Part shown: positions 1 to 64,000 of the stretch, one piece after another
How the letters are laid out: each line of letters opens with the position of its first letter
Numbering within the stretch: position 1 is the stretch's first letter
Assembly: GCA_937992195.1 (NCBI GenBank)
Contig: CALKKV010000029.1
Span: 1,268-65,267 of the forward strand
DNA length: 64,000 nucleotides
DNA from: an uncultured Gammaproteobacteria bacterium
Lineage (GTDB): Bacteria > Pseudomonadota > Gammaproteobacteria > Arenicellales > Poriferihabitantaceae
Direction: 5' to 3'
Made by a program: the position numbers and the translations under genes
Notes under the pieces: generated by a model
What the model was told of the DNA's origin: nothing
The model's input: the letters and a program-made list of their open reading frames with translations, nothing else
Database searches by the model: none

Positions 1-1006
1 TTGGAAGAGAGTTAAGCATCCTTCTGAAGTGCTGAATGTCGGGGATGAGATTGAAGCGCGCGTATTGAAGTTTGATCGTGAGCAATGCCGAGTTTCTTTA
101 GGCATCAAGCAACTGGGTGAGGACCCTTGGCTTGATCTAGCGCGACGTTATCCGGTCAACACAAGATTGTTTGGAAAAGTGACTAACCTGACTGACTACG
201 GTGCGTTTGTTGAGCTGGAAGAAGGGGTTGAAGGCTTGGTTCACCTTTCTGAAATGGATTGGACTAACAAGAACATCCATCCTGGCAAGGTATGTCATGT
301 GGGCGATGAAGTGGAAGTCATGGTGCTGGATATTGATCCAGAGCGTCGACGTATTTCTCTTGGAATGAAGCAGTGTGCGTCTAATCCTTGGGAAGAATTC
401 GCTGCTACACATAAGAAAGGAGATACCATGAGCGGTAAAATCCGATCTATTACCGACTTTGGTGTATTTATCGGTGTTGATGGCGGTATCGATGGTCTTG
501 TGCATTTGTCTGATCTGTCTTGGGATCGACCTGGTGAAGAGGTTGTCACCGAGCTTAAGAAAGGTGATGAGCTATCTGTTGTGGTTCTCGCGGTTGACGC
601 TGAGCGTGAGCGGATTTCCCTAGGTCTGAAGCAAGCTGTAGAAGATCCTTTCTCCGGATACGTTAGCGAAAACGGCAAGGGTAGTACTGTTCGCGGAACC
701 GTAAAAGAAGTGACTGCCAAAGGCGCGGTTATCGAATTGATACCGAACGTTGAAGGCTATTTACGAGCTGCTGAGATCTCGCAGGATAGAGTTGAGGACG
801 CCCGTACAGTACTCAATGAAGGTGATGAAGTTGAAGCAAAAATCACCAGCATCGAGCGCAAAGATAGAAAGATTTCGCTCTCTATAAAGGTCCGAGAAAT
901 GGAGATCGAAGGCGAAGCTGTTCAAGAGTATGGCCGTGATGCAAAAATGGGCGGCGCAACCCTTGGTGACAAGTTAAAGGAGCAGCTGGATAAACAGTCT
1001 TCTTAA
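1..1006 (+). CDS. rpsA: 30S ribosomal protein S1 (5' end outside window)
   Basis: Tandem S1 repeats ([28 protein letters not shown]; ITDFGVFIG); frame open from the window edge; followed by ihfB. Confidence 0.97.
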
Positions 1007-1023
1007 ATCTGGTTTAAGTATTT

Positions 1024-1362
1024 ATGTCAGCTGAAAATGAAAATGCTTTTGAGCTACCAACTCTGACAAAGTCAGAGCTGGTAGCTTTTATAAGTAATGA
1101 CCAGCCACAACTGTCAGAGCAAGATGTTGAACTTGCCGTAAACAGTATTCTAGATCGGATGTCTGAAGCGTTGGTAAATGGTGAGCGTATTGAGATTCGC
1201 GGATTCGGCAGTATGACACTGCACTATCGTCCTCCGCGGATTGGGCGAAATCCTAAAACAGGAGAAAAAGTGCAGGTGCCTGAAAAGTACGTGCCGCATT
1301 TTAAACCTGGTGCGAGTTTACGAAAACGTGTTGATGAAGGCTTTAAGGAGTCAATGAAATGA
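1024..1362 (+). CDS. ihfB: Integration host factor beta subunit
   Basis: TKSELV...[10 protein letters not shown]...[23 protein letters not shown]; classic position after rpsA; 13-aa extension before TKSEL. Confidence 0.95.
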
Positions 1363-1628
1363 AAAAATTATTCTATGCGCTTGTGATTTTTGTTTTTGTT
1401 GTTTTTGGTATGGGTTTTTATATCAATAATCCACAAACTGTTGAACTGAAATATTATCTCGGTTTTCAATACGAATTGCCTTTGGCTGTTTTGTTATTGA
1501 TCTGCCTGGGAATTGGCGTTGCCCTTGGGTATTTTGCAAGTTTATTGAAATCTCTGAAGCTGCGACGTAATCTGTCTCATGCGAAAAGAGAGGTTAAGAA
1601 CCTTGAGGCAGGACAAGTTGTTGGCTAA
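1359..1628 (+). CDS. lapA: Lipopolysaccharide assembly protein A
   Basis: Two TM helices, N..V.L.Y motif, basic coiled tail; lies between ihfB and lapB. Confidence 0.85.
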
Positions 1629-1659
1629 TAATTTAGTAGCAAATGTCTCTTAATAAAAA

Positions 1660-2883
1660 ATGGATCCTGTCTGGTTGCTGATTTTATTGCCTGTTGCTAC
1701 CGCCAGCGGTTGGGTTATGGCAGTTCGGGATAAGAATAGTAAATCAACTGTCACAAAAGTCTCTTCTACAAAAGTACCTGACTCGTTTTATCGCGGGTTG
1801 AATCTCCTACTAAATGAGCAACCTGATCGTGCCCTTGACGTCTTTCTTGACGCCGCAGAGATTGATCAGGATACCGCTGAAATGCATGTTGCCCTGGGCA
1901 ATCTCTTCCGACGCCGCGGTGAAATAGAAAGGGCGACCCAAATTCATCAAAATCTTATTGCGCGTCCTGATCTCACCCCGACTCTTCGTGCATTGGCACT
2001 TTATGAGCTTGCGCAAGATTATTTTAAAGCGGGTCTTTTTGATCGAGCTGAAGGCTTGTTGCAGGAGCTCAGGCAGGTGTCGGAATACAATGAGCAGGCC
2101 TGTCGATTCTTGCTTCAAATATACGATCAAGAAAAGGAGTGGCATAGTGCGATCGTAGTCGCAGAAGAACTTGCTGCTTTGACCGACCAGGACTTCGGTG
2201 AGCCTTTGGCGCAATATTGTTGCGAACTCGCAGAGCTGGCTATTTCTGAGGGTAAGGCTGGAAAAGCTGAGTATTATCTTGATTCAGCCCTTAAGTATGT
2301 AGAGCATTGCACCAGAGCAATAATGATTTCTGGCCGCGTTGCAGCAGCGAGAGGCAATCATAGAACCGCAATTAGCGAATGGATGAGATTGGAAGAGGTG
2401 GCCCCCGACTCTCTTGGTGAGGTGGTTGGATTAATTTCAGAGAGTTATGCGGCGCTTGATGATGAGCATAGCTTTCGAGAGTTTCTTGAAAGATCTATCG
2501 AGGTTTGTCCGGATTCCCGAATTATTTCCGCTCTGGTTGAATTCACTCGAGACAGCAAAGGTAAAGTCGCGGGTCAGCAGCTGTTAATTGACATTGTGAA
2601 GAAACGCTCAAACCTTGCTGGTCTTTATCAGCTTCTGCGGAATAGAAATGCGCCGGAATTTCTGCGTGGTGAATCTATTGATCTTGAGTTAATTATCGCA
2701 CTGCTGTCCGAGTCTGGAAGTCAGTCTAGAGAATACCAATGTCGGCAATGTGGGTTTAACAGTAACGCATTGCACTGGCAGTGCCCTGGGTGTAAAGAAT
2801 GGGGTTCAGTCCAGAAGAGAACGATTGCTCGAGAACAGATTCAGCCTAAATCTCTTTCTAGTAGATTGAATATTCCCGCTTGA
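1660..2883 (+). CDS. lapB: Lipopolysaccharide assembly protein B (TPR + rubredoxin)
   Basis: N-terminal TM, GLNLLLNEQPDRA, LGNLFRRRGEIERA..IHQNL, C-terminal CRQCGF...WQCPGCKEW. Confidence 0.95.
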   Translation: MDPVWLLILLPVATASGWVMAVRDKNSKSTVTKVSSTKVPDSFYRGLNLLLNEQPDRALDVFLDAAEIDQDTAEMHVALGNLFRRRGEIERATQIHQNLIARPDLTPTLRALALYELAQDYFKAGLFDRAEGLLQELRQVSEYNEQACRFLLQIYDQEKEWHSAIVVAEELAALTDQDFGEPLAQYCCELAELAISEGKAGKAEYYLDSALKYVEHCTRAIMISGRVAAARGNHRTAISEWMRLEEVAPDSLGEVVGLISESYAALDDEHSFREFLERSIEVCPDSRIISALVEFTRDSKGKVAGQQLLIDIVKKRSNLAGLYQLLRNRNAPEFLRGESIDLELIIALLSESGSQSREYQCRQCGFNSNALHWQCPGCKEWGSVQKRTIAREQIQPKSLSSRLNIPA

Positions 2884-2933
2884 GCGCCGCTCCTCTCCAA
2901 GAAAAACTAATTTCGTCGAAAACGTAAAAAGCT

Positions 2934-4256
2934 ATGAATGTTACTGTCATTGGAACAGGTTATGTTGGTTTGGTAACCGGAACTTGTTTGTCCTCAATGG
3001 GGAACTCTGTCGTTTGCGTTGACACCGATGAAAATAAAATTAAGGGTTTGAAAAAAGGTCAGTTGCCTATTTATGAACCTGGACTCGACGCAATGGTGCT
3101 GGACAATATTGCAGCTGAAAGGCTTTCTTTTACCACAGATATTGTGGCAGGTGTCGAGAGTAGTGACGTGCTTTTTATCGCGGTGGGGACGCCTCCTGAT
3201 GAGGACGGATCCGCTGATCTTAAGTATGTTCTGCAGGTGGCTAACTCCATCGGGCAAGCGATGAACGGTTACAAGGTTGTCGTTACCAAATCCACTGTAC
3301 CGGTGGGTACGGCCGAAAAAGTACGGGCCGAAGTTCAGTCGGCACTAAAGCAACATGGAAAAGAAATAGAGTTTAGTGTTGTGTCGAATCCTGAGTTCTT
3401 GAAGGAGGGCGCCGCTGTAGAAGATTTTATGAAACCTGATCGTATTATTATTGGTACTGATGATGAGCGTGCGTTGGAAGTGATGCGATCTCTATATGCA
3501 CCTTTTAATCGGAACCATGAGCGCGTTATTAATATGGATATTCCATCCGCTGAGTTAACGAAGTACACAGCGAATGCAATGTTGGCCACAAAAATTTCAT
3601 TTATGAATGAAATGGCGAACTTGGCTGAAAAGCTAGGTGCAGATATCGAGGCAGTGCGTAAAGGGATCGGTGCCGACCCAAGAATTGGTTACCATTTTAT
3701 CTATCCGGGCTGCGGGTACGGAGGTTCTTGTTTCCCAAAAGATGTGCAGGCGTTGTATCGAACGGCTGGCGAGGCGGGTTACGAAGCGCGAATACTGGAA
3801 GCGGTTGAGCTTGTAAACTACGACCAGAAAAGGGTTCTGGTCGATAAGCTAATCGCACATTTCGGAACAGATTTGAGCGATAAAGTTTTTGCACTTTGGG
3901 GGCTCTCATTTAAACCCGATACTGATGACATGCGCGATGCACCCAGCCGGGTTGTGATGGAGGCTCTTTGGTCTATGGGAGCAAAAGTCCAAGCATTTGA
4001 TCCAGTTGCTACACACGAAGCGGCTCGAATCTATGGGGATAGAGATGATTTGGTTTTGGCGTCGGAGGATCCATACTCTGTTTTGCAAGATGCGGATGCG
4101 TTGATTTTGGTTACTGAGTGGAAAGCATTTCGTGCTGCTGATATCCCCCGTATCGCAAAAACGATGAAAGGAGAGGTCATTTTGGATGGTAGAAATATTT
4201 TTCCTATCGAGTCAGTGAACGAAGCCGGTTTGAAATACTATGGTATCGGCCGATAG
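2934..4256 (+). CDS. ugd: UDP-glucose 6-dehydrogenase
   Basis: GTGYVGL Rossmann motif, SNPEFLKEG, catalytic [10 protein letters not shown]. Confidence 0.95.
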
Positions 4257-5205
4257 TCTTATCTCTGCATTGCATTTATCTCGTGTCCTGGTCATTGGAG
4301 ATATTATGCTCGACCGCTATTGGTTTGGTGGGGTAGAGCGAATATCGCCGGAAGCGCCAGTGCCTGTGGTTTTAGTCGACGAAGTTGAAAATAGACTGGG
4401 TGGTGCAGGCAACGTGGCCCTCAATATTACCTCGCTTGGCGGAAAATGCACTCTGATCGGAGTTGTCGGCGATGATAAGGCTGGTGAAGATGTTATTGAT
4501 ATTGCTGCCAGTGCAGGTGTTACACCGAATATATTTAAAGATCAGTCGATGCCAACATGTATCAAGCAGAGAATAATCTCGCGAAATCAACAGTTGTTGC
4601 GGGCTGATTTTGAATCTCGTCCTGATGAAACGATGTATCCGAAGCTAGAAAGAAAATATGCGGAATTAGTTGCTGAACATGATGCGATTGTGCTTTCTGA
4701 TTACGGAAAGGGTACATTGGGAAAAGTGGAGTCGCTGATTTCCATTGCAACCGACCAAAATATTCCTGTTCTTGTTGATCCGAAAGGAAGTGATTTTTCC
4801 CGATATCGTGGCGCATCTTTAATTACGCCTAATCTCAAAGAATTCGAACAGGTCTCCGGCGAGGTTGAGAGCGATGATGATCTTGCGTTAAAAGCCGAGG
4901 TCGTTATTCGGGACAACAATCTTGATGCATTGCTGGTTACTTTGAGTGAAAAGGGTATGAAGCTATTTCAGGCAAATAAAAACACGATACATCGGCCGGC
5001 TAGAAGTCAGGAAGTTTTCGATGTTAGTGGCGCCGGTGATACTGTGATCGCTACAATGGCACTTTGTATGGCGAGTAAACTAGATATGTCAGAGTCATTG
5101 ATGGTAGCGAATAATGCTGCAGGTGTGGTGGTTTCTAAGATTGGGACCGCTACGGTAGATACTTCAGAGCTCTTAAATGCTATCAAAGCGGAGGCGGTGC
5201 AGTGA
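4240..5205 (+). CDS. rfaE1: D-glycero-beta-D-manno-heptose-7-phosphate kinase (HldA; kinase half of HldE only)
   Basis: [37 protein letters not shown] PfkB motif; no adenylyltransferase domain. Confidence 0.93.
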
Positions 5206-6224
5206 TTATAGTCACGGGCGGCGCTGGCTTTATTGGGTCAAATATCGTTAAGGGGTTAAATGACCGAGGGATAGAGAATATTCTGGTTGTCGATAATTTG
5301 ACTAATGTTGACAAGATAAAAAATATTGCTGATCTAAAAATAGCTGACTATATTGACAAAGAAGTCTTTTATAGTCAGATCGCAGATGCAGAGAATTATG
5401 TTAAAGGCTTTCAATTTCCCGGCCTTGAAGATGTAACCGCCGTTTTTCACGAAGGCGCGTGTTCAGACACAATGGCGTCTGACGGCAAATACGTATTGCA
5501 CAATAATTTCACATTCACTAAAGCTCTATTTCATTTCTGTAAGCTGAGTAATGCGCAGTTTATTTACGCTTCCTCTGCCTCGGTATATGGATCAGGTGCT
5601 ACCTTCAAGGAGTCGCCTGAGTTTGAATCAGCGTTAAATGCCTACGCGTATTCCAAACTGTTGTTTGATCAATATGTTCGCCAACAATCTACAACTCCCA
5701 GGCAATGCGTTGGACTGCGATACTTCAATGTCTACGGGCCGCGTGAACAACACAAGGGAAGGATGGCTTCAGTAGCCTGGCATTTTCGCAATCAGTTTCA
5801 GGAAAGCGGAAGGGTTAGATTATTTGAAGGAACGGATGGCTATGAAAATGGAGAACAGAGAAGAGATTTTATCTATGTCGAAGATGTTGTGAACGTTAAT
5901 CTTTTTTTACTTGATCACCCCAAGGTGAATGGGATTTTCAATTTAGGTACTGGTCAATGCCAGAGTTTTAATGATGTCGCATTGAGTGTGATCAATTCGC
6001 TCCGAGAAAAGCTGGGTGCTGAAAAAGTAACGCTTGAACAGGCGATAGCAGATGAGTTGATCGAATACATGCCTATGCCAGAAGCCTTGAATGGAAAATA
6101 TCAAAGTTATACCGAGGCCGATATGGCGTCTCTAACGAGGGAAGGGTATGAAAAACCTTTCCATAGTGTCGAAAGCGGCGTAGCGCGCTATCTCGATTAT
6201 CTTGAAAAAACTAACATAAATTAA
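5202..6224 (+). CDS. rfaD: ADP-L-glycero-D-manno-heptose 6-epimerase (HldD)
   Basis: [48 protein letters not shown]. Confidence 0.96.
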
Positions 6225-6228
6225 GAAC

Positions 6229-7314
6229 TTGAATAATACTGTTTTTGTCACTGGAGGAGCTGGTTTTATAGGTTCCGCAGTTATACGTCATTTGCTTGCT
6301 CACTATGATTGCGATGTTGTGAATATCGACAAACTTACCTATGCAGGTAATCTTGAGACACTTGAACAAGAATCTAAAAACCCGAAATATCATTTTGTTC
6401 AATATGATATCTGTGACGCTGTCAAAATTGACAGGTTGTTTGAAGAATATCAGCCAAAGTCGATAATGCATTTGGCAGCGGAATCCCATGTAGATAGATC
6501 TATCGATGGGCCACAGGAATTTATTCAAACTAATATCGTTGGAACATTTACCCTGTTACAAGCGGCTAGAAAGTACTGTGATACGCTGAATGCAGCAGAC
6601 GCATCACGATTTCGTTTTCACCATATTTCTACCGATGAGGTTTTTGGCAGTCTTGGTGATGAGGGATTATTTACTGAGGATTCTCCATACCAACCTAATT
6701 CACCATATTCTGCAAGTAAAGCCGCTTCTGATCATTTGGTGAGGGCCTGGAATGAAACATTTGGATTGCCAGTGGTTTTATCGAATTGTTCAAATAACTA
6801 CGGTCCCTATCAATATCCTGAGAAGCTGTTACCTGTGATTATCTCCAAAATCCTTTCTGAACAACCTATTCCTGTCTATGGCACTGGCGAGAATGTTCGA
6901 GATTGGTTGTACGTAGACGATCATGCGTCTGCGCTGGTTACGATTATGCTGCGAGGTAAGGTGGGTCGTAGTTATAACGTTGGCGGCAATGAGGAACGAA
7001 CCAATATTGATGTGGTGAGAACCGTATGTGAAATTATGGACGAGTTGATTCCGTCAAAAAACTGTGATGCTGGCTATTCTTCATTAATTGAGTTTGTCGC
7101 AGATCGGCCTGGTCACGACCAGCGTTACGCGATCGACGCGACTCGTTTGGAAAAAGAGCTTCAGTGGACGCCTGCGGAAACGTTTTCTTCGGGTATGCGT
7201 AAAACTGTACAATGGTATTTAGATAATCGCGGTTGGTCCGATACTATTTTGTCATCTAATAGTTCAAGTGGAGAACGGCTTGGAACTGCTAAGAAGTTAA
7301 CGGGAGAATCATAA
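6229..7314 (+). CDS. rfbB: dTDP-glucose 4,6-dehydratase (RmlB)
   Basis: [42 protein letters not shown]. Confidence 0.96.
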
Positions 7315-8180
7315 TGAGGGGCATTATCTTAGCCGGGGGCTCGGGGTCTCGCCTTTGGCCGGTGACACTCGCGGTATCAAAACAGTTAATACCTGTCTAT
7401 GATAAACCTATGATCTACTATCCGCTTTCTGCATTATTGCTAGCGGGCATTCGTGAAATATTGATTATATCAACTCCACAAGATACGCCACGCTTTCAAC
7501 AGCTACTTGGCGATGGTGGGCAATGGGGAATCAATCTTTCATATGCTGTGCAACCCAGTCCAGATGGATTAGCGCAAGCATTTATCATTGGTTCGGAGTT
7601 CATTGGATCACATCCTTCGGCTTTAGTATTGGGTGATAATATTTTTCACGGTCATCAGTTGACTGAAACTTTGCAGAGTGCTGCTTCTTTAGAAAAAGGA
7701 GCGCGTGTATTTGCCTATGGGGTAACCGATCCGGAACGTTATGGCGTGGTTGCATTCGATGAAAATGGCAAGGCATATGATCTGGAAGAAAAACCGGAGA
7801 ATCCAAAGTCTCGATACGCTGTAACCGGACTCTACTTTTACGATAATACTGTTTCTGAGAGGGCCAAGGACTTGAAACCTTCAGCTAGAGGCGAACTCGA
7901 AATAACGGACTTGAACCGCACGTACCTGAAAGATGGTAGCTTAGGAGTAGAGGTATTCAGTCGTGGAATGGCTTGGTTAGATACCGGTACACATGATTCA
8001 TTGTTAGATGCGGCGAAGTTCATAGAAACAATTGAGACACGACAAGGTATGAAGGTTTGTTGTCCTGAAGAAATTTGCTGGCGCCAAGGGTACATTGACG
8101 ATCAAGCTTTGGAGGGTTTGGCAAATAGTCTGAGTAAGAACGAATATGGACAATACTTGTACAGATTGCTGCAAGAATGA
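7314..8180 (+). CDS. rfbA: Glucose-1-phosphate thymidylyltransferase (RmlA)
   Basis: [13 protein letters not shown]...[30 protein letters not shown]. Confidence 0.96.
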
Positions 8181-8229
8181 AGAGCTAAAAAAAGACCGAA
8201 ACTTAAATTAAATTTTCCTCAATCAAAGA

Positions 8230-9207
8230 ATGAACAACGCTACGAATACGCAAACACCCGAGTTAGCTCTTTCGGTAATTCTTCCGGTTTACAACGAAGA
8301 AGACAATATTGAACTACTACACAACGAAATCGCTTTAGTACTGGACAACATAGATGGTCAAACAGAGGTTATTTATGTTGATGATGGTAGCAGCGACGCC
8401 ACTTTAGAGAAGTTACAAAAACTACACGACTCAGATGAGCGAGTGGTGGTTGTGGAGTTTCGTCGAAACTTTGGTCAAACGGCTGCGATGTCTGCAGGTT
8501 TTGACATGGCAAGAGGTGAAATAGTGATTGCGATGGATGCGGACCGTCAGAACGATCCAGCAGATATACCGAAGCTTGTAGAGAAAATTAACGAAGGTTT
8601 TGATTTGGTTTCTGGCTGGCGATTCGATAGAAAAGATGGTTATTGGCTTAGATTGCTTCCGTCAAAAATTGCGAATAAGTTGATATCGTCGACGACCGAC
8701 GTGCGCTTGCATGATTACGGTTGTTCACTAAAAGCGTTTCGCTTTGAAGTGGCAAAGCAAATTTCTCTTTACGGCGAAATGCACCGCTTTATTCCTGCGC
8801 TCGCCAGTGCGATCGGGGTGAGAATCGCTGAAGTAAAGGTAAATCACAGACCTAGAGTAGCCGGCGAATCGAAGTATGGGATTTCGCGCACCTTTCGCGT
8901 GATTCTTGACCTTATTACTGTTAAGTTTTTGTTGCGATTTTCGAGTAAGCCGATGCAGTTTTTTGGCTCAATCGGAATGATCAGTGGGTTTATTGGCTTC
9001 GCACTATGCTTTTATTTGACGCTCGAAAAGCTGATTTATAGTGTCCCAATGTCTGATCGACCGTTGTTGCTCTTGGGGATTATGTTGTTATTTATTGGCC
9101 TTCAGTTTATTACCGTTGGCTTACTTGCTGAATTGATGACGCGAACCTATCATGAGGCTCAAGATAAGCCGATATATACTGTGCGAAGTGTCCTCCGTAA
9201 AGGGTAA
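8230..9207 (+). CDS. GT2 glycosyltransferase, ArnC/GtrB/DPM-synthase-like (polyprenyl-phosphate glycosyltransferase)
   Basis: VDDGSSD, RNFGQTAA, MDADRQNDP, GEMHRFIP, two C-terminal TM helices. Confidence 0.88.
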   Translation: MNNATNTQTPELALSVILPVYNEEDNIELLHNEIALVLDNIDGQTEVIYVDDGSSDATLEKLQKLHDSDERVVVVEFRRNFGQTAAMSAGFDMARGEIVIAMDADRQNDPADIPKLVEKINEGFDLVSGWRFDRKDGYWLRLLPSKIANKLISSTTDVRLHDYGCSLKAFRFEVAKQISLYGEMHRFIPALASAIGVRIAEVKVNHRPRVAGESKYGISRTFRVILDLITVKFLLRFSSKPMQFFGSIGMISGFIGFALCFYLTLEKLIYSVPMSDRPLLLLGIMLLFIGLQFITVGLLAELMTRTYHEAQDKPIYTVRSVLRKG

Positions 9208-9290
9208 TTGGTGAGTTGTCAAAGTGTTCATATAGTGTTCGTATTTAGTATGGAAAATTACACGCGATTGCATGTTCTGAATCTTAAATA

Positions 9291-10295
9291 ATGGCGACAG
9301 CCTCAACAATTACAGTTGATGATTCAGTTGCTGTTGTCATCGTTAACTATAACGGTGCCGACTTTCTCAGCGCATGTTTATCAGCGATATTCGAACAGTC
9401 TGTTAAACCAGAACGAGTGATAGTTGTTGACAATGCGAGCACAGATTTATCTAATTCTATAATTCAATCAAGTTTCCCTGAAGTAGAGTTAATCAAGCTC
9501 GATCAAAATACAGGTTTTGCAGCGGCGAACAACAAGGCGTTCACCTTGATCAAAGATTGCAGCTGGGTTGCTTTACTGAATCCAGACACTATTGCTTATC
9601 CCAATTGGATAGAGCTTTTAAAAAAAGCGGTCAACAAATATACCGATACTGCGGTTTTTTCTTGTCGACTCGAAGATATGAACGATGCGTCAAAGTTAGA
9701 CGGTACTGGAGATCAGTATCATGTGACAGGGTTGAGTTGGCGCCGTGATCATGGTGCTTCTGCCGCTGTAAATAGGACTATCGGGGAGGGGGTTTTTTCT
9801 CCTTGTGCCGCTGCGGCGCTTTACCGGTTAGAAGATGTGATCGCTGTAGGTATGTTTGATGAGTCATATTTTTGCTATAACGAAGATACTGATTTAATGT
9901 TTCGCCTGCGATTAAATGGTAAGCATTGCTTGCACTTGGACGATTGCATCGTACGCCACGCAGGTTCTGGCATTACTGGGGTTCAAAGTGATTTCAGCGT
10001 GTATCATGGCCATAGAAATTTAGTGTGGACATACTTTAAAAATATGCCTTCCTTCTTATTATGGTTATATCTGCCGCAACATATCCTGCTCAATCTGGTA
10101 TCAATGGTTCACTTTACCTTGAAAGGTCGCTTTAAGGTGATTGTGAGAGCAAAATGGCATGCGTTGCGTGGTTTACCTCGTGTTTTGCGAATGCGTAAGT
10201 CCATTCATAAGCCAGATAACGTGTCCTCTTCTAAAATCGCGTGTAGCATGATTCGAAACCCTTTGGCTGCATATTTCAACCGATATGAAAAATAA
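9291..10295 (+). CDS. GT2 glycosyltransferase (WbbL/rhamnosyltransferase-like)
   Basis: VIVNYNG, VDNAS, NTGFAAANN, LLNPD, FDESYFCYNEDTDL. Confidence 0.88.
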   Translation: MATASTITVDDSVAVVIVNYNGADFLSACLSAIFEQSVKPERVIVVDNASTDLSNSIIQSSFPEVELIKLDQNTGFAAANNKAFTLIKDCSWVALLNPDTIAYPNWIELLKKAVNKYTDTAVFSCRLEDMNDASKLDGTGDQYHVTGLSWRRDHGASAAVNRTIGEGVFSPCAAAALYRLEDVIAVGMFDESYFCYNEDTDLMFRLRLNGKHCLHLDDCIVRHAGSGITGVQSDFSVYHGHRNLVWTYFKNMPSFLLWLYLPQHILLNLVSMVHFTLKGRFKVIVRAKWHALRGLPRVLRMRKSIHKPDNVSSSKIACSMIRNPLAAYFNRYEK

Positions 10296-12102
10296 CAGCG
10301 GCGAGCAAGTTTCGGTTGTTGTCGTAAATTTTAATAGCGGAGCATATCTGGAAAGGTGTATCCGATCTCTACTTCTCTCGGATATCACGTTAGAAATCTG
10401 TGTGGTCGATAACTGCTCATCAGATGACAGTATTGAGAAACTAAAAGGGCTGGAAGAGCAGCTCAAGAATAGCGGACACAGCTTGATTGAGATTCAGAAT
10501 GAGAGAAATTGCGGATTTTCCAGCGCCGTGAATATTGGTGCAGCCGCAACTTCCTCTAACGATCTGTTTATTTTGAACCCCGATTGTTTTGTTCATTCAC
10601 ACACGGTTCGCTTGCTGAAAGAAGCGTTGAGTTTAAGCGATAATGCAGGAGTTGTCGGGCCGTTAGTTTTTAATGAGAATGGAACTGAGCAAGTGGGCTG
10701 TCGTAGAAATGAGCCCACAATGTATCGAAGCGCGATTAAGGCACTTGGATTGTCAAAGTGGTTTGAGGGAGTTGATTTGCGCTATCAGCCAATTCCCGAG
10801 GATGTGCAAACTGTAGATGCTATCTCTGGATGTGCAATGATGTTTCGTCGAGAACGCTTTGAGAAAATAGGTGGAATGGATGAACGTTATTTTTTACATT
10901 GTGAGGACCTGGATATTTGTCGTCGAATGCGAGACGCAGGTTACGAAGTGCGTTTTGTACCTTCCGTATCTCTGTTTCATCAACAGGGTGCCTCCGGTGG
11001 TGCATCCGATCAACGAATAGAAAACCTTAAGCACGAAGGTATGATGGCTTATTATCTTCAGCACTATGGGCAAAACAGTCCTGTTGCGGTGCTTCTGGTC
11101 AAGTTTTTTGTTTACGCTCATCTATGGGTAAAAAGGGCAAGATCTTTTGCAAAGGAACAGCTAGCTGGTCGTGGCCTACAGAATGCCACAGAAGATCAAT
11201 CTAATAGATATTTGCCTGATCTTCCGGGCCCAAATAGCGCACCAGTATCGCTTGTTACGGGCGCAAATTCCGATGTTGGTGATTTCTTTTTAAAAAGAGC
11301 TGGTAAAGAAAACCTGAAGTGCATTGCTGTTTTTCGCAACAACAGAATGAAGTCAGAAGATAGTTGTATTTCCTGGATGGCAGGCGAGTACTTCGAGAAA
11401 GTTCCAGCTGACGACATGCCTTTGTTCGATCAATGGGTAAATTTAGCACCGATCTGGACAATTGAACGTTTTTTAGCATTTTTTAAGCGAGATTTCCCCC
11501 GAAAAATTGTTGCATTAAGTTCGACAAGTGTCGAAGCGAAGTCTTCCAGCGATAACGCGCAAGAGCTGAAAATAGTTATGATGCTGAAGAAAGGCGAAGA
11601 GAGATTATTCGAGATTGCGAATAAGCACAGTATCAGAAGTGTAGTTTTGCGACCGACGTTAATTTATGGCGGGCCGCGCAATAGAAATATAAACTTGATC
11701 GCGCTTATTATAAGAAAAACCAGAATGTTTCCTATTGTTGGTCATGCTAACGGTAAGAGACAACCTGTTCACGCAGATGACGTAGCAGCTGCCTGTCAAC
11801 TGGCACTTGCCGATGATTCGGTAAATGGTGCTTTTTCCATTGCAGGAGCTGAAATTTTGACTTTTCGTGAGATGGTGGTTCGTGTGTTTGAGTCTTTGGG
11901 GCAATCACCCAAGTTTCTCAGCTGTCCGAAATTTATGGTGAAAGGTGTATTATCTGTCGCCAGTCATATTCCTGTTTTTAAAGGTTTGTCAGCTGGTTTG
12001 GTTGCTAGATTACAAACCGACCAGGTTTTTTCAAATACTGACGCAATCGAGGCGTTTGGTTATTCTCCAAGAAGTTTTCAACCAAAAAATGATGAGCTGT
12101 AG
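10285..12102 (+). CDS. GT2 glycosyltransferase fused to an atypical NAD-dependent epimerase/SDR domain
   Basis: N-half: VDNCSSD, LNPD, MDERYFLHCEDLD. C-half: LVTGANSDVG, LRPTLIYG, RQPVHADDVA. Confidence 0.8.
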   Translation: MKNNSGEQVSVVVVNFNSGAYLERCIRSLLLSDITLEICVVDNCSSDDSIEKLKGLEEQLKNSGHSLIEIQNERNCGFSSAVNIGAAATSSNDLFILNPDCFVHSHTVRLLKEALSLSDNAGVVGPLVFNENGTEQVGCRRNEPTMYRSAIKALGLSKWFEGVDLRYQPIPEDVQTVDAISGCAMMFRRERFEKIGGMDERYFLHCEDLDICRRMRDAGYEVRFVPSVSLFHQQGASGGASDQRIENLKHEGMMAYYLQHYGQNSPVAVLLVKFFVYAHLWVKRARSFAKEQLAGRGLQNATEDQSNRYLPDLPGPNSAPVSLVTGANSDVGDFFLKRAGKENLKCIAVFRNNRMKSEDSCISWMAGEYFEKVPADDMPLFDQWVNLAPIWTIERFLAFFKRDFPRKIVALSSTSVEAKSSSDNAQELKIVMMLKKGEERLFEIANKHSIRSVVLRPTLIYGGPRNRNINLIALIIRKTRMFPIVGHANGKRQPVHADDVAAACQLALADDSVNGAFSIAGAEILTFREMVVRVFESLGQSPKFLSCPKFMVKGVLSVASHIPVFKGLSAGLVARLQTDQVFSNTDAIEAFGYSPRSFQPKNDEL

Positions 12103-12109
12103 GCACTAA

Positions 12110-12841
12110 ATGAAAACAAAAACTGCAATTATTGGTGGAACTGGATTTGATCAAATCGATAGTCTAGAAGTAATCGATCGAAAGGTAGTAAGAACCCCGT
12201 ATGGAGATCCGTCTGGGGTTGTCATCAACGGTAAACTAGGAAAGAAGTCTTTTGTATTTTTACCAAGGCATGGCATATCACATTCAATTCCTCCACATAA
12301 GGTCAACTACCGCGCGAATATCTGGGCGTTAAAAGATTCAGGCGTAGACAAAGTGATTGCATTTGCTGCGGTTGGGGGTATTGATAGAAGTTTGGTGCCG
12401 GGGGCGATCGTTGTGCCAGATCAACTCATTGATTATACCAGTGATAGGGAGCACACCTATTTCGATGGTGAGACAGGAAATGTGACGCACGTTGATTTTT
12501 CCTTTCCTTATTCGACTTCGTTCCGTAAGAAAATAATTTCTGCAGCCAAGAAGGCGAAGGTGAACGTTGTAGAATCAGGATGTTATGCTGCTACTCAAGG
12601 ACCCAGACTTGAAACAGCAGCGGAAATCAACCGCCTAGAGAAAGATGGAGCTACTATCGTGGGAATGACAGGTATGCCCGAGGCTGTGTTGGCGCGCGAA
12701 CTAGAACTTGAATATGTGTGTATTGCAATTGTTGTAAATCCAGCTGCTGGCAGGGGGGATGGAGAGATATCAATGGAAGAAATTCGGCAGGAACTTACCA
12801 GAGGCGCACAAACATCGATTGAAATTTTGAAGAAACTTTAA
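12110..12841 (+). CDS. S-methyl-5'-thioinosine phosphorylase (PNP/MTAP family)
   Basis: IIGGTG, RHG...PPHKVNYRANIWAL, GPRLETAAE, VGMT; VVNPAAG (Asn, 6-oxopurine type) rather than the MTAP TDYD. Confidence 0.85.
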   Translation: MKTKTAIIGGTGFDQIDSLEVIDRKVVRTPYGDPSGVVINGKLGKKSFVFLPRHGISHSIPPHKVNYRANIWALKDSGVDKVIAFAAVGGIDRSLVPGAIVVPDQLIDYTSDREHTYFDGETGNVTHVDFSFPYSTSFRKKIISAAKKAKVNVVESGCYAATQGPRLETAAEINRLEKDGATIVGMTGMPEAVLARELELEYVCIAIVVNPAAGRGDGEISMEEIRQELTRGAQTSIEILKKL

Positions 12842-12914
12842 GATCTTGAGAACGTTGAGGCGTTGAAAGGTTAGATCAAGAGTGCTCGTTTCGATATCGT
12901 TCGTTAGGAAACTT

Positions 12915-13244
12915 ATGATGAAGGTTTTAGCAATGCTGTTTCTATGGGGACTAAGTGCTCCCGTTTTTGCACTCGATTATGCTGATGACGAGGCGGTATG
13001 TAGTGCTATCGAGGCTAATAAAGCGCAAGGGACTGAGGACAGTAAGGAGAATTTCAAAGCTACTTGTTCTTGCAGATTAAAAATATTCCAAAATGCTCTT
13101 GAGCCGGAAAAATATGGCGACGCTGTTGAGTGGATGATTGATGCAGAGGCCTTTGCTGAAACATTACCGAAAGGGTTTCAATCTCTAACGTTTATGTCAG
13201 AGATTTTATTGTTAGATATTGAGTCTAAGAAGAGTTGCGAATGA
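12915..13244 (+). CDS. Small secreted hypothetical protein with 4 Cys
   Basis: AGGA SD before ATG 12915; Sec signal MMKVLAMLFLWGLSAPVFA; CSC motif (ORF track starts at 12882). Confidence 0.7.
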   Translation: MMKVLAMLFLWGLSAPVFALDYADDEAVCSAIEANKAQGTEDSKENFKATCSCRLKIFQNALEPEKYGDAVEWMIDAEAFAETLPKGFQSLTFMSEILLLDIESKKSCE

Positions 13245-13345
13245 TTGTAACTGCAGGTTGTTTGGTTTATTTCGGTTGGGAATATTTGTGGTAAGGAGCA
13301 ATGAATTTGATAAATCTCGGCGTAAGCGAATCCAAGCTATATCTA

Positions 13346-13966
13346 TTAACCAGGCCAAACTCCAATAATCGCGCCGAACCTTGGATTGTCGAAGTAGTGT
13401 ATTTCTTTAAACTTTAAACGTCGTTTTTCGTTGATAAAGTATAGTGGTCCGGGGCTAGAGAGGTTTGTGGATACGCTTTCAAGGCTTTGCTGGTTATTCT
13501 GTAGAGTGGTTTGCTGTCTAATATCCGCCGCCGGAGTCGGCGCTCTTGCAATAAGACCCATATTCAAATCCGCGAAGATCAAAGAAGTCTTATATACTTT
13601 AAGGAATGCTTTGAGACTCCCTGTGCTCAAATCAAAGGTGGTAGCATTCTGATAGCTTCGTGCATTTAGTGCCCAGCGACCGGATTGGATGACACGATTT
13701 CCACCGCCGTTTAGGTTGTTTTCAATGCGTTTTAATAAGCTTGGCGAAGTTAATGTTTTCGGTCTTCTCGATGTGTTCTCTAAAGACTGAAGTATGGTTC
13801 TCCCTTTTAAAACCTGATTGGAATCAGGACGCCAGGATTCTTCTCTCTGTTCACCATTAACGCTTCGCTCAAAAATAACAATTTCTACGATATAGTTTCT
13901 TGCCGACGCTGTTGTAACGATGCTCATCATTAAGATGGCGCACACAAGTTTAGTTATTAGATGCAT
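13346..13966 (-). CDS. csiV: CsiV-like periplasmic peptidoglycan-binding protein
   Basis: Signal peptide, Y.VEIVIF start, C-terminal EKRRLK..EIHYFDNPRFGAII; immediately downstream of mfd as in Vibrio/Pseudomonas. Confidence 0.7.
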   Translation of the reverse strand: MHLITKLVCAILMMSIVTTASARNYIVEIVIFERSVNGEQREESWRPDSNQVLKGRTILQSLENTSRRPKTLTSPSLLKRIENNLNGGGNRVIQSGRWALNARSYQNATTFDLSTGSLKAFLKVYKTSLIFADLNMGLIARAPTPAADIRQQTTLQNNQQSLESVSTNLSSPGPLYFINEKRRLKFKEIHYFDNPRFGAIIGVWPG

Positions 13967-14108
13967 AAGTGGCGGTAACTGGGTTATACATAGATTTTGC
14001 GAGAAGGTGCAATGTGTTTACCAAATAGAGCTAAACGAGAGTATACCTGATGTTCTTATTAGATTTTTCACGGAATTTTAGTCAATGATTATAGTTTGAC
14101 GAATATAG

Positions 14109-17100
14109 TTATGAAGATATTTCTAGATCAGCTGCAAGCTGGTCTAGAATGAACTCACAGGCCTTTATTCGTTCATCCGTCTCACTGTATTCGGCTTTTA
14201 ACTTAATAGCTGATGGTCCGGCCAGCTGATAGTCATGGGGGTCGCGTTGGATTAATCCTAGTATTGCTGAAGGGTCGATATTCGGTTGATCATGAAATTC
14301 GAGTAACCCGCCGTTTTCCGCGCAATCTAGCTTCTTGACGCCGATTTTCTCAGCTAGTAAACGCATCGCCGTCAGTCTGAATAGATTTTTTGCTGAATCT
14401 GGCAGCAGTCCGAATCGATCCACAGTCTCGATCTGCAGTTCTTCCAATTCTTCTTCATTTTTTGCACTGGAAATCCGCTTGTATAACATTAAACGAGTAT
14501 GTGTGTTTCCGAGATAGCTCTCAGGGAATAGAGCGGGAACGTGTAATTCAATCACCGAATTAAGTTCTGTTTTTTCAATTTTCTCGGGAATTTTGTTGTC
14601 GCGGATAGACCTTACCGCCATTGCCAGATACTCGCTGTAAAGGCTGAATCCGACATCGTCAATACTACCGCTTTGTGTTTCACCCAATAGCTCTCCTGCA
14701 CCGCGTATTTCAAGGTCGTGAGAAGCCAGGGCAAAGCCAGCCCCAAGATCTTCCATGGAATCGATCGCGGTGAGTCTTTTCTTTGCATCGCTAGTTATTA
14801 GTTTCATTTCCGGGACCAGAAGATAAGCGTATGCCTGATGATGCGATCTTCCCACTCGACCACGAAGCTGGTGGAGCTGCGCCAGTCCAAACTTATCTGC
14901 ACGGTTAATAATGATCGTATTAGCGCTTGGAATGTCAATTCCACTCTCAATTATCGTGCTGCAAACCAGTATGTTAAATCGTTGATGATAGAAATCCTGC
15001 ATGACTCTCTCGAGCTGAAGTTCCGGCATTTGACCATGACCAAAATTAATCTCTGCTTCAGGTATTAGCTCCTTCAATTCTTCGACAGTTTGTTCGATAG
15101 TGCGAACGTTATTGTGCAAAAAATAAACCTGTCCACCACGGCGAATTTCTCTAAGACAGGCCTCTCGAATCAAACCAGCGTTCCAGTCCCTGACAAATGT
15201 TTTTATGGACAATCTTGAGCTTGGAGGAGTGGCGATAATTGAAATTGCGCGCAGACCAGACATTGCCAGGTTAAGTGTTCGAGGAATCGGGGTTGCTGTT
15301 AAGGTGAGGATATCTACTTGACTACGCAATCGTTTGATTTTTTCTTTTTGACGAACACCAAATCGTTGCTCTTCATCAATGATGAGTAATCCGAGATCTC
15401 GAAAGGAAATATCATCCTGCAAAAGTTTATGTGTTCCGATAACAATATCTGGTTGCCCAGTCTTCATCGCTGCGATCACGGCGTCGGATTCTTTTTTGCT
15501 GCGAAATCTGGATAGAAGCTCTACAGATACCGCCATGTCTGCAAATCGGTCGGTGAAACTTTGATAATGTTGCTGCGCCAATAATGTAGTCGGCACAAGC
15601 ATTGCAACTTGCTTTTTATTTTGCACCGCTACGTAAGCTGCTCTCAAGGCAACTTCTGTTTTACCAAACCCAACATCCCCACAAACCAATCTATCCATGG
15701 GTTCTTTCGAGGAGAGGTCAGCTAACACCTCGCTGATTGCTCGATCCTGATCAACGGTTTCCTCAAAGGGAAATCGACTGGTAAACAAACGATAATCTTC
15801 TTCATCTACAGGCATAGCTTGACCTGTACGCGCATTTCTTAGCGCTTCAATTTCAAGCAGTTCTGCAGCGACGTCATATGCCTTTTCGCGTGCCTTCTTT
15901 TTAGCTTTTTGCCATTGTTCACTACCGAGTTTGTGTAGCGGCGCTGTTTCAGGGGCTCCGCCGACATAACGAGCTATCTGATTAAGCGACAAAATTGGGA
16001 CGAAGAGCTTGTCGTTGTCTTGATAGCTGATTACAAGAAACTCAGTTTCTTCGCCATAAATATCAAGATTTTGTAGTCCAACATATCTACCAACGCCGTG
16101 TTCTATATGTACGACCGGGTCTCCTTCACTCAATTCTGCGAGTGAACGAATCATTGACGCTGGATCTTGCGCTTGCTGGGATCTACGCCTGCGCTGAAAT
16201 ACCTTTTCTCCGTAAAGCTGGCTTTCCGTGATGATTTCAATTCTCGCGTTAGGAAGATGTAAACCTCTTTCTAATGCGGCTACACCAATTGCGGGACTTT
16301 CATTTTGAGATAGAAAATCTATGAATCGATCACAACCAACCGCAATCTGCTCATGGTTTATCAGCATGGCCTCCATTGCTTCCCGCCGCCCTGCGGTCTC
16401 TGTGGCAATAAAGATTTTATCTTTGGAATTTTCAATATGTTTTAAGAAAAGTCCATAAGGTAATTCTTCCTTAGGGTTCACCGGCAGCTGACGACCTGGT
16501 TTCGTAGCAGCAATCCAATCGGCGCTTTGATCATTCCCAGGAGCGTGAACAATTTTTTGATATTGCGCGAGCTCGGCTAGAAGTTGATCGGGATTAAGAT
16601 AAAGAGATTCCGGCGGCAAAACTTTTCTACTGTTGTCATAGTTTGCGTTGGTATAACGGTCCTTTACTTCCGCCCAACGGGCACGACACTGATCAGTGAA
16701 GGACTGTTCGTACAGGATCAGGGTTTCTGCGGGTAAATAATCAAAAAGTGTCGCGGTTTTTTCAAAGAAGAGCGGAAAGAAAAATTCAGTGCCGGCAGGG
16801 GTATTTCCACTGCTGACTTCGTTATATACAGTTTGCTTTCTTGGATCCCCCTCGAACTCTTTCCTGAAAGCCTGGCGGAAACGCTTAATACCTTCCTCAT
16901 TCATAGGAAACTCTCTGGCAGGGAGCAGCTCTATCTTGCTTGTTTTTCCGGAAGATCGTTGTGTGTCGGGATCAAACAACCGTATCGATTCCACCTCATC
17001 GTCAAACATATCAAGACGAAAGGGTGATTCCGCACCGCTTGGAAAAATATCAATGAGCCCACCTCTGACAGCAAATTCCCCGGGTGATAATACCTGGCTT

Positions 17101-17627
17101 ACACTGACATAGTTGGCGCTAACAAGTTTCTCTCTGAGACTATCCAGGTCGATAGACTCACCTTCCTGAATGTGAAAGCTGTGACCCAGAACATAGTCAA
17201 CTGGCGGCAGCTTTTGTCCAAGGTTTTCTGCCGTTGTGAGTACTACACCATGTTTGTACTGTTTTAGGTTAGAAAGTAGCCTTAATCGCTCGGAAGTAAT
17301 ATCTTGATGCGGAGAGAATACATCATAAGGCAGGCATTCCCAGCTGGGAAAATGGAGGATTTCTACGCTTGATTCCTTAGATTTGCTTTCTCTGTTTGAG
17401 TCAGTTTCTGCTGATTGACCAGGTTCAGATACCTGGTTAAGGAAAAACTGTATTTCAGTTTCCAGTATCTGTAGCTGACGCGGGTTTTCCATGACAACCA
17501 GCACCAGTCCTTGATGCGAACTGATACTTTCTGAAATCGCTAAGCCTAGAGCAGCGCCATGTAGATTTGACCAAACAACAGGCCGATTTCCTGAGGGCAA
17601 GAGTGGTGACAGGAGGGCTTTCAGCAT
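14109..17627 (-). CDS. mfd: Transcription-repair coupling factor
   Basis: GEFAVRGG.IDIF, CarD-like VVHIEHGVGRY, CGDVGFGKTEVA, DEEQRFG, TATPIPRTL, QLRGRVGR, TRCF C-terminus. Confidence 0.98.
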   Translation of the reverse strand: MLKALLSPLLPSGNRPVVWSNLHGAALGLAISESISSHQGLVLVVMENPRQLQILETEIQFFLNQVSEPGQSAETDSNRESKSKESSVEILHFPSWECLPYDVFSPHQDITSERLRLLSNLKQYKHGVVLTTAENLGQKLPPVDYVLGHSFHIQEGESIDLDSLREKLVSANYVSVSQVLSPGEFAVRGGLIDIFPSGAESPFRLDMFDDEVESIRLFDPDTQRSSGKTSKIELLPAREFPMNEEGIKRFRQAFRKEFEGDPRKQTVYNEVSSGNTPAGTEFFFPLFFEKTATLFDYLPAETLILYEQSFTDQCRARWAEVKDRYTNANYDNSRKVLPPESLYLNPDQLLAELAQYQKIVHAPGNDQSADWIAATKPGRQLPVNPKEELPYGLFLKHIENSKDKIFIATETAGRREAMEAMLINHEQIAVGCDRFIDFLSQNESPAIGVAALERGLHLPNARIEIITESQLYGEKVFQRRRRSQQAQDPASMIRSLAELSEGDPVVHIEHGVGRYVGLQNLDIYGEETEFLVISYQDNDKLFVPILSLNQIARYVGGAPETAPLHKLGSEQWQKAKKKAREKAYDVAAELLEIEALRNARTGQAMPVDEEDYRLFTSRFPFEETVDQDRAISEVLADLSSKEPMDRLVCGDVGFGKTEVALRAAYVAVQNKKQVAMLVPTTLLAQQHYQSFTDRFADMAVSVELLSRFRSKKESDAVIAAMKTGQPDIVIGTHKLLQDDISFRDLGLLIIDEEQRFGVRQKEKIKRLRSQVDILTLTATPIPRTLNLAMSGLRAISIIATPPSSRLSIKTFVRDWNAGLIREACLREIRRGGQVYFLHNNVRTIEQTVEELKELIPEAEINFGHGQMPELQLERVMQDFYHQRFNILVCSTIIESGIDIPSANTIIINRADKFGLAQLHQLRGRVGRSHHQAYAYLLVPEMKLITSDAKKRLTAIDSMEDLGAGFALASHDLEIRGAGELLGETQSGSIDDVGFSLYSEYLAMAVRSIRDNKIPEKIEKTELNSVIELHVPALFPESYLGNTHTRLMLYKRISSAKNEEELEELQIETVDRFGLLPDSAKNLFRLTAMRLLAEKIGVKKLDCAENGGLLEFHDQPNIDPSAILGLIQRDPHDYQLAGPSAIKLKAEYSETDERIKACEFILDQLAADLEISS

Positions 17628-17736
17628 TATAGATAAATGGGTAACAGACGCTTAAATATGTCATACAATCGGGGCGCGAATTTTAACTGTCTCACCATAA
17701 AAGCCCAAATGAATCTTATTGATATCTGGTCAATCT

Positions 17737-18441
17737 ATGCAGTCTATAGCTAACCAAATCTGGGCTATCGTTCCGGCGGCCGGGAGCGGCCGACGTATGA
17801 ATGCCGGTCAGCCAAAACAGTATTTGCCATTACGAGGACGAGCGGTTATTGACCACACGCTAGAGGTGATACTGTCTGAACCAAGAGTGGATAAGGTTTT
17901 GGTTGGCATAAGGCAGGAAGACCCCGAATGGTCGCAAAGCTTATCCAGTGGGCATCTGCGAGTGTCTAGCTATGTCGGAGGAGCGGAACGGGTAAATACT
18001 GTACTAAATGGCATTAAAGCCGTTACAACCGAGTTTAATGGCGTATCTGACGACTGGATTTTAGTGCATGACGCTGTGCGTCCATGCTTAAAAAACTCTG
18101 ATTTAACAAGTTTGATAAAGTTTTGTTTGCATTCTGGGGAAGGCGCAATTCTGGGCACCACGGTCGTGGATACGATCAAGCGTGTCGATGCGCAAAGTAC
18201 GGTGGTCAAGACCGAATCCAGAGAAGGATTGTGGCGGGCTTTGACTCCGCAGATGTTCAGGCTTGGTGCACTGCGAGACGCTTTAGAGTTCTGTGTAAAA
18301 AATGAAATCGAGTGTACTGATGAAGCACAAGCAATGGAGTTGTCAGGTTATACAGTTTCGATGGTGTCCGCTGATTCATCTAATATTAAAATCACCCATC
18401 CGGGCGATCTAGCGCTAGCTGACTTCTATCTATCAAAATGA
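17737..18441 (+). CDS. ispD: 2-C-methyl-D-erythritol 4-phosphate cytidylyltransferase
   Basis: VPAAGSGRRM...PKQY, VHDAVRPC, TPQMF, TDEA, NIKIT (alternative TTG start at 17719). Confidence 0.95.
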   Translation: MQSIANQIWAIVPAAGSGRRMNAGQPKQYLPLRGRAVIDHTLEVILSEPRVDKVLVGIRQEDPEWSQSLSSGHLRVSSYVGGAERVNTVLNGIKAVTTEFNGVSDDWILVHDAVRPCLKNSDLTSLIKFCLHSGEGAILGTTVVDTIKRVDAQSTVVKTESREGLWRALTPQMFRLGALRDALEFCVKNEIECTDEAQAMELSGYTVSMVSADSSNIKITHPGDLALADFYLSK

Positions 18442-18917
18442 ACTTTAGAATTGGACATGGGTATGACGTTCATAAGCTGGTTACCGGTCGCGATCTAGTA
18501 ATTGGAGGCGTATCCATTCCCTATGATCTAGGACTAGAAGGCCATTCAGATGCGGATGTGTTGCTACATGCGATGTGCGATGCGCTATTGGGCGCGGCTG
18601 GACTCGGCGATATCGGAAGACACTTTCCGCCTTCCGATTCACAGTTTGAGGGGATGAACAGTCGAGTTTTTGTACAGCGAGTCAATGCGTTGTTGCTGGA
18701 GAAAGGTTGGAAAGTCGGCAACGTTGATCTAACTATCGTTGCCGAGAAACCAAAGATGGCGCCGTATATATCTACAATGTCGATGAACATCAGTCTGGAT
18801 CTCGATATCACGGTTGAGCAAGTCAATGTTAAGGCTACAACGACCGAAGGTTTAGGCTTTTGCGGAACAGGTGAGGGCATTGCATGTCACGCGGTAGCGT
18901 TGATTTTTCGTGTCTGA
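18438..18917 (+). CDS. ispF: 2-C-methyl-D-erythritol 2,4-cyclodiphosphate synthase
   Basis: RIGHGYDVH, GHSDADVLLHA, GDIGRHFP, NVKATTTEGLGF. Confidence 0.97.
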   Translation: MNFRIGHGYDVHKLVTGRDLVIGGVSIPYDLGLEGHSDADVLLHAMCDALLGAAGLGDIGRHFPPSDSQFEGMNSRVFVQRVNALLLEKGWKVGNVDLTIVAEKPKMAPYISTMSMNISLDLDITVEQVNVKATTTEGLGFCGTGEGIACHAVALIFRV

Positions 18918-18930
18918 TACCAACAATTCA

Positions 18931-19284
18931 CTACCCTTTTAGCATTCGACCCAGAGGGCGCCCTCCAACCAAATGCATGTGTAGGTGATATACTTCTTGA
19001 TGCCCATGACTGCCGCAATTGATGAGCAGTCGATAGCCGTCTTCAGCGATCCCTTCTTCTTTGGCCAAATTTCTAGCAACGATGAACATATAACCGATCA
19101 AGGCTTCATCTGTTTCGCCAATATCATTAACCGTCGGTATGATTTTGTTAGGGATGATAAGAATGTGGGTGGGTGCTTGTGGGTTGATATCTCGAAAAGC
19201 CGTGACGCGATCATCTTGAAAAAGAATATCTGCGGGAATTTCTCCTTTGACGATTTTGCTAAATAGCGTTTCTTCGTTGCTCAT
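18931..19284 (-). CDS. hinT: Histidine triad nucleotide-binding protein
   Basis: [33 protein letters not shown] triad. Confidence 0.93.
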
Positions 19285-19299
19285 GTTCTTTGGTTTGCT

Positions 19300-19917
19300 C
19301 TATTTTGGGTTGCTTGAGGAAAAATGCTGGTCGAGTGAATCTAGCTGCCTAGCGATTTTATGAAGCTCGGTATTATAGATTTTCATTTGATTCATATGCT
19401 TTACCGTGTTCAGAACATATTCCTTGTTACAGCCACGATACCCTTCAGCACTGTTCACGATACTGGCAGTCTCTTCAGCAGACATCTTGTGTGCGAAATG
19501 GGGATGATCTGTTTTCGACACGAAAGTTGTCGCTTCGACTTTTCTCCCATCATCTATACTCACCTGGCAGATTTTTGCATCGTAGGCCCCGGTTATAAGT
19601 TCACGATCGCAGAGATAATCCAGAACTTCCTGCTGGCTATTTTTATCAATCCGATAGGCATAACCTCTGCAGGATCCTCCTAGTGCTAAGCCAAGCACCA
19701 AACCAGGTTGTTTAATGTTGCCACGATAACGTACTGACCAAAGACATAGTCTGCGATGATAACCGTGGACAAGTCCGGGAGCGGATTCGACAAATTCAAA
19801 ACCAGGATTCCACATCAATGATCCATATGCGAATATCCAGAACTCCCCCTCTGGAACAGGAATCGATTCGACTGTTCCAGGCACCAAAGCGGTCAGATTA
19901 AACTTGGGATACTTCAA
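19300..19917 (-). CDS. chaC: Glutathione-specific gamma-glutamylcyclotransferase (ChaC)
   Basis: WIFAYGSLMW.PGF, YRG...PGLVLGL..GGSC.G, L..RE, G.N.EYV.NT. Confidence 0.9.
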   Translation of the reverse strand: MKYPKFNLTALVPGTVESIPVPEGEFWIFAYGSLMWNPGFEFVESAPGLVHGYHRRLCLWSVRYRGNIKQPGLVLGLALGGSCRGYAYRIDKNSQQEVLDYLCDRELITGAYDAKICQVSIDDGRKVEATTFVSKTDHPHFAHKMSAEETASIVNSAEGYRGCNKEYVLNTVKHMNQMKIYNTELHKIARQLDSLDQHFSSSNPK

Positions 19918-20033
19918 AAAAGATTGTCAGAATATAGTTGAATGGTAGAGTATGCCGAAATTGAAAACCGGAAAGCGTTGGATAGCGCTAATTGATCAGC
20001 AATTTGATCGTGCAAAATGTTTATTTTCCAATC

Positions 20034-21218
20034 TCATTCAGTTGCTAAATAACGGTCAAAAGCTGCCGATAAATCGGTTATGAGATCATCAATATTTTCT
20101 AATCCCACGTGAACTCTAAGTATCTGACCACTATTGTTCCATTCGGTTGCGGTACGAGAGTTTTCTGCTTCTTGCGGCACAATCAGGCTTTCAAATCCGC
20201 CCCAGCTAAATCCCATCGAAAATAATTCCATATGATCAAGCAGTGCAGCGAGTGCTTTTTTAGAGCGTTTTTCAATGATAAATGAGAACAACCCGCTTGA
20301 TCCATCAAAATCTCTTTTCCATAAGTCATGGCCAGGGCAGCTCGCTAGAGCAGGATGCAAAACTTGCGATACAACAGACTGCTTTGATAACCAATCCGCA
20401 AGTGCGAGCGCTTGTGTTTCGTGATGCTTTGCACGTAATCCAAGCGTGCGCATCCCGCGCATGCCAAGGTAAATATCGTCGGGAGCGAGCGATTGGCCGA
20501 GATGATCTCTGCATACTTTAAGTCGATAATAATTTTCTTCATCGTCCGCTACCACAAGCCCCATCAGCGCATCAGCATGCCCAACAATATATTTCGTTGC
20601 AGAAGTGATCGAGATATTGACACCGTGCTCGATAGGGCGAAAGAACAGGGGAGTTGCCCAGCTATTGTCGAGCGCGGTAGTAACATTTTTTGATTTTGCA
20701 GCAGCCACAATTGCCGGTACGTCCTGTACTTCAAACGTAATCGAGCCCGGGGACTCCATAAATATCATGGCCGTATTTTCACGGATAAATGGAGAAATAT
20801 TTGCAGCGATCATCGGGTCATAGAATTCAACCTCAATTCCCATGCGAGACAAATAATGCTGACAAAAGGCACGGGTAGGACCGTATACTGTGTCAGCAAT
20901 CAGGAGGTGATCGCCGCTATTTACATAAGCAAGGATTGTGGTGGTTACAGCGGCCAATCCCGATGAAACAGAAATTGCGCCAAAGCCATTTTCAAGATCA
21001 GCCATTGCATTCTCAAGTGAAAATGTGGAGGCTGTACCCAATCTTCCATAGACCAGGGCGTCTTTTTGATCATGACTGGCCTTAGCTGTCTCAAGGTCGT
21101 CTAACGAGGAATAGACTACCGTCGATCCATGATAAACCGGCGGGTTGACCATGCCTCCCTGGAGGATTGGTGATCGACCGTTGTGGATCGCTCTTGTATC
21201 AAAATGTTTCTTCGACAT
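20034..21218 (-). CDS. metC: Cystathionine beta-lyase
   Basis: VNPPVYHGST, YGRLGT, ESPGSITFEVQD, PLP lysine in SATKYIVGHAD, GFSWGGFESL. Confidence 0.93.
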   Translation of the reverse strand: MSKKHFDTRAIHNGRSPILQGGMVNPPVYHGSTVVYSSLDDLETAKASHDQKDALVYGRLGTASTFSLENAMADLENGFGAISVSSGLAAVTTTILAYVNSGDHLLIADTVYGPTRAFCQHYLSRMGIEVEFYDPMIAANISPFIRENTAMIFMESPGSITFEVQDVPAIVAAAKSKNVTTALDNSWATPLFFRPIEHGVNISITSATKYIVGHADALMGLVVADDEENYYRLKVCRDHLGQSLAPDDIYLGMRGMRTLGLRAKHHETQALALADWLSKQSVVSQVLHPALASCPGHDLWKRDFDGSSGLFSFIIEKRSKKALAALLDHMELFSMGFSWGGFESLIVPQEAENSRTATEWNNSGQILRVHVGLENIDDLITDLSAAFDRYLATE

Positions 21219-21232
21219 TTGTTTGTTCTAGA

Positions 21233-24200
21233 TTATTTTGGAGAAGCGAATTTAGTGAGTTCGTTAACAACCACAGTCAACATTGCAAAGTCAGGTTCTG
21301 GGTCGGATCGCATCGCACGGAGCATTTGGTTAAGGGTTTTTATGCCAGCAGAGTTATTCGATAACCAAATCTTTACAGACTCCTCTACTGGCTTTTTAGA
21401 AGCTGTGCGCAACGCAGTATTGGCAATCTCTCCGTGGGATTTTCTTAATGACGAACTTAAAGTGGAGCGGGCTTGCTGACGCCACTGGTCCTCAGCTGGA
21501 AGCGAGTGAATTTGTTGTTTTATGTTAGTCAAATCTAACTCGTTTTGAATTACAAAGTAGCATTGCATTACTTTTGAAACTGCAATTTTGTTTTGCAATG
21601 CGATATTAACGATGTCAAAGGTCCACGCTAACGCCCAAACGGTACGTATAGAAGATCCGGCATCGCGCTTTTGCTTTTCAGAAAATTGTTTGATCAATTT
21701 CCCATATTCCGCTGGAATCTGGTCATCGTTAATGTCCGCCAAGCGCTTTCTGTACTCTTTTAACGCCTTACTGTACCGTTTCAAGACTGCTGTCACATCG
21801 AGTTTCCGAAGCTCCATGTCTAATAACCACAGAACGCTGGATTCGATCGCATTGGAGATTTCTAACAGGAGTTTTTGCTGGATTGTTGCTGGAAGATTGT
21901 TATCGAATGAGCGGACAGTATCGATAAGCGCTTCGGACTCGATAGCCTCTTTGGCAATGAGATAGGCTCTTACAATATTTTCCTTCGGTGCCCCTGTTGC
22001 TTGCTCCATACGTATATGAAATGCCGGGCCCATTGTGCCAACCATGTCATTCGTTACCACGGTGGATATGATTTCTTTACCTAACGGGTGTTTTGCTACA
22101 TCGGACTCGTATTTTTGTACCAGTCGAGGTGGAAAATACGAAAGTAATACCGGTTGCATATGCTTTGCTTGAGATATATCAGACTGCAAAATACAGTCGT
22201 ATAACTCCATTTTGCTATAGGCCATAACAACCGCTAGTTCTGCCCTCGTAAGTGGATAATTTTGTGCAGCGCGTTCTGCCAGTTCAGTGTCTTCCGGCAA
22301 ATATTCAATCTCCCGATTGAGCAGCCCCGCAGATGTTAAGGTTTGTATTGCCTGAACGTGTCCTGGCATCCGTTGTTTCGCAAAACAAGCTTCTATCGAC
22401 AAAATTTCAGTTTGCGTGTAATTGTTCAGCAAAACATGTTCGCCAACCGCTTTCTCCATTTGACTCAGCAATTTATTTCTTTCAGGTTTGCTTAGCTTCT
22501 TTTTGGCCACTAGCTGATTCAGCAGGATTTTGATATTCACTTCGTGGTCAGAAGTGTCTACGCCAGCGGAATTATCTATTGCATCGGTGTAGCAGTATCC
22601 GCCGAGAGCGTTAAATTCTATTCTCGCTTTTTGGGTTAATCCAAGATTGCCGCCTTCTCCAATAACTTTTATCCGCAATTCGGAAGCATCTACTCTCAAT
22701 GCATCATTGTTTCTATCTTGTGCTTCTTCATTTGTCTCGGTAGATGCCTTTATGTAAGTACCAATACCTCCATTCCATAATAACTCTTGGTTAGACTTCA
22801 AGATGATATTAATGAGCTCGTCTGGAGTTACTTGCTTTCTCGATGTCGACAACGCTTTCATAGCCTGAGGTGAAAGATCGATGGATTTGGCAGATCGCGA
22901 AAAAATCCCGCCGCCTTTAGAAATTAACTTCTCGTTGTAGTCAGTCCATGAAGATCGGGGCAGGGCAAATAGACGTTTTCGCTCCGTAAAGCTCTTTTTA
23001 CTATCTGGCGTTGGGTCAATAAATATATGTAGATGGTTGAAGGCGGCTATCAGCTGAATATGCTCCGACAGCAACATGCCGTTCCCAAATACGTCTCCAG
23101 CCATGTCTCCGATAGCGGCAACGGTAAAGTTTTCGGACTGTATGTCCTTCCCTAACTCCCGAAAATGTCGTTTAACAGATTCCCAGGCACCCCTTGCCGT
23201 AATTCCCATTTTTTTATGGTCATATCCTTCGGAGCCACCGGAAGCAAACGCATCCCCCAACCAGAAATTTGCGTCAATAGAGATACCATTGGCAATATCT
23301 GAAAATGTTGCTGTGCCTTTATCAGCAGCAACAACAAGATACGGGTCTTCACCATCTAAGCGCACACATTGCTCGGCGGGTATGATCTTTTTTCCTGAAA
23401 TATTATCCGTAATATCAAGTAGCCCGGAAATAAACAGACGATAGCAGGCAATGACTTCCTTTTGAATCTGATCTCGGTCGCTATTCGGAAGTTGCTTGGC
23501 AACAAAACCACCTTTAGATCCTACCGGAACGATCACAGCATTTTTTACCTGTTGCGCTTTTACCAATCCAAGCACTTCGGTTCGGTAATCATCGGGTCGT
23601 TCTGACCAGCGTAGTCCACCGCGCGCTACATCGCCCCCCCGCAGATGCACACCTTCCATTCTTGGCGAATAGACAAAAATTTCGTGCAATGGTGCTGGCT
23701 CGGGGATTCTCGGAATAGAGCGAGGAGAGAGTTTAAGCGATATTGTGCTTTTATATTCACCCTTTACGGTCTGAAAATAATTAGTTCTTACTGTTGCATT
23801 TAACGTGTCAATCAACGCATTAAATATTCGTTCTTCATCAAGCGTTTGAATTTCGGGAAGAAGTTTAGCAAGTTCATTCTCCGATTTTTTAGCTTTGATT
23901 TGATTTCCAGGAGGGGTAAACCGCGCTTCAAATAACGTGACAATTTGCGTGACAATAATCGGGTACTTAAGTAAGGATTCAATAATGTGCTTGTCGCTGT
24001 ATCGCAGGCGAATCTGCTTTAGATAGGCAAAATAACAACGAATTACATTGACCTGACGCCAATCTAAACCGGTTAAAGTGATGAGTTGATTGAAACCATC
24101 ATTTTCACAGCTGCCAAACCATATTGCCATAAAACCATCTTCAATAACCTTGTCTAGTTCGGCGGAAATAGCCAGGTTATTCTTGTCTACAACTTCGAAG

Positions 24201-26032
24201 TGATTTATCCAATAAGTTTGTCCATCACTGTGGGTGAGTGAATAGGGCTGTTCTCCGGGTACGCGTAGTCCCATGTTGTCAAGAATAGGGAGCGCGTCAG
24301 AAAGTGGCATTGACCGGTCAGCGCTGTACAGGCGTAGATGCGATGTTTTCTTTTCGGCATCGCATTCTACCTTCGCGGTAATTAATCCGCGTTCGTTTGA
24401 CTCTCCAAGATCAATTAGCTGCAGCTGTTCCAACAGTGAAATATCAGAAACCGCAGTGTCTATATCGTGGTCTAAACGGTAGCTAGGAGAAATACCCTGT
24501 CTCCAGTCACAAAAAACTGAGTTGGCATCACTCAACGGCAGTTTGGTCTGCAGCGATTGTGCAAGTTGCTCTTCCCAGTCCTGTGCCATCACCTGGATCT
24601 CTTTCTCTAAGGTATCTTGGTTGATCTTCTTTTTTGGCGGTTTGGAAACAAATGCTGTGAAGTGAATTTGAGTTAGGATGGATTCAGAAAACCTGACATT
24701 GAATGTCACTTCCGAAGCGCCCAGGCGAGCGCTTAAATGGGATTGAATTCTCTTTCTGAGATCGGTATTAAACAAATCTTTTGGTACGTAAACAAGGCAT
24801 GTATAGAAATGCTCACATACATTATGTTTGATATGTACTCTGGTAACGCGCCTTTCTTGGTGGTTAAGCAATGACATGCATAGTCCATATAGCGCTTTAC
24901 TTCCAAGCTGGAAAATTAACTCGCGAGGGAGCGTTTCTAAAATAGTTCTGAGCGATTTATATGCGTAGCTTCGCTTTCTTAACGTACTTGTTTGTAAAAT
25001 ATACTCTGCTTTGCTGCGTAAATGGGGGATGGTTGAAATTGCGGATGTCGCAGTCGAACCCGCCAGAAAACCTAAGATACAGCTTACTCTTCGTTTACCA
25101 GATTTGCTTTTCTTCGCCGAGTCAAAATCGTGATCAATTAAGATGGCGTCAAGATAATTGGCTCTATGGATGAGTATTCTTTTGTGAGACTTCGTGAAAA
25201 TGAGCGGTGCTGTCTGACTTTCTACCAAAGGCGGAAGTACTGACAGAATATCAACACCATCTTTTTGGAATGCACGCAAAATACCTTTAAGAGATCGGCT
25301 GTCTACCTTGTTTGCTACGGATCCGCTTTGTTTTTTCGTTTGCTCGATTTCAGCATAGCCGATAAAAGCAAAATGATCGTCAGCCATCCAATCCAAAAGA
25401 GCTTGATACTCTGCAAAAGCCGGGCCTTTTTTTGATTTGTCTATCATTCGACCCAGGTCATAAACTGTTTGTTTCATCTCCTCCCAGTCATCAGTAACAA
25501 AACCAATGTTTTCCAGAACCGAGTGAAGTTCATCGATAATCTCAGATTGCTCGAGATCTGAAATCGCTTCAGTCTCAAACTGAATGAAGGCTTCACTTAT
25601 ATGATTGTCTTCAAAGGCTGAATTGCTGGATTTGCGGCGTTGAAGAGATACAAGTTTATTTTTCTTTGTTCTTTCAACTTCAAATATAGGGTGGTTGGTT
25701 CGATCAATTCTTTTGTTTAGTCGGGTAAGGGTGTTGATAAGAGAGTCGATAATAAAAGGCCGGTCATTTGTTACGATGCTGACCAATGAGCTAGGCAAGC
25801 CTTGACGATTTGTAATGCTATCTATTTGGATCAAGTGGGTCTCAGGTGCCCTTTTTTGCGCAAGATCAAGATGGATCTTTGCGGCGTGCAAAAAGAACTC
25901 AGATCGTTCCGCGACATAGTCCTGTCCCGATAAGCGATGGTAGTAGTCGCTTAGAAAAGCGAGTTCGACTTTTGATGGTTTGGACTTTCTAGTAATTTGC
26001 TCGAGAAGACTTGTTGTAACAGTGTTTTTCAT
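21233..26032 (-). CDS. gdhB: Large NAD-specific glutamate dehydrogenase
   Basis: 1599 aa; GVHLRGG.VARGGLRWS, KNAVIVPVGSKGGF, YLVVAADKGTATFSD, GYDHKKMGITARGAW, DNSAGVDTSDHEVNIKI. Confidence 0.95.
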   Translation of the reverse strand: MKNTVTTSLLEQITRKSKPSKVELAFLSDYYHRLSGQDYVAERSEFFLHAAKIHLDLAQKRAPETHLIQIDSITNRQGLPSSLVSIVTNDRPFIIDSLINTLTRLNKRIDRTNHPIFEVERTKKNKLVSLQRRKSSNSAFEDNHISEAFIQFETEAISDLEQSEIIDELHSVLENIGFVTDDWEEMKQTVYDLGRMIDKSKKGPAFAEYQALLDWMADDHFAFIGYAEIEQTKKQSGSVANKVDSRSLKGILRAFQKDGVDILSVLPPLVESQTAPLIFTKSHKRILIHRANYLDAILIDHDFDSAKKSKSGKRRVSCILGFLAGSTATSAISTIPHLRSKAEYILQTSTLRKRSYAYKSLRTILETLPRELIFQLGSKALYGLCMSLLNHQERRVTRVHIKHNVCEHFYTCLVYVPKDLFNTDLRKRIQSHLSARLGASEVTFNVRFSESILTQIHFTAFVSKPPKKKINQDTLEKEIQVMAQDWEEQLAQSLQTKLPLSDANSVFCDWRQGISPSYRLDHDIDTAVSDISLLEQLQLIDLGESNERGLITAKVECDAEKKTSHLRLYSADRSMPLSDALPILDNMGLRVPGEQPYSLTHSDGQTYWINHFEVVDKNNLAISAELDKVIEDGFMAIWFGSCENDGFNQLITLTGLDWRQVNVIRCYFAYLKQIRLRYSDKHIIESLLKYPIIVTQIVTLFEARFTPPGNQIKAKKSENELAKLLPEIQTLDEERIFNALIDTLNATVRTNYFQTVKGEYKSTISLKLSPRSIPRIPEPAPLHEIFVYSPRMEGVHLRGGDVARGGLRWSERPDDYRTEVLGLVKAQQVKNAVIVPVGSKGGFVAKQLPNSDRDQIQKEVIACYRLFISGLLDITDNISGKKIIPAEQCVRLDGEDPYLVVAADKGTATFSDIANGISIDANFWLGDAFASGGSEGYDHKKMGITARGAWESVKRHFRELGKDIQSENFTVAAIGDMAGDVFGNGMLLSEHIQLIAAFNHLHIFIDPTPDSKKSFTERKRLFALPRSSWTDYNEKLISKGGGIFSRSAKSIDLSPQAMKALSTSRKQVTPDELINIILKSNQELLWNGGIGTYIKASTETNEEAQDRNNDALRVDASELRIKVIGEGGNLGLTQKARIEFNALGGYCYTDAIDNSAGVDTSDHEVNIKILLNQLVAKKKLSKPERNKLLSQMEKAVGEHVLLNNYTQTEILSIEACFAKQRMPGHVQAIQTLTSAGLLNREIEYLPEDTELAERAAQNYPLTRAELAVVMAYSKMELYDCILQSDISQAKHMQPVLLSYFPPRLVQKYESDVAKHPLGKEIISTVVTNDMVGTMGPAFHIRMEQATGAPKENIVRAYLIAKEAIESEALIDTVRSFDNNLPATIQQKLLLEISNAIESSVLWLLDMELRKLDVTAVLKRYSKALKEYRKRLADINDDQIPAEYGKLIKQFSEKQKRDAGSSIRTVWALAWTFDIVNIALQNKIAVSKVMQCYFVIQNELDLTNIKQQIHSLPAEDQWRQQARSTLSSSLRKSHGEIANTALRTASKKPVEESVKIWLSNNSAGIKTLNQMLRAMRSDPEPDFAMLTVVVNELTKFASPK

Positions 26033-26162
26033 GACTTTTTTCCTTATCGGTTCTTTCGCAGTTCGAAGTTTACTGCAGTGCTCTAGATGAAGCGGATTCC
26101 CTGAATACAGAAAGAGAAATCAAAATATTTGTTCGCATTTAGTTGTAGCTTGAATAAGCATT

Positions 26163-27116
26163 TCATTGTTCCTCAGTAATTAGCCAGTTTCCTTCCTCTT
26201 TATTTAGCTTTAGAACTTTTCTGGAATCAGACTGGTAGGTATCTGATTCGTAGCTCAAGTTAAATGACAGATCAGCTCGTGAACCTTGTAGCTGTTCAAG
26301 TTTGATTCCTTCTACCCGAATTTTTATAAACTCTGCTTTGTTTATAATCTCTTGCTTGCGTTCTTTCCATGTTTCCAGAGACCTTCCCTGAGAAGGAGTA
26401 AAAGTATCGCTGTAATGCGCTAGATAAGCTACAGTATCTTTTGACGACCATCCGGCTACCCAGGATCGAAGAAACTCTGCTAGTTCTGATTCCACTACTT
26501 TCTCTACTTCAGCTGTGTTTTCTTCGCCAACAGTGGTGCGCTCAGATATATCAACTTTATCCACATTAGTATCGGCACCGACATTTTGTCTAATGAGCGC
26601 ATTTTCCGCGTTCTCTTTGGCCGCAATATAAAACCTCTGGCCAAGATCGGCTTTGGAAATCAAACTTGCGCTGTTTGGGTCTCGATTTCTGCCAGCGATA
26701 TATTGAGCGGTCGCAATTTGTATGTAAGTATCACCTAAATTTTCATAAGCTTGGGTAAACTCAGGAAACTTTTTAATCGTCTCATTCAATTGCGCAATTG
26801 CTTTTCCATATTCTCTCTGGAGTTGGTAAACAACGCCTAAATTGTTCATCGGCTCAGGGTCATCTGGAATAGTTTCAATAACTTTCTGATAGTGGGTCTC
26901 CGCTTCTTCTAACTTTCGCATTTTGATCAACAGAAAACCTTTTTGCAGCAGCATTACGCGGTTTTTAGGCTGACTTTCGAGTCCCTCAGTTACCGCGGCT
27001 AACGCTTGCTCATACTCCTGTATTACGAGAAACTCATTTACGGCTTCTGGAGAATTTGCGGAAGATGCAAATGGCGTCAATGAGAGTAAAGTAAAGATAA
27101 ATAAAATATTTTTCAC
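26163..27116 (-). CDS. Exported TPR protein with C-terminal NTF2/SnoaL-like (Cds6-type) domain
   Basis: Sec signal; TPR (PEPMNNLGVVY, AYENLGDTY); W...WS.KD..AYL.HYS.F...W..R and F...Y.SD.Y.....K.L.L.....W.I..E. Confidence 0.7.
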   Translation of the reverse strand: MKNILFIFTLLSLTPFASSANSPEAVNEFLVIQEYEQALAAVTEGLESQPKNRVMLLQKGFLLIKMRKLEEAETHYQKVIETIPDDPEPMNNLGVVYQLQREYGKAIAQLNETIKKFPEFTQAYENLGDTYIQIATAQYIAGRNRDPNSASLISKADLGQRFYIAAKENAENALIRQNVGADTNVDKVDISERTTVGEENTAEVEKVVESELAEFLRSWVAGWSSKDTVAYLAHYSDTFTPSQGRSLETWKERKQEIINKAEFIKIRVEGIKLEQLQGSRADLSFNLSYESDTYQSDSRKVLKLNKEEGNWLITEEQ

Positions 27117-27353
27117 TTGTAAATTCGGATTATCTATAGATGTGTGGTTTTAAAAAGTACTTCGAATCCAGTGGCGAAATCTGTGACGACTGGTTTCTAC
27201 AAGACTTATCAGATTATATCTCCGTTCATCGCTAATGACTCAGAAAATGATGCGCTCGGCGAAGCTGGCCGATATACTCGCGCGCCGCTTGGCGATATAG
27301 CTCTATATTTATAGCCAGGTTGACACCAGATCAGTATCAGTGACTTTAGATAG

Positions 27354-28697
27354 ATGAATACAAGTTCAGAGCAGAGTAAAAGTATCTCCATCCTGGAGGG
27401 AGTTGTCGAAGATCTTTCCCATGATGGTCGAGGCGTTGTAAAAATAGAGTCCAAGGTGTATTTCGTACCTGGAGCGCTTCCCGGGGAAACAGTGACGTTC
27501 TCTCCTAAAAAAAAACGCAAAGGACAATTCAACGGCGAACTGATTTCAATCGAAATGGCCTCTCGAAATCGCGTTGACCCAAAATGTACCTATTTTGGGG
27601 TCTGTGGGGGTTGTACCTTGCAGCATCTCTCCGAAAGGGTTCAAATTTCAATGAAGCAGGAGACGCTATTGGAAACATTGTCAAAAATAGGAAGGGTAAA
27701 TCCGAACCACATCTTGCCTCCTCTTGATTCCGACGTTTGGGGCTATCGCAGGAAGGCTAGGCCTGGGTGTAAAGTGGTTGCAAAAAAAGGCGGCGTGCTT
27801 GTCGGTTTTAGAGAGCAGGGTAGTTCATATCTCACTTCATTGCTTCATTGCGATACCCTGGATGGTCGTTTATCGGTATTGCTCGAGCCACTACATCGGT
27901 TAATTGCCGAGACAAGTTGTGCAAACAGGATTCCTCAAATTGAGATGGCAGCAGGAGACAATGGGGTTTCACTTGTTCTGCGTCATCTGGAGGCCTTAAA
28001 TGAACTCGATTTAAGTTTGATCAAGGAATTTGCGCAGAAACATAAGATCAACTTGTTTTTGCAGCCCGGCGGATTGAATAGTATCCATCCACTTTGGCCG
28101 GAAGAACCAACTCCTTTATTTTATAGATTGCCTTTGTTTGATCTTGAAATACAATTTGCGGCAACAGATTTTATTCAGGTAAATCAGAAAGTTAACGAGA
28201 AAATGATTGGACTCGCTATTGATGCTTTAGATCTCTCATCTGATTCGAATGTCATGGATTTATTTTGTGGGCTCGGAAATTTTACACTTCCCATAGCAAC
28301 GTGCTGCGCTAGTGTGATTGGTATCGAAGGAGAGCAGGCTTTAATAGATAAAGCGAAATTAAACATTGCTCGCAATAGTGCTACTCACAGCTTAAAGCAC
28401 GTGCGTTTTAAAAAAATGGACTTGCACAATGAGCATGTAATCAACCTCGCTGGTGAACCTTGCGACAGAATGTTGTTAGACCCTCCACGATCTGGTGCGA
28501 TGGATGTTGTCACACATCTAGTGCCATTAGTAATGCCAGACGTGCTGGTTTATGTTTCGTGTAATCCGGCGACGCTAGCCCGCGATGCAGAAATATTAGT
28601 GCATCATCATGGGTACACATTGGAAAGCGCAGGTGCGATTAATATGTTTCCCCATACGGCACATGTAGAATCTATAGCAAAATTCGTGCGGAGTTAG
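27354..28697 (+). CDS. rlmD: 23S rRNA m5U1939 methyltransferase
   Basis: TRAM domain, Fe-S motif CTYFGVCGGC, DLFCGLGNF, LDPPRSG, YVSCNPATLARD, MFPHTAHVE. Confidence 0.95.
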   Translation: MNTSSEQSKSISILEGVVEDLSHDGRGVVKIESKVYFVPGALPGETVTFSPKKKRKGQFNGELISIEMASRNRVDPKCTYFGVCGGCTLQHLSERVQISMKQETLLETLSKIGRVNPNHILPPLDSDVWGYRRKARPGCKVVAKKGGVLVGFREQGSSYLTSLLHCDTLDGRLSVLLEPLHRLIAETSCANRIPQIEMAAGDNGVSLVLRHLEALNELDLSLIKEFAQKHKINLFLQPGGLNSIHPLWPEEPTPLFYRLPLFDLEIQFAATDFIQVNQKVNEKMIGLAIDALDLSSDSNVMDLFCGLGNFTLPIATCCASVIGIEGEQALIDKAKLNIARNSATHSLKHVRFKKMDLHNEHVINLAGEPCDRMLLDPPRSGAMDVVTHLVPLVMPDVLVYVSCNPATLARDAEILVHHHGYTLESAGAINMFPHTAHVESIAKFVRS

Positions 28698-28709
28698 TTT
28701 TCCTCTCTG

Positions 28710-28747
28710 GAAAATAAGAAACCGTTTTTAAGCGGCTTCTTATTTTC
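28710..28747. terminator. Bidirectional intrinsic terminator between convergent rlmD and rne
   Basis: GAAAATAAGAA-ACCG...CGGC-TTCTTATTTTC inverted repeat with A/T-rich arms. Confidence 0.7.
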
Positions 28748-28768
28748 TTGAGATGCAGATTCGAATGA

Positions 28769-31804
<3,036 letters not shown>

Positions 31805-32917
31805 TGTTCTTTCCAGTAAATTCTTAGATAACAATAAGTTATCCATTTAATATAAAGTAAATTATGATCATGAAATCGACCTGCGGTGACATGAAAAAGT
31901 AGAAAGAGCAAAGGGGAAGATCAAAGAGACAGATGACCATGTATAAATTTACATTGGTGCATCCTACGTCACCCAAGCAGGTGGACTGGAATACAGAAAC
32001 TACCGATAAAATCGACGCGTTACTGCCTGCAGGGGATAAGCCTGCAAAAGAGCAGAACATTCAGAGGATGACTTGTATTCAAGAATCCTCAGAATTTAAG
32101 TTTTGGCATATGATTAAACAGCCGCCAAAATTTCTAAGATCGCACCTGGTACTAAAAGGGTGCCAATCAAACCTCAAGAGTACATAACCAACTCTTGATT
32201 CTTAGCTGCACATTTCAGTTAACGTAAATCCAACGTTCGCTTCCAGAAATATGCCAACATTTATCTGTTCTCTATAACCTCTGAATATTTTTTGATGCGC
32301 ACGTTAATCAGGATGTATGTAGAAAAGTTGAGCCAACTATAGTCTGACTTTACTCATCCAAGCGAATCGATTCGTTGCTTTCGTCAGAAGACGAGGTGTA
32401 GGTCGCAACCTACGATCAATGATCGTTCCATCATCAGATTTACGTGTCACGCAAATAAAATATTCATCATCATTCCAGTACGTACCCAGTGCGTATCCCT
32501 TGTTCTCAGTGGGGCGTTGCACCTGTTGTGGAAATACTCGTGACCAACTTTGGTTAGTCTTAACCACAACCCATTTCAGGTTCTGTACTCTTGGGCCTTC
32601 TAGCCCCGGGCTCTTTCGCCCGTAAAACATTCCTGAATGTGCTGTAAGGAGCTAAAAAATTCTTAACGAAGTTTTATCAATTACAGCGCAGTGCAGGGAC
32701 AAACTTTTCAGTGGGCTGAAGCTGAGCAGCTCTTTCAAGCTAAAACAAACCATCCTCTCCAACCAAAGAAATTCTTTCTGGCTCTCGAATTTTCAATTCA
32801 GATCGCCACTGAGTTAAGTCGAAAGCGAACTGAATGTGTACATTCGCTTCGATAACTCAGATGCCTCAGGAGCGGTAGTCACGGTTTAGATTGAATCTCG
32901 CTTCCCTCGACCTTCGG

Positions 32918-32946
32918 AATATAACAATTCGCTACACTGAACACAA
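32918..32946 (-). promoter_or_regulatory. Candidate sigma70 promoter for rne
   Basis: Minus strand TTGTGT-17 nt-TATATT with extended -10 TG. Confidence 0.45.
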
Positions 32947-33057
32947 TCAAAGGTTTGCGTCAAAAACTCGCCGGCATACGCCAGATTTTGCCGTCTAGCC
33001 TGCAATAGAGCCAAGTGCGAATCTAGTTGATTCTCGATGAAATATTCATACCAAAGT

Positions 33058-33092
33058 TTGAATTCAGGTTGCCCGATGTGTAAACTCCGCGC
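33058..33092 (+). promoter_or_regulatory. Sigma70 stable-RNA promoter for tRNA-Val/thrS
   Basis: TTGAAT-17 nt-TAAACT followed by GC-rich discriminator CCGCGC. Confidence 0.7.
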
Positions 33093-33099
33093 TCCCGGA

Positions 33100-33176
33100 A
33101 GGCGCGTAGCTCAGTTGGTTAGAGCGCCACCTTGACATGGTGGAGGTCGTTGGTTCGATTCCAATCGCGCCTACCA
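33100..33176 (+). tRNA. tRNA-Val(GAC)
   Basis: AGGCGCG acceptor, anticodon arm CCACC-TTGACAT-GGTGG, GTTCGATT T-loop, CCA end. Confidence 0.97.
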
Positions 33177-33302
33177 AAACTTCCCGCTCAGAATTGCTGA
33201 AGAAATCTGTTTTTGGGTCTCCTTCACTTTGGAGATTTTGATACCTGATTTCTAGAATAGAACGGACATACAGCAGGTTGAGCAAAATATATAGTTAACC
33301 AC

Positions 33303-33323
33303 GCGCCCTTTAGTAGTGGGCGC
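33303..33323 (+). promoter_or_regulatory. Candidate thrS translational operator (tRNA-Thr anticodon-arm mimic)
   Basis: GCGCCC-TTTAGTAGT-GGGCGC hairpin 15 nt before the thrS ATG; loop contains U-AGU-A. Confidence 0.55.
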
Positions 33324-33338
33324 CACTGAAGAAATATT

Positions 33339-35267
33339 ATGCCGCAAATTACGCTTCCCGATGGTTCTGCGAGGAACTACGACTCTCCAACATCAATCGC
33401 TGAGATTTCAGCGGATATTGGCCCAGGATTAGCGAAGGCTGCTGTTGCTGGTCTTGTCAATGATTCTCCGGTTGACCTGTCTGATCCGATTGCCTCCGAC
33501 GCTGAGATTACGATTTTGACCGCAAAGGATGAGGCGGGTCTTGAGATTATTCGTCACTCTTGTGCACATTTGTTGGGGCATGCCATCAAACAGCTTTGGC
33601 CAGAAGGGCAGATGGCCATTGGCCCTGTTATAGAGAATGGCTTTTATTATGATGTTGATCTGGGAAGAGCGCTAACTGAAGATGATCTCGCACTACTGGA
33701 AAAACGTATGGCTGAGCTTGCCGCGACCAAGTATCCGGTTGTAAAACACACAGTGGATTGGCAGGAAGCGTGGGATACATTTGATAGCCGAGGAGAGCCT
33801 TACAAAAAAGAAATACTGGAGTGCGATATCGACCGATCGGATCATCCAGGCTTGTATCACCATGAAGAATATATCGATATGTGTCGCGGACCACACGTGC
33901 CGCATATGGGTTTTTGCCAGCACTTTAAATTGATGCGCGTCTCTGGCGCATACTGGCGTGGGGATTCTAAAAACAAAATGCTGCAGCGAATTTACGGCAC
34001 TGCCTGGCCAGACAAAAAACAGTTGCGTACCTATCTGAATCAGCTCGCGGAGGCTGAAAAACGCGATCATCGTAAAATTGCCAAGCAACTTAATTTATTC
34101 CATATGCAGGAAGAAGCGCCTGGCATGGTATTTTGGCATGACAAAGGTTGGTCTTTGTATCAAGTGTTAGAGCAGTACATGCGGAGTGAGCAACGTCTGC
34201 GCGGATACAAGGAGTTGAAGACGCCACAGGTTGTCGACTTTTCCCTATGGAAAAAGTCAGGGCATGCCGACAAGTTCGGCGATGATATGTTTTCGGTAGA
34301 GTCTGAAGGCCGAGACTATGCTTTAAAGCCGATGAATTGCCCGTGTCATGTCCAGGTGTTCAATCAAGGTTTAAAAAGCTATCGAGATCTGCCGTTGCGC
34401 TTCAGCGAATTTGGATCTTGTCATCGCAATGAGCTATCTGGCGCGTTGCATGGCTTGATGCGAGTTCGTGGTTTTGTGCAAGATGATGGACACATTTTTT
34501 GTACTGAAGATCAAATTCAGAGCGAGGTAGCGGAGTTTATTGATTTTCTGCACTCTGTCTACGACGCTTTTGGCTTTACAGAAATTATTTATCGGCTTTC
34601 AACACGGCCAGACAATCGTGTTGGCAGTGACGAAGACTGGGATGAGGCAGAGGCCGCGCTTGCCAAAGCTTTGGACGCAAAGAATCTTCCCTGGAAGGAG
34701 CTACCGGGTGAGGGCGCTTTTTACGGACCGAAGGTGGAGTTTTCTCTGCGAGACAGCATTGGAAGAGTGTGGCAATGTGGTACGGTTCAAGTCGACTTTT
34801 CCATGCCCGGACGACTCGACGCGCAGTATGTCGCTGAAGATGGTTCGAGAAAAGTGCCGGTGATGTTGCACCGCGCAATACTGGGTTCTTTTGAACGGTT
34901 TATTGGTATTTTGATTGAGCACCATGAAGGCCGGTTTCCTGTATGGCTGGCCCCGGTTCAAGCCGTTTTGATGAATATCTCTGAGAAACAGGGCGACTAT
35001 GTGGAGAATTTGCAAAAAACCTTGAAAAAACATGGGCTCAGAGTAGAAAGTGACTTGAGAAACGAGAAAATCGGCTTTAAAATCCGCGAGCACACGCTTC
35101 AACGAATTCCTTACCTTTTGGTAGCAGGTGATCGAGAAGTGGAAACCGGTACCGTCGCCGTCAGATCGAGAAAGGGTGATGACTTAGGGTCAATGTCCTT
35201 TGATGAGCTCATCGTTCTTCTCAGTCAAGGATCTGATTCATCCCAAGAAAAAGATCAGGCAAGTTAA
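33339..35267 (+). CDS. thrS: Threonine--tRNA ligase
   Basis: TGS domain, [51 protein letters not shown]. Confidence 0.98.
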
Positions 35268-35331
35268 TTGGCCTATTTTGGTATAGGGAATATGACATTA
35301 CTGAATTTTAAATTTATAGAGGATCAAGGCT

Positions 35332-35850
35332 ATAGCTAAAGAAAAGCAACAGCGTATGAACGATCAGATCAAAAGTGATCCGATACGCCTAATCGATAGT
35401 GAAGGAAATCAGATGGGAGTTGTCTCCCTCTCAGCTGCACGTGAGAATGCAGAAGAAGCTGGTTTAGACCTGGTAGAGATTTCACCGAATGCCGATCCGC
35501 CTGTTTGTAGGGTGATGGACTACGGCAAGTTTCTATACAACGCGAGCAAGCAAAAGCACGAGGCGAAGAAGAAACAAAAGCAAATTACTGTTAAAGAAGT
35601 GAAGTTTAGACCCGGCACTGATGTAGGTGACTACGATGTTAAGCTGAGAAACTTGACCCGGTTTCTAGAAGCGGGAAACAAGACCAAAGTCACGATGCGT
35701 TTTCGTGGACGTGAAATGGCCCACAAAGAACTTGGTCTTGAGATGCTCAAAAAGGTAGAACAAGATTTGGCAGAGATTGCTTCTGTTGAACAGGCGGCTA
35801 CCATGGAAGGGCGTCAGATGGTAATGGTAATGGGGCCAAAACGAAACTAA
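35332..35850 (+). CDS. infC: Translation initiation factor IF-3 (non-canonical ATA start)
   Basis: [34 protein letters not shown]; in-frame ATA at 35332, 8 nt after AGAGGA SD. Confidence 0.95.
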
Positions 35851-36039
35851 GCGTTATTGCTCGGTTTCATTGAAAAGATTTGAATCGCAGACTTAAACCC
35901 TGCGAGACAAAACCAGCAGAAGATTTTAAAGCTGGAAAACCAGGCAAAAAGCAGTCTCTTCAGAACTGCCTTTGTCGTTATTAACTTGCGGATCGATTTG
36001 CCTAAGGCAAAGTACTGACCGCCAAATACTGGAGCTAAA

Positions 36040-36237
36040 ATGCCTAAAATGAAGACCAATCGAGGCGCTGCCAAGCGCTTCAAACGAACTGCCTCGGGCA
36101 AGTTCAAGCGATCCCAATCGCACTTGCGTCATATCCTGACCAAGAAATCGACAAAGCGTAAGCGTCAGCTTCGTTCTGCTGCCATGGTTCATGCGTCTGA
36201 TCACGCGATGATCAACCGCATGTTGCCCTATAGTTAA
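36040..36237 (+). CDS. rpmI: 50S ribosomal protein L35
   Basis: [15 protein letters not shown]...HILTKK. Confidence 0.97.
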
Positions 36238-36248
36238 GGAGAAGATAG

Positions 36249-36608
36249 ATGCCACGCGTAAAAAGAGGTGTCCAGGCCCGGGCACGACACAAAAAAGTTC
36301 TTAAGGAAGCAAAAGGCTATAGCGGTGCTCGTAGTCGGTTGTTTAAAACAGCAAAGCAGGCGGTTGATAAAGCCGGTCAATATGCCTATCGCGACCGTCG
36401 CCAGCGTAAACGCCAGTTTCGTGCGCTATGGATTGTGCGTATAAATGCTGCGTCCAGAGATAATGGCATGAGCTATAGCCGGTTTATGGCTGGTCTTGCA
36501 AAAGCAGAAATTGAGCTTGATCGGAAGGTGCTCGCTGATATGGCGATACACGACAAATCAGGTTTTAGTAATTTGGTCGAAAAAGCGAAAGCAGCGCTGG
36601 CTGCTTAG
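36249..36608 (+). CDS. rplT: 50S ribosomal protein L20
   Basis: [39 protein letters not shown]. Confidence 0.98.
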
Positions 36609-36893
36609 TTGATAGTAGAAAGTCGACTACCGTCGATGACTGACTCTAGTGGCTCCCCATAAGTCACTAGAGTAGAATCCTCATTGAGCTAAACCCTCTC
36701 GTATTACCTGGGTCCATGCTAAATGGATTGCAACACTATCGCTAAATTACACGAAAATTAGCTTATAACTTGCTGATTTTTATATTTATTTTCAATCGTA
36801 AGTGCGCTATTATCTAAGAGTGTCAATTTCGTTCCGGATGAACATATTGATTCAATTACTGATACTGAGTCTTATTCTTTAAAAACCGAGTAA

Positions 36894-37925
<1,032 letters not shown>

Positions 37926-37950
37926 TTTAAAGTAATAATATCAATTATAT

Positions 37951-40344
37951 ATGTTACTAAGTGAATCTTGGTTAAGAAGTTGGATAGACACCGATCTGCA
38001 AATAGATGAGATCGCTGAGAAACTTACCTTGGCTGGTTTGGAAGTGGAGGGAGTTACTCCGGTAGCAGGTTTTGATAGTAAGAAATCGAATAGTCGCAAG
38101 ATTGTTGTTGGTCGTATTGAATCTGCAGAAAAACACCCTGACGCAGATAAGTTGCGGGTCTGCAGGGTAAATGTGGGCCGAAAAAACCTACTTGATATTG
38201 TTTGTGGTGCGTCAAATGCTGAACCTGGCACGGTAATTCCTGTCGCAATGGTGGGCGCCAAATTGCCCAAACTGGAGATTAAAGAGACAACCATTCGTGG
38301 CACGCAATCAAATGGCATGCTGTGTTCTTCCGCTGAATTGGGGTTGTCTGAAAGCGCAGATGGATTGATGGAGCTGGACGCGGATGCGCCTCTAGGAACA
38401 CCGTTGGTAGAATATCTTGGACTAGAAGATAATGTTATAGAAATTGACCTCACTCCGAATCGCGGCGATTGTCTCTGTATACAGGGTGTTGCACGTGAAA
38501 TTTCGGCGCTGACTGGATGCACTATGTCTCTGACCGATGTAAAAAAAGTGCCGGCCAAAAATAAAGTATCACTGCCATTAGATTTAAAAGCGCCAGAAGG
38601 CTGTGCGCGTTTTGTTGGCAGAGCGATTACTAACATAGATATACACGCTCGCACACCCGACTGGATGCAACAAAGGCTGTTGCGTAGTGGACTTAGAAGT
38701 ATAAACCCTGTGGTTGATATTACTAACTATGTCATGTTGGAAACTGGACAACCAATGCACGGTTATGATCTTGACAAGATTCAGCAAGGTATTGTCGTAA
38801 GGCGAGCGAAAGATAAGGAAAAATTAAAGTTACTAGATGGTTCAGTAGTGAAACTGAATCGTCACAATCTGGTAATTGCAGATCACAAGCAGGCAATTGG
38901 CTTGGCTGGAATTATGGGTGGAGATTCCACTGCGATTTCAGATGATACGGTAAATGTTTTTTTTGAAGCGGCATTTTTTGCACCGGCAGATATTATTGGT
39001 AAAGCGCGACAGTTCGGCATGCATACCGATGCATCGCACCGTTTTGAGCGCGGTGTTGATTCGACCGGGCAGATGGCCGCGATCGAGCGCGCCACCGCTT
39101 TACTCTTAGACATAGCAGGCGGTGAGCCCGGCAAAATATGTCACGCGGTTGATCGAAAATCCTTGCCAAAGCAAAAAGCTATCATCTTTAATAATGCAGA
39201 GTTGCCGAGAGTTTTAGGAATAAATATTCCTGCAAGCAGTACAAAATCAATTTTAAAAAAGCTTGGTATGGATGTGTCAGGGGTTGCTGCTGCGCTAAAA
39301 GTGACGCCACCGGCCTGGCGATTCGATATTACCGGTCAACATGACCTGGTGGAGGAAGTAGGGCGCTGTTACGGGTATGAAAAAATACAGCCCAGACTGC
39401 CTTCAAGTTCGGCCAGAACCGGAGGATACCCGGAAATAGACTTGCCTTATCAGTCGCTGAAGCAGGCATTGACGTCAAGAGGGTATTACGAAGTCATCAA
39501 CTATAGTTTTATTGATCCTGGCCATCAGGAACTGGTGGTTGGCCTTTCAGGTGGAACACGACTTGCGAATCCTTTAGCGGATAATATGGCCGTAATGCGC
39601 CAAAGCTTGCTACCGGGTCTGTTGAATAGTCTGGTTAGGAACCAAAACCGCCAAGAAGCCCGAATCAGGATGTTTGAATCAGGTGTAGTGTTTCTTGGTG
39701 CTGGCAAAAAAAGAAGAGAAGTTTCTCGGATTGGCGCTGTTTTATCCGGGACAGCCTATCCCAAACAATGGTCCGTAGATCCTGAAAATGTCGATTTTTA
39801 CGATATGAAAGGGGATCTGGAGGCGTTGCTGAGTTTAGGTGCTGCAGGTCGCTCTATCAAATTCCGGGCCGCTGAACAACCCGGATTACACCCTGGTCAG
39901 TCTGCCCAAATTCTTGTGGATTGTGCGGTTATCGGCAGTATTGGAAAGTTGCATCCAGCGGTTCAGCAGAAACTGGGTATTGATGCTGAAGTTTTTGTGT
40001 TTGAAATCGACATGATAAACCTGCTGAAGTCGCCTTTACCTGTCTTTCAGTCCTTGTCTCGATTCCCTTCTGTTGAACGTGACTTGGCGGTGGTGGTTGA
40101 TAGGGACGTTAGCGCTGATCTGGTGCTGGAAACGGTACGAGAGCAGGCTGGGAGCGATCTGAAGCGATTGGAGTTGTTTGATATGTATCAGGGAGAAAGG
40201 ATTGAAAATAATAAGAAAAGTTTTGCTTTCAGCTTGACGTTCCAGTCGGAATCAAGCAGTCTTAGGGCTGGCGATATAGATGATATTACCGCTAGAATAA
40301 TAACGGCTTTAGAACAAAAGGTTGGCGCACAACTGCGTGCCTGA
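37951..40344 (+). CDS. pheT: Phenylalanine--tRNA ligase beta subunit
   Basis: HPDADKLRVC, TPNRGDCL, VDITNYVMLE.GQPMH, ASHRFERGVD, DLVEEVGR, FDX-ACB C-terminus. Confidence 0.97.
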   Translation: MLLSESWLRSWIDTDLQIDEIAEKLTLAGLEVEGVTPVAGFDSKKSNSRKIVVGRIESAEKHPDADKLRVCRVNVGRKNLLDIVCGASNAEPGTVIPVAMVGAKLPKLEIKETTIRGTQSNGMLCSSAELGLSESADGLMELDADAPLGTPLVEYLGLEDNVIEIDLTPNRGDCLCIQGVAREISALTGCTMSLTDVKKVPAKNKVSLPLDLKAPEGCARFVGRAITNIDIHARTPDWMQQRLLRSGLRSINPVVDITNYVMLETGQPMHGYDLDKIQQGIVVRRAKDKEKLKLLDGSVVKLNRHNLVIADHKQAIGLAGIMGGDSTAISDDTVNVFFEAAFFAPADIIGKARQFGMHTDASHRFERGVDSTGQMAAIERATALLLDIAGGEPGKICHAVDRKSLPKQKAIIFNNAELPRVLGINIPASSTKSILKKLGMDVSGVAAALKVTPPAWRFDITGQHDLVEEVGRCYGYEKIQPRLPSSSARTGGYPEIDLPYQSLKQALTSRGYYEVINYSFIDPGHQELVVGLSGGTRLANPLADNMAVMRQSLLPGLLNSLVRNQNRQEARIRMFESGVVFLGAGKKRREVSRIGAVLSGTAYPKQWSVDPENVDFYDMKGDLEALLSLGAAGRSIKFRAAEQPGLHPGQSAQILVDCAVIGSIGKLHPAVQQKLGIDAEVFVFEIDMINLLKSPLPVFQSLSRFPSVERDLAVVVDRDVSADLVLETVREQAGSDLKRLELFDMYQGERIENNKKSFAFSLTFQSESSSLRAGDIDDITARIITALEQKVGAQLRA

Positions 40345-40480
40345 TGTATCAGTAATGATCCAAACTGACCTTTTTATTAGATATGGCTCTTATGTCCATT
40401 CTGCTCAATGCAGAGGGCAAAAATCTGGCATATCTAAGTGGCGTGAATACGCTAGCCGACCATAAAGATTAAGAGGAATT

Positions 40481-40804
40481 GTGATGACAATAACCAAAGC
40501 CGATCTTGGTAATACTTTGTTTGACGAAGTCGGTCTTAATAAGAGGGAAGCGAAAGATTTTGTAGAATTATTTTTCGAGAAGATCCGACAGTCTCTGGAG
40601 CAGGGAACCGCTGTAAAATTGTCAGGCTTTGGGAGTTTTACCCTGCGAGACAAAACTTCGAGGCCTGGAAGAAATCCTAAGACAGGAGAAGAGGTTGCAA
40701 TATCAGCAAGACGTGTCGTGACATTTCGCTCAAGTCAGAAACTAAAACACAGTGTGGTTGATAATTCGTTTGAATTGACCCAGAAACTTGGAAGAAAGCG
40801 ATAA
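40481..40804 (+). CDS. ihfA: Integration host factor alpha subunit
   Basis: [36 protein letters not shown]; follows pheT. Confidence 0.96.
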
Positions 40805-41181
40805 TGACCATGTTAGATCCTGCGGGTTTCGAACTACCTCCTATACCCAGTAAACGTTACTTTACGATTGGGGAGGTCAGCAAACTGTGTGTAGTGAAGC
40901 CCCATGTACTGCGGTATTGGGAGCAGGAATTCCCGCAGTTAAAGCCAGTTAAGCGGCGCGGTAATCGTCGTTATTACCAGCGACATGAGGTGAAATTAAT
41001 TCGCCAGATACGCAAACTGCTATACGTGGAAGGGTTTACCATCAGTGGCGCCAGAACGCGCCTTGAGCAGGTGGTAGCCGAAGGAGCGCCAGCTAGTCCT
41101 TCAGTGATTGACAAGGAAGGATCAAAGCTGATTTCCCAGCTTATTTCCGAGTTGAATGAAGTTACGGAGATTCTGAGTTAA
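40804..41181 (+). CDS. MerR-family HTH regulator (conserved ihfA neighbour)
   Basis: KRYFTIGEVSKLC.VKPHVLRYWEQEFPQL.PVKRRGNRRYY. Confidence 0.92.
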   Translation: MTMLDPAGFELPPIPSKRYFTIGEVSKLCVVKPHVLRYWEQEFPQLKPVKRRGNRRYYQRHEVKLIRQIRKLLYVEGFTISGARTRLEQVVAEGAPASPSVIDKEGSKLISQLISELNEVTEILS

Positions 41182-41275
41182 AGTTTGGACCGCCGAATCA
41201 GTTTTGATCCATCTATTCAGAACCACTTAAACTCTTTCTAGATCGGGTTATTATATGTAGTGTTGTTTCTGAATT

Positions 41276-41352
41276 CGGGGTGTGGCGCAGCCTGGTAGCG
41301 CACCGCAATGGGGTTGCGGTGGTCGGAGGTTCAAATCCTCTCACCCCGACCA
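41276..41352 (+). tRNA. tRNA-Pro(GGG)
   Basis: CGGGGTG acceptor, anticodon arm CCGCA-ATGGGGT-TGCGG, GTTCAAAT T-loop, CCA end. Confidence 0.97.
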
Positions 41353-41799
41353 GTAAATATTTTTTCTGATAATAAATAACGCCTGACAATAGCTCTAAAA
41401 TGATGGCGAACTTTGAGAATTTATTTTAAAAATAAAATAATCCTATAAATTGGATTAAAGATAGATTTTCTGCAAAGGAATTGCCAATCTAGCAAGATTA
41501 CCTAGCCGATTATAGATTGCACTTTCAATCTCAACTCTACGCTTTAGAACAGCGATGAGCACATACGGGTTAACGAGTGCAGAGTTTTAAGAGATTGATC
41601 GATATGTTTTTCGTGCAATCGAGTGAATAATAAAATCGGATCGGAGGTTTGTTTGCGGTGTTTTGTCCAAAATAAGTCTTACAGTGTTTGTAAACTGCCA
41701 GACGGTTTATTCTTGGGTGGAGTAGCAGCTGCTCAGATTCAATTTATGGATCTCTAGGCCGCTTCAGGATCGCCGGAAATAAGCGAGTAACTGTTTGAT

Positions 41800-44166
41800 A
41801 TGAAATTAGCAAAAAAGGTGTTCGTCACTTTATTCTGTTTGCTTTTTGTCAGCATTCCTTGGTCATCACTACATGCTAAATCACCAGAAGATATGGAGCT
41901 TGCTGCCGTTGTAAGCGTTATCAATTCTTATCTGCTTGATAGTCCTCTGATTCGAGAGGTGTCGTTAGAACCATCCCAGTTTTTGCAAGGTCCGTATATA
42001 TTCGGAGAAGATTTTACAATCAACTTTAATAGACCTGACACCGACATCTATTTATGTTTTTTCCTGCAAGGTCTTCGAGGCATGCAAGATCAGGAAGTAG
42101 CGGTTGAGTTAAATGGTGTTTCGAGGTCCGTTAGAAATGGTGAAAACTGCTATCTTTTAACAAGCGGATCACTACTTGATCAAAATACTTTCTCGTTTAC
42201 TATTCTCAGCGCTGGGTTAAGTCTGCGACTTCGTCAGCTTGGCATTGAAGCGTCGCGTCAGTATAGCCTTGGTATGCGGTCTTTTACCCGAGCTAATTGG
42301 AATGCGTTAAGCGTGAGAAAAGTACTGCGTGTTTTTGCTTTTGGGGGGCATGCGAAAGAGTCGCAAATCTCCGCGTGGGCTAGCATGCGACCTAAAGTAG
42401 CGATACGCCAAATGCTGAATTTTTCCAAGCATAATCTACGTCTTTCACCGCTGGCAATCGGTGAAAAATATACAGAGCCGGCAAGAGCATATGGAACCTT
42501 ACAGGAGTTTTCCAATTTGTATCTTGGCTCTACTAACTCTAACTTACCAATACCAGTTGGTCAGCGTGATAGGTTTAGGGTGGATGCTGCAAACAATGAT
42601 AATAGTCTTGGTGATTCGTTATTTAGAATGATAACAACGAGGGGGCTCAACCCCTTTAGACACCGGATTGGCCTTTGGGAGACGAACTATCATCTCGCGG
42701 TAAACCTGGCTAAGGCAGCAGTTACTAGAAACCAAGTGGCAATAATGTATGATGAGATTATGGACGCCCATGAAAGGAATTTACCTTATCAAGAAGTGTT
42801 AGCGACAGCTGCCAAATCAGCGGCAGTAGCCGCTCAATACGGCCATTTTCGAAATAGCTGGGTAGCGGATGAATGCCAGTGTAATGAGGACTTTGCAAGA
42901 GAATGGCATCAGTTGTACTTTGGGATATTTGGCGAAGATGATCCTGATTACCACGAAAACATCAGTATCCCCAATACTGCAAAAGCACTAACTGGGATGC
43001 CACTTACAGACAATGGGAATACGATCGGTTTTACTGCTGAAAAACATCATATAGGAAGTTTGACGATACTTGGTAGCACAATAAGCGGTGCGAACGCGAG
43101 TGAGAAAATAGACAATCTTGCTAGAGTTTCGATCAGTCATCCTGAAAGCCAACATAATTTGCCCGTAATGATTATCGCTGGCCTAGCAGATGATAATCTA
43201 ACAGAAACAAAAAAGAGTATATTGAGGGCGGCATGGAGAGCTATGGGTGATCAGCCTTCTTTCTTGGATTTCATTCAAGCCTATGCGATTTCCTATATTT
43301 TTCACGAAGATAGTCTTGAGCAATTTAAGTATTTTTCGAGTTTCGAACGAGCGATCTATATGGCTAATCGTTATAACCTAGAGAATATAGAGTCACTTAC
43401 TGCTGGCCGTTCCAATAGCCTGAGCGGTAATCTGAACCGAGGTTATGCTGGTTTTAACCCTTCGGGAATATTTCGTAACGACAACGCAATTTTGTTTTAT
43501 CCGTCGCACAATGTGTTTGGGGGTCAGACATCGTTAGAAGCTGTGAACTCGAGTAAAGTGCTTGAACACAACTTGAACCGATCAACAGAGTTTCTTGAAC
43601 TGTTTGCAAATTATGCTGAGTGCCAAGAGTGTGATCTTGGCGGCCCATGGAAAAAAGATTGGTCCAGTGTCATACCTAAAAATGGAGAAGAATATAGCGT
43701 TGGAAATGTGGCTAAATGGTTGTGGACCTATATTGTTGGTCATACTGTCGATTATGGCGCTTTAGAACGTGCGTACTTGCTGAGCATATTGGGAGCTGTT
43801 TCTGACGAAGTTGGAACCTATCGTGTGTTTGATTTTGCGCAATTGCTTTGTATACGACAGGAGCGAATTTTAGCTGGCGTGACAAATAATGCGCTGTCTG
43901 ATTTGGTGTCCAGAAGTGCCTGGGAAAATTATTGTGCATTTGATAATGGTTATTCTTCGTCTGAACTGGACTCATTGAACAGAGTGTTTTCTGAGCAAGA
44001 TTTCACCTCCGATGTGAATCGCCTGTTAAATCAAATTGCGGTTGTTGAACTAGCGCTTGACAGTGAAGATCCGGTGCTGAGATTGCGAGCCAATCAACGG
44101 GTTCAGCAAGCGATAGCCTTTATTTTTTCAACCCCATATGTATTTGCGCAAGAGGCTGTGCAATGA
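41800..44166 (+). CDS. Secreted divergent DUF1800-family protein
   Basis: Sec signal; FWE-like LWETNYH, NEDFAREWHQL (cf. NENYARE), TAKALTG; ATGA overlap with downstream DUF1501. Confidence 0.65.
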   Translation: MKLAKKVFVTLFCLLFVSIPWSSLHAKSPEDMELAAVVSVINSYLLDSPLIREVSLEPSQFLQGPYIFGEDFTINFNRPDTDIYLCFFLQGLRGMQDQEVAVELNGVSRSVRNGENCYLLTSGSLLDQNTFSFTILSAGLSLRLRQLGIEASRQYSLGMRSFTRANWNALSVRKVLRVFAFGGHAKESQISAWASMRPKVAIRQMLNFSKHNLRLSPLAIGEKYTEPARAYGTLQEFSNLYLGSTNSNLPIPVGQRDRFRVDAANNDNSLGDSLFRMITTRGLNPFRHRIGLWETNYHLAVNLAKAAVTRNQVAIMYDEIMDAHERNLPYQEVLATAAKSAAVAAQYGHFRNSWVADECQCNEDFAREWHQLYFGIFGEDDPDYHENISIPNTAKALTGMPLTDNGNTIGFTAEKHHIGSLTILGSTISGANASEKIDNLARVSISHPESQHNLPVMIIAGLADDNLTETKKSILRAAWRAMGDQPSFLDFIQAYAISYIFHEDSLEQFKYFSSFERAIYMANRYNLENIESLTAGRSNSLSGNLNRGYAGFNPSGIFRNDNAILFYPSHNVFGGQTSLEAVNSSKVLEHNLNRSTEFLELFANYAECQECDLGGPWKKDWSSVIPKNGEEYSVGNVAKWLWTYIVGHTVDYGALERAYLLSILGAVSDEVGTYRVFDFAQLLCIRQERILAGVTNNALSDLVSRSAWENYCAFDNGYSSSELDSLNRVFSEQDFTSDVNRLLNQIAVVELALDSEDPVLRLRANQRVQQAIAFIFSTPYVFAQEAVQ

Positions 44167-45722
44167 ATCGTAGAAATTTCCTATGGTCGTCTCTCTATTC
44201 AAGTTTGATCTACGGAGCTGGCTCGTTGCCATCATTGTTAGAAGAGTCACATGCTGCTTTTGCGCCGATAAATAATCGCACGCTCATCAATCTTATGTGT
44301 GAGGGTGGTTGTGATTTCAGACATCTTATCGTGCCCGGATACAATCCCAATCAAGACAGCTTTGGATATAAATACTGGCAATATCGGCGCCGGACCCATC
44401 GGCTAGGTTCGAGCCCCAGTGAGTGGCAAGCGCGTTGGGAGCAGGACTATCATGGTTTTACAATTGATGCGCCTGGCACGCTAAATCATGGTGTGGTCTT
44501 CGGAATTTGGAGAGAGGCGGCTTGGCTCATCAAAATGTACAGAGAGGGAAAGCTGGCAATAATTTGCAATGCAGTTGGTGGGCAATCACGTGCGCACGAT
44601 CACTGTCAGTTGATATTAAACCAGGGTAATTTAACCTCCGGTGTAACCGATACCGAACGCTCGGGTTGGGGGGGTAGACTTGCCCGAAGCGCCGGTGGTA
44701 ACGCGGTCAGTTTAACAAATGTTTTAACACCGTTTTGTTTTGGTCCGTTGGGACCGTCGGCAGGATATGAAATGAATGCGGTGGACAATAGGGATTCCAT
44801 TCTAATTTCAGATTCAAGGAACCTTGGGGTTTTTGAAAGTGATCTTTCAATAGATCAAATGTCAGGCATAGCGACACGTCACAAAATGGCTCGCTCTGTT
44901 GCGGGCTACTACGCAAGCGTGCGTCAACAAGGAGTCGATGCGGTGTACAACAAAATTATGGACAATGAGCTAAAGCTGCGTGAAATTGGCGCGTTAATGA
45001 ATGAACGAATTGATTTTGAAGTCCCCCTTTTTATTCGTGGACTTTACGACGATAAAAATCATAACCTGAACAATAATTCTAGCGGACAGTCTCGACGTGT
45101 ATTGAAAAACGCTGAGTTCGGTGAGCAAATCCGTAACCTATTCGATGCTTTGGCATCCAACGATATTCTAAACTTACGCGCGGCGTCTTTAGTGTATGGA
45201 GGATGGGATAGTCATGCAAAGCAGCGTGGGAATGACTACGCCAATGGAGATAAACACGACCCTAATATTGACAGAGGAATAGAGGGCTTCTTCCAGGATA
45301 TTTTTGGGGGTCCATACTACCTAACCAGCGATGCTCCGCACGGTGCCTTATCCGCACTTTGGCAGAGTCTAAATCTCATCGATAAAGAGAAAATTGTTGT
45401 AACAGTCGCAAGTGAGTTTGGACGACAGCTCAGAGATAACGCGGATCATGGTACTGATCATGGCAGAGGAAATATTATGTTGGTCATGGGTGAAAAAGTC
45501 CAGGGCGGCATTTATGGTGAACTGTTTCCACAAAGTGAAGTGAGTAAATACGATGATTTTTCTTTGACCACTCCTGACATTGACGGTTTAACTGAAATTG
45601 ATTCAATATTTAATCATGTTTGTGATTGGGTATCGCCAAACTCTGGACAACTGGTGTTTCCTAATCAGCTGGATGCCATGATTGAACACGGCGTGGTGTT
45701 AAACAGTCTTTTTGAGCCTTAA
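44163..45722 (+). CDS. Tat-exported DUF1501-family protein
   Basis: MNRRNFL twin-Arg signal; GGCD, GWGGRLA, GGWDSH, SEFGR, GTDHG.G motifs. Confidence 0.85.
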   Translation: MNRRNFLWSSLYSSLIYGAGSLPSLLEESHAAFAPINNRTLINLMCEGGCDFRHLIVPGYNPNQDSFGYKYWQYRRRTHRLGSSPSEWQARWEQDYHGFTIDAPGTLNHGVVFGIWREAAWLIKMYREGKLAIICNAVGGQSRAHDHCQLILNQGNLTSGVTDTERSGWGGRLARSAGGNAVSLTNVLTPFCFGPLGPSAGYEMNAVDNRDSILISDSRNLGVFESDLSIDQMSGIATRHKMARSVAGYYASVRQQGVDAVYNKIMDNELKLREIGALMNERIDFEVPLFIRGLYDDKNHNLNNNSSGQSRRVLKNAEFGEQIRNLFDALASNDILNLRAASLVYGGWDSHAKQRGNDYANGDKHDPNIDRGIEGFFQDIFGGPYYLTSDAPHGALSALWQSLNLIDKEKIVVTVASEFGRQLRDNADHGTDHGRGNIMLVMGEKVQGGIYGELFPQSEVSKYDDFSLTTPDIDGLTEIDSIFNHVCDWVSPNSGQLVFPNQLDAMIEHGVVLNSLFEP

Positions 45723-45817
45723 CAATACTTCGTCCGAGTCTTTGCGGGCTATTCTATTATGGGTGTAATGTCCTGGAGCAATCGAGTTCGCAGCAGGTTT
45801 GCGCCGATTGGTCTTAC

Positions 45818-46315
45818 CTAAAGGCAAATTAATACGATCTTTATATTTGTGGATGTCACAGGAAAACAAAGACTGCTTTCAAGTAATGTATCTACTGGAC
45901 GATCGAAGCTTGGCGGTAGCTGATTTAGGAACGCATCGCCATTTTTAAAAATCAAGGAGTTGGTTGGTCCAGATGTCCAGCCAGGGTCGAGGCCTTGCTG
46001 AATTTCTTCAAGATTACTGAGGCTTCTAGGGTCGTTGTCCGAATTATTATTTTCAACGGATGCGATCGCGGCTTTGATGTCGCTGGACGAATATAACTCT
46101 ATAAAGTTCGAGCGAATCTCAAACCCATAAGTGTTCCAGGGTTCAAAGCCATTTTCGTTAGCATGGCAAACTTGGCACTGCCGATCTCCGGACTTGGAGT
46201 CTGGATAGCTTTCTCTCCACTCTTCCAGAAACTCAGGTCTACCTTGCGCGTTCGATGCTAAAAAACAAGCTGAAATTAGTGCAAGTGAAGCGAGCTGTCT
46301 TGCAAAAGTACGCAT
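45818..46315 (-). CDS. Small secreted mono-CxxCH (cytochrome c-like) protein with acidic loop and C-terminal CFP...LICL motif
   Basis: Sec signal (..ASNAQG), CQVCH at 46163-46177, WNTYG, NSDND...SNLEEI..G.DPG; starts 9 bp after DUF1501 stop. Confidence 0.75.
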   Translation of the reverse strand: MRTFARQLASLALISACFLASNAQGRPEFLEEWRESYPDSKSGDRQCQVCHANENGFEPWNTYGFEIRSNFIELYSSSDIKAAIASVENNNSDNDPRSLSNLEEIQQGLDPGWTSGPTNSLIFKNGDAFLNQLPPSFDRPVDTLLESSLCFPVTSTNIKIVLICL

Positions 46316-46324
46316 TGCGTCTGT

Positions 46325-47710
46325 TCAGCTAATGAAACCAAGATCCAAATCTGAATTACTCCAACCACCGTTATTCAAATTCGGAAACAGCTCTCGCAAT
46401 TCACTGTTTGTGAATCCGCCAAACCACTTTGCAACGGTAGAACTCATTTGGTCATGGGAAATCGATGGCACTAATATACCGCGCCCGTTGTCCCAGTATT
46501 GTGGATCATCAGCATTCATGATTGGCATGGTACCGTACACCTTACCGCCGTCTATGGGACCACCCATTACTATCTGATGCCCACCCCAGCCGTGATCGGA
46601 ACCACTGGAATTGCCCACCGCCGTGCGTCCAAAATCACTATTGGAAAAGGTCACGACATCATTCTGTAAGCCCATTTCGACTAAAGCTTCATAAAACGCG
46701 CCGAGCGCAGCGCTTAGCTGCCCTAGATTGCTCGCTTGTGCACTGCTGAGCGCAGCATGATTATCGTAGCCGTCCATCTCGACGTAAAATGTCTGCTGAG
46801 TATCTTCAACTCCGAGGCTGCGGCGAGAGTTCATAAGTGTCGCAATATTTTTAAAACTGCGGCCAATCCGAGTCGATGGAAAACTGGTCTGTAAATTTAG
46901 AATGGGTGAGCGTAATGCTTGTCGCACAAAATCACTCTGGGTTAACGAAGTATTAAATTTTTTACCAAACTCATTCAACAGCACATTGCCATAGTCATGG
47001 CTATACGCTGATTCAATAGCTGCGCGACGCTCTCGTTGAATAGGAACAGTTGATTGATAGCCAGGGACAATATGAACTACACCGCCGAAACCGTAAGGCG
47101 AAGTAATGGCGCCTTCCTGCCAAACGTTACTGGTGCTGGAAACGCTCATATTGAAAGGTACTTGCGCGGTCCATGTGTCGTTGTATAAATCGCCGATTCG
47201 CCCGGCCCAGCCGGTTCTGGTTTCACCTTCGAACGGTAAGCCAGAACGAATGAAGTGTTTTTGCGTAATATGTGAAAATAGCTTCGGTGGTAGCTCAACG
47301 CTGCGATCAATATAGTTCTGTGTGGTGGTTGGTTCTTTCAAAGAACCAACATTGGCAATAAACGCGAGATTGCCAGCGTTGTAAAGGTCCCGGACTTCGC
47401 CCATTGATGGGTGAATACCATATTTGTCGGTACCAGAGTCTATTTTTAAAACCGCGTCTCGATCTAATGCGCGATTTCCTCGCTGTTCTAAGTAGGCATC
47501 ATAATAGTCGTCGCTATCTTCAACTAAAATATTGCAATCGTTGCCTCCGGAAAGATATAGGCATACCATGGCGCGATAACCTTCCGGCCGTGTTGCGGCC
47601 AGGGCTGAAGAAGATAGTACGCCAAGGGTTGTATATGAGCTTGCAACCCCAGTTGCTCCGAACAAGGCGCAGTTACGTAGAAAATTTCGTCGGCTTCTCT
47701 GGTCAGTCAT
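46325..47710 (-). CDS. Tat-exported DUF1501-family protein
   Basis: SRRNFL twin-Arg signal; YRAMVCLYLSGGND, LFSH..Q, TGWAGR, GYDNH, SDFGRT, GSDHGWGG. Confidence 0.9.
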   Translation of the reverse strand: MTDQRSRRNFLRNCALFGATGVASSYTTLGVLSSSALAATRPEGYRAMVCLYLSGGNDCNILVEDSDDYYDAYLEQRGNRALDRDAVLKIDSGTDKYGIHPSMGEVRDLYNAGNLAFIANVGSLKEPTTTQNYIDRSVELPPKLFSHITQKHFIRSGLPFEGETRTGWAGRIGDLYNDTWTAQVPFNMSVSSTSNVWQEGAITSPYGFGGVVHIVPGYQSTVPIQRERRAAIESAYSHDYGNVLLNEFGKKFNTSLTQSDFVRQALRSPILNLQTSFPSTRIGRSFKNIATLMNSRRSLGVEDTQQTFYVEMDGYDNHAALSSAQASNLGQLSAALGAFYEALVEMGLQNDVVTFSNSDFGRTAVGNSSGSDHGWGGHQIVMGGPIDGGKVYGTMPIMNADDPQYWDNGRGILVPSISHDQMSSTVAKWFGGFTNSELRELFPNLNNGGWSNSDLDLGFIS

Positions 47711-47719
47711 CGTTAACTC

Positions 47720-49870
47720 CTAGCGTTGGAAATTGTATTCAGGGGAAACAGTAATCACGGTAAGCGCTTGCTGCGCAATATATTGGCGATTAGCGATAAC
47801 ACTGCCCTGATCGGGGAGCGTCTCGAGAAAGGTGATCACATCGTTACGCAGTGCTTGCGACATGATGCCGCCGAACAATCGCTCTTGATAGAAGTCCATT
47901 AGGTCGTTAAGGTTGTCAGCTAGCGCTTCGGCTTCGGAGAGATTTAGAATCATGGCTCTTCTCCTATCGCTTGAATAGGGCGCAGTGGCACTCACCGGAT
48001 CGGAGCCAACCAACTCTGATGTGGCCATTTGAAGCATACGACCAAGGAATTTAAGAACAATTTCATCCCTAAACAATTTCATTTCAGGTGCGACCAGACC
48101 TTGGTCTTTTAACGAGGCAGGACCATCAGTCGGTGCATAGAAGTTGAACACTGATGGCGCATCGTAGGGACGCTGGCCAAAATCACTATGGGAGTTTCCG
48201 TAACGAATGCGACCAATATCAGATTGTGCGTTAAAGGCTCTCCACAATTTCGAAATCGCTATTACTGGCTCTAGAATTTTACCTCCCGTAGATGAGCTCG
48301 GGGAACCTAATGCCGCTGGGTCCAGTAAAATGGCTTTCACCACCGCGCCTAGATCACCATATTCACCGCTACCATTGTCTCTGAATACCGCGGCGACGCG
48401 GCCAACGTATTCTCTTGGCGGATTGCTCATCACCAAGCGCTCTATCAAACGGGTTGAAATAAACGGCGCGACATTTGGATGATTGGCGATACTATCGAGA
48501 GCCATATCCAAATCCTCCTCTTGAGACAAACCGGCGGGATGAACTCTTCCCATAAACGTCTTTTCATCAAAGTCATGGGCAAAGCCATTCCCCCAAATGA
48601 TCAGCGGATTGAGATCCCACTGAGAGAAAACAAAGGAACCAGGGGAGTAAATCCAACCGGTGAAAATTCGCGCTAGATTTTGAACAGTTTCCGGCGAATA
48701 GGTCTCGATTTCGCGTCCATTAGCATCTAACCTGGGTGTACCGTCTTGATTTAATTCTGTTAACCCAATACTGAAAAGTTGCATGATTTCGCGAGCATAG
48801 TTTTCATCTGGCTGCCCGAATCGGCCTGCTTTTTGATTACCAACAAAGCTAAGGTAGTAAGCCATTGCCGGGTTAAGCGTAATGTCCTTTAATAGATCTC
48901 GATAGCTGCCGAACGCATGCTTTGATAGTACATCTTCATATACTACTGCAGCGCGCTGCCGGCCGCGGAGCGCGTTACCTAGCTGAGTTGATACGACAAA
49001 AACTTGACTCAGAGCATACACAACTCGTTGTCTAAGTTGGTCATTGCTTCGAATAGTACGTTCCCACCATTGGTCCATACGTATCCTTGAGGCTGCAGAG
49101 CCGTCTAGCAATGCATGCATATAGGTGATGCATTCCTCGGTCTCCAGAAAGCCTCGTGTTACACAATTGGTAGTTGGGCCGTTGTTATTCACATCAATGG
49201 CGACATCGTCTTTCAATCTATTTTGGTAGTTGGTGAAAGCATCAATAGACGACACTCTAGGCAGTCTTAATTGTTCGTCAATCCAGGCTTCATAGCCAAT
49301 CTCAAGAACCCGATCAAGTTCTGCCCTGGTTGGCCCGAAAGTAGCTCGGGCTAGAAACAGCTGGGCATCAGCGCGGGTTTTCGGGCCTGTACTTAATTCG
49401 GATGATATACGTGTAACGGTCCAACTACCTTCCGTACCATCTTCCAGTCTGATAACAATAGTGTTGTGAGACAGTTCACTAGCAGGAATTGTGAATTGGT
49501 TGATTCCATTAGTGAGCGTCCCTGCCAGTTGCCCATTAATATAGATCTCGACACTAGCCCCGTCTGGAATATCATCCATGGTGATGCTGAGATCTACGTC
49601 TTGAAACAGGCGATCAAAACGTAGTTCAAGGCCATCAGGATACTGATCGCTGGTATAACGCTGATTGCTCGTTTGTCCTACTCGCAAGGAAACCGGACCG
49701 GTCTCTTCGAGCAGCAGATAGATGATCGGCGAAAGTGCAGAAGTCTTAGGGGGCGCAGCTGAGGAAGTCTGCAGGCTAAGCATCAGCAGAACGCTCAACC
49801 AGACGAAAGTGCAGCAGAATTGTACGCTTAGTCCTCTTTTAGAAGAAGAACGATTCAACACCGAATACAT
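47720..49870 (-). CDS. Secreted DUF1800-family protein
   Basis: FLARATFGP, DQLRQRV.YALSQ.FVVS, NPAM..YL, PDENYAREIMQLFSIGL, NHPNVAPFI, APSVFNFY. Confidence 0.9.
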   Translation of the reverse strand: MYSVLNRSSSKRGLSVQFCCTFVWLSVLLMLSLQTSSAAPPKTSALSPIIYLLLEETGPVSLRVGQTSNQRYTSDQYPDGLELRFDRLFQDVDLSITMDDIPDGASVEIYINGQLAGTLTNGINQFTIPASELSHNTIVIRLEDGTEGSWTVTRISSELSTGPKTRADAQLFLARATFGPTRAELDRVLEIGYEAWIDEQLRLPRVSSIDAFTNYQNRLKDDVAIDVNNNGPTTNCVTRGFLETEECITYMHALLDGSAASRIRMDQWWERTIRSNDQLRQRVVYALSQVFVVSTQLGNALRGRQRAAVVYEDVLSKHAFGSYRDLLKDITLNPAMAYYLSFVGNQKAGRFGQPDENYAREIMQLFSIGLTELNQDGTPRLDANGREIETYSPETVQNLARIFTGWIYSPGSFVFSQWDLNPLIIWGNGFAHDFDEKTFMGRVHPAGLSQEEDLDMALDSIANHPNVAPFISTRLIERLVMSNPPREYVGRVAAVFRDNGSGEYGDLGAVVKAILLDPAALGSPSSSTGGKILEPVIAISKLWRAFNAQSDIGRIRYGNSHSDFGQRPYDAPSVFNFYAPTDGPASLKDQGLVAPEMKLFRDEIVLKFLGRMLQMATSELVGSDPVSATAPYSSDRRRAMILNLSEAEALADNLNDLMDFYQERLFGGIMSQALRNDVITFLETLPDQGSVIANRQYIAQQALTVITVSPEYNFQR

Positions 49871-49946
49871 GGCTTATATTTTTATTATTTTCAATCAAGA
49901 ACTGTGCACTTCCCGTTAACAGTCACAGAAAAGGCCCCCAGAGAAA

Positions 49947-49975
49947 ATACTACCGCAATTGCAGTCGACTGACAA
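49947..49975 (-). promoter_or_regulatory. Candidate sigma70 promoter for the minus-strand DUF1800-DUF1501-cytochrome operon
   Basis: Minus strand TTGTCA-17 nt-TAGTAT, about 77 nt upstream of ATG 49870. Confidence 0.5.
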
Positions 49976-50377
49976 CTATCAGCACCGATAGCACAGGTTT
50001 TCTATCGTCGCATGTTAGCTATTGTTCGGATTCGATTGAACGGTTTCTGTTCAAAATACCACAACGCTGTGATGAAGAGCAGGGCGACCGGTAATGAGTC
50101 TGCTAAGAGGCTGAATCACCATGCGCTAATTTGGTGATAAATGCGAAACAGACGCGCCAATGCCGTGATCGAAAAAAGCAAATATGGAGTTGGTTATTTT
50201 TTATCTCGTATCGATATGCCATCGTCCAGATAGGATTCTATTTTTATTGGATCTAATTCTGTTGTCTCTGGAAGCGGTAGAGGTATTTTTCAAATAAATT
50301 GAGATAAACCCAACAGGAGTACCAGGTTGGTTGTCATTGTGATCCATTTATTGAAAGCACTGGTAGAGAAATAACAA

Positions 50378-50629
50378 ATGAAGTTGGTTGCGATTATCCT
50401 GAACTTTAATGCGGCTGAGCTCACTTTAAAAGCTGTGGATTCCGCACTGAATGCATTGTCTGCGATAAGCGAAGAATGGCGATTAATTGTGGTTGATAAC
50501 GCTTCTACCGACGATAGTGCTGTCGAGATCAACACTCAAATCGTATCCAATAAAAAAGCCACTGGAGGGATCTGGAACTATGTTGAGTTTATCCAATCTT
50601 CTGAGAATGGCGGGTTACTGACTTTTTAG
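50378..50629 (+). pseudogene. Truncated GT2 glycosyltransferase (N-terminal 83 aa only)
   Basis: VAIILNFN, IVVDNASTDDS; ends at SENGG where N.GF..G.N and the rest of the GT-A fold should continue. Confidence 0.7.
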
Positions 50630-50772
50630 AGAAATACAAAGATTGATTGTCTGGTAGATTGATTTAGCCCGCTATCTAACCAAAAACTTATTAACAAGTC
50701 AGAAACCAAGAAACTCGCAAAGTCTTGGTATCCCAGATTTTATGGTTTCAGTCTTTTACGTCTGTTTTTTTA

Positions 50773-52389
50773 CTATGGAATAATTGTTACCAAAGTAGTT
50801 TGTATTCCACTGACGTCATTTCCATCATTTACGGTGTAGGAAATCGTGCGTGCCGTTGTGACAGGTGTGGCCCCAGCAGGAACCTCGTAGGAGTAGGTAA
50901 TACTTTCAATAGCATTTTCGAATGTTTCGTCCGTAACCTGCGCCCCGGCTTCAAGTCTAATCAGTAGCGTAGCGCTTTGTTGGCCGCTTACATCAAGCCC
51001 AGTTGGTGGGTTATCTAAACTCAAGCTGTCTCCATCTTGTGGATTTTGCACGCTCACCGTCGCAGATATTATGCTTGCTCCTAGAGAGCTTTGTGTAATG
51101 GTGGCGTTAGAGCTGGGATTTACAGCATTGCCACCAATAGTAAAGGAAGCTCCTCCTGTAACGCTAATGCTGGGTTCTACAGTTCCTCCATCATTTGTTG
51201 GATCGCCAACTCCATCTCCACCATCCGTAGCATCACCATCAGTTCCATCTGTCCCGTCATCATCAGTGGGCGGATCAAGAAAATCTGCGGTCAGATCGAC
51301 GTCGCATTCATTTAATGGGTCGGTCAGGGTCGGGCCAGTAGCGGTGTCAGTGTCAGTATCCGTATCCGTGCCATCAGTTGTATCTGTACCGGTATCTGTG
51401 TCTGTATCTGTATCGGTACCGGTATCATCAGTCGTATCAGTAGCAGTTGCTGTGGTGCCGGAAGATTCTTCCGGGATCACAAATCGAATCGTGTCGGCCG
51501 AATAGCTGAATCCATCGTTGACATAAAGGGTGGCAATATTATTACCCGCGTCAAGCTGCACGTCGCTGTTGAGATTTACGCAGGGTATATCTAATTCTCT
51601 TATCGATGTCTCACCATTAATAAACCAGCTGTAGCTCAAATCAAATGGTGCATCATCCGGGTCAGTGGATGATCTAGGATCGAGAAAGAAAGTACCACTG
51701 GTTGTGATACCTGTCCCTGCAACAGCACGAGGTTGACTTGTGCTAAGCAAAAAACTGCTCTCGTCAATAAAAACGACATTATCGATCAGAGTGAAGTATC
51801 CAAGACCTTCGCCTCTGGTGTTTTGGGTGAATTCAATAGCAATTTCTTGGCCGACGAGTTGATGCGTATCGATAAAGTGACCACTGAAGGCAGTATCTCT
51901 TGGCTCACTCGGGCAGCCTTCGGCGAGCTGTACAATTGCTGTGCGATAGGGTTGTTCGGAAATCACAGCACCAGTGGAATCGATAATATTAACGATAAAG
52001 TCGACAGGTTGGTCGCCCGGATCGGCGCTCAGGGTTTCTGTAAGCGCGGAAAAAATGACGCCGTTGCCGGCGATAAAAGGTTGAGATCTCAGCGTTGCAA
52101 TGGAATCCGTATCACCGTTTGGATTAGATCGTAGTAGGGCAGCGTAGTTACTTGTTGGATTTCCATTGAACGATATGGCCGTAGTGTCATTACCAGAAAA
52201 ACAGCTACCTTTAGCAGCGAGACTTGCAAAACCGCCGTTAATACCTCCGGGTGTCCATCCTTGAAAGGTGCCACTTTCAAAGTCTCCATCGAACAGTAAG
52301 CCGGTTTGCGCATCAGCGTTCGAGACAAAAAATACCGATTGCGCGATCATCGCTGCGAGTGGAAGTTTGGAACGTAGAAAAGTCTTCAA
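50773..52389 (-). CDS. Secreted acidic multi-domain protein (jelly-roll/CBM-like + PKD-like + Asp/Thr linker + Ig/cadherin-like)
   Basis: Probable TTG start 52389 gives a signal ending ..SNADA; FDGDFESGTFQGWT; PRAVAG..LD...STDPD..LSYSW; ARTISYTVNDG (ORF track starts at 52440). Confidence 0.75.
   Translation of the reverse strand: MKTFLRSKLPLAAMIAQSVFFVSNADAQTGLLFDGDFESGTFQGWTPGGINGGFASLAAKGSCFSGNDTTAISFNGNPTSNYAALLRSNPNGDTDSIATLRSQPFIAGNGVIFSALTETLSADPGDQPVDFIVNIIDSTGAVISEQPYRTAIVQLAEGCPSEPRDTAFSGHFIDTHQLVGQEIAIEFTQNTRGEGLGYFTLIDNVVFIDESSFLLSTSQPRAVAGTGITTSGTFFLDPRSSTDPDDAPFDLSYSWFINGETSIRELDIPCVNLNSDVQLDAGNNIATLYVNDGFSYSADTIRFVIPEESSGTTATATDTTDDTGTDTDTDTDTGTDTTDGTDTDTDTDTATGPTLTDPLNECDVDLTADFLDPPTDDDGTDGTDGDATDGGDGVGDPTNDGGTVEPSISVTGGASFTIGGNAVNPSSNATITQSSLGASIISATVSVQNPQDGDSLSLDNPPTGLDVSGQQSATLLIRLEAGAQVTDETFENAIESITYSYEVPAGATPVTTARTISYTVNDGNDVSGIQTTLVTIIP
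51341..51440 (-). repeat. Degenerate (Thr-Asp)n low-complexity linker
   Basis: TDTTDDTGTDTDTDTDTGTDTTDGTDTDTDTDT encoded by varied codons. Confidence 0.8.
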
Positions 52390-52544
52390 TGGTCTGCTTC
52401 TTTGTATGACGGAATCAAAAGCGATCCCTTGATTAATCAATTAACCTAACATTATCGGTCATGATGGCCCAAAGTGGAATCATTTTGACTACTCTCAGGT
52501 ATTATAATCCTTTAGAATCCGCGGTTTTTTGGAAAACCAACACT

Positions 52545-53954
52545 ATGCCTACAGTTACTCGCTTCCCACCAAGCCCAACCGGCTATCTTCATATTGGCGG
52601 AGCCAGAACAGCGCTATTCAATTGGCTATATGCAAGGAAAATGGGCGGTGAAATGGTGTTGCGGATTGAAGACACGGATTTGGAGCGCTCTACTAAAGAG
52701 GCGGTGGATGTCATTATGCAGGGCATGGAATGGATGGGGTTGAGCTGGAATCAAGGGCCTTTCTTTCAAACCGAGCGCTTTGATCGTTATCGAGAAGTAA
52801 TAGAAATGTTACTTGCGCGTGATGATGCATATTACTGTTTTTGTTCGAGAGAACGTTTGGAAGAAGTGAGAGAACAGCAGCGCGCGAATGGTGAAAAGCC
52901 GCGTTACGATCACTGTTGTCGGGATTTAGATAGAGTGCCAACAGCTGACGAATCCGCAGTGATCCGGTTTCGTAATCCATTAGAGGGACAAGTTGTCTTC
53001 GATGATGTCGTGCGTGGCAGCGTTACGGTTGAAAATAAAGAAATGGACGATCTTATCATTGCGCGTAGCGATGGCTCGCCCACATACAATTTAACTGTCG
53101 TGGTTGATGATATGGATATGAAAATCACACACGTTATTCGCGGTGACGACCATACCAACAATACCCCCAGACAGATCAACATATTTAAGGCGCTTGGCGC
53201 TGACCTGCCGGTATTTGCCCATGTACCTTTAATTCTGGGTTCTGATGGTCAGCGTCTTTCCAAGCGTCATGGTGCTGTAAGCGTTCTCGAGTACCGCGAT
53301 ATGGGAATATTGCCAGAGGCGTTGTTAAATTATCTCGTTAGACTGGGCTGGTCACATGGTGATCAAGAAATTTTCGAACTGGATGAAATGATCGAGCTAT
53401 TTGATATCAAAGATATCAATAAATCAGCCGCCAGTTTTGATATGGATAAGTTGCTTTGGGTCAATCAACATTATCTCAAGCAAGCTGATGCCGAACGTCT
53501 TGGCAATGAATTGGCGAAACGCCTGCACCATCGTGGCATTGGTTTATGTGACGGTCCGAAGGTAAATGAAGTGATAGAACTGTTTCGTGATCGCTGTACA
53601 ACTTTGGAGGATCTGGCAGATCAGGTCATCTATCTCTATCAGGATATCGACCAATTCGATGAAAAAGCAGTAAATAAGCATTTCACCGCTGAAGCTGGAG
53701 AGCTGCTCGCTGTTTTCGCGGATAAAATTGGTTCGCTGAGTGATTGGAGCGCTCCCGAGATAAATACCGTTTTAAAGCAAACGGTGGAAGCTGCCGGTGT
53801 TAAATTCCCTCAATTAGCGTTGCCGTTAAGGGTGGCACTATCTGGTAGCGCTGCAACCCCATCAATTGATCAGATTGTGATGATGGTGGGTAAAGATCGC
53901 ACCGTAAATCGGATCAATAACGCGCAAATAATGATAGAAAAAACAATCAAATAA
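52545..53954 (+). CDS. gltX: Glutamate--tRNA ligase
   Basis: TRFPPSPTGYLHIGGART (HIGH), LRIEDTD, CFC...C..., RLSKRHGA (KMSKS); ATG 52545. Confidence 0.97.
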   Translation: MPTVTRFPPSPTGYLHIGGARTALFNWLYARKMGGEMVLRIEDTDLERSTKEAVDVIMQGMEWMGLSWNQGPFFQTERFDRYREVIEMLLARDDAYYCFCSRERLEEVREQQRANGEKPRYDHCCRDLDRVPTADESAVIRFRNPLEGQVVFDDVVRGSVTVENKEMDDLIIARSDGSPTYNLTVVVDDMDMKITHVIRGDDHTNNTPRQINIFKALGADLPVFAHVPLILGSDGQRLSKRHGAVSVLEYRDMGILPEALLNYLVRLGWSHGDQEIFELDEMIELFDIKDINKSAASFDMDKLLWVNQHYLKQADAERLGNELAKRLHHRGIGLCDGPKVNEVIELFRDRCTTLEDLADQVIYLYQDIDQFDEKAVNKHFTAEAGELLAVFADKIGSLSDWSAPEINTVLKQTVEAAGVKFPQLALPLRVALSGSAATPSIDQIVMMVGKDRTVNRINNAQIMIEKTIK

Positions 53955-53968
53955 CGATCAGAAAGTTC

Positions 53969-54005
53969 TTGATCGGTATAGATCAAAACCTTACAATACG
54001 GCGCC
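53969..54005 (+). promoter_or_regulatory. Sigma70 stable-RNA promoter for tRNA-Ala/tRNA-Glu
   Basis: TTGATC-17 nt-TACAAT plus GC-rich discriminator ACGGCGCC. Confidence 0.75.
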
Positions 54006-54008
54006 TTC

Positions 54009-54084
54009 GGGGCCATAGCTCAGCTGGGAGAGCGCAACACTGGCAGTGTTGAGGTCGGCGGTTCGATCCCGCCTGGCTCCACCA
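54009..54084 (+). tRNA. tRNA-Ala(GGC)
   Basis: GGGGCCA acceptor with G3:U70, anticodon arm CAACA-CTGGCAG-TGTTG, CCA end. Confidence 0.97.
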
Positions 54085-54211
54085 GTTTTAGTGAATTTTG
54101 GTAGCCTGAAGCGCTGCGTAACGAATTAAAAGAGCGTGTTGTAACCAACATGCGAACCGGCTTCCTGAGAGCTTGGACAATAAGCACGATCATCTGGTGC
54201 TGACAGTTTAA

Positions 54212-54288
54212 GTCCCCATCGTCTAGTTGGCCTAGGACACCGCCCTTTCACGGCGGCGACAGGGGTTCGAATCCCCTTGGGGACGCCA
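54212..54288 (+). tRNA. tRNA-Glu(TTC)
   Basis: GTCCCCA acceptor, anticodon arm CCGCC-CTTTCAC-GGCGG, GTTCGAAT, CCA end. Confidence 0.97.
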
Positions 54289-54291
54289 TAC

Positions 54292-54323
54292 AAAAAAGCC
54301 CGTGCATAGCGGGCTTTTTTTTT
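54292..54323 (+). terminator. Rho-independent terminator after tRNA-Glu
   Basis: AAAAAAGCCCG-TGCATAG-CGGGCTTTTTTTTT. Confidence 0.92.
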
Positions 54324-54454
54324 GTTGTTTCCCGTTGCAAATGAATGGTCTCGGGTTCCTTATAAAGCACTTTTCATTTTATTATATACACGCATAATTG
54401 AATAAAACAGACGATTCGCTGTCTATACTTCCACCTATATATGGAACAAGTTTG

Positions 54455-57367
54455 ATGTTAGAAAAATCTAATCGCCTTTTACAACTCGCTGTTTTAGTGA
54501 GCAGTTTTTCGGTTTCTAGTGCAGGTTTCTCTGCTGAAACCGAAACGCAAACCGGAGATAAATCGCCGATTGAGCCAATAACAAGCGAAACAGATACCAA
54601 TCAGTATCGTGGTTTGGTTCTGGAGAACGGATTGAAAGTGATGCTGGTTTCTGACCCGGATGCGGATCAGGCGGCTGCGGCATTAGATGTGCATGTTGGC
54701 AGTGGAAGTGACCCTGAGGGATGGAATGGGCTGGCGCATTTCCTTGAGCATATGTTGTTTTTAGGGAATGGAAAATACCCTGAAGCCGGGGAGTATCAAA
54801 AGTTCATACAGAGTAGAGGTGGCAGTAATAATGCATATACGGCCTACGACCATACTAATTATTTCTTCAGTGTAAATCACGATAGTTTGCTTCCGGCACT
54901 AGATCGATTTTCACGATTTTTTATTGACCCGACTTTTGAAGAAACCTATGTCGAGAGGGAGCGCGCCGTTGTGCATTCGGAGTATCAGGCACGACTCAAA
55001 GATGAGGGTAGACGAATTTGGGCTGCACAAAAACAAATATTAAATCCGGGGCATCCGGGTTCGCGGTTTTCTGTTGGGTCACTCAAAACGCTAGCCGATA
55101 GAGAAGAAAGTTCTACCAGAGACAAATTGATTTCATTTTACAAGCGTTGGTACTCGGCAAATATTATGGCCTTGAGCGTGGTTGGTCGGGAAGATTTGGA
55201 TCAGCTCGAAAAATGGGTTCGGGAACGCTTTTCAGAAGTGCCTAATCATGAGATTGAGGCGCCGCTTTATCGGCAGTCTTATTTGAATAAAGAATTGCTG
55301 CCAGGTCGAATTGATATCGTTCCTGAAATAGATACCTATAGCGTCGCGTTTCAATTCGCCATTCCCAGTACAACTTCTGACTATCATAGTAAACCTGTTA
55401 GCTATATTGCGAACCTACTTGGCCATGAAGGTAAGGGATCTTTGCTTGCTGCTTTGAAGGAGTTAGGTTGGGCAGACTCTCTCAGCGCCGGCGCCGGGTT
55501 TATGGATAGAGGACAAGGAACTCTGCAGGTTTCGATTGGATTGACGGAGCCAGGCGCTGAGCAAGTAGATGAGATAGGCACCATGCTATTTCATTATATT
55601 CATCTGATCCAGGAGAATGGTCTGGAAGACTGGCGCTATGAGGAAGAGAAACAGCTAGGGGAGATTGCCTTTCGGTTTGCTGAGCAGCCAAGTGCTTCAA
55701 GGATCGCTAGCTCTATTGCATCTCGACTGCATGACTATCCGGTTGAGGAAGTGCTTTCGGGGCCGTATTTGTTGAAAGAGTTCAAGCCTGATTTGCTGAA
55801 GAATATTCTGTCTCGATTAGTGCCAGAAAGCGTGATGGTACAGTTGGTATCGCCGAAGCATAAAGCAAGGAAAGTATCGCCGTACTACGATGTTAAGTAT
55901 GAAATTACCAAAATTGATGCGGGTATCATCCAGCGTTGGCAGGATGCGCATGCAGTTAATTTTCCTCAGCTTGTTTTGCCTAAGAGTAACCCCTTTATTC
56001 CAGAAAGACTCTCTCTTCAAGAGAACTTGGTCGAAACTACAAAACCAGTAGAAATTATAAGGGAAGACGGCGTAGAGCTATGGTACAAGCCGGACCAATC
56101 ATTTAGAACGCCTCGCTCAAGCTTTTATTTTAGTCTCAAGTCCGAGCAAGCGAATGCGTCACCCCGCAGTTTGGTGATGACCGAGCTCGCTGTGCGGCTG
56201 CTCAATGATCAGTTAAATACAGAAACTTACCCGGCCAGACTTGCCGGCTTGCGTGTGAGTTTATATAGACATAGCCGGGGTGTCAGTGTTCGTTTAGGCG
56301 GATATCAAGATGGTCAAAAAGCGCTTTTAGAAGTTGTATTGGGTGCTTTGAAACAACCAAACATAGAGCAAGACAAGCTTGATCTGATTAAAGATGAGCT
56401 TGGACGTGAGCTAGCCAATACTGCTAAGGAACGTCCTTCGAGTCAGACGGTGCATGAAATTTATCGCTTGTTGCTGTCACCGTATTGGACTGAGGAGGAG
56501 CGAATCGCGGAATTGGATTCAGTGACTTTGGATGAAGTCGAGCAACATTTGCAGACTCTGTTGTCGGATGTGCAGATTAGTGTTCTTGCGCATGGAGATA
56601 TTTCTCTTGATCAAACCTCCGAGATGGCCAATATCGTTGCCGCCCAGTTCGAAAACGCAATCAGTGGCCAGGAGGTATCCAGAAACCGTTTGCGTGAATT
56701 AGAAAATGGGAGTCAGTATCTTCGTAACAAAGATATAGAACATGATGACACTGCGGTAAGTTACTATTATCAATATCCTGAGAAATCGATTGAAGCGAGG
56801 GCGAGAGTTGGTTTGCTTGGGCAGTTAATAGAAGCGCCATTTTACTTCGATCTTCGAACGACCAATCGGGTTGGCTATCTGGTTTATGCTAGCAATATTA
56901 AAATTTCTGAGGTGCCAGGAGTTTTGATGTCGATTCAAAGTCCCAGTCATTCTGCTTCTGATCTTGACGGTTTGATCGGAGCCTTTATTGAAGGTTTTCC
57001 TAAGCAACTTGAAATGATGTCTGATGAGGAGTTTAATCAGGCGAAGCTAGGCTTGGTGGCCCAGATACTTAAAAAAGATAACCAGCTTTCTCAGCGAACT
57101 GACAGATATTGGACGCAGATTGATCTTAAAGAATATAAGTTTGATACGCGCGAAGTGATCACCAATGCCATTCGGACGCTGGAAAAGGGTGATGTGCTTG
57201 AGACATTTAATGTGTTATTTGACGAAAGTAAGCGCTTGCTGCTTGTGCAATCTCCAGGCCGAAGAGAGGGGGCTAGTGAGAACGCGGTGAATGGCAGCGA
57301 ATGGATAGATACTAAGGCGCCAACAATCTTTCGTGAAACTGCTAAACAGTACTTTCCTGCGCTCTAG
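54455..57367 (+). CDS. Periplasmic M16A (insulinase/pitrilysin, PtrA-like) zinc peptidase
   Basis: Signal peptide from ATG 54455; GLAHFLEHMLF (HxxEH), GGSNNAYT, ERER.VVHSEY, LRT...GY.V. Confidence 0.9.
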   Translation: MLEKSNRLLQLAVLVSSFSVSSAGFSAETETQTGDKSPIEPITSETDTNQYRGLVLENGLKVMLVSDPDADQAAAALDVHVGSGSDPEGWNGLAHFLEHMLFLGNGKYPEAGEYQKFIQSRGGSNNAYTAYDHTNYFFSVNHDSLLPALDRFSRFFIDPTFEETYVERERAVVHSEYQARLKDEGRRIWAAQKQILNPGHPGSRFSVGSLKTLADREESSTRDKLISFYKRWYSANIMALSVVGREDLDQLEKWVRERFSEVPNHEIEAPLYRQSYLNKELLPGRIDIVPEIDTYSVAFQFAIPSTTSDYHSKPVSYIANLLGHEGKGSLLAALKELGWADSLSAGAGFMDRGQGTLQVSIGLTEPGAEQVDEIGTMLFHYIHLIQENGLEDWRYEEEKQLGEIAFRFAEQPSASRIASSIASRLHDYPVEEVLSGPYLLKEFKPDLLKNILSRLVPESVMVQLVSPKHKARKVSPYYDVKYEITKIDAGIIQRWQDAHAVNFPQLVLPKSNPFIPERLSLQENLVETTKPVEIIREDGVELWYKPDQSFRTPRSSFYFSLKSEQANASPRSLVMTELAVRLLNDQLNTETYPARLAGLRVSLYRHSRGVSVRLGGYQDGQKALLEVVLGALKQPNIEQDKLDLIKDELGRELANTAKERPSSQTVHEIYRLLLSPYWTEEERIAELDSVTLDEVEQHLQTLLSDVQISVLAHGDISLDQTSEMANIVAAQFENAISGQEVSRNRLRELENGSQYLRNKDIEHDDTAVSYYYQYPEKSIEARARVGLLGQLIEAPFYFDLRTTNRVGYLVYASNIKISEVPGVLMSIQSPSHSASDLDGLIGAFIEGFPKQLEMMSDEEFNQAKLGLVAQILKKDNQLSQRTDRYWTQIDLKEYKFDTREVITNAIRTLEKGDVLETFNVLFDESKRLLLVQSPGRREGASENAVNGSEWIDTKAPTIFRETAKQYFPAL

Positions 57368-57394
57368 TGCGCCGGAAATATCGTTTGGGCAGCT

Positions 57395-57904
57395 ATGATT
57401 GATGCTAATTCACAGTTGATATGTGGTGAACTTGGTGTCGCTATCACCAAAAAGCAGGGGCGTTTGATAACTATTGAATCCTGCACAGGTGGCGGTGTCG
57501 CTCATGCGATTACTGAGACTCCTGGTTCGTCAGCCTGGTTTGATCGATCATTGGTTACCTATAGTAATCAGGCGAAGACTGATCTTGCAGCAGTTCCGGC
57601 TAGTTTGTTGAAAGAGTTTGGTGCCGTAAGTGTCGAAGTTGCTGAAGCAATGGCGATTGGGGGGTTGACTAAGAGTGATTTAGATGTCGCCAATTCCTAC
57701 AGCATCGCGATTACCGGTATTGCTGGCCCGGATGGCGGCACCGCTGAAAAACCCGTTGGGCTGGTATGTTTTGCTTGGGGGCAAAGAGTGGATAATCGCT
57801 GTGAATTGATGCATTCCAGCGTAGAGCATTTTTCCGGAAACCGCGCTGCGATACGGAAACAGAGTGTGCAATTCTCGCTACAAACCCTTGTTGATAGACT
57901 TTGA
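57395..57904 (+). CDS. pncC: Nicotinamide mononucleotide deamidase (CinA C-terminal domain)
   Basis: ESCTGG, PGSSAWF, TYSNQAK, GAVS.EVA.AMA.G, ITGIAGPDGG..EKPVG. Confidence 0.9.
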   Translation: MIDANSQLICGELGVAITKKQGRLITIESCTGGGVAHAITETPGSSAWFDRSLVTYSNQAKTDLAAVPASLLKEFGAVSVEVAEAMAIGGLTKSDLDVANSYSIAITGIAGPDGGTAEKPVGLVCFAWGQRVDNRCELMHSSVEHFSGNRAAIRKQSVQFSLQTLVDRL

Positions 57905-58016
57905 CTGAACTGAGATCGTCGTCTTTTAACCGGCTGTTTGGTTTAAAATAGCCTGTGCGCGTCTGTGTTGCGTTTCCTTATCAACGCTGTATTTTCAGCG
58001 AATTACTGATCATAAA

Positions 58017-58982
58017 ATGAGCCTGGATTACCTCGAATTCGAAAAACCAATTGCTGAACTTGAAGAGAGAATTCTTGAGCTACAGCGGCTGAGTGACGAC
58101 AGATCGATGAATTTTGATGAGGAGATCGAGACCATGCGTGAGAAAAATCGGTCGCTTACCGCGGATATCTTTTCAAAATTGTCCGCCTGGCAAATTACGC
58201 AAATTGCCCGGCATCCCTTGCGTCCTTATACGCTGGATTATATCGAGCGAATTGTTTCCGACTTTCAGGAAGTGCACGGGGACAGGATGTATGCAGATGA
58301 CCCGGCTATTGTTGCAGGGCTAGGTAAGATTGGTAGCAGATCTGTGGCGATTATCGGTCATCAGAAAGGCAGGGATACCAAAGAGCGAACGCGTCGTAAT
58401 TTCGGAATGCCCAGACCCGAAGGTTATCGAAAATCTCAACGCGTAATGCAGTTAGCTTCTCGCTTTGGCTTACCCGTTGTGACGTTGATCGATACTGCAG
58501 GTGCGTACCCAGGAGTGGGCGCTGAAGAAAGAGGTCAGAGTGAGGCAATTGCGCGCTCTCTGGAGGTTATGGCTTCAGTTGAAACGCCGGTTGTATCCGT
58601 GGTTATCGGTGAGGGCGGATCAGGTGGTGCGCTGGCAATCGGCGTCTGTGATCATCTTCTGATGCTGGAATATGCAGTATATTCTGTAATTTCTCCAGAA
58701 GGCTGCGCTTCCATTCTATGGAAAAGTGCTGAAAAGGCCTCCGATGCCGCAGAAGCGATGAAGATGACTACCAAGGATTTATCTGCCCAAGGTTTGGTCG
58801 ATGAGGTGATTCAGGAGCCTTTGGGCGGGGCCCATCGTGACTACGATTCTGCTGCTGAATCGATTGAACGACATATTACGCTGGCTTTGGATAAGCTTGA
58901 AGCTTCACCAAAAGAAGAAATGCTGGAAAATAGGTATCAGCGTCTGATGTCTCTTGGACGCTTCGACCGTAAGTCGGCGTGA
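58017..58982 (+). CDS. accA: Acetyl-CoA carboxylase carboxyltransferase alpha subunit
   Basis: [52 protein letters not shown]. Confidence 0.97.
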
Positions 58983-59012
58983 TTCAAAATACGTTCTGAA
59001 CAGGGTCCTTTA

Positions 59013-60368
59013 GTGGCTTTTGATTCTCGCTTTCTGAAAAGTAGATTAACGGCTCTCAATTGCGGTGATATTGCAGGTCGTTACGCTGTAGCCCTGAGCG
59101 GGGGGGCGGACTCGGTAGCGCTTCTTATCGCGCTTTCTGAATATGTTCCTGGTAATCAGCTTTTGGCGCTCCATTTTGATCATGCAATTCACCCTGATTC
59201 TGCCGACTGGTCACAATACTGCCAAGATCTGTGCGCGCGTAAAAAAATAAAATTTTATACCGCGAGGTGGCAAGAGCAGGATGTAGCAATAAAACAACAA
59301 GAAGCATCAGCGCGCGAAGCACGGTATCGATGGTTCGCTGAAACGATGGATGAATCTGATGTGTTATTAACTGGGCACCACGCAGATGACCAGACCGAAA
59401 CTGTACTGATGAGTTTGTTTGAGGGCAGGAGCCTAAGAAGAGTAGCTGGGATGAGTGCAAACCGACCACTACAGCTTGGGAGTCAGCAATCGATTGTGCG
59501 ACCTTTGCTGGACGTAAGGCGTGCTGAGTTACAGCAGTTTCTCCAACAAAGAGGTGTAGAGTGGATTGAAGATCCGGCGAATGCAAATGGCAAGCACTCG
59601 CGCAGTTGGATTCGAACCGAGGTTATGCCGCGAATAAGCCAACGCTGGCCATCGGTTGTTAGTAATATTGATCGAGTATCGACGCAGCTGATGGAAACGT
59701 TGGAAATTGTCGATGACGTAGCGAGTAAGGCAGTTTTGACTCATGCTCGTGCCGCGCGAAGGACCTTATTTTGCAGAACGGACCCGCTTTATCTGGAACC
59801 CTTGATCTCAGGCTCTGAAGGTCAATTCTGCGCAATTTTGAGACAATGGGTTTATCAGGGAGGTATAGGGTCACCCGGAAGAAAGCAGTTAAGTGAGTTT
59901 TTTCGACAGCTTAGGGAAGTCGGTTCCGAGCACCACTGCCGTTTGTCAGTGAATGATGCAGAGGTTGTGTTTTATGACGAGCACTTGTTTCTAATTGAAG
60001 AGCGCGGGTTCCAGTTGGGGGAAGCCTTACCGGCCCGTCTTGATCAAAATACAGTTTGCTGTGGACTGCGTTTAACTTACGCCATTGATCAAAAAGGCTT
60101 TCACCGAAATATGTTGCAGTCTCAGAATATACATTGGCGCAAAAGGCGAAATGATGATCGATTTACAGTCTCCACTAGCTCCGGATCTACGAGTTTAAAA
60201 AAAGCCATGCAACAGGCAAAGCTGGCACCTTGGCTGCGTCATTCATTGCCCTTGCTCGTTCAGAATGAAGAAGTGGTATGGGCGCACGGTCTTGGTGTCA
60301 ATGCCCGCTTTCAGGCTCATGACGGCGGTGATGCAGAAGGTGTGTTGCCAATGTTTACGATCGACTGA
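59013..60368 (+). CDS. tilS: tRNA(Ile)-lysidine synthetase
   Basis: PP-loop ALSGGADS, AREARY, TGHHADDQTET, VRPLL, WIEDPAN. Confidence 0.93.
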   Translation: MAFDSRFLKSRLTALNCGDIAGRYAVALSGGADSVALLIALSEYVPGNQLLALHFDHAIHPDSADWSQYCQDLCARKKIKFYTARWQEQDVAIKQQEASAREARYRWFAETMDESDVLLTGHHADDQTETVLMSLFEGRSLRRVAGMSANRPLQLGSQQSIVRPLLDVRRAELQQFLQQRGVEWIEDPANANGKHSRSWIRTEVMPRISQRWPSVVSNIDRVSTQLMETLEIVDDVASKAVLTHARAARRTLFCRTDPLYLEPLISGSEGQFCAILRQWVYQGGIGSPGRKQLSEFFRQLREVGSEHHCRLSVNDAEVVFYDEHLFLIEERGFQLGEALPARLDQNTVCCGLRLTYAIDQKGFHRNMLQSQNIHWRKRRNDDRFTVSTSSGSTSLKKAMQQAKLAPWLRHSLPLLVQNEEVVWAHGLGVNARFQAHDGGDAEGVLPMFTID

Positions 60369-60407
60369 ATTGCCGCAATCAATCTGTTCGCGGCGAGCGG
60401 AATTTTG

Positions 60408-60436
60408 TTGAGACGGTACTAGAATTTTGATACCAT
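60408..60436 (+). promoter_or_regulatory. Candidate sigma70 promoter for pyrG
   Basis: TTGAGA-17 nt-TACCAT with extended -10 TG. Confidence 0.5.
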
Positions 60437-60700
60437 ACTCTCCCGTCCGGAGAACATTGTTTTATGTTCTTCAACAGCCGAGGCAAATTAGCCCTCAGCA
60501 GATTTACAGTTAGTTTCCGAATCATCTAAAACGAGCATATTGCTGTCTAGCAGAGCGCGCTTTTCTGTTATGGCTTCAGTCGTTGCAAATATAGATGATA
60601 GTTTGAAAACCTGACGTATCCAGTGTTTAGCTTGATTGCTGACCACGGTGAGTAAGAGAGTAACGGTATCCATGATCATCTTTGGTAACAAGACGGGTAA

Positions 60701-62338
<1,638 letters not shown>

Positions 62339-62354
62339 AGGTTACAATTCAGCC

Positions 62355-63173
62355 ATGAAATTACTTGACTTCGAAGTTGGCTTTGATAAACCGTTTTTTT
62401 TGATCGCGGGCCCGTGTGTTATTGAATCAGAAGAGATGGCGTTGTCCACCGCTGATCAACTCAAAACGATTACCCATAAGCTTGGTATACCGCTTATCTA
62501 TAAATCCTCTTTTGATAAAGCAAATCGCACATCATCTTCCTCTCATCGCGGCCCAGGCAGAGATCAAGGTCTTGAAATACTGAATCGCGTTCGCCAAAAG
62601 GTTGGGGTTCCGGTATTAACTGACGTTCATTCTGTGGCCGATGTTGAGAGTGCTTCTCAGGCGGTAGATGTGATTCAGACTCCGGCATTTTTGTGTCGAC
62701 AAACTGATTTAATCGAGGCCGTTGGCAAGTGTGGTATTCCTTGCAATATTAAAAAGGGCCAGTTTCTCTCGCCGTTAGAGATGCAGCATGTTGTTGCCAA
62801 AGCGAAAAATGAAAACAAGAACGCACCAATTCTGGTATGCGAAAGAGGGGCTTCCTTTGGCTATAATAATCTGGTGGTAGACATGCGCTCTTTAGCGATT
62901 ATGCGCGACACCACTGGATGCCCGGTCGTGTTTGATGCAACCCATTCCGTGCAGTTGCCGGGAGCGGGGGATGGTAAATCTAGCGGGCAGAGTGAGTTTG
63001 TTCCGACTCTAGCCAGCGCAGCGGTCGGGGTTGGGGTAGCGGGAATTTTTATGGAAACCCATCCTGATCCAGCTAATGCGCTGAGTGATGGCCCTAACGC
63101 TTGGCCGCTGGATAGGATGTCATGGCTGTTACATCGACTCAAAAGACTCGACCAGGTAGCAAAGGATAATTAG
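62355..63173 (+). CDS. kdsA: 3-deoxy-8-phosphooctulonate (KDO8P) synthase, metal-dependent type
   Basis: AGPCVIES (Cys metal ligand), [31 protein letters not shown]; ATG 62355. Confidence 0.96.
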
Positions 63174-63296
63174 AAAGCTGCCTATATCGGTGAAGTATGA
63201 TTCGTGCGTGATCCCATCACGACGATTCTCGGTTTTCGATAGGGTTGCTTTACCTGATTATTAAATTCCTTATTATTTTTATTTTTGTTCTATTGA

Positions 63297-64000
<704 letters not shown>

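Follow-up and report, generated by a model that had tools for sequence, protein, structure and literature searches.

A DUF1800-DUF1501-CxxCH operon encoding a candidate exported redox metalloenzyme in one bacterial order

Genes for DUF1800 (PF08811) and DUF1501 (PF07394) proteins are known to form a two-gene operon, of which Agrobacterium vitis carries two pairs, and the same pair has been found beside bacterial chitin synthases (PMC5122149). In Planctomycetes and Verrucomicrobia, DUF1501 belongs to modules with PSCyt1, PSCyt2 and PSD1 (PMC3542564, PMC5615132). Further points of comparison are the alkaline phosphatase superfamily, including PafA, the ENPP/NPP enzymes and the sulfatases (PMC11677397), cytochrome f, in which haem is ligated by the N-terminal Tyr1 and His25 (PMC8044140), and Cyc2 with its motif AXPXFAR...CXXCH (10.1101/228056).

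The locus described here lies within a 64-kb stretch of DNA (the window) and consists of one complete operon (type b), encoding DUF1800b, DUF1501b and a secreted CxxCH-domain protein, with a second, ancient subtype (type a) placed head-to-head with it and without a third gene of its own. It shares with the known two-gene operon the protein families, the gene order, a Tat motif on DUF1501 and the occurrence of more than one pair per genome, but differs, as far as the available part of that description extends, in having a third gene, which encodes an unclassified CxxCH domain (usually GSDH-fused), a divergent a subtype that is barely detected by Pfam, and lineage-specific terminal tags. Similarly, a Tat-exported DUF1501 with a large exported partner, haem c motifs and carbohydrate-binding fusions are common to the locus and the PSCyt/PSD modules; unlike those modules, as they appear in the available parts of the sources, the partner here is DUF1800, without a significant profile match to the PSD1/PSD2 regions, and the haem domain belongs to another family and is usually encoded by a gene of its own. 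A parallel system is formed by the PSCyt3/PSD2-5 proteins, which pair with DUF1552, and it is linked to the present one by protein P0003, in which the CxxCH domain itself is fused to DUF1587/1595/1592/1588, the partner family of the PSCyt3 system. One genome contained more than 50 PSD1 matches. To our knowledge, the abundant DUF1501 modules have never been assigned a function since they were first described.

Gene layout and genomic setting

All five ORFs were recovered from the ORF list of the window at the expected places, and the order, spacing and convergence given in the original prediction held on re-reading. On the forward strand, the genes for DUF1800a (788 aa, 41800..44166) and DUF1501a (519 aa, 44163..45722) overlap by ATGA, and DUF1501a has no co-oriented third gene. 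On the reverse strand, DUF1800b (716 aa, 47720..49870), DUF1501b (461 aa, 46325..47710) and the CxxCH-domain protein (165 aa, 45818..46315) are encoded in that order with two intergenic gaps of 9 bp, and the convergent stops of DUF1501a and the CxxCH gene are 95 bp apart. Profile-profile comparison confirmed the high divergence expected between the pairs (DUF1501a and b 20% identical; DUF1800a and b 14% identical, profile probability 94%), which rules out a recent duplication. The five-gene convergent layout, put forward as a system, was absent from every other locus read, and the head-to-head arrangement is an ordinary genomic juxtaposition. Tandem clusters do recur: a b triple followed by an a triple (L321), two a triples (L317), and two a pairs with one third gene (L328).

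The genes occupy a variable insertion between a tRNA-Pro(GGG) gene (41276..41352, forward strand), which marks its left edge, and gltX. In five of ten same-genus genomes gltX directly follows the tRNA-Pro gene, and the DUF1800, DUF1501 and CxxCH genes of the window are found in none of the ten in the stretch read after the tRNA. Near the right edge lies an 83-aa glycosyltransferase family 2 (GT2) fragment (50378..50629, forward strand; Pfam GT2, E 3e-6), which shares 34% identity with the N-terminal part of a 335-aa gene on contig C95 and is probably a remnant. The window has no repeated tRNA 3' end, the ORF list showed no integrase-sized ORF in the insertion, and the counts from promoter and terminator scans were about those expected by chance (18 vs 17.2 and 10 vs 8.8). 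Contig C48 of the same genome carries another a-type operon, which includes a CxxCH-domain gene, the DUF1800 paralogue being 44% identical to DUF1800a. The C48 operon adjoins genes read as polysaccharide synthesis genes. Neither this operon nor the insertion after tRNA-Pro nor the terminal tags (see later) had been noticed in the original prediction.

Linkage and distribution of the three-gene unit

What is conserved, within one bacterial order, is an operon of three genes, DUF1800-DUF1501-CxxCH domain. The CxxCH domain occurs at 56 places in 42 of the 243 genomes of the order, and directly follows a same-strand DUF1501 gene at 49 of them (40 a-type, 9 b-type), these linked places being related, mostly within one genus, and amounting to few independent events. 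Conversely, 37 of the 45 a-type DUF1800 matches with a readable downstream region have the CxxCH domain as third gene (ten of 55 matches end at a contig edge and were left out), as do only 9 of 35 PF08811 matches in the order. The domain accompanies both ancient DUF1800 subtypes, is unlinked at five of the 56 places, and the operon has a named homologue in Arenicella sp. 4NH20-0111. The expected linkage in other genomes is thereby borne out, and extends to a fusion with DUF1800 in protein P0266. Among loci with room, DUF1800 precedes DUF1501 at 71 of 73 of the a type and at 47 of 49 of the b type.

Outside this lineage, the DUF1800-DUF1501 pair mostly occurs without the CxxCH domain. In a broad sample, a CxxCH third gene was present at five of 44 a-type metagenome loci and one of 43 b-type genome loci with room, which does not support the cytochrome as the general third part that had been proposed, and CxxCH was found in only one of 150 DUF1800 representatives. 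Beyond the order, the domain also turns up in fusions with PKD, beta-helix and multihaem proteins, away from any DUF pair. The absence of a linked cytochrome from 81 of 87 broadly sampled loci, together with the association of the pair with chitin synthases (in the available part of PMC5122149), favors a somewhat unlikely alternative, in which DUF1501-DUF1800 would be a hydrolase or group transferase of envelope or glycan substrates, working through a phospho- or sulfo-His intermediate at H147 or a metal-activated water, and the cytochrome-propeller would be a co-exported, co-regulated accessory of one lineage's pathway, not a subunit. It is countered by the occurrence of the same CxxCH domain with both subtypes, and fused to DUF1800 as well as to a DUF1592-type protein.

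The DUF1501 and DUF1800 proteins

Both DUF1501 proteins (PF07394; DUF1501a 49 bits, DUF1501b 81.6 bits, cut-off 27) and both DUF1800 proteins scored above the Pfam cut-offs, in line with their predicted families. RRNFL, GGxD, G[WY]DxH, S[ED]FGR and DHG are indeed present in both DUF1501s, while the Tat model TIGR01409 is passed by DUF1501b only (17.9 vs cut-off 16.7), DUF1501a, with its twin-arginine motif, not being listed. Eight polar residues are kept across both subtypes, the conserved positions being D51, H145, D349, H351, E418, R421, D432 and H433 in DUF1501a and D58, H147, D316, H318, D359, R362, D372 and H373 in DUF1501b. PDB sequence and profile searches with DUF1501b gave nothing usable. 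Its model (pLDDT 90.8) has the alkaline-phosphatase fold, with matches to PafA (VIA Z 18.1, rmsd 4.1, 275 residues), ENPP6 (Z 17.7) and sulfatases (Foldseek E 1e-5), a resemblance that had been anticipated. Compared with the superfamily as covered by the available part of PMC11677397, DUF1501 has the core fold (Z 14-18 over ~240-275 residues) and the Asp/His motifs DxH, SD and DHG, but differs in the His at the inferred nucleophile position, SDFG for SDHG, a GG that replaces DG following strand 1 and has an invariant Asp four positions further on, and the habitual large partner.

The His in question is invariant (H147 in 119/119 b rows, H145 in 56/56 a rows); in the DUF1501b model it starts a helix and lies 10 residues before a Gly, like the Thr and Cys nucleophiles in the aligned rows examined. 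Profile alignments of DUF1501 with rows of NPP, phosphonoacetate-hydrolase-like proteins and sulfatases did not reach significance (best E 0.015, SDFG to SDHG; reversed controls reach 0.07), so the register is taken from spacing and helix position, and from these we infer that the invariant His stands at the nucleophile position. The SDHG position reads SDFG/EFG in all 119 b rows and 55 of 56 a rows. Ser precedes the invariant His in 104 of 119 b rows and is not kept in a, and the residue before GG varies, with Asp in 21 of 56 a rows and outside the six commonest residues in b. With His putatively replacing a Ser/Thr/Cys nucleophile, DUF1501 would be unsuited to ordinary phosphatase or sulfatase catalysis, and this putative replacement and the Phe for the His of SDHG both weigh against the hydrolase or transferase alternative, which can draw in turn on the retained Asp/His ligands and invariant Arg, and on the nearest folds, all of them hydrolases or transferases.

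DUF1800b matches Pfam at 297 bits and the divergent DUF1800a at 38.6 bits, a weak match yet above the PF08811 gathering cut-off of 26.1 bits. Both have the predicted Sec-type signals, as assessed by eye, with an N-terminal tag and a small domain; that of DUF1800a is unclassified and gave no usable match in an atlas search. The DUF1800 model has a pLDDT of 93.8. The mostly helical core of DUF1800b (residues 172-716) had no Foldseek match at E<=0.001 and a best VIA Z of 6.3 over 57 C-terminal residues, the 545-residue model being searched whole, so that a single-domain match could escape; PDB sequence and profile searches with DUF1800b gave nothing usable. Because the model matched no solved structure, DUF1800 is a target for structural work. 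Alignment (hhalign) of DUF1800 to PSD1/PSD2 (DUF1549/1553, DUF1585-1595) gave a best E of 0.046 over 58 C-terminal columns (controls 0.33-0.55), from shallow alignments of 28 and 30 rows.

DUF1800 forms more than 10,000 clusters at 50% identity. Among 37 long DUF1800 proteins scanned, the commonest fusion partners were Ig, PKD, cadherin, Calx-beta and FG-GAP domains, and PA14, CBM60, malectin, LamG and PKD fusions were also present. The predominance of the former set would fit a surface assembly with little or no catalytic activity, serving adhesion or the binding of metal or mineral, in which genes cluster because of shared lineage-specific export or anchoring tags; two DUF1800 proteins are abundant in Entotheonella mineralising vesicles, according to the available part of PMC12981691. 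Three tags are found at the locus: an amphipathic one at the N-terminus of DUF1800a (AAVVSVINSYLLDS, 41902..41943, forward strand), lineage-specific; LSPIIYLLLEE at that of DUF1800b (49703..49735, reverse strand), seen also in homologues; and a C-terminal C-x13-C-L tag on the CxxCH protein (CFPVTSTNIKIVLICL, 45821..45868, reverse strand), common to other secreted proteins of the genome. Both kinds sit on many unrelated secreted proteins, as a surface assembly would have it. The DUF1800 tag, however, occurs with the third gene (30/39) or without it (8/13), and tags independent of the third gene fail to account for the fixed gene order. Tat export usually denotes a folded, cofactor-bearing enzyme. 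The same argument is made in the available part of PMC3542564 and, with eight polar residues kept across DUF1501 subtypes only 20% identical, renders a surface assembly quite improbable. A role of the tags as a DUF1800-cytochrome docking pair is likewise unsupported, given that the presence of the DUF1800 tag does not depend on the third gene.

The CxxCH domain and a possible redox function

The third gene of the b operon encodes a predicted monohaem c protein. Its CQVCH haem-attachment motif (C47/C50/H51, residues 47-51; 46163..46177, reverse strand) is invariant in 55 of 55 aligned rows, which were cut around CxxCH, and CxxCH is present in every full-length member examined. The domain is a portable N-terminal module of ~115 residues with the motif D-x-D...E-I...PGW. 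No Pfam family matches the 165-aa protein; PSCyt1/2/3 match neither it nor nine aligned members, one of which has a weak Pfam cytochrome c match (E 0.011), and PDB sequence and profile searches with the domain gave nothing usable. The genome, for which a check of ccm and tat genes had been proposed, encodes CcmC, CcmF, CcmE and TatC. A conserved CxxCH, an exported protein and Ccm in the genome are the marks of a c-type cytochrome, with haem attachment predicted from the sequence. It is very unlikely that the domain is instead a temptin-like, calcium- or disulfide-stabilised N-terminal module, not a cytochrome and hence without a redox link: language-model look-alikes include Temptin_C and TSP3_bac clusters (0.90-0.92, those of Temptin_C at 0.90-0.91, near chance level), the D-x-D...E-I motif is conserved and only one of nine members resembles cytochrome c, but all full-length members examined keep CxxCH, the proteins are exported, Ccm is encoded, and none of the nine matches Temptin_C (PF24784) by HMM.

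Neither a Met nor a second His is conserved in the alignment of the domain. Of 68 unique sequences, 66 satisfy the (-3,-1) cleavage rule at a single fixed offset; among anchored rows the rule holds there in 70/70, compared with 0-28/70 at eight nearby offsets, and 14 different residues occur in first position. The lack of these ligands and the register-locked predicted mature N-terminus together suggest that haem is ligated by the N-terminal amine, as in cytochrome f. The domain resembles cytochrome f and Cyc2, within the available parts of PMC8044140 and 10.1101/228056, in a CxxCH that soon follows the point of signal cleavage (its His is His26 once the predicted signal is removed), the absence of a Met ligand and a frequent Pro as second residue; with no sequence match by Pfam or PDB profile, this is a likeness of logic, and homology is not claimed.

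As the pair belongs to a conserved unit with a haem-motif protein, it likely carries out redox chemistry outside the cytoplasm, and we tentatively propose, at somewhat less than an even chance, that the product of the operon is an exported redox metalloenzyme whose substrates are probably carbohydrates. Hints of such substrates come from the PA14, CBM60, malectin, LamG and PKD fusions of DUF1800, from the genes adjoining the C48 operon and from the chitin synthases found next to the pair. DUF1501 would fold in the cytoplasm and be exported by Tat with a metal in a site of three His and several carboxylates, while DUF1800 would bind and position it, its N-terminal binding or anchoring domains being exchangeable. 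The CxxCH domain would obtain haem c from Ccm, with its free N-terminal amine as a cytochrome f-like sixth ligand, and pass electrons to the DUF1501 site or receive them from it; in most a-type operons the electrons would come from a fused sugar-dehydrogenase-type propeller. For the a pair of the window, the cytochrome would be supplied by the b or the C48 operon. A bolder form of this proposal, which we consider unlikely, makes DUF1501 a redox-active branch of the alkaline phosphatase superfamily with His for the nucleophile, scaffolded by a new-fold DUF1800 and supplied with electrons via a new family of portable monohaem domains, in each of which the protein's own N-terminal amine serves as haem ligand. 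If true, it would account for the repeated recruitment of unrelated cytochromes by DUF1501 in different phyla, and the present operon would offer a compact test system. The small conserved three-gene version yields three predictions: an N-terminal-amine-ligated haem c, His in the position of a hydrolase nucleophile, and electrons passing between the two.

The haem c protein had been described as stand-alone, which turns out to be a minority form, since the CxxCH domain is usually fused to a GSDH (sugar-dehydrogenase-type) propeller. GSDH (PF07995) scores 82-120 bits in six fusions and 88.5 in P0266, and is lacking from the window protein. pqqC is present in the window's own genome but, as a point against the redox proposal, was not found in four of four relatives with a GSDH fusion. 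P0266, a single sequence with a lysine-rich linker, joins the CxxCH domain, GSDH and DUF1800, and groups with b-linked GSDH fusions in the tree (95/88). Also counting against the proposal, the best PDB match of the propeller is Hedgehog-interacting protein (HHIP, E 2e-17), ahead of soluble glucose dehydrogenase (E 1e-9).

Gene block and insertion site

The five ORFs of the locus are arranged as first described. A DUF1800a-DUF1501a pair (41800-45722, forward strand) converges on an operon of DUF1800b, DUF1501b and a 165-aa CxxCH protein (49870-45818, reverse strand), and the ATGA overlap, two 9-bp gaps, RRNFL motifs and Asp/His motifs were all recovered from the sequence. Pfam assigned both DUF1501 genes and both DUF1800 genes, the latter weakly for the a-type (38.6 bits), and gave no family for the 165-aa CQVCH protein. 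The strong divergence claimed for the two pairs was borne out by profile alignments (20% and 14% identity), and the pairs are ancient paralogues. The closest named homologues come from Arenicella (72% for DUF1501b), which points to an Arenicella-related order.

The block comes after pheT-ihfA-merR-tRNA-Pro, the three protein gene names being assigned by reading translations. Among ten genomes of the same genus (one with too short a stretch), tRNA-Pro is followed directly by gltX in five, by only a 555-aa ORF and then gltX in one, and by other DNA in three; the window's DUF1800, DUF1501 and CxxCH genes are absent from the stretch read after tRNA-Pro in all ten. Because the contents between tRNA-Pro and gltX vary and the genes are missing there, the five-gene block is a variable insertion. 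A glycosyltransferase family 2 (GT2) fragment (50378-50629, forward strand) near its right edge is probably a remnant of the insertion. Adjoining gltX is a gene (50773-52440, reverse strand) whose 555-aa product looks secreted, contains a DT-rich linker, matches no Pfam family and is also found in one same-genus genome (L371). In another genome (L372, G004:C2) the same tRNA-Pro is the site of a different insertion, and the tRNA 3' end recurs about 6 kb away, a pattern such as site-specific integration leaves. Elsewhere in the window, one 2-kb bin (about 28000-30000) has a strong AT skew (-0.35) and is perhaps a repetitive gene.

The three-gene operon in the order

The CxxCH domain, the haem-motif domain of the 165-aa protein and its homologues, was aligned, and the alignment was used to search the 243 genomes of the source organism's order. 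This gave 56 places in 42 genomes, and the surroundings of all 56 were read. In 49 the domain lies immediately downstream of a co-oriented DUF1501 gene (a-type in 40 cases, b-type in 9). Five places are unlinked, one has a pair nearby in divergent orientation, and in one the contig ends too soon for a judgement; the genomes carrying the domain are kin, and these counts therefore represent few events. Starting from DUF1800, there were 55 a-type matches in the order, ten of which reach a contig edge. The CxxCH domain is the third gene in 37 of the 45 that are readable downstream; one of the others has a sugar-dehydrogenase-type propeller (GSDH, PF07995) gene without the CxxCH domain, one stands in tandem upstream of a complete triple, and six, the window's a pair included, lack the third gene. 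Matches to PF08811, the DUF1800 Pfam family, have the domain in 9 of 35 cases. The domain partners both DUF1800 subtypes. DUF1800-DUF1501-CxxCH is a conserved three-gene operon, and the five-gene layout is not conserved: the head-to-head arrangement that the original prediction put forward as a system was met in no other locus read. A search of open-access literature, mostly of listings, turned up no publication describing the three-gene operon or the haem domain.

On contig C48 (G000:C48:55273-61293) the source genome itself carries a second a-type operon, in which the third gene joins the CxxCH domain to a GSDH propeller; its genes share 44%, 47% and 36% identity with those of the window. 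It converges on genes read as GDP-fucose synthase, WecA-like, CapD-like and CysC, and the same gene context is seen at one other locus (L016). The b-linked copies comprise six stand-alone proteins like that of the window, forming one supported group (99/98), and three GSDH fusions, in a tree of 120 columns whose bootstrap had not settled. With these fusions clusters (95/88) the CxxCH domain of P0266, a single sequence in which the domain, GSDH and a b-type DUF1800 occur in one chain, and which was the sole CxxCH bearer among 150 DUF1800 representatives. In another fusion, P0003, from a three-member cluster, the domain is joined to PKD, CBM2 and DUF1587/1595/1592/1588.

Features of the encoded proteins

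The CxxCH domain is about 115 residues long, and across 55 rows both cysteines and the histidine of the motif, Y37, N61, Y63, G64, P111 and W113 are invariant, with no conserved Met and no second conserved His. Cytochrome c maturation (Ccm) and twin-arginine export (Tat), which the original prediction had proposed checking, are represented in the genome by CcmC, CcmF, CcmE and TatC, and a domain without haem is an unlikely reading. It is N-terminal in all 68 unique proteins examined, and by a hand-made (-3,-1) rule a signal-peptidase pattern lies exactly eight residues upstream of a conserved Trp in 66 of them, the other two having no anchor; the pattern occurs at this offset in 70/70 anchored rows versus 0-28 at eight neighbouring offsets. 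The first residue of the predicted mature protein takes 14 identities, and a fixed N-terminus with a free side chain matches the prediction of amine ligation. Cytochrome f is described as having N-terminal Tyr1 and His25 as haem ligands (PMC8044140), and the CxxCH histidine is predicted residue 26. As an alternative to the N-terminal amine, an invariant tyrosine may be the sixth ligand. Atlas look-alikes of the domain include Temptin_C clusters, a likeness that received no HMM support.

The fold suggested earlier for DUF1501 was upheld by a predicted model (pLDDT 90.8, alignment of 119 rows), which has the fold of the alkaline phosphatase superfamily (Z of 18.1 against PafA and 17.7 against ENPP6) and has Foldseek matches to sulfatases. 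In alignments of 119 b-type and 56 a-type sequences, D58, H147, D316, H318, D/E359, R362, D372 and H373 (b numbering) are invariant or almost so. Members of this superfamily are described as having a Ser, Thr or Cys nucleophile at one helix end (PMC11677397). In the model H147 starts helix 147-156, and it precedes a Gly by ten residues, as do the Thr and Cys in hydrolase rows; SDFG or EFG occupies the position of the SDHG motif. DUF1501 may thus carry a His where the nucleophile would sit, along with an altered metal site, a register for which profile alignments gave no support.

The DUF1800 core model (pLDDT 93.8) consists largely of helices, and no solved structure matched it. Profile alignment of DUF1800 with PSD1 and PSD2 regions gave no significant match, the best E being 0.046 over 58 C-terminal columns against 0.33-0.55 for controls. 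N-terminal to the core is variable cargo (PKD, Ig, PA14, CBM60, malectin, LamG, FG-GAP and Calx-beta, from 37 of 150 representatives picked for length). Both subtypes also carry a PIIxLLL(D/E)-like N-terminal tag (41902-41943 and 49703-49735), seen at 30/39 loci of the order with the third gene and 8/13 without it, versus 1/66 and 0/52 distant loci, with a background of 36/902, counts that include a few matches inside signal peptides and miss a few tags. A similar tag ends six other proteins, and C-terminal occurrences on secreted proteins lie on own-genome contigs C1, C10, C39, C61 and C63 and at L018:7418-8182. A second tag, C-x13-C-L (C-[FV]-P-x(~10)-[VI]-[IF]-C-L), ends the window's CxxCH protein (45821-45868) and 39 of 43 CxxCH-domain proteins at loci of the order. 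It occurs on nine secreted-looking proteins of the genome (the window and C3, C8, C35, C46 with two, C48, C71 and C76; a tenth row was spurious), and no NCBIfam sorting model matched it. Both tags read as candidate lineage-specific sorting or anchoring signals. That the DUF1800-DUF1501 module is a non-catalytic surface assembly, a reading to be set beside the cargo and tags on one side and the near-invariant DUF1501 residues on the other, is improbable.

Possible function and wider distribution

Both families also gave matches in Caulobacter vibrioides, used as a control. DUF1800-DUF1501 is described as a two-gene operon adjoining bacterial chitin synthases (PMC5122149) and also appears in a list of genes around Xanthomonas vgrG (PMC6653060), and in PVC bacteria DUF1501 is reported with PSCyt/PSD cytochromes, with proposed roles in electron transport or carbohydrate (PMC3542564, PMC5615132). 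Our tentative reading of the three-gene operon is an exported redox metalloenzyme, probably acting on carbohydrates, in which DUF1501 would be the catalytic part, DUF1800 the scaffold and targeting part, and the haem domain an electron carrier, often fed by the fused propeller. Against it count the failure to find pqqC in four of four relatives carrying the GSDH fusion, the nearness of the fused propeller to HHIP, and the usual lack of a linked cytochrome beside the DUF1800-DUF1501 pair. An unusual hydrolase or transferase, with the cytochrome an accessory, would accommodate such unlinked pairs as well as the DUF1501 fold, and has to be set against the pairing of the domain with both subtypes; it is possible but doubtful.

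The cytochrome is a lineage-specific partner and not a universal subunit, because the third gene is rare in broad samples and the domain is unpaired outside the order. Among loci with room for a third gene, a CxxCH one was found at 5 of 44 from a-type metagenome contigs, every one of them in the best-scoring group and two of them identical, and at 1 of 43 from b-type genomes, an Arenicella record; these samples may overlap the order-wide set. Among 401 genomes of the class, six outside the order have the domain, fused to PKD or multihaem domains, and none of the six has a DUF pair beside it.

Divergent CxxCH domains head large PKD and multihaem proteins with 10 and 14 CxxCH motifs (L197:7244-9715 and L198:3549-7826), one of which adjoins a 24-haem gene. 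A further divergent member (L199:1605-2399) starts AVA-EPIFARQ...CDACH, resembling the Cyc2 AXPXFAR motif, and may bridge the two families. Two distant a-type loci (L058, L071) have other cytochromes downstream, perhaps by chance. At two loci (L161, L354) the order is reversed, DUF1501 then DUF1800, and in two distant a-type pairs the third gene instead encodes an Ig-domain protein bearing an IPTL-CTERM sorting motif (L066:6710-8278, L084:10217-11794).
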